From Aplysia californica (lineage: Eukaryota), in NCBI RefSeq assembly GCF_000002075.1, contig NW_004797321.1, forward strand, positions 356,835 to 420,834: a stretch of DNA of 64,000 bases. The letters are read 5' to 3'. Below, one piece after another: positions 1 through 64,000 of this stretch (positions are counted from its first letter, which is position 1; every line of letters starts with the position of its first letter). Both the position numbers and the translations under genes were made by a program. Under the pieces are notes generated by a model. The model saw only the letters and a list, made by a program, of their open reading frames with translations, was not told where the DNA came from and made no database searches.

Positions 1-1079
1 AACACTTTCATTCAAATTTTTTAAAAGGAAAACAACTTAACTGAAAACTTCGGTCCACTGCAGCATCATATCGGTTCTTACACTTAAATTTAAATACAAC
101 ACATATGCAAGGCATTTTTACTAATTGACTTGCCTAATCTCAAGGACCTTGGAATAAAACATTCTTTCTTATCTAGATTTCAGTGCTTGAGTCGGGGATT
201 CTCTCACCGCAGGTAGACCACAGTTCCGCCGCGAGAGAGGGCTCCTATCAGGCGTGCGGTGCCGCCCACGGAGCATCCTCCATTACTTTTAATCTCATTG
301 GGAAAGGCACTTTACACGAACTTCCCACTTGGCTCGGTCCTATCGGAGAGGAACGTTAAACTAGGAGGTCCCGCCCCTTAAATAACCTATAAGTCTTGAT
401 AGGGGCGTTAAACCTACTGTTTCGACACCATTTTTTTAGTTCCCTCTTAAACTGCTGGCTTTCAGCCACACCCCTGATCTTCTGGTAGGAAAAATCTAGG
501 CTACACCTAGCCTTTTTGAACAGGCGAAAAAATCTCGGAGGTCCCTTGTGCAAGTTGCGCACGCTAAAAATCCCTCAAATTATTGGTGGTCTAAATTGTA
601 GCCTATATATTATAGTAGGCTTCGGACGCCACCCGGGCAAAATTCAAAATGTCCCACCAACTGAAAATGTTTGGTGTGTCCCGGTGCGCTCATATTATGA
701 CCTTATGCAGTTGTGAGCCGTACACTCACAAAAAAGAAAGAAAAAAGAGAGCTGTCACAATGAACGGAACCAACTGCAGGATGCCATTTTTTTCTAATTT
801 GTAATCGCGGTCTGAACAATTATATGACTATTGGAGGGACAACTGCACTTTCTATGCTGTTGCTCTTTGACCAAGAATACAGAAAGGTTTAATGCTGTAG
901 TCTAGATCTAGATCTAGATTTATACATCTAATATTTAACGCGAGCAAGCAAAGCCCCTCTGTTATAAACTTCAAGGTGTCCTGCTTAGGCCTACTCATAA
1001 ATCCTAATGTAAAATGCGACTTGGGGATAGCAAATCATTCAGAGGCGTGTGACTATTCTCAGCAGTCTGGGAATATCAA

Positions 1080-1420
1080 CAGCTAACGTCACGACATTCT
1101 ATGCGTCACGAGATGAAGGCTAAACAGGAAGTTCAAAACCGAAAGTAGCTGTTTATGTCTTATGATAATATTCAAGATGGCATAACACTTTGTCGGTGAC
1201 TCTTGTCCTCTCCGACTTTGTGCCCATTAAACGTCATTTTTACGTCAGGTTTGTTTTTGTGGACATTTAATTAGTACTGTGCACTTTGCAGGGTATTTTG
1301 TATATAATCTAGAATCTAGATCTAGAAATCTAGATGGAAACACATTTGATTTCAAAGCAAGTGATCAGCTTGAATTGTGTTGTTTGTGAAAAAGTCAGTT
1401 TGACAACTGCCGGAAGTCAC
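1080..1420 (+). promoter_or_regulatory. Promoter-like motif cluster; possible alternative first exon ending at 1248
   Basis: CGTCA half-sites (~1087, ~1104), ETS-like GGAAGT (~1127) and CCGGAAGT (~1410), YY1-like AAGATGGC (~1174), CAG|gtttgt donor at 1248/1249. Confidence 0.35.
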
Positions 1421-1432
1421 ACTATTACAGAC

Positions 1433-1500
1433 TTCTAGATTCTCTAGATTCTAGATCTATGTAGATCTAGATCTAGATCTAGATCTAGATTTAGATCTAG
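1433..1500. repeat. (TCTAGA)n palindromic hexamer array (shorter runs at 901, 1308, 1760)
   Basis: Directly visible. Confidence 0.9.
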
Positions 1501-1535
1501 GTCTTATATATATGTATGTGTGTGTGTGTCATTTA

Positions 1536-2806
1536 CGGTAGCGTCAATTGCCACCGAGTGACGCGGTGGCAATTGACAAAAATTGACTTTTGTCAATTGC
1601 CACCGAGTGAAGCAGTGTCAAGTCTGAAAACAACACTAGACTCTATCTTTATACATATAATGTGTGTCCAATGGGTCTATTTGTTCTCAACTAATTTCAT
1701 TGGACGAGCATCTAGTCTAGAGCTACGGTACCAACTTGGCGTGTTTTCAATGAGACGTATCTAGATCTAGATTTAGAACCAACACAGGCAATTCTAGAAG
1801 TAGGCCTAGAAGGTCACAAATGCACACAAACTCAAGCAGAAATTCACGTTATATCGGGGAACATAAATCGGGGGACGGGGGTCAGGAAGGAAAGGCCACA
1901 CTCTATTCTCACCCGGGGTGAGAATAGCGCAGGCGAGTCTTTTGGCTATTCTCACCCGATGTGCGTTCACCGTTATAGTCTACCTCTAGGCCAACCAATT
2001 TTGCGTTCAACATGAACCACAGAATTCTACATTGTGATAACTGAAAAATTGTAGAATTCTGTGCCGTGAACAAACGTTCCATTACTATTGTTAGCCTAAA
2101 AGCGTACAATTTTGTCTGTGGGCAATGGAGAGAGAGAAAGAGAGAGAGAGAGAGAGGAGTAGCGCGAGAACTTCCGGGCAAAACAAAATGGAGACCCGCG
2201 TAGTTCGGCTCAATTCGAAAGTTAAATAGCCGTAGCATCTTTGTAGACGACCAAATTAATTTACTTTTGTGTTTTTTTAACATCATTTTTTAACTTTGTT
2301 TTGGTCAAATTGATGGTCCACACCGATAGAGACAGTATTCAGAAAGAGACAGAGAGAGAGAAGAGGGGAGGAGTAGATCTTGCGAGAACTTTCGGGCAAA
2401 ACAAAATGGCGACTCGCGTAGTTCGGCTGGATTCGAAAAGTGAAATAGCCATAGCATCTTTGTAGATGATCAAATTAGCTTACTTTTGGGCTATAACGTA
2501 AATTTTCCTTTGCTTTTATCCATTTGATCATCCACACCAATAGAAAGTACTCCGAAATTAGGAAAAACAGGTCTTGTTTCATATCAGGTGAGAATAGCCA
2601 ACAGTGGCATGTCTCATCCGGGGTGAGAGGTCGATCGTATTTTTATTCTCACCCCGGGTGAGGATGGCTACTTCCGTCAGGAAAAGACAAACACACACAC
2701 ACACACACACACGAAAGCACAACACCGAGCACTCGAGCACAATAAGCTAGATCTACCCACAAACACAAAAGAGCTCCAATTTACTCTTTGGCAATTGACA
2801 CTACTG
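1536..2806. mobile_element. Non-autonomous hAT-like DNA transposon (host of a nested element)
   Basis: 18-bp TIRs CGGTAGCGTCAATTGCCA / CAGTAGTGTCAATTGCCA; flanking direct repeat (G)TCATTTA, 7-8 bp. Confidence 0.75.
1889..2675. mobile_element. Nested TIR element (GG termini, 8-bp TSD; Merlin/MULE-like) with an internal ~218-bp tandem duplication
   Basis: TSD GTCAGGAA at 1881-1888 and 2676-2683; GGAA...TTCC ends; subterminal CTATTCTCACCC/GGGTGAGAATAG palindromes. Confidence 0.65.
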
Positions 2807-2911
2807 TCATTTAATTAGTCCTACTTTGACAGTAGGCCCAGGCTTACTGGCTTACCGAGTTTAAATTCAGTATTCTCACTGACATAGCCTACACATCCAG
2901 TAATGACAATG

Positions 2912-4396
2912 TGTCTACGTACACGGTAACCGGGCACCTAGCCTCAGTGTCTACGTACACGGTAAGCCCCATCCGGGCGCCTAGTCTCAATGTCAAGTAC
3001 ATTGTACACGGTAACCGGGCATGTAGCCTCAATCTACGTACACGGTAACCGGCAAACGGGTACATAGTTTCAGTGTCACGTATGGCCGTCGTTATTTGGA
3101 CTCGAGTCCGAATAACATTTTTTCATATTCGGACTCGAGTCCGAATAAAAAAAATTCTTATTCGGACTCGAGTCCGAATATGAAAAAATGTTATTCGGAC
3201 CCGGGTCTGGAAAAAAAAAAGGAAGTGTCTTCTTTCTATAGATCTAACGTTCAGTGCTTCCAATTTTCCGCCATTTTTTAGTTTCCCCCACACTTATCTG
3301 CCGATCATATGCCCGCCGCCTCATTGATACGCCCCCCCACCCCCCATGTTTCCCTGTTTCTTTGTTGTAGAAAAAGGTAAAATTGAAGATTAGCAGACCA
3401 CCTGGGACCTACACATTATGAGCTGTGTAAAAAAAAAAAAAAGACAGATTCGTTCAAATACACAAGCCTGTGTCATCTCGATTGTTTACCAAAAAAAAGT
3501 TGTGTTGCTGTGTAGAGCCGAGCATACGGCAACTTTTGATTCCATAGACGAGCGCACAATTCATTACGTAGATCTACGTCAAGACTGGCTTATTATTGTA
3601 ATAGTGATCAGTTGCCGGGGGACAAAAGACAGACGCGTAAGCGACGTTCAACGCCCGGACCGATAATGCCCCCACCCCGACACGCACACACAGCGACACG
3701 TGTGCAGGCCGCCCTTCCGACCCCGACACACGCTAACGAGCCATCTTTAATTGCTTCTGGTGACCTTTTGACAAATAAACATTTATCACAAGCGCTATAA
3801 CTTTTCAGGCCGGCCTCAAATTCATCGTAAGATAAAAACTCGGCTCCTGCACAAAACGCCATTTTGCCTGAAGTGATCCCGGTCTCTACCCAGCCTGAGG
3901 CGAGTCACGAGTGAGGCAGGACAGGAAGCCGGAGTCACGAGTCACAGGAAGTCGTAAGTCGGAAGTAATGTCATGCTGGACAAGAATCAGAGTCCGAATA
4001 ACATTTTTTCATATTCGGACTCGAGTTCCGAATAGTCACTTCGGTCATGTATACGGTAACCGGGCAGTTCAGAACTCAAGTTCAGTTTTCGTCATCCGGT
4101 GTTGCCTTCATCCCCACCCCTCCCCCGACTGTACCTTTTTAAAAAATCAATAAATACCCCCCTATTCCGGAGCCCTACTTCACAGCGCACAGACTTTGAA
4201 TGAACTTTGGTGACCCCAACAGGTACTGTGTGCATTCACAGGTTCACTGACCGGTCACGATGGCGAGCCCGACAAGACACGACTTTTTTTTTTCAGCAAG
4301 TGACAGCACAGGACAAATATTGATTTATTTTCATTCCGGTTACCGTGTACATAGATACTGAGACTAGGTGCCCGGTTACCTTGTACGTAGACACTC
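2912..4396. mobile_element. Foldback/TIR element with ~37-bp subterminal repeats (TGTCTACGTACACGGTAACCGGGCACCTAG); outer ends uncertain
   Basis: Direct copies at 2912-3055 and inverted copies at 4336-4396; one unit is split by the 3084-4046 insertion. Confidence 0.6.
3084..4046 (-). mobile_element. Nested, internally deleted DNA transposon with TTCGGACTCGAGTCCGAA palindrome arrays and a transposase-like N-terminal remnant
   Basis: Imperfect TIRs; flanking ACGTAT/ATGTAT; minus-strand ORF from ATG 3862 (MAFCAGAEFLSYDEFEAGLKSY...LFVKRS). Confidence 0.6.
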
Positions 4397-4668
4397 CGAA
4401 GCCTTAGTACAGTCTTAATTAAAATAAATAATAATTTGATAGAATCTAGGCCTAAGCATATATAGTAGAGTCTAGGCCTAAAGAAGCCAGACTGTATTCC
4501 GCCTTCCTGCTTGTCATAGAGAGATCATATAATTTGATCTAGAATAGATCCAGATCTAGACAATCTAGGCCTATATCTGCAATTATTATGATTCTAAAGG
4601 CCTATTGGGTGGTCACATTTTACTCTTTTCGTCATGCAGATGGTCAATTTAGCTTGCCTTTAGCTTAA

Positions 4669-4839
4669 CACTTTGTCCACACGGGATGCCGATCGGCGAA
4701 GTTAAGAAGCCGTCCCTTTTCCCCACGGGATGCCGATCGGCGCCGGTGTGATCTAGACCTAGTGTGCATATATCGCACCTGTGTCCTGGTCCGTGGGGAT
4801 AATTGTTGCGCACTCTATGCGCTGCGTGGGTGGAAAGTG
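4669..4839. mobile_element. piggyBac-like MITE A
   Basis: TTAA on both sides; CACTTT...AAAGTG ends; internal duplicated CACGGGATGCCGATCGGCG. Confidence 0.55.
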
Positions 4840-4845
4840 TTAAAA

Positions 4846-5446
4846 CCCTAGAAACGCTCAGCGTTTCACTGGAAGTAACCTGCCAAAAATGGCCCGCCGC
4901 CAGGGCCGATCGGTTGTAGACATGGGGGTTTGGTGGGGGATAAATAGCACGAGATGTATCTGTTAAATGACCATTGATGGCTCAACGGATGTAAAAGGCT
5001 TAAAACCATATCTTTACTTTTAAAATTATAGAATGAGCCATTCAAAAATGAGCTATAAAAAAATTATACAAACAAAGCGCAAAACGCGATAAACTCACCA
5101 ATTAGTACATTAGCACAGCGGAGCAAGTGATATTACACATAATAATGTGTAGTCGCTAAGCTGGAGCATGTCAATTTATCGATCGATACCTTGGCCAAGA
5201 GATGATCTACGAGGTCAACATAACTTGCAAAGTCATTGGTCCTATTTATAACTGACCTGTAATCTACTATGTCATATTCCGCTGGAATACTGAAATTTTC
5301 CGTTGAAAAAGGTCAATGTCTAAAGTCCTTAAATATAGGGTCTGCCCGCTTCCCATTTGAAGTAGGTCAGCTCTATATATAGGGCCTGCGCGCTTCCCGG
5401 ATAGACCGGCTCATGCCCTTTATATAGGGCCTGCATGCTTCTAGGG
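4846..5446. mobile_element. piggyBac-like non-autonomous element B
   Basis: CCCTAGAA...TTCTAGGG termini followed by TTAA; three TATAGGG(C/T)CTGC subterminal repeats at the right end. Confidence 0.75.
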
Positions 5447-5491
5447 TTAAGATGGTCTCAAGGTTGTCTTCATGCAGCTTCTTTGGCGCTC

Positions 5492-5894
5492 NNNNNNNNN
5501 NNNNNNNNNNNNNNNNNNNNNNNNNNNNNNNNNNNNNNNNNNNNNNNNNNNNNNNNNNNNNNNNNNNNNNNNNNNNNNNNNNNNNNNNNNNNNNNNNNNN
5601 NNNNNNNNNNNNNNNNNNNNNNNNNNNNNNNNNNNNNNNNNNNNNNNNNNNNNNNNNNNNNNNNNNNNNNNNNNNNNNNNNNNNNNNNNNNNNNNNNNNN
5701 NNNNNNNNNNNNNNNNNNNNNNNNNNNNNNNNNNNNNNNNNNNNNNNNNNNNNNNNNNNNNNNNNNNNNNNNNNNNNNNNNNNNNNNNNNNNNNNNNNNN
5801 NNNNNNNNNNNNNNNNNNNNNNNNNNNNNNNNNNNNNNNNNNNNNNNNNNNNNNNNNNNNNNNNNNNNNNNNNNNNNNNNNNNNNNNNNNNNNN
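5492..5894. other. Assembly gap (other gaps at 8243-8342, 28877-29121, 43123-43264, 59327-59535)
   Basis: Runs of N. Confidence 1.
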
Positions 5895-6079
5895 AGAAAA
5901 CCCTCAGATTTTGAAAAACATGAGAAATATTTACTACTGCACTATTAAGCTTAACATAATAAAAACTAGATCAACATTTTTATATAAACAAACCTTTCAA
6001 AATCTAGTAATTTGCGTTTTTATTTTAAAAATTATTATTATTTTGTCTCAATTGCACCTCAAAGGACATTGACTATAGA

Positions 6080-6196
6080 CCTCTACGGCGGTGTAATTAC
6101 TTACACTATTCCATGTTTGTTTCCGAGCTTTGCGTAATTTTCTTACTATGAAAAAGAAGAGAAAAAAAAGCCAGGACTGCAGGCACAGTTCGACAG
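6080..6196 (+). other. Putative non-coding 5' UTR exon of WDR7 (start approximate)
   Basis: CAG|gtatgt donor at 6196/6197 in CpG-containing sequence. The ATG exon has an acceptor at 7006, so some upstream exon is expected. Confidence 0.45.
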
Positions 6197-6976
6197 GTAT
6201 GTGAGCTCGAGCCCTAACTTCTATGTTCGACCTATCCGTGTTATACTGTAATTATTAATACAAATTTTTCACAGCATTGTGTGGGCTTTTTGGGGGGATC
6301 TGACTTGTGAAGAACTAGTGTGGGTACTTCTTGATTACAGAATTTGTATGGTTGAAAATTTGGTTTAGGGGTGACTAATAGTGTAATGTTGGCCTCATTT
6401 GCGAATGAGTCAGCTGTGGGCTCCGATCCCAACAGTTTTGGAATAGCTATGACCTATTTTTTTTCATTTCTCATATTGTTCTCCTGTCTTGCACAGCATG
6501 CTTCAAAGAAAGGTCCTGAGCTTTGCTTGTGTTGTGAAGAAGGTGTTTGAATATGTTCCAAAGCTTGACCCTCATATTATTATTTTTTTTAATGCTCTGG
6601 GTAAAAGGAGACATATCAAATGATCTATTGTGATTAATGTATGTGTTCTTGAACAGGTCATACGTTTTAGACTTACAACCGGGCACAATAGGCTGAATCC
6701 ACCCATATTATTATGCAGGAGGTAAATGAATGGCCAATTAGATACCTGCCCAGACATCACAATAACCATGAAAAAAAAGAAATTATTTATTCTCTTTCCT
6801 AAGGGTGGGATTGATTAAAAAATACAAGGGTGCATAAATCCAAAGTGATTGTACCAAGCAGATTTGAATCAAAATTGGCCCCTTTCATAGCGCTTATTTA
6901 TTTATATTTTTTTGGTATGTGATTTATCTTCCGACCATGAAAGTGAAAACCTTTGGTCCAAATGAAGGACCATTAA

Positions 6977-7273
<297 letters not shown>

Positions 7274-7993
7274 TAGCCAGGAGAGTCGCTGCAACTGACT
7301 TTTTGGGCCTGTCGCAGATCTGCGTCAAGTGACCACAACGGATAATTTTCACCGTCGTATTATTGTGGCAAGTGACAGCAAAGTGCTGATGCACTGATAA
7401 TGTTGTGTGGAATTATCACTGTAAGAATAGTTTTTAATCTCTTGATCAAGTCAGGTTAACCCCATGAGTTCCTTTGCTCTCTGTGAGATGCTTGAAATTA
7501 TTCCCTTTTAAAAAAAACATTCTTTTAATTGTTGAATTGTCAAGGGTAGTTAATAATTTTGTGACTTTTGGAATATGTTCAAACTTGTGTCAGCTGAATT
7601 GTTAGAGATGAGATTTGTTGTGTTTAGGAATATGTTGTAGTTTGCATTAGACGAATAGTTTATAAATAAAATACTTTATAGTTGTGCGGTCATAGACAAT
7701 TTTTGTACCTTTTTCGTATTTGTTTGCTACAAAGGGGATAAAAGTATTTATTTTTTAAATATAATTCTTGATTTCAGCAAAAATGGACCTCTGTCCAATT
7801 TGTGGTGAAAGATTTTTGTTGCTTTTCTTAATCTTCATGTTGGATATGACAAATCCTAGAATATCCCAGCCATAATATGTTACCATGAGACAGACAATCT
7901 GGCCAGACCTATGACGCTATGAAACCAGAACTGTGTGGTTTTGAGTGACTTGATGAGACATGTTCAAGCTTTGACTTTGATTGTATGTTTCAG

Positions 7994-8100
7994 GTTGCTC
8001 CGAGACATATGTTGTTTGGCCATACGGCTGCCATCAGTTGTTTGGCTGTTGGAAGTGAACATAAAGAGAGGCGTTACGTTGTCAGCTCTTCAGAAAATGG
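7994..8100 (+). CDS. WDR7: WDR7 coding exon 2 (VAPRHMLFGHTAAISCL...SSSENG)
   Basis: tttcag| acceptor, |gtatgt donor; WD40 GH motif; phase 0 to 2. Confidence 0.93.
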
Positions 8101-8961
8101 GTATGTGTAGTTCTGGTGTGATGGACTTTCAACATGGAATTGATAAGCAGTTTCTGCACAGGGTATTTCTTCGCATGACCCAAAGAAACTTTTAACAGTT
8201 GCTTATTGCTGGGTTTGAACACTTTAAAAAGTTGGGGGGGCGNNNNNNNNNNNNNNNNNNNNNNNNNNNNNNNNNNNNNNNNNNNNNNNNNNNNNNNNNN
8301 NNNNNNNNNNNNNNNNNNNNNNNNNNNNNNNNNNNNNNNNNNGTAGGGACTTTGGTGACTTTTATTGTTGTTTTCTTGGGAGGGGGGAGGGGGTGAGGGT
8401 AGTTTCAGTAGCTTGTGATTTTTATCTGGAGTATGAACATTTGCGTCAGATTTTATTGGTTGTATCCATGATGATGTCATCGAATAAAAGAACCAGATGA
8501 CTCAGTGAATTAGTTTTGTTCACTTAGAGATCTAAGGACCATACCACTTGTTTGGATTTTTTGAGGAGGGGGGGGGGAGTGGCAACAAATACCAAGACTG
8601 TTTCTTAATGATTTCTTAGATTAATAAATTGTTGTGATGTGAGAAAAAAATTAATGGAAAAGAAAAAACCCAACAAAAATAGACAATTTAGATAATTGGC
8701 AAACGGAAGACATCTAATACACACCAAAAATTATGTTACTAGATACTCGTCTTATAATCTAAAAGAGAATCAATATTAACAGAAAAATCCAGTGCAAACT
8801 TCCACTTCCCTTTTATTTTTGTTGTATTTTGGGTGGGGGAGGGGTAAGGGTTGTAACAATTAATAGTGAATTTAAATTATCTGGGTCTGCTTTGCAGGAC
8901 TCAATGGTTGAAATGAGCGTTTAGTTCAAGGGCAAAGCTGAACTTGCTTTCTTTTCCTCAG

Positions 8962-9040
8962 AGAAATGTGCCTGTGGGATGTAAGTGATGGTCGCTGTGT
9001 GGAGAACACAAAGACTGATAAAGTACACTCAGACATAGTG
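8962..9040 (+). CDS. WDR7: WDR7 coding exon 3 (EMCLWDVSDGRCVE...SDIV)
   Basis: cttttcctcag| acceptor, |gtaagt donor; phase 2 to 0. Confidence 0.93.
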
Positions 9041-9679
9041 GTAAGTACAAACCTGTTCATAATATCGGACATTGTTGTATGCACAAACATGTTAGGCATT
9101 TGGAAAGGTTCAAAGATGTTCATAATAAAATGGATAAGTTTTCTGTTTAAGGTATATTTCCATCTTTTAGAAATCAATGAAGTAATTCTCCTTTTTTTAA
9201 TGAATTTCTAACCAAGAAGACATTCTGTCTCTTACATACTCGTAAGATTTCTTTCTGTCTTTTTTCTTTCTTTCTTTTTTCTTTTTGTTTTGTGTAACAG
9301 AAATAAGCCTAAAACAAAAGACTGATCAGGTGGTATTGGTAGCTTGTGAAAAATGGTATCAGTTCAATTGGTAAAATCTATGGTGTCACTGTGGGTGGAA
9401 ACTGGCAGCTTGTTTGTGGCTACGCTCATCTGTTTACAGCAAAGCCCATTGAGTATATTTGTCCAAGGGAATTTAATCTGAGATTTTGTGTCATGCTTCA
9501 CTAAACTTGCTTCTCAAGGTGAAGAAGGATGTGGGTGATTGGAGGGTGCCTCAAGTAGGTTTTACTCCTTGTTGTTCCTCTGTCTGTCTTTGTTTTAATT
9601 CTTTGCCCTTCACTAAATGGCCATTAACTTTTTCCTCTAACTTTCTGTGTTGTTTTAACCTTGACCATTTCCTCTCCAG

Positions 9680-9848
9680 GCATTTCACCTGAAGTCGTCC
9701 AAAGCTTTACGTCTGATCTGTAATGGTTACTATGATGAGGTGGTCATCATTGATCCTCTGAACCTGGAGATTGTTTACTCCCTGGTGGCCCGGGTGGAGT
9801 CAGATTGGGTCAGCGCATGTTGCGTTCTCTCCCCTCCAAGCAGAGATG
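9680..9848 (+). CDS. WDR7: WDR7 coding exon 4 (AFHLKSS...LICNGYYDEV...SDWVSA...)
   Basis: cctctccag| acceptor, G|gtcagt donor; phase 0 to 1. Confidence 0.92.
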
Positions 9849-10424
9849 GTCAGTAAATGGTTTTTGCAGTTTGCACTTTTTTTTGTGTGTGTGTTTTTTT
9901 TCTTTTTTGTTCAATTTGCTAGTTTTATTACAGAGGCTTCCTCCCTCAAGTTTAATGTCTTTGCAAGAAAAACTGAGCAAGAGTCAAAGAACCATTAACC
10001 TTTCCTTTAAAAAAAAATGGTGGTGTGCATATAATGGTTATAGCGTGCATGAGGTGTGAGTATGATTTCTGTCTGAGGAAATTTAATTATCAAGAAGCCT
10101 ATCTCTGTCTACTAATATATGCTGTATCCCACCTGTGTGTTTGCACTGACAAGCAAGCAGAGTTGATTCGGAAACAGTCGAATTTTGTCAACAAGGACGT
10201 AGATCCATAAATCATTTTCCATAATAATTTTTTTTTTTACTTTTCGAAACGGTGGTGCGGTGATCTAGAATGCAAGTGTTATTGTTAGGTTCCATTTCTG
10301 TATTTGTTGAAATGAGAATAAGAAAAGAAGCCATGACTGCCTAGAGGTACTCAGTGGCTGCCGAGGGGGTGAGAGCTTCATAAATAGTTCACTTCTCATT
10401 TCCCCTCTTTCTTCTTTCCAACAG

Positions 10425-10495
10425 ATGATGTGATTTTGGCCATCACTAACTCAGGCAGTGTCAAAGTTTGGACCTTGTCAATGCCAGAAAGCAAG
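10425..10495 (+). CDS. WDR7: WDR7 coding exon 5 (DDVILAITNSGSVKVWTL...)
   Basis: ctttccaacag| acceptor, AAG|gtgagt donor; phase 1 to 0. Confidence 0.92.
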
Positions 10496-11731
10496 GTGAG
10501 TTGAGATTTGCAGTCCTTGGTAAGTGAATGAGCTGGTAGATTTTTATGACAGCAGTTTACTTTTTTGTCAACTGACCATAGAGGAAACAATGTCACTTCT
10601 GTGTCAGCACTTAATGTTTGTTCATTGAGCATTGAAGGAAAAAAGTTATTACTGCAGCTGATGTTTAATTATAATAATAATAAATAGCATTTATTTAGTG
10701 CATATCCCGGCTCGACAGCGAGCTCTATGCTAATTAACCTATATTATTACCCTTCAAAAGTGCTCAAAAACTAACAAACTGTAAAAAATTTCAACATTAT
10801 TCTATACTGACCATTGAGGAAAGAATGTAATTTCTGTGGCGGATGTTAACATGTTTGTCCATTGACCACAGAGGAAAAAAATGTTTAATCCTGCTTCAGC
10901 CTGTAAGTTATTGTCAAGTGTAGTTGCTATGTGTGGGCCTTTTTGTTGTTTGAGATCACATGAAAACCGTATCATGTGTAGTGCCGAGTATGACCGGCAA
11001 TTGTGGTGTGGTAGTTAGGTTCATAGCCATTGCATGCAGGGGATGATAGTTCAGTTCCTTAATTGGAGAAAATTGTTTAAATCTAGTATTCTCTGTTTGT
11101 CTGATGGGATGTTGTACCCCTCTCAGCCAGGGTTTGCCCAGACAGGCATGGAAGAAGAATCTGCTTGCTAATTGATTTAAGTTGTGTGGATGTTGATAAA
11201 ATACTTACAGTAAACACAACCAAACTGTTGAGTTGGATAATGAGGGGAGACATTACTAGTGAAGGTTTTCCTGTATAATGGAAGAATGCCGTCTGTTACT
11301 CTTTCCCTTCCTTGAGGTGAATTGTTATGTTTTGTGGGTTTTTTTAAAGAAGCATTGGGCAGGGGGTTTTGAGTGGATTATGTGGCATTTAATCTGGAAA
11401 AGTTGAATTAGTGGAGAAAAAAAAATCTACTCAGGCATGCCTTTTCTTTCATATAATATGTGAAAACATTTTGTTCATTTGTCTACTGTGCAACACACAA
11501 ATAGCGAAATTGGTGAGACGAAGAAATCTTCGCATAATGTGCAACTTTGACTATAATATATGTATTTTGAATACAGAGAATGAATTATACAATGTAAGAA
11601 AAAATTCGGGAACTGAAAATCTATTCACGATGGGTGTGTTTCACAATAATATACAAGTTCGTTGTGTGCCTGCGAGACTGTATTTAGTTTGTGTGACACT
11701 CTTTGCTCATTTTTCTGTTCAATTTGTGCAG

Positions 11732-11848
11732 GGCAACAAAGTGCCAGAGGATGAGTCCAAGCAGATCCGCTGTCTCAATGCACAAACTCTGAAGTGTTGT
11801 CCTGGCAACCTTAGGACGGTGCTGATTGTTTGTAGCAAGTATTGGCAG
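11732..11848 (+). CDS. WDR7: WDR7 coding exon 6 (GNKVPEDESKQIRCLNA...VCSKYWQ)
   Basis: tgtgcag| acceptor, CAG|gttggt donor; phase 0 to 0. Confidence 0.92.
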
Positions 11849-13724
11849 GTTGGTGATCTCTCTTTGTTTCATAACAGTCTTTTGTGAGCGCCTGATTTAT
11901 ATGGAGATTGTTTAACACGTTAGGTTTTGTTTTGGTTTTTGTAGGTATGTGTAACTGCTTGTAGAAATTGCTGGTAGAACTAAGTTTGGGTTTGTTTTGT
12001 TCTCTTACACACCAGTCCAAACTGTCCCAGCATGTGCCAGATTCTCAGATTAAACATTTCAGTTTGGGATTTGGGTTAAGGTTTGAACCATTGAGCTAGA
12101 TGAACTAAAGGGAAGTTGCCTGTTTTGGGTTAATGTGTTTTCACGAAACAATAAGCACCTGTCTCCTATTCTTGGACTGGTTCATAGAAGAACCAGAACT
12201 GCTGTACGAGTGTATATATGTTATTGTCATTATCGTGATTATTTTCTCCTTATGGCCTAAATGGGCCTTCTGGTTGAAGCACACTTTGTCCAACAGTTCT
12301 CAAAAGTAACAAGTATGCAAATTGTTTCAATGTTCAGTTCATGTGTATGACAGTAGAGTGCACAGTTCATTGGCTAGTTGATTTACCTCATCACTTTGTA
12401 CCCTATTTTTAATATGTGATCGTTTGAAAAATTTTAATCCAGTCCAATAAGCTTTACTATTTCCTTTATTTCCTTATCTTTCTTTGCACGCCATCCAACC
12501 ATTTTCCTCTAACTCTTGAAAGCCTAACTAATTCCTTAACCCTCTCTGCACAATGATTTTTCTACCTCTGTCAGAGGTTATGGTTTTGCTTTTTTTGTGT
12601 TAATTTCTTTCTGAGACTCTAGGTTTGCATGCTCGGCTCTTCTACTTAAGTATGCTTTAATGGTCAGGATGAATTATGCTGATAAAGGTTTTCTGAGAAT
12701 TGAAAAACGTAGTCCCTGAAAAGTTTGCTGTTTACTTTGTTACTTGAGTCAATCTACTGGTTTCAAGCTTAGACACCATTTTATTGTATGTTTTGGTGGA
12801 ATATTTTTTCAATTGGATTATCGTCCTTTTCCATGTGGGTTTTGATCTTTTCCCCAAAGCTGTTGGCATCTTTGGATTGATGGTTTTTCAATATTATATG
12901 TTTCTTGCTGCAAAGGGAAAATGGTTGTTTGGATCTTTGAAATCACTTGATCTCATCGAAATGGTTTTGATCTAAAATTTCACCAGATGATGGGAAATGT
13001 TAAGACAGTAACTGATATGACACACTTTTTGGCTGTTATCTCTAAAATATCAGAAAGTAGTGATTACCACTGAAAATCTGAAGATAGTTGAAAGGAAATT
13101 AATATGCCTAAGAAATCTTTTGTTTTCTGTCTCAGTGAAGAAATAATGAAGAATTTTTAGTTCAGAATTAAATAGGGTTTTTTTTTTTCAATATGACCCT
13201 GGTGAAGCAGACCAATAGTTAAATGCCTAATCATCAAAGAAAAGGTTAGCAAATAGGAGCAATGGCTGCTGACACCGCGACTGCTGGAAAAATGCCTGTA
13301 GTAAGAAAATGTCCGCATTTCATCCACAAAATGTCCTCTTTTTATCTGAAGTGAAATGAAATATACACACTGCCTGAACATGTTGTGGGAAGAATGCAAG
13401 AGGACAGTAGCATACTGTGTAATGCTTTGGGTGTGTTCTAATTTGTGTTTGATCTTTGCATGCCAAAAGAATTCCACAGTATTGCTTGAATATTTATGTT
13501 TGCTGCACTGTTGTTCTTGTAGTCTGGGATACATATTGAGAGTTCTCTGTGTAATTCTCAGATCCTTGCTGTTACTTTATTACTCTTTATAGTACAGTTT
13601 TGATAAAGGCCCTGGCAAACTTATATGCGGCATCGAAACTTTTGGTGTTTTTTAGAAATTGGAGGTTGCTGTATGAACACCAGGGGTACTGTCAACTTGA
13701 AGGGTCTCCTTGTGCTTAGAGGAA

Positions 13725-14068
13725 GCCTCAAGTACTTGGTATTAGATAACCAGTCTTGAGTACTCGGTACAAGATAAGCAGAGTAAGTCCTAAGAGCAGG
13801 TTAAGACATAATCAGAGGAAGTCTCATCTATTAGATTGATATAGGATAATGAAAATAAGTCTTTACTTCCAGAAATGGAATGATCAAAGTCCCAACAGCT
13901 TTTTGTGAAGAAGTCAAAGTCCCAACTACAAGATACAGATAATCATAGTCCCAACTTCAAGATTTGAGATAAACAGAGTGAGTTTCAACTGCTCGGTATG
14001 AGGTTTACAATTAGGATAGAGCAAGTCCCAACTGTTAGGTTTGACATAATCAAAATCCCAACTTCTTC
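13725..14068 (+). repeat. Degenerate minisatellite, ~30-34-bp unit
   Basis: Repeated AAGTCCCAACT...AGATAA.CAGAG. Confidence 0.65.
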
Positions 14069-16680
14069 AAACTCTCCACAAAATGGTTTGACTCTTTATC
14101 TCCGAGGGGAGTAAACCCACATCACAGGGGGCAATTTTTGGTACTAAATCTAAAAATGACAAAAATGTCACTAAATGGGCCGTTAAATCAAAACAACTGA
14201 ACCTATTTTGATTGTTATTCATCTAATAAATGAACCCCCCGTAAAGAGACCTGTTTTTGGCAATTGCCGAAAAGTAATTGGACATTGAAGTTGTCGTAAA
14301 GGAATGCAGCCCGAGCCGTTGCCAGCGACTCACCAGTGGCTCACCGGCACAGCTGCTCTGAGCCACTGGGAGTGACTTGCCGTTGATAAGTAGCTAGTCA
14401 GCCAAAATTACTCAAGAGTGGTGACACATTTCTCGATAATTAGACTAAAAAACTTTACGATCGTACGACTGATGTGAAAAGAATTTAGCTTTGACTGGAA
14501 GTCAAACACGGGAGTGATGTGGACAATTTCAGATTAGCAAGATTACTGCTGAGTAGTGTTCTAGCTCAATAAGATGAAAGTTTCACAAATGTTTGGTAAC
14601 AGAAAAAAAACATGCCGATTAAAAGAATGTTATGGCAGTGTTTTTGCTTTTGATGACACTGACATAATTGGTCCCGTGATGAAAAAAATGCGTATTTGTG
14701 AGCCAGATAACTTTATAGCACCACTTGTGAAACTCAAATGTTTTAAGGTTATTAAAAGTTGGTGTGGAATGTCATGTGTATATTTCATCTCGTTCCATTT
14801 GTTCGTGGTTAAAATAGGATAAAAACAAATAGCTCTTTTTAATCTTCTCTGTCTAAAACAAAAAGTTGCCCTATTTTCATCAACACCACACATTTATTGA
14901 CCACTTGTAAACTGAGGGGACATATTATAACTTAATGGGTTAGTGCTCATGTCCCAGTCAGTTCAGAAGTGGAGCATGCTAATTACATTTTATGGGAAGT
15001 TTTTGGTCTTGACTGCTGTCGAATCTACAAGACACCGTGTAAAAAAGTGCAGGTAGTGAGTGGTAAGGAAAAAAAACCCCATAAATGAAAGGTCTGCTGT
15101 ACCATGACTGATTTTTTTATCCAAACTCAAGGCTTTCAGCCACTTCGCCATTTTCTGTTTATAATGATATGTTGGTGAAAATCTAGCTGGATGCTTACTC
15201 AAGAGTGGAGACTCATTTCTCAATAAATTGGCTAAACCAGGGGTTTCCTAATTAATAGTTATTCTCCCACTTTTAGGTTATTAAATTCTCAAAATGAATC
15301 TTTAAAAAAATCCAGTTGACTTGATCTGTATTCCTTGATTAATTACAGTGGGCACGAAAAATGATAATAACAACTGTGATAAGCTCATAAAAGATACTGA
15401 GTTCTTGCCTATGAGACATAGTGCAATAGATGAGTGAGTAAATTTTGAGAAGCACATGCTGATGTCCAGACAGTCTACAGGGGAAAAACTACATGATTAC
15501 ATTACTTTGAAATGTGGAGGCAGGGCTGTGTGTTGTCTCAAAGGGGTATATTTGTGGGCTATTCTACTTAAAGTCATTTATTGTTATAGGCATCTTAAGG
15601 ATAGCCCAATTAAAGAAACTTTTTACTTGCTGGATCAACATATTTTTTAAAGAATATTTTTGTTTGGGTGCTGGTTTACAGGAGTGCTCTACAAAATTAT
15701 GTGCATATTGGCAAATTAATAAATGAGCTAGAATTTCTTTAAAGCTGACAGATGACAGTGGAAAAACTATAGTTCGATGTCATTTCCATTTTGCTTATTT
15801 AACAATTTGATCATTTGCATGAGTGTGAGTGTGTTTGAGAGAGAGTTTGTGTAAGTGGGCACACTTTCTGCTCTTTTACTCTGCATGAACAGCTTAACAT
15901 TTGTGGCGTGCCGGAGATTTTTCTGGGTATTTCTTTTCTGTTTTACTTACCATAATTAGTTGTTTCTATGCTGTTTTTCCTTGTCTTTACATTTTAATCA
16001 TAGAGGTAAGCTGGCATTTACTGGTGTGGTGATGTCTCAAATTTTGTAGAAGAAAAGGCTTCAAAATGTAAGGGGTCACCTTCTTGATGCATTACTGATG
16101 CAGTTTGAGGTTTTGTTCCTTTTTCTTTTACTCATTTCTTTTCTCCCCTTTTCCCTGAAGAATGGAATCTTTTTAAAAAAAAAAAAAATCTCAGTTGTGC
16201 ATAAATCTCATTGCGTCATATCATGCATTTGTTGAACATTTATACTGTCGTTTGATGGAAAGGTCATATGTACTTGTTTTTGAAGATAGCGCAAATCAGT
16301 TTTTCAGTTGCTTTTGTTTAGAAATTCAAAGTCTTTGAGTAGAAATTCAATCTTTAAGGATATAAAATAAAAATTGTTTTCCTTTCAAGACGGATTGTGA
16401 TAGACATTGAACTTCCGAAAGAAAAATATTTTAAACATTTCATAGTCACTGTTTGCTACATTGCAGGTCGGTGCTGGTAATGAACTTGACTCAGGACAGT
16501 TTTAGCTCTCAACACTGTGACAATCTTTGTCCCTGCATATGTATGTTTTTCGTGTTACATACTTTTTCAGGGAAGCCATATTTATTTTATGTTATGTTCA
16601 GTATTATCATTCCCTATGAGCTGAATTATTGTTTCTTCCAGTCTTTTGACACAATTCCTTCTCTGTTGCTCCCTTTAAAG

Positions 16681-16725
16681 GTTTATAGTTTTAGGAGCCG
16701 CTCACGGGCCGACACTCAGGACGTG
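16681..16725 (+). CDS. WDR7: Candidate 45-nt cassette exon (VYSFRSRSRADTQDV)
   Basis: tgctccctttaaag| acceptor, GTG|gtaagc donor; phase 0-0 and open; GC-rich island in an AT-rich intron. Confidence 0.45.
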
Positions 16726-17520
16726 GTAAGCTAGGCTTGGAACTGAATGTACTTTTGGCGTTAGCAGCTAGTGTCTAGACATTGGGTAGAGACTGATAGA
16801 GAGACATCCATTCCTTTAATGTCTGATGAGTGTAGTGCACTAAACATCTCCCTTAGATTTTGGTTCTTCTTGTTATGTTCTTTTTTCTTTTTTTTTCATT
16901 TGTTTGAATGATTTTTTTGTTTGGCATCTTCTCTGGTGTCTTTATTTTCTTAACTTTCACAATGTTTCCTACAATTTTTTAGTTGTTACAGCTTCGCTGC
17001 TGTCTTTTTTGTTAAACTCTACCAATGTTATATAGAATTATTCGGTACTTACACCTTATGATCAGTAGAATGAATTTATTTGAGAACTGATCATGTGTTG
17101 GTTTTTTTTGGCCTTCATGCATAATTATGAAATGATGTTCTGGTGCAGACTTTTAAAGTACCAAGACATAGTGAGCACCAGCATCGGTGGCACACTTTCT
17201 AATGGGCAGGAAAGAAGTTTTCTTCTGTTCAGATTTGCTTGAGTCTGAGTTATTAATAGTAATGCGTTCCGGAAATTTTCTGAGGATTTGAGTCAAGATG
17301 AAAAATAATGTTAGAACTATAATTTTAGCAGTCCCAAGTGGTACGTGCAAGAAATTTTTCAAACTTAGAAGTGACAAGTTGTAGTAATTTATTTTCTAGG
17401 GAGACATATCAGTTTTCCATGTCTTAAGGAGACATGCATGACCTCCAGCATAAGACTTTAATGGGATGCTGTCTGTGAGTTTTCATTTCTTAACCTACGT
17501 CATATGACTTTCTTACTGGC

Positions 17521-17710
17521 ATCTGTGGTGTATCCGTTAGGCTCTTTGCTGTCACATACAGGAGACCCGAGTTTGATTCTCAAGTGGGTAGAAATTTTAT
17601 ATAAAGTGTCTCTGTCTTTCTGCTGGGATGTTTCCCTCCCAGACTGGGTTGCCCCTGCCTGGCAGGATCAGAAAGCTGCCTCCTAAATTATGTAGATTGT
17701 GTTGATGGGG
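17521..17710 (+). mobile_element. tRNA-derived SINE (related copies at ~11003-11200, ~24165-24215, and a minus-strand head at ~54305-54360)
   Basis: A-box-like TGGTGTA...GTTA and B-box-like GAGTTTGATTC followed by a shared CTGCTGGGATG...CCCT body. Confidence 0.55.
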
Positions 17711-17882
17711 GCGTATGTTTTATTTGATGACTTACGTCACAATAAGACTTCCTTATGTGATGCTGACTGTGTTTAATTTCATGACTTATGTCATGATAAG
17801 ACTTTGTATTTTATTGCCAATTCAGGGATTTTTTTCCATTTTCTCGTTCATTGGTTGTTAGAAAGGTCGCTGGCTGCCTTTA

Positions 17883-19560
17883 CAGAGCTGGTAGTAACGG
17901 AGTACAAGTACTCCGGTATTTGTACTTACGTTACAATTTTCGGTACTTTTACTGTACTCCGGTACATTTTTGAAACCAGTACTTTTACTGTACTCCGATA
18001 CTTTTTATAAAAGTACTTTTGAGTACTTTTCAAGTACATTTTGAGTACTTTGGTAGCTTAATGAAAGGGTAAGTGCAGACATTTCTGATCATAATTTACG
18101 GAACAAAAAGTTGAGATCAAAGAACGGCCCGTCGCCTCAAAGATCAGCCACTATCGTGAATGTGATCACAAGTTTGCTCCAGACGGGATCACACCGAGGT
18201 GTGAACTGACCGATGCGTTTCTTTTCCCCAAACATCGCACTCGCATCTGACCTCACCACCTAAACTTACATCACTCCCTGGGTGGGTAGGGCCTACAAGT
18301 TCGCTCCAGGCGGGATCACATCAAACTGTGAACTCTTCCCTGACCATTGAAAGCAGTTTTCCCCGAATTTGCGAGACAACCTGAATTTTAATTAGTGTGG
18401 TCACATCGTAATGGTGCGTAACCGACAAAGGAGGTTGGGGGGGGGGGGGGACTCAATCAGAGATGGAAAGCTAAAATTGTTGGACAGGTAAAGGGGAGGG
18501 GCAACTGGATAAACGTAGATAAAGATCTCAAGACTCACGATAGGCTAATGAGTGTGTTATATATTTATTATTTATGGCATGCCTCATGCCACTGTGATTG
18601 GTCATCAAGGTTGACCACTCTTTGTTTGCCGTATGTCATAAATCCACCCAGGGGTCACGTCAGTTCATGGGTCACTGTAGATTCTTCCTTGGCTTCGTTG
18701 GCTAAGATCCCATATTTTCCTTGCTTCCGAGCACTGGGATCTTAGGTGGAGACTACTGCAGAAGAGAATCTTTGGTTACACTACACTTACTAGAATCTAG
18801 GAAATTACAGTATAGGCCTATTTTGGTTTGCCGTGGGCGCCGTGGACTACACAGTGTGACCAAAATCTGTCAGACCACTATAATCAATTGAAACTGAAAC
18901 TGTATTTTCAATGTGTATCTAACAATTTTTAGGCTGCCTAAATTTCTTTTAAACTTTTTTTGGGGTGGTTTTTGCTTAAGGCTACATTGATTCCTTGAGG
19001 ATTTGTTAATGAAGAATTCAATGCACTTTTCCATTTCTATGCGGCCATTTTCATCAATTTTATGTTTTCTTAAGAGCAACTTTGTATCTACATTTTTCAA
19101 TTTGGATACTCTTTCTGTAGAACTTTCCGACCTCTAGGACTGACTTACATTTGATCACATTGTCTTGCTCAAACAAGTTCTATTTATAATATCACATACC
19201 CACTAGTTGCGTCAGTTCGTTTGGGTTGTTTTTTGTTCAACTTCACGGACCATTTCCACCGTTCAGTGCGTATATTGTATATTCAAATGCTTTGTAAACT
19301 GTTTACATTTTTAGTAATAAATAGCCTAATTTGTCAAATATACTGGATAAGTTATAAAACATGATGTTTTGCATAAGCGCTGAAGTGTTTTAGCATATTA
19401 GCAGAAAGTACTCAAAATGTACTCATAAGTACTTTTTAAAAAAGTACTTGTACTCAAGTACATTTTATAGGAAAGTACTTTTACTGTACTTAAGTACATT
19501 TTTTAGATTGTACTTAAATTTATACTTAAGTACTTTTTAAAAAGTACTTTAACAGCTCTG
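17883..19560. mobile_element. Non-autonomous hAT element (1678 bp)
   Basis: CAGAGCTG...CAGCTCTG TIRs; 8-bp TSD TGCCTTTA/TGCCTTAA; dense AGTACT subterminal repeats at both ends. Confidence 0.85.
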
Positions 19561-20685
19561 TGCCTTAATGTGTTCTAGTTCTATATGTTACTACAGTTAT
19601 CTTGATGATTTATTTTATTGCATTGAATTAACGACTCTCATTTGTACAATGATGTTGGAAGCTCTTTTTAAAAAGGCTTGATCCATACTAGTGAGCCTCT
19701 GATATTGTTTCCATACCTTTGGGTTTTGACAGTGGTTATGCCAAACTAGTGTGTTAGAATTTTGACATGTTGAAGGTGGTGTTGGGAGTGCACAGTTATT
19801 TTATCTAATAAATTAAAAATGTGATGTATCCAAATGATGACAAAAGAATTAAGTACAAGAGGTGGTGTTAAAAGGTTAAAAACTAACTCACAATGGGCAT
19901 GCTCATTGTAAAAAGGGGTCTGTTTTACTCTTGATACGATTCCATATGGGTTACAGATTGTGGATTGACACAAGCAAATCGTCGGATTACTATGATATAT
20001 TGCCAGTTGACACGTATAGGGTTAACACATGGGCTATGAGTCAGTGCCTTAGTAGCGTGTTTGTTGGTGACATCACCTGGGGAATCAAAGTATTTCTAGT
20101 CATTTTTGGCATGCCTGTATGTGTCATGATGTGGTACATAAGCAGTGACATTGTGTGCATATGTGCTTCTGTGTATGTTCTCACATGTGTGAGTATATAC
20201 GCTTGAGGCCAAGCCATGCACATTTTTTCAAAGGCTGCCTGTTTTTAGCTTTGAGAATGCAATTTTCACATTTTGTTTGTGTTGTTTTTTTAAAGGAATG
20301 TTTTGGTTTGTTTTTTTTTAGTCTGTTGGATTGTTTATCTGTCTGCATGTTTTTCTTATTTTTGTTGTGGTTTGATCTGTCATGTATTAGGAAGCTTTTT
20401 ATTTGGCCTACTTATCATATTTAATTTTGTGCTCTAGCTGTCTTCTTATTGTTAGCTCTTTGCTTTTCTATTGATTCACTGTCACTAGGGACTCTTGTTT
20501 TTCAATCACTTTAGAGGCTTTGAAATGGCATGCTCAGTTATGTGATATATTGAAGGACGATGTGTGATGTTATGCCTTGGATTATCAAATGCAATCACTT
20601 GCAGCATGCAATTCTAATTTTTTTTTTAAAGAATTTTTCCAAATCTCATATGTAGACAATGCGAAGTTGCTGTATCAATATAATT

Positions 20686-20717
20686 ATGTGTGTATGTGTA
20701 TGTGTGTGTGTGTGTGT

Positions 20718-20748
<31 letters not shown>

Positions 20749-20980
20749 TACATGTGTGTATCAGTATGTGTATGTTTGTTTGTATTTGTGTGACTGTCTG
20801 TGTCTGTGTGAGTATGTGTGTGTGTGTTTAATTTTGAATGTATGTGCATGTGTCTGTGTATACATGTATGTTTATGATATTGTACTTCTGTGTATGTGAG
20901 TATGTCTGTAAATGTGTGACTGTATCTTTGTGTGTGCGTGTGTGTGTGTAACTGTTTGTATCTGTGTATGTGTGAGTGTA
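20686..20980. repeat. (TG)n/(AG)n compound microsatellite region
   Basis: Directly visible. Other microsatellites lie at 2129, 2691, 29148, 29511, 45090, 49954 and 58850. Confidence 0.9.
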
Positions 20981-21056
20981 TCTTTCTGTTTACTTGAACG
21001 TCTCCCCTCACATAATGTCATACCCTTCTAACCCGCAGATGGGTTCATTGGGAGCG

Positions 21057-21240
21057 TGGGTGGTTGGCGGGTGCTCTGGTGTGGTTTGCTCCTTCTTTCC
21101 TATCAAACCTCTATCGTCCTTACCTCCCCTTCTTCTTTTTTAATGTTTAATACTCTCCTGTAACACCTCTAATCTTCTGGCGCTCATATGACCTTATGCA
21201 GTTGCGAGTGCCGTAAAACTCTTACTAAAACTAAACTAAC
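21057..21240 (+). mobile_element. Short retroposon family 1, representative copy (others at ~21502, 29833, 31085, 32406, 55748, 56418, 58394, 59033; 3' fragments at ~686, 31430, 50822, 54227, 55900, 59586)
   Basis: 12-bp TSD TCATTGGGAGCG; 5' end TGGGTGGTTGG; LINE-like 3' end GGCGCTCATATGACCTTATGCAGTTGCGAGTGCCGTAAAA with a (CTAAA)n tail. Confidence 0.85.
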
Positions 21241-21938
21241 TCATTGGGAGCGGCCTTACTTAACCTCACAAAAAGAGTTACTAGCACCTAAAGGTTAATG
21301 CTCCTCATTGTTACCACTTCCTACTACCCGACACTAACTGGGACCGGCGTCTATGGTGGAATGGTTATGCTCTCCATTTTTGCACATAAGTGTTAACTCT
21401 GTTCCTATGAAGGGGTGGGTGGGTGGGTTGCTTTTATCGAGTCTCTGTCTGTCTAATGGGATACTTTCAGCCCGTATTGTTCCTTCCCTACCCCGCCCCT
21501 GTGGGTGGTAGGCGGGTGCTCTGGTGTGGTTTGCTTCTTCTTTCCTATCAAACATCTATTGTCTTTATCTCCTCTCCCTTTTTGTGTTTGTTACTCTCTT
21601 GTAACACTTCTAGTCTTCGGCACTTATATGACGTTATTGTGTTGCAAGTGCTGTAAAACTCTGACTAAAAATTAAAAAACTTCCCCACCCCCCATACTCT
21701 GTCTGTAAAATGTTTAGCAAAGAAGTATGTGAAAATTGAAGACAGAACAGATCTGTGTTTGGTAAATAATGTAATGTACCACTCACAGCAGAACTGGGCT
21801 TTTAAAAAGAAACCCAACTCTCTATCAGTAGGGACGTGAACATTTTTGCTTGTGTATTCTTTGTTCTTTGCATCTGCATTGCCAGTGATTTGTGGAAACA
21901 TGAATATATTTGTTGTTATTTTTTTCTGTATTCTTCAG

Positions 21939-22084
21939 ATCTACGATGCCAGTGATTTCACACTTCTGTGTTCTGAGTCTAATCGTCGAGGAGAGAGATG
22001 GACGGGCGGAGATTTCCTCAGTGTTGACCGAGTCATTGTATGGAGCAATGAGGGACGGGGCTATCTCTACAAACTGCCCACCAA
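21939..22084 (+). CDS. WDR7: WDR7 coding exon 7 (IYDASDFTLLCS...WTGGDF...YLYKLPT)
   Basis: ttcttcag| acceptor, AA|gtgagt donor; phase 0 to 2. Confidence 0.93.
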
Positions 22085-22299
22085 GTGAGTCGTTATCGGG
22101 AGAACCTTTAGAGAGGTTTCCCATACTTTACCTACCTGTATTGTATCTACAGGTTAACATCTAGTTTTGTCTACTGGAATTATTTATTTTGATTTTTTCT
22201 GTCCCTTTCTTTTTAACCATTAGTCTTAGGATGGTACAGTTATTAATTGCAAGCTGAGGTCAGTCAGAAATTGTCCTTGTGGGTGGAGTGTGTGCAGAA

Positions 22300-22592
22300 T
22301 GTGGGTGTAGGTTGTGGGTCTGGACTGTGACCTCTGTTGAAAGATTATGGGTCTAGATTTTAGCCTTTGTTTAAAGATTGTGGGTGTAGATTGTGATCTT
22401 TATTGTAAGATTGTGAGTGTAGATTGTTGGCTTTGTTGTAAGTTTGTGTGCGTAGAGTTTGGCTTTTGTTGTAAGATTGTGGGTTTAGATTGTCACCTTT
22501 GTTGTCAGATTACAGGTGTAGATAGTGGTCTTTGCTGAAACATAGTTAGTAGGTGTAGTTCATGACCTTTTTTGTAAGATTATGAGTGCAGA
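22300..22592 (+). repeat. Degenerate minisatellite, ~33-bp unit
   Basis: Repeated AAGATTGTGGGTGTAGATTGTG.CCTTTGTTGT. Confidence 0.8.
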
Positions 22593-25500
22593 TCGGAGGG
22601 GATATCTTTGTTATGTTTACAAATGTTCACAGTCTATGCTGGGATAAAGAATATCTGACCAGTACTTCTAGAACTGAGGAAACGTTTGTGCCCCATGCAT
22701 TTTATAATGTGGTTGGTTGATGGCTGGAGAGCCCCACTTGCGGAAACTGCTTCTTTTCTCTCCTTTTTTGTTTCCGTCTATGAGTGGTTGGAGGGTGGCA
22801 TTCAAAGGTTCAACCCCTTCGGTTGCCTCTGTCTTCTAGTTTCTATATCAGTTCATATACTGACTGTGTAGACTGTTGATTGATTGTATCATTTATAGAG
22901 GTGTCGATGCACCAGGAATGTGGGTGGTTGGAGGGTAACACTGGTAGGTGCTACTTCTTATCTCTTCATCTGTTGTTTCTGTCTGTTTGGGTTGTTCGAG
23001 GGTACCCCTTTGCTCCTCCCCTGCTGTTTCTTTCTATAAGTCACTATTTTTATCCTAGCACAAAATTATGATTGCTGTTGTGTCAATGTTACATGTATTG
23101 CTCTTTTTAGTCAAAGCTAATTAAAACAATTTTTTAAAGTATCTGGGCAATCAGGGAAGAAAACTATTAGAATTTGGTTTCCAGATTGTTGAAACTACCC
23201 AGTTTAACAAAAAGAACTTGGCTTACCAAGTGGAAAGTACCTGAGGGTTCATTAGCCAAGAGGTAAGGTGTTCACTTCTGTATTCAAAGTGCTTGGTTGT
23301 ATCCAGCCTTATTGCCTCGCTTAATCGGGACCACTTAGCGACAGTTCTCTTGCACATACTTTCTAGATGGCTACAAATGTTGATTTTCATCTGCTCATGG
23401 ATTCTGGCTTCACACTGGCTATGTAGTTTTGGGCTTGCAGCTTAGCTGTAATGCTTATACAAGAGTTACCAAATATGTGAAAAAATATTTGACACTTTAA
23501 AATATTGTTTTTTCCCTCCGTTGTACTCCTTAATGGACGTGACTTAACACAAATGTCAAAGGCTGTACGTTTGATTCTGAACTTTCCTCAGGGATGCGTT
23601 ACATTATTGCACCAAAAGCCTCAGTTGCACTCTGGATAAAAGGAAAGGCAACATTTTTATATAACAGGATTCGTTGCCTCTTGGTCCGAAAATTATTGTT
23701 AATTTTTGTTTGTACCTCTTTTTTTGTGTGTGTGACATGACAGCTTTTCTTTTCGGTCTCAAGCCTGTTGAATGCTATTTCCAGAAATGTCTTAGACATC
23801 TTCATGCTAGAAGTTTTTCTGACATCTTTCACGCTCTGTGCTTGGCGATCACTCTTTATTTGTCTTTATGATAATGTGTCATTCCAGTGAGATAAGATTA
23901 TGAATATCATAAATATCAAACTTGTTTGCTGTGCCTTTGCTGGTCTGCTCTGTACTTGATGGTACAAGCAATTTTTTGGGTTAGATTTAGCAAGATTTGC
24001 TGTCTGTGCTGTTGTGTGAAGGCCACTTTGGTTTCTACGAGATAGGTTGAATAACTGATAAATGATCTCGTTTCCCCAGCCAGAAATGCTTGCACTGTGT
24101 CCTTTCTGGGAAGCTTAGAATGTTTCTGGGAGTTTTAGGGTCTGTTTGGGTAATAATAGTTGTCTCCATCTTTCTGCTGGGATGCATCCCTCTCAGCCTA
24201 GGTTGACCATTACAGGCAATATTGAAGTAGCCCCTGTTATAAATTTTCATATTAATCTCAATGGAGGCGTATAAGATTTGAATGATTCACGAATGTGGTT
24301 TGCTTGGTTCAGTTTTAATAAAACTGTTTACCTTTTAGTTGAAGATGGAAAAGAACCCCCCCCCCCCCCCCAAAAAAAAAATAAGAAAAAAAGATCTTTC
24401 GACTTTTGGGGATGGACTGATTAATGTTGATCCTGTGGCAAATTTTGGGTACACCCCAATGTTTACCCATAGAAAGGGCTGTGAGATGGCGGGAAGTTTG
24501 TGTGAAACTACACAGAGGACGTTTTTACCTTCTATGAGAGCACAGAGAATTGATTGTGAATTTTATACAGGTGTTGTGAGTGACAAGAACTGAGGAGTTT
24601 CTGCTGAAATTGAATGTCTTACTTTCTGTTCTTCGTGTTCAAGTGTCATGAATGTGCAAATGTTTCATTGTTGGTTATTATTGTTCCACCAACTCTTTTC
24701 CCTTTGGTAAATTCCTGGGAGTCAATACACATTTGTTGCATGCTCAAGCGAAGGGGGGAAAGGAGACTAAAAAATGTTAAGTTACATTTTTACTTCTTTT
24801 TTGGGGTTTTTATCTGTATTACTTTACTTTTCAAATATAGATGGGTTTTTTAAAAACTTGCAATTGAAGGTGATGGGAGTCTTAAGCCATTTTGAGCGTG
24901 TCTCTGATGTTTCCTTGATTATGTCTACTTGAGATAGCTCATGCCATTCTCAGAAAAGAAATATCTTGTGATGGAAAATGTATATTTAGAAAGCAGGGGT
25001 CATCTTCCTTCCTTCAAAGTGAATTATTTACTTTTTTTCTAATGGGTTTGATAAAATTGCACCTGAACAAAGTCTGTCCAAATCTAAAGATACTTGCACT
25101 TCACACTCATATAGGACAGTGTTCCAGAGATAGCAAATTCTTCTTGGACACTATTCCAAGGATGGCAAACTTTTCGCGGACATTGTTCTAGGGATAGAAA
25201 TTACCGGTTGTACTGAAATATTAGTAGGAACAAAACACTAGGTTTAAAATGTTTCCATGGTACTAGTTTGTACACTTGGTGGAAGTGTTCATTTGTGGTG
25301 ATTTCTTTGAATGATAAGTTGTGTTTACTTTATTGTGTTAATGGTTAAGTTTTCCCACAACTTTCCTCTGGTTCGTCCAACCGTCACATGCCTTTTAAAA
25401 ACTATCCGTCCTTTGTGAGTCTGAGGGAATGCTTGTGTCACATAATGAATTTTCACTTGGCATGCATCGCATGACATGTCGGAGGTAAATGCGTTGTTAG

Positions 25501-25870
25501 AAAATATAGAGTGGAAATAGTTTGGCCTGAAATTTTGGCCAATTAGATTTTTTTTTTCAATTTGCTAGGTAGTATAAATGGAAGATACGATATAGGGAAA
25601 GAACAGTTGCAATGGTAAAATGTTAGAAACAATTGCATTGGGTAAAAGTTATTTATCTGTGAGAAAGTATTGTTTGTGAAGCTCTAATCTTTTCATATTT
25701 AACCTAGATTTTTGTCATCGTTTTAAAGATTGCTTGGCTTCTTTCTTCCTATCTAGTATTTCGTTTTGGAGTGTTCTCCTATTGAGGAATTTCATTTCTT
25801 TTATAAAATAATACAAAAAGACTGAAGTAGTAATGAAGAAAAGAACAAAAAGAAATAGTACTAGTTCATT

Positions 25871-38512: not shown

Positions 38513-39937
38513 GTCAGTAACTTTAGTGTTTGAAGACTACAAGGGGAAAAATAGCATTTTAAAGAATTTATGGTGGCTTCCTGACATTTTAAAACTTATC
38601 TGAGAAAATGTTCTATCCTACTTTAAGATATGAGGTTCAAAATTTTAAGACTGAGATTTCCCATAAATCACCATAATGTGACTGTGCCGTTTTTTACCCC
38701 TTTTAGTCTTCATTTTCATGTTTGATTTGTTCCTGGTATTTCTTTGACTGGTGCTGCACAAATGATTTTTGCTGTTCAGGTTTCACTCTCATTTCAGTCA
38801 TTGGTTACAATAAAGAATTTGTACTCAGAACTTTGAATGTACTTGCTAATCAGTAAGGCTTTTTGCCACGAGTTTTCTTTTGTAAGACATATTTTATTGA
38901 TTTTCTGTGTGAAGAACTGACAGAAATGGAAGAAATAAACTGATAGCCAAGGTGCCCAGTGTAAAAAGATGGTTATTCATATTTTTTTTTTTAAAGATTG
39001 TTTTCTTCCTTCTGTATTCTTAATCCTTTCTTTCTGTCTATCTTTCCTTCCTTTATTTTTAACCATTTCCTCTCTTCTAGACTGTTTAGGGTCTGCTTTT
39101 TCTTCCTTTTTCCGTCACACTTCATTCACTCTTTCCTTTTTTCTTCTTTCCTCCTCTCCCCGCTTTTCATTCCTTCTTTCCTTCTTCTTTTCTGTTGTTA
39201 CTTGGAACATAAAACAAAGATTTTACACTACTAACCTTCTGTCACATGCCACTATAACAGGAATTAGCCAAACCTGTTGGATTGAAATCTCACACTTCAC
39301 GCACAACTGAACTGAGGCTCTAACTAGCCTTTCTCACAATCTATACTGTCAGCAGGCCTCCTCTGCCTTGATACAACTCTCTCCTCTCCAACTCCCACCA
39401 GTAGTAACTGAGACTTTTATCAACTTGCAAACAATACAACTGAACACAGACTCACACTTTACTCACTCTCACACTTTCAGCCAAACAATACAATAGGCTA
39501 GGCCTAACCCCCTGCCACAACCAAAAACAACCAAATACACCACATTTTCTACCCATTTTCCACTTTCTGTCTCTTGTATTACTTACATGCCTTCTCTTTT
39601 ATTTTGGTCAAATTTCTAAAGGCCTTTACCACTCTTTTTGGAATGTTGTCAGTTTGTTTTGGGGTTTGTTTTTCTTTCAGGTGACAAATTCAGAACTAAT
39701 CTAATAAATTATTGTAATGTGTTTTACTACCATGTATGTTGTAATGGTTGAGCTCTATGCAGGTCGAAGCAGCCTGAGTTTCCTTTCAAGGGCATTAAAC
39801 ATTTACAATTCTTATTTAACATTGCAAAAAAAATGTTTGTGACAAATCTTATAAGTACCACCCCCCCCCCCCCCCCCTAAAAAAAAAGGAAAGATGTCTT
39901 CAAGTTGATGATTGTTCTTCCTTTTCTACTTTGTCAG

Positions 39938-40115
39938 TGTGAAAAAGCAGATGAGCAAAGGGAGCTGAAAGACAGCAACACAGAAATCTTCATCACCGCC
40001 ACCATCTATATTCCGTCTCAAGGGAAAATTGTGTGCGGCCGCAACAACGGCACGATTGTGATTGTGCCAGGGATAGATTGTATCAAGAGTCAGCTGTTGT
40101 CGGGGCAAAGTTCTG
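39938..40115 (+). CDS. WDR7: WDR7 coding exon 11 (...ITATIYIPSQGKIVCGRNNGTIVIVP...)
   Basis: ctttgtcag| acceptor, G|gtgagt donor; phase 0 to 1. Confidence 0.9.
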
Positions 40116-40421
40116 GTGAGTGGAGTTTTCCTGTCCCATCCCCCCTCTCCCCCACCACTCCTCTTCCCCCCTACCTTCCCTCCCCCCTCCCCCCCAAGTC
40201 AGATGTTGGTGAGTGTTCTTGTGTGGTTTGCTTCTCTTTTCATGTCAACTATCTGTAGGTCCTATGTCTTTTCTGCGTGTCTTACTCACTCTTTAATTGC
40301 ACTAAATGACTTTTATGTTGATATGCTGTCTCTTTATTCCGCAACAACAAAAACAACAGCTTGCTCTCAGTGTACGTGTATAACAGTATGTCTGTAAGTC
40401 TGTACTTGTTTCTCCCCTCAG

Positions 40422-40639
40422 CTCCCTCCCCTAAGATCCTGTATGGCCACCACGGGCGCGTAACCTGCCTCCTATACCCTTTCAACGAGTCCACACGCTA
40501 TGAGCCCCACCACCTGCTGTCCGGAGGCTCTGACTTCTCAGTGGTTCTGTGGGACGTCAATGGAGGTGTCAAGATTCACACCTTCACCGTGCATGGGGGG
40601 AGTCTGAGTCACATGACAGTACCTCCTGCTAACTGCAAT
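40422..40639 (+). CDS. WDR7: WDR7 coding exon 12 (LYGHHGRVTCLLYP...LLSGGSDFSVVLWD...PPANCN)
   Basis: tctcccctcag| acceptor, |gtaagt donor; complete WD40 repeat; phase 1 to 0. Confidence 0.95.
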
Positions 40640-40817
40640 GTAAGTTGGTAAAATATTTTTAAAAACCACAAGCAAACAAACCAAAAAACTATACGGTTTT
40701 ATGAACACTAATTGCAATGTGAGTTTGTAAGATAAAAAAAAACAACTCCCCCCCCCCCCCCGTTTTTTTCTTTACTCTAGCTGAAATGTGAGTTAGTAAA
40801 TTATAAAGAAAAAGAAC

Positions 40818-41259
40818 ATTTGTGTTACGTGGGGTGGAATCAGGCACTCATCTGGGTTTTTTGGGTCATATGGAGTTATTTGCATTATCTTAAACCATGT
40901 TTGTTTTTCTATCTTTCTTTGAAAAAAATACACGTCTTTCTTGAATAGAAGTTGAGATGTTTGCGATTGAAGGAACTGGGTATCGCCTAGTTTCCGAGGT
41001 AAAATCAGTAAGAAATGGGCCACTTAAGTTTAGTGACTTCTATAGCTTGAGAGACCTTGGATAATGGAAATTTACTTTTTTGGTGCTTTTAATCCACAAG
41101 TTGCAGTAAAATGCACACTGAAATTTGTTTTTAAATGGACACAAAATGTGTTGAGCAAAGATCGAAATTTCGAAAAAAAATTGGCCAAACCAGCGGAAAA
41201 ATGTCGATATATTTCATTATTTTGACGAGCATGTGATTTCACAACGATGCCTCACAAAT
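40818..41259. mobile_element. TIR MITE, copy 1 (ATTTGTG...CACAAAT termini)
   Basis: Imperfect ~35-bp TIRs; homologous along its length to 41410-41849. Confidence 0.65.
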
Positions 41260-41409
41260 TTCTGAACACATATTGCAATGTGAGTTGGTAAAGGAGGAAG
41301 GAGGATGAAGGAATTGTAATCTTGGTTTGACTTAGTGCTGGAACAGTTCCTGCACGGTAAGTGTGAGTTGGGGTCTTGATTTTAGACGAGCCTTTTATTT
41401 TACAGAAAT

Positions 41410-41849
41410 ATATGTGTCACGACGTGATGGAATCGGACGCTCGTCAATTTTGGGCATGTGGAGTTATTGGTATCATCTGAAAGCTGATTTATTTGCCTTG
41501 CTTCCTATGAAATAAATGTCCATTTTTCTTGGATAGAACTCAAGATATCTGCGATTAAAGGAAGTGAGGTCGCCTGGTTTCAGTGGTAAAATAAGTGAGA
41601 AAATGACCGCCAAAGTTTGGTGACTCCAATAACTAAAGAGTCTTTGATAACTGAAAAATGACATGTTTTGTGCCTTTAATCTATGTTTTTAGTAAAATTC
41701 ACATGGAAAGGTGTTTTTACATGGACAGTAAAGAGGTTAAGCCAAAAATTAAAATTCAGTAAAAATATCCAAACCAGCTGGAAAAATGCCTGTTTCTCCA
41801 ATTTCATTACTTTGACGAGCGCTTGATTTCACCACGCTGCTTCACATAT
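41410..41849. mobile_element. TIR MITE, copy 2 (ATATGTG...CACATAT termini)
   Basis: Imperfect ~38-bp TIRs; diverged copy of 40818-41259. Confidence 0.65.
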
Positions 41850-42035
41850 TTCTTTAGCCTGCATGTGACAAAAGTGGGTGGTTGGAGGACCCTACATTTG
41901 AAGGTCTATTTTCTTTCCTTTCCCTCTTTTGTTTCTGTCTGTCTTACTCCTTCCCTTCTTTTAATAACCATTATCGGGTCAGTTTTTATGTGCTCTCTCA
42001 TTACTCGGACAAATTAATGAAACATTCTCTTGTGA

Positions 42036-42293
<258 letters not shown>

Positions 42294-42344
42294 TGATGTG
42301 GATATCCCTTCTGCTAACAGTATCTTTAGTTGTTGGTCAGACGT

Positions 42345-42955
42345 AATAAATGATAATAATAGATAATAATGATAATAGTATAATAATAATAACAATAATA
42401 GTAAGTTATAAATAATTATAATAATAAGTAATAAGTAATAAGAATTAATAATATTAATAAATAATAAAAATTAATAATAATAAATAACAATAAGTAATAA
42501 TAATTAATAATAATAATAACAGTAAATAATAATAACATAATAATTATTCTAAAAATAATAATAAATGATAATAATAAAAATGATGATAATAATAAATACT
42601 AAGAAGAAGAAGAAGAAGAAATAACATTTGCATAGCTCAAATTCCCTCTTAACAGCAAGCTCTATATGCTTTACAATCTATATTATTAATCCAGCAGACC
42701 TGATAGTGTTCTGAAACAAACTCAACTTCCCGAGAAGCATACAGTGCAAGGTGCCATTTTACAGGCGCTAAAACACTGCTACACTGACAAGATCTTTTGC
42801 TATCTGTGGAGGGGCACCCATTCTCACCTCGGTGAAGTATGGGAAATTTGTGTAAAGTGCCTTTCTCAAGGACACGACTTCAGGCCTGAGTCTCAAACCC
42901 CCTGAACCCGCTACCTCACAATTGCATGTCCAGAAGCACACCAACGGGGCTTACT
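42345..42955 (-). mobile_element. tRNA-derived SINE with a conserved central domain and a long (TTA)n tail
   Basis: Reverse tRNA-like head at ~42880-42955; GGCACCCATT...GTAAAGTGCCTTTCTCAAGGACAC core; 3' tail shared with fragments at 10669-10755 (-) and 32490-32553 (+); (TAA)n at 42345-42600. Confidence 0.7.
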
Positions 42956-44719
42956 CACAATTATGTAAGCAGTTGTGATTGAGAGTCAAGGATTGTCTGG
43001 CAAGATGAAGAACACTGCATATGTTTAGAATGTAGAAATGCTTTTCCTGCTCTTTTTGCAGTTCTCTTGTATTGTTGGTGTTAACAGCTTCAGGAATATT
43101 TAACTTTCCAATTTGGAAAATANNNNNNNNNNNNNNNNNNNNNNNNNNNNNNNNNNNNNNNNNNNNNNNNNNNNNNNNNNNNNNNNNNNNNNNNNNNNNN
43201 NNNNNNNNNNNNNNNNNNNNNNNNNNNNNNNNNNNNNNNNNNNNNNNNNNNNNNNNNNNNNNNNNTTGATAGTTTTTTTTTCTACCCTGAATACTCAAAG
43301 TATGGCCGTTTGTTATTTTTAGTTTAGTGACATGGCCATACTGTATACAAGAATGCAGAAGATGTAAGGAGGTGTAGTAGACTCAAGGGCTCATTTTTTG
43401 TGTGTGTTTGTAATCAGTTTTGGTATACCATCAATTACTCTAGAAGTGTTTTCTTTGATGATTATCCAATGCTCCTCTTTCTCTTTATCCCTTGATTATT
43501 CATGTTTCTTTTTTCTTTTACTTACTATCTCTTCCCCAAAGTTGTTCTTGTATTTAGATTGACTTCTTAACGTAAGACTCTGTCATACATCACTCTTTAA
43601 AATGGCATATGACAGAGTCTTACACAAAGCAGGCGAGATACTGATTTCTGTCACCTCTATAAATTGGACTTACGTCTAGGAATGCGGTCTCCTTCATCTG
43701 TGAGTGGTTGGTGGGTGCTGATGGTAATTCTTTCTTCTTTTCTTTCCTTCTATAGATTCTGTGTGTCTGTCTTACTTTTTCCCTTCACATTATGACTTAT
43801 TGTGTCAGCCGTTGCTCAAGAAGCTGGTTTGGCAGTCACCCTGTGTAGGTCTAAATCTACACCCCCCTCCCCCCCCACCAGTGCTACTGACTGAAGCGTC
43901 TTTAGGCCATTCCCAAAAGAGGGGGGGGGGGGGGGATATTAACATGCTCTTATGGGCAGTAGAATTGTAAATGGGCTGATTCATCAATGTCATGCTCATA
44001 CTGTGCCGGAACAACAAAGGGGGAACTGCTGCTTTTTCTTTCTTCTTCCTTACTATCGTCTTTTTCCTCGACTTTTTTTGTATGTTTGTCACTCTTGTGG
44101 CCCACTATTTCCGGGGTGCCTTGATAGTCGAAGCAGACTTTGTGTTGTTCAGGCTAGAGAGGTGAGCAGAGTAAGCGTGATTGCCCGTTTGGACTTCTCT
44201 GTTGACATCCACCCCTTGTCGATCTTATACTGTTGCGAGGGCTGTAAAAACCTTACTGAAACTAAAACTAAATCTAGCGGCGAGCAAGCTTGCGATCATC
44301 TTTCTATCCTCCATTTTGTCGACTGGACTTTGTTGTGTGTTATTTTAGTTCCATATATTATGTAATGATAATATATGTTAGTGATTGCGCAAATGAACTC
44401 CCTTTTTCGAGCTGGTATGAGGCTTGATTTGCTGGGTAGTAAATTTTTTTCCAGGTTTTAAATTTTTTCAGCAAATATTGCTGGACACTCTGGTCAGCGT
44501 ACTTCTTTTTACAATATCACTTTATTCCACGCTGATACTGAACTATTAATCTTATTTTGTAGTCCTCTGATTGAATATTTTACAATGTTGTATGTCTATT
44601 ATTATCTTCTCACTAATGTTTACAACGTTATCCATCTACTGCCATCCTTTCACTTAATATTTACATTGTCGTTTGTCCACTGTTGTACCTGAATTTGTAA
44701 CTCGTACTTTGCCCACCAG

Positions 44720-44889
44720 GTCACCTGGACAGAGTGATCGATGGAAAAACTGCAGAGGACGTACTCAGTAACTGCGATGAAAACGCGACTCCTGTGGAAG
44801 CCCTGACAAACCCCAGCATCACGCTAGCGCAGGCACTCAAACGGAGAAATCTGGCAACATTCCGTAACCTGGCACAGCAAAAACTTCAG
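44720..44889 (+). CDS. WDR7: WDR7 coding exon 14 (GHLDRVIDG...ALKRRNLATFRNLAQQKLQ)
   Basis: cccaccag| acceptor, CAG|gtgcag donor; phase 1 to 0. Confidence 0.92.
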
Positions 44890-45314
44890 GTGCAGATAAA
44901 GGGATGACTGACAAAGATAAAATCTTACTTCTATTGATACTTGTATTTGAATTATTATTTTAATGCATGCTCTATGCATATCCCATTCTTTCCGTTTCTC
45001 TTGATGATTTATTTTTAGCTTTTTCCTTTACTATCTCTGTGGTTTATTGTGGCTTTCATACCAACCTACCTACCTACACCTCCCCCTTCCACACACACAC
45101 ACACACACAGAGACAGAAACACATGCACGCACACATGGACACTCTCACATGCTTCCAGACATACATATGTGTGTACACATGTATGTGCACACATACGCAC
45201 ATTTACACACAGTCTCACACACAGATAGTCAGACAGACAGACAGACGGGCATGTGAAAACCCACCCCCACCTGCTCCTCTTCCTTCTATACCCTTTATAT
45301 CTTTGTCCCCTCAG

Positions 45315-45462
45315 ATGGGTGGCCACGCCAACCAGCCCAGCCCTGGCCACAAGTCCGAACTGGTCAAACCTACAGGATTCCCTCTCCTCATTCAAGGCAT
45401 CAAAACCAACACCAGAGACCCAGATGCTCATGTGCTCTTCTTTGACACAGAAGCTTTGATAG
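45315..45462 (+). CDS. WDR7: WDR7 coding exon 15 (...PLLIQGIKTNTRDPDAHVLFFDTEALI)
   Basis: tcccctcag| acceptor, G|gtcagt donor; phase 0 to 1. Confidence 0.93.
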
Positions 45463-46464
45463 GTCAGTCTTGATTTATTTGCTCATTTGTTTGCTTGCGA
45501 AGTGAGTTTTTGTCTGTTTAAGTAGTGCTGGGAAAAAGCAAAACCGGCAAACAGAAACTAAAAAGGGATAGTAAAGAAGTACGACCTACCGGTTCCACCC
45601 TCCAGCCACCCGATAGCTGAATGTAGTTTTATTAGAGTCGAACAAATGTCATTTCTGCTACATCGTGAGGAAACGGGTGAACAAAGATTTTGTCAAATAC
45701 AAGATAAGAAGTAACTTAAATTGTCATATCCAATCAAGAGAAATATAACAGATTCATTGCAATATATCTTATAGAATTTTACAGAGAAGGACATTTGATT
45801 TCCAGGTACAGTTTTGAGTACTGGTGCAACTGTGTTAGAGATATGTGCGATTCAGGCATGGGACCTCTCGATGGGTTTGGTTTTTTTCTCTAGATGTTCT
45901 TATTTTATCTTTACATGTAGTGTTAATGCCTTTGCTGCTTTTCTGCCTTGATCAGTATCTCTGGTACTGAATAACCTCTATACCAGGCGATCATGTTTTT
46001 ATGACATGCTTCTACTTTTTTAGGAATGCATATAATCTCATCCTTGACAGCTTTTGTATCAATTTCCTGCTCAGGGCTGACTTTTCTGAATTGTTTCCCA
46101 CATTATGCTTTATGTAACTTTTAAAAAAAAACCCGACAGCATGCATTGTCTTACCTACACGCTACATTATTATTCTGCTGTCCCACGGCAGGGCACTGTA
46201 ATGTATGGAATCAGAGTTTTTGGCTTCATTGGTTTGTTGCACTTGTCTTGCCCCTATTTTCCCTATGTGAAAGGTTGGATGGTGTATCTACATCCGAAAT
46301 AGTAGTTTTCAAAGGGATAAAGCTACAAAAATGACTGATCTCAATAGTTTTTCCCTTTTTTTTTTCTCAAAATCATGAGATGTGTAGTTACGTTGCTCTG
46401 CCTTTGGACGGCAGAATTGTCAATGGGGTCTTGCTTCAGGGTATGGGGATTGTAGTTCAAAGAC

Positions 46465-48476
46465 TTGTCTGTCCATCCTCTCCTAGTCTATTTCCTTACG
46501 GATGAGTATACTTGTCTGTCCATCATCTCATCACAGATGAGTACACCTGTGTCTTTCATATTTCAGTCCCTCTCCTCTTGGAGGAATATACTTGTATGTT
46601 TGTCCATCATCTGTCCATCATCTCTCAGTCCATCTCACAGAGGAATATACTTGTCTGTCCATCATCTCCTCTTGGAGGAATATACTTGTCTGTTCATTTT
46701 CTCCTCTGGAAGAAAAACACTTGTCTGTCTATCCTCTCTCAGTCTATCTCTTCGTGGAGGAGTATACTTATCTCGCCATCCTTTCCTTATGAAGGAGTAT
46801 ATCTGTCTGTCCATCATCTCTCACTCTCAGTCCGTCTCCTCACTAGTGTTGGGTCGGGCTCGCAAAATTAGCGTCCGTAAGTAACGAACTACTCGCTGGC
46901 ACTACCCGCAAACGAGCGGACGAGTAACGAACCGTCCGTTTGAGAAGAGTAGTTCACTACTCGCTACTCGCTACACATTGGACAGAGACAACAGTTCGTT
47001 TAGCGAGCGAGCAGCGGGGCGGACCGAGAGACTCCATGCATTCGAGTGGGCGGACGGACGGATGGGAGCGACTCCTTCCATTGTATACAACTTACAAACC
47101 TCCCCCCCCCCCCCCAACAAAAAAAAATTAATTAAAAAATCACCCTCCTGCCTCACATTGTAGCTAGGCGTTCATGGCGGAAATTTCTCTCCCACCCCCC
47201 CCTCCCCCGGCCTTTGCGATAATTGGAATGTACACAGTGTGCCCACACTCAAGGTGAAAGTTTACACACATAGTACTATGTCACCAGCCTCTCTCACTCG
47301 CTGTGGCGCCGCCAGCGGTCTGAAACATTAGGCTTATTTAACAAACAATAGACCTGGGCCTAACCTCGCGTCGAGTATCTCGTCTGCTAGAGTTCGTCCG
47401 TTTGCCCACCCGCCCAGTGAATAAAATTGTGGAGCAGACCCAAAAACTGTCTTGAGGTCTGCAGTCCGCTCGCTGAGAGAGTCAAATTGTGGAGCGGACC
47501 CAAAAAATGAACTGTCTTGAGGTTCGCAGTTCGCTCTCATGGCCGTCCGTTACCCGCTCGCTCTGACTGAGTCCGCGATTCGCTCGCCCCAACTCTACTC
47601 CTCTCGGAGGAGTATACTTGTCCGTCCATCATCTCCTCATTGAGGTATAGATCAATACTTGTCTGTCCGTCATCTCTCACTCTCAGTCCATCTCTTCTCG
47701 GAGGAGTATACTTATCTGTCCATCATCTCCTCGTAGAGATGTATACTTGTTCGTTCCATCATCTCTCACTCTCTGTCAATCTCTTCATGGGGGAGTATAC
47801 TTATCTTAGCTTTCTATCATCTCCTCACGGAGGTGTATACTTGTCTGCGTCTGTCCATCATCTCTCACTCTCAGTCCATCTCTTCTTAGAGGAGTATACG
47901 TAGCTTTCCATCATCTCCTCACTCTGTCCATCTCTTCATAGGGGAGTATACGTAGTTTTCCATCATCTCCTCATAGAGGTGTATACTTACCTGATTATCA
48001 TCTCTCACACTCAGTCCATCTCTTCATGCAGGAACTTATCTTTCCATCATCTCCTCATAGAGGTGTACACGTGTCTGTCCATCATCTCTCACTCTCAGTC
48101 CATCTTCTCTCGGAGGAGTATACGTGTCTGTCAATCATCTCTCACTCTCAGTCCATCTTCTCTCGGAGGAGTGTACGTGTCTGTCAATCATCTTTCACTC
48201 TCAGTCCATCTTCTCTCGGAGGAGTATACGTGTCTGTCAATCAGCTCAGTCCATCTTCTCTCGGAGGAGTATACGTGTCTGTCAATCATCTCTCACTCTC
48301 AGCCCATCTTCTCTCGGAGGAGTGTACGTGTCTGTCAATCATCTTTCACTCTCAGTCCATCTTCTCTCGGAGGAGTATACGTGTCTGTCAATCAGCTCTG
48401 TCCATCTTCTCTCGGAGGAGTATACCTGTCTGTCAATCATCTCTCACTCTCAGTTCATCTCCTCACGGAGGAGTAC
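46465..48476 (+). repeat. Minisatellite (~53/45-bp unit) made of the exon-16 acceptor plus the first ~23 exonic nt
   Basis: Unit GTCTGTCAATCATCTCTCACTCTCAG|TCCATCTTCTCTCGGAGGAGTATACGT; interrupted by the hAT element at 46844-47597. Confidence 0.92.
46844..47597. mobile_element. Non-autonomous hAT element (754 bp) inserted in the splice-acceptor minisatellite
   Basis: TIRs TAGTGTTGGGTCGGGC / TAGAGTTGGGGCGAGC; 8-bp TSD CTCCTCAC/CTCCTCTC; CpG-rich subterminal motifs. Confidence 0.8.
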
Positions 48477-48579
48477 GCCCTTCTGTCGCCGGCTGAGCTG
48501 GAGGCTCGGGGCATGAACGTCCCGGAGAAGGCATTGTCGGCACAGAGTGACTTGAGTGAGGCTCAGCAGAAACTGTCAG
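48454..48579 (+). CDS. WDR7: WDR7 coding exon 16 (VHLLTEEYALLSPAELEARG...QQKLS)
   Basis: cactctcag| acceptor (the last of many tandem copies), G|gtgagt donor; phase 1 to 1. Confidence 0.88.
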
Positions 48580-49950
48580 GTGAGTCTTTCACAGTGTCAT
48601 GGTGAGGAGGAGGAGGGGAAGACATGAAGGGGAAGGAAGAGGAGGGGAAGACATGAAGGGGAAGGAAGAGGAGGGAGAGGGGGACCTCCATGTTCTCGTT
48701 GCATAAGGAAGTAATAATATAGTTTCGATATATTTCTCTTTACTTCTTTTCTGTCCCTTTTTTGTTTCTCTCTATCTTGCTTTTGTCCGACACTAAACAG
48801 CTGGCATTGTGTTGATTGGCTTCTCTTTACTCCAATAAGTATCTTCTTCCCTTGTGTTGGGTGAAATAGTTGTATCGATATGTCAGTACTTTGTGAAATG
48901 GTTTCAGTGCCTTGCTGTGAGTATTCCTTAGTTGACTGTTTATGTGTGACTGATGAAATGAATAATATGTCGCCCATAGAGTAGACAACAATACATGAGG
49001 TGCTTTGTCTCATTGGTTGACATGTAAACACATGTCATATATCTGGTCTGATAGCCCTGACAGAGTTGGGCCATAGGGGACAATCTGTAATTCCATGTCT
49101 GCTAAAATTGTAAATGCCTTCTGGAACCATGGCCACTACTCTTCTGGTCAGGGAAATTAAAACATCAGAATTCTTTTTTTAGGTTCCACTTATTTTCTTT
49201 TTTTCCTCTTTTGTTTTTAAATCTGTCTTTCTTAATTCTTGGGCTAGATAGCTGTTATTGTGTTGGTGTTCCCACATCTTTGTTGTGTGCCTATGCCTAG
49301 ATACTAGCTGATCATTGTGTTCTCTTTGTTCAAGCCATTTTTTCTCTGCTTTTATTTCTGTTTGTTGTTTTGTGATGCATGGCTGCCTGATAATCTCTAA
49401 TCATGTATTGCTAATAACTAATCAACCACTTTTGTCCGAAGTACTCTTTGGCTGTTTATTAATGAAACATTATTGCTATTGTTTAGTGGCATGTGAATAT
49501 ATGTATAGAGATATAATGTGTGTGCATGTGTGTGTGAAATCAGGCGGTTGTCAAAATAATTATATTGAAGGCGCTGACATTTTTTCTGCCCATTGGGCAA
49601 TTTTAATCAGTGGGGGGGGGCGTTGGCACAACACCTTACATGACCATTTAAAACATTTTTTACTGAGAAATATTGATCAAAGGCACAAAAAAATATAAAT
49701 TACAGTTTTCAAGGACACTCGAGCTTTAAAAATCACAGAACTTCGGTAGCCATTTCTTCTCTAATTTCACCTCTGAAACCAGGCATCCACCATCTCCTTC
49801 AGGGGCAAATATTTTGACTTCTATCCAAGATGAATGGGTGTTTTCTTTATCAGAATCAAGACAAATGATCAAGCTTTAAGATAATACCGATAACTCTATA
49901 TGCCCTCAAATTTCAAGTGTATGATTCCCCTGTCATCACGCTCGGGCACA

Positions 49951-50014
<64 letters not shown>

Positions 50015-51122
50015 GGTGTCTTTACCTGTAAAACATGATCTCACTTTATTTACATTTACAATCTTTATCCTTCTTGAGCTTTGACTGAAGTAGTTCTACA
50101 CTTTTGATTGTGGATATTTTTTTAAGCAGTGACTGCCCATCTTTAGGTGTGTGCGCTCACTGGAAAGAACTTCTCGTTTTGATGAAAAAGAACTTAATTT
50201 CTTTTCTTCTAAGTTCAGTTCTGTTGGCACCACCCATTTCAATATCTTTGAATGTGGGTCTTTCAAAACACTTAACAAGTAGACATTCTGGGATCAAAGT
50301 TTCTACATATTATAGATATATGACCTGACCAATCTGTCACTTCAAACATCTGATTTTAGTTTACCTACAGACTATTTCCGACAAAATAAAAGCTGGTGGC
50401 TACTTTTACCGTTTTTCTTCTGAAATGATGTAGCGTCATGTTTCTATTATGTTGTGTTGATATGTATTGCAGTGTTAAATTGCTGTTATGTTGTAACTAT
50501 ACAGTGTGATGTGGGTTCTTTTTTTGTCTTTTTTTTTTTTTGGTAGTGCTGGTGGTAGCTCATAGTAAAATATGGTCCTTATATCTATGTCATAGGGACT
50601 CGTGGTTATTTAGGTATGCTTTTTAGCAGAAAGTTGTTATTTGGCTTCTTACCATGGCTATCTATTGTTTATGGGCCTCTACTCTACACTACCTCTTCTT
50701 TCTTCTCGCAAATTTTTTTCTTCTTGTTCCTTCTTTGGTGCCTGTTTATAGCTTCCCTTCTTAATTTGTTTTCTTTCTTTTTTTTTCTTTCTTTTCTTTT
50801 TTGTGTATTTGGATTTGCAAGGTATATGACTTATTTGTGTTGCAAGTGCTGCAATACTCTTACTAAAACTAAAAAGTCAGGGGGCCCTTACACTGAAGGT
50901 TAAGAATTATGTCTAGAAAGTGAAGAGCTTCTCGTGCAGCCAAACAATGCATCTAGAAGTTAACAGGTTCTCATTAAACTATGTATCTAGAAAGTTGGTT
51001 GGAGCCCACAAATCAATGTGTGTAGAAAGTTCAAGGGTCCTCACCAAACACTGTGTGTACAAAGTTGAAAGGTTGTCATGCATGTTCTCATGTTGTGCCT
51101 CATGCTGCTATTCTGTTCACAG

Positions 51123-64000: not shown

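Follow-up and report, generated by a model that had tools for sequence, protein, structure and literature searches.

The junction between intron 19 and coding exon 20 of the Aplysia californica WDR7 gene has been copied in tandem: 26 decoy units, parsed by hand, occupy positions 46465–48425 of the window (the 64,000-nt stretch of contig NW_004797321.1 that was analyzed), directly in front of the acceptor that is spliced. We consider it probable that this array is a 'mirage' minisatellite, restricted to a single locus, that likely began with a chance duplication of 53 nt and is likely tolerated. Like the amphioxus mirages, which the available portions of the published accounts describe for Adh3, troponin C, the globins BflGb6 and BflGb9, and PGBD5 (PMC3087553, PMC3902484), it consists of minisatellite-like tandem copies that extend over an intron/exon boundary. 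By its sequence features the array is a well-preserved member of this known class; four of six mirage features are present, that is, tandem units that span the boundary, splice signals kept in many but not all units, restriction to one locus, and concerted evolution within the cluster.

The exon that ends at 45462 is a 100% match to P0001, which its source labels WD repeat-containing protein 7 of A. californica; WDR7 is a regulator of the V-ATPase. Our exon map was built from isoforms placed on the window, with five junctions assigned by eye. The donor at 45462 and the exon start at 48454 that were given in a preliminary description of this DNA agree with the isoform mapping and with spliced contigs; the exon that it numbered 16 is coding exon 20 in the map of isoform P0025. 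The donor behind exon 20, at 48580, has the highest score among the donors of the gene (first of 25; the donor itself is in the training set). A Pfam search with seven exons gave WD40-type matches for two of them, whereas exons 19 and 20 had no match; a search of solved structures with P0028 at E 1e−20 gave no match, and an atlas search with the 49-residue exon gave no usable match. The features are collected in Table 1.

Table 1. Features of the WDR7 intron 19/exon 20 region, in positions of the window.
Feature	Position	Strand	Basis and remarks
WDR7 coding exon 19 (exon 15 of the preliminary description)	45315–45462	+	148 nt; phase-1 donor 45462|45463; 100% match to P0001; spliced contig ends
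In-frame 69-nt cassette exon, weak sites (2.3 and 2.2 bits)	45806–45874	+	GT..AG joint in X17 contig; replaces exon 20 in P0002 and X17
Distal, oldest block (L1–L4, S1–S4, 5' half of L5)	46465–46843	+	Unit parse and divergence
Non-autonomous 754-bp DNA transposon with terminal inverted repeats	46844–47597	+	Inserted in exon-like part of unit L5
Middle block, long and short units alternating, older 84–94 nt higher-order period; candidate 84-nt length allele	47598–48070	+	Unit parse, TRF, X4 record 15
Proximal, youngest block (L11–L17), including the 151-bp repeat	48071–48425	+	0–4% nearest-neighbor divergence; X1 contig depths fit
Decoy AG of L13, in frame, stop-free	48203–48204	+	Would add 83 residues
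Decoy AG of L14, in frame, stop-free, behind a poor tract	48248–48249	+	Would add 68 residues
CTG instead of CAG in last decoy unit, L17	48398–48400	+	Sequence; X1 record 1 and X17 record 9 show no variant
Live acceptor, tract and AG (48452–48453)	48426–48453	+	Newest intron part of the array by sequence; derived CAATC variant
WDR7 coding exon 20 (VHLLTEEY...)	48454–48579	+	126 nt; phase 1-1; joined to exon 19 in X4 and X8

A 20-nt pattern taken from the exon start has 17 matches, all of them within 46524–48475, compared with none in 100 shuffles; this bears out the array of acceptor and exon-start copies first seen in the letters. The units are of two types. The 17 long units (45–59 nt) align to 28 intron and 25 exon bases, and the aligned place of the acceptor holds CAG in 13 of them, TAG in one and CTG in three; the nine short units (35–41 nt) lack an aligned AG, their exon part following directly on the beginning of the tract. 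The preliminary description had given every unit a pyrimidine tract, CAG and the peptide VHLLSEEY, which is too uniform a picture: YAG is kept at the aligned place in 14 of the 26 decoy units, and VHLLSEEY is encoded by five. Its 151-bp ABC-ABC repeat (units of 53, 53 and 45 bp, twice) is found at 48124–48274 and 48275–48425, with two differences in 151 nt. TRF carries this repeat to 2.5 copies, the last of which ends in exon 20; the live acceptor is therefore the start of a third 151-nt copy. The CTG reported just before the true acceptor is present and is not peculiar to the last unit. Selection for CTG beside the exon is unsupported, since three of the 17 long units have it, it fits the unit's own CTGTCCATC sub-repeat, and L17 keeps another CAG at 48393–48395. 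When the proximal array and the exon were compared with G000, at least four matches were obtained, all at this locus, and on these matches an origin of the array from a dispersed repeat is rejected. Taken as a whole, the preliminary description was right about the array, the 151-bp repeat, the splice sites and the CTG; its account of the units and its exon number were not sustained, and it missed the transposon.

The transposon lies between target duplications at 46836–46843 and 47598–47605 that are alike at seven of eight positions, and its junctions with the array are present in run X1. At least 39 other copies, 85–88% alike, were found (40 scored of 393 candidates), and 8-bp duplications flank all five of the other copies inspected; the family thus has at least 40 copies with 8-bp target duplications. 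Terminal inverted repeats together with an 8-bp target duplication characterize hAT-type non-autonomous elements, and by the 8-bp rule the insert is classed as hAT-like. On these observations the insertion is likely old. The element also contains two YAG sites with pyrimidine tracts (47162–47163 and 47416–47417) that could serve as further acceptors.

Divergence from the nearest neighbor is 15–19% in the four distal long units, 7.5–20% in the six middle units and 0–4% in the seven proximal units, and it falls toward the exon (Spearman −0.81 for the 17 long and −0.72 for the nine short units, which are not independent of one another). The distal copies do diverge more among themselves, as their earlier description as degenerate implied. 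The accompanying proposal, growth polarized from the exon edge, survives as an age gradient that holds in blocks, but the exon was not the template. Repeated copying from the exon is ruled out: the proximal units are alike among themselves and differ from the true unit at 7–8 positions (5–7 of the 25 in the exon part, 1–2 in the intron part). The most exon-like copy is the transposon-split L5 (5 differences in 53), which lies 1.6 kb upstream. The true unit is a mosaic, with an intron part that carries the CAATC variant common only to L12–L17 and an exon part in the CTC CTC ACG state of L5. On this distribution of variants, the intronic 28 nt of the live acceptor is the newest unit of the array, and we infer that the array units were amplified in a register that takes in the live tract and ends at the AG.

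A history that fits these observations would begin with a duplication of ~28 intron and 22–25 exon bases, a chance 53-nt duplication perhaps aided by the likeness between the tract and the exon start. At exon 20 this likeness is above that of 27 of the 28 other acceptors of the gene (tied first among 29); it may have seeded the array and its short units, or it may have resulted from the array. The array would then have grown through slippage or unequal exchange between its own units, in three or more rounds: the distal units, the long–short dimers after the transposon, and then the 53-nt units and the 151-nt repeat. The register of this growth would carry the live acceptor's tract along and leave the exon out.

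With a splice matrix that is rough (trained on 23 acceptors of the gene), the true acceptor scores 3.9 bits (gene median 7.0) and the decoys 0.3–7.9 bits; nine of the 14 equal or exceed the true site. The earlier argument that the spliceosome must choose the last of many equivalent AGs is thus supported, and since the decoys match the true site in score, site strength does not select it. Nor does reading frame distinguish the decoys: the 53-nt unit does put most of them out of frame, as pointed out earlier, but this is nothing special, because the frame is kept by five of the 14, close to the third that chance predicts. Avoidance of the frame is thereby rejected. Three of the five in-frame decoys run into a stop and two (48204 and 48249) are open; in all, a premature stop is predicted for 12 of the 14 if they were used. 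The exon, 126 nt from the true AG, would be 184 to 2093 nt long from the decoy AGs, and most of its purine-rich GAR triplets fall in the part that was not copied. Recursive splicing or an array of micro-exons was considered and rejected: the decoys have no AG|GT and the array has no strong donor, its best GT scoring 5.6 bits, compared with 4.1–12.4 bits for 25 real donors, 20 of which are higher on the same rough matrix.

We think that the array is tolerated because the spliceosome likely defines exon 20 from the strong donor at 48580 and so takes the last AG, in line with the short length of the true exon and the place of its GAR triplets. Rare mis-spliced products would be cleared by nonsense-mediated decay, which is established for such products and is proposed here because of the predicted premature stops.

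Three runs (X4, X8 and X17) are treated as RNA-derived since their contigs are spliced; none of the runs listed as containing the array is on record as RNA. X4 carries another organism label (B), yet it shows no variant across 130 exon bases (48452–48581) and has the same array letters; these identities suggest that it is from the same species under another label or from a very close relative. Junctions were read from contigs only, which drop rare forms and in which simplification can hide a junction; reads were compared with two unique flanks only, and a junction to a decoy deep in the array is visible only where a contig fits the last unit as well. The raw-read runs X21–X23 gave 1, 0 and 0 reads on 45270–46460.

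The preliminary description proposed that junctions from donor 45462 be mapped to each repeat AG. In X4 and X8, contigs of depth 160 and 29, respectively, join exon 19 to 48454 and continue to the exon at 54792. A junction between exon 19 and a decoy is found neither in the contigs of X4, X8 and X17 (from which rare forms drop out) nor in any of 14 annotated Aplysia isoforms. In X17 we see a bypass of the exon instead: a contig of depth 20.2 runs from exon 19 through the 69-nt exon to 54792, and exons 19 and 20 are not joined in any contig. The sole contig of this run that contains exon 20, at depth 7.55, is colinear with the array, and its 3' end is spliced. Contigs that bear the array are present in all three spliced runs, at depths of ~3.5–7.5 for single-copy pieces. 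Two further observations were set aside as evidence: among the rows listed, X17 has no cover in the 5' intron, and in none of the three spliced runs does the unit to the left of the transposon give a loose end.

Eleven of the 14 annotated Aplysia isoforms use 48454, two skip exon 20 (P0019 and P0027) and one has the cassette (P0002); one further Aplysia member of the cluster lies outside these 14. For comparison, 196 proteins were taken, nine of them without an anchor being left out, and 173 are from other organisms among the matches listed. Exon 20 is included by score in 167 of these 173 and, judged by eye, in a diverged form in four amphioxus homologues; one is a genomic read-through fragment, and one, P0122 of Patella vulgata, skips the exon. 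Bypass is thus seen in 3 of 14 Aplysia isoforms vs 1 of 173 listed homologues, counts that are not independent because they include isoforms and close species. The cassette has a single match in G000, its peptide is in none of the 173 homologues among the matches listed, and it has so far been found only where exon 20 is absent (P0002 and run X17). Elsewhere in the gene, a 623-nt alternative exon (51124–51746) is absent from the X4, X8 and X17 contigs and from P0028 and is included in P0025 and P0019.

The X17 path and the three bypassing isoforms count against calling the array harmless. If the array is not neutral, the competing acceptor copies would weaken or slow the recognition of exon 20, and the exon would be skipped or replaced by the new 69-nt exon in some tissues or genotypes, the resulting WDR7 isoforms being lineage-specific and their share set by array length; we regard this as possible but unlikely. 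The lack of the cassette peptide in the listed homologues and a true acceptor that scores below the gene median point in the same direction, as does a possible length allele: between two anchors, X4 record 15 lacks 84 nt relative to the assembly, the difference spanning a 27-nt exact repeat, although at a depth of 4.17 it may be an error, as may any contig under depth 5. There is also a precedent in the available text on human ABCA7, in which skipping of exon 19 is tied to a donor-side VNTR (PMC5954066). However, skipping is also annotated in P. vulgata, isoform counts vary with RNA depth and lack independence, splicing is normal in X4 and X8, and the bypass contigs come from one run, where simplification can hide a junction. 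The corresponding history, in which the newest unit of the array overwrote the live polypyrimidine tract, made a conserved, near-constitutive exon alternative and let the 69-nt exon replace it, is likewise doubtful; in that case repeat length would tune the WDR7 isoforms.

It is considerably less probable that the decoy AGs are themselves used, as a regulated splicing-plus-decay switch or for in-frame insertions of 83 or 68 residues. The decoys do resemble the true site in score, two of them are both in frame and free of stops, and every spliced run has contigs that bear the array; moreover, ABCA7 is described, in the part of the report available, as keeping one repeat unit by means of a cryptic donor (PMC5954066). 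Against such a switch are the lack of any exon 19–decoy junction in the X4, X8 and X17 contigs or the 14 isoforms and the absence of a frame bias, and unspliced precursor explains the array-bearing contigs equally well.

Assembly can readily collapse or expand 151-nt copies that are nearly identical, and the DNA-like run X1 is a possible source of this assembly, but an artefactual proximal block is very improbable given that the X1 depths are consistent with the assembled copy numbers, the array letters recur in runs from three studies (X1 and X8, X4, X17) and the units bear private variants. The X1 contigs of 271, 57, 44 and 251 nt have depths of 0.9x, 1.1x, 3.9x and 1.0x single copy, and the unitigs predicted from the assembly (k = 31 graph) are 271 nt once, 57 nt once, 44 nt four times and 250 nt once. 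Four of the eight X1 contigs shown (56, 43, 330 and 1787 nt) have no simulated unitig of equal length; two of these enter the dispersed transposon, and the simulation took in neither dispersed transposon copies nor contig simplification.

The tolerated mirage, our preferred reading, can be set beside several published systems, each as described in the portions of the sources that were available. As in amphioxus, splice signals are kept in many, not all, units, and the units evolve in concert; the authentic copy, spliced normally in amphioxus, is used here in two of three spliced runs and 11 of 14 isoforms; as in BflGb6, the array is of the acceptor type (PMC3087553, PMC3902484). Unlike the amphioxus mirages, the WDR7 array is in a gastropod, has two unit types and nested higher-order periods, and contains a transposon that orders its blocks; its youngest block abuts the exon, whereas the boundary units of BflGb6 escape homogenization; and some Aplysia RNA bypasses exon 20, whereas the amphioxus mirages are reported without interference. 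The 37-bp VNTR in IVS7 of human F7 similarly has a first unit that spans the exon boundary and a row of identical silent pseudo-sites, of which the exon-adjacent site wins; it is on the donor side, and its pseudo-sites are proven functional by mutation, whereas the WDR7 decoys are predicted from sequence (PMC1557585). Human CBS 844ins68 is a duplication across an acceptor that takes in 52 bases of intron and 16 of exon; splicing uses the downstream copy and removes the upstream one. Unlike the WDR7 array, it amounts to one extra copy, a polymorphism (PMC7490669). The human ABCA7 intron 18 VNTR also has a splice site within the repeat and exon skipping nearby, but is donor-side, and the dependence on length was measured in ABCA7 (PMC5954066). 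Directional VNTR growth has been noted for human WDR7 and for STRs (PMC8327921); the human WDR7 69-bp VNTR shares the gene name and directional growth with the Aplysia array and differs in unit length and lineage, and we treat the likeness as a coincidence. Beta-globin substrates with duplicated acceptors show exclusive distal use and very inefficient splicing (PMC5389562), an analogy that is compatible with the choice of the last AG and not decisive. A report of the Aplysia WDR7 array was not found in the literature searched, a search whose coverage excludes subscription journals.

Other repeats in the window also touch splice signals. A 41-nt array at 25872–26193 (7.9 copies) ends in the acceptor of a 27-nt exon (26194–26220) and is a second splice-signal array in WDR7; its last unit gives a branch-like motif and the pyrimidine tract, and its copies lack the AG and the exon part. 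Three echoes of the donor at 40639, located at 40711, 40780 and 41272 (17–19 of 22 bases; region 40632–41293), are possibly a decayed donor-side mirage; for the other donors, the best matches were 11–15 in 27 of 28 and 17 at donor 9040. A purine-rich 29-nt repeat (48605–48675; 2.4 copies, 97%) starts 25 nt behind the exon 20 donor.

For the question of how a 3' splice site is chosen, the array is a natural test: a standard animal of neurobiology has here 14 acceptors that are nearly equivalent and can be ordered by age. The array also indicates that repeat turnover can replace the tract of a working acceptor while the exon stays in place. If it is true that the array causes the bypass in X17, the working view of mirages as harmless to splicing would be overturned, and new alternative exons could arise directly from a minisatellite.
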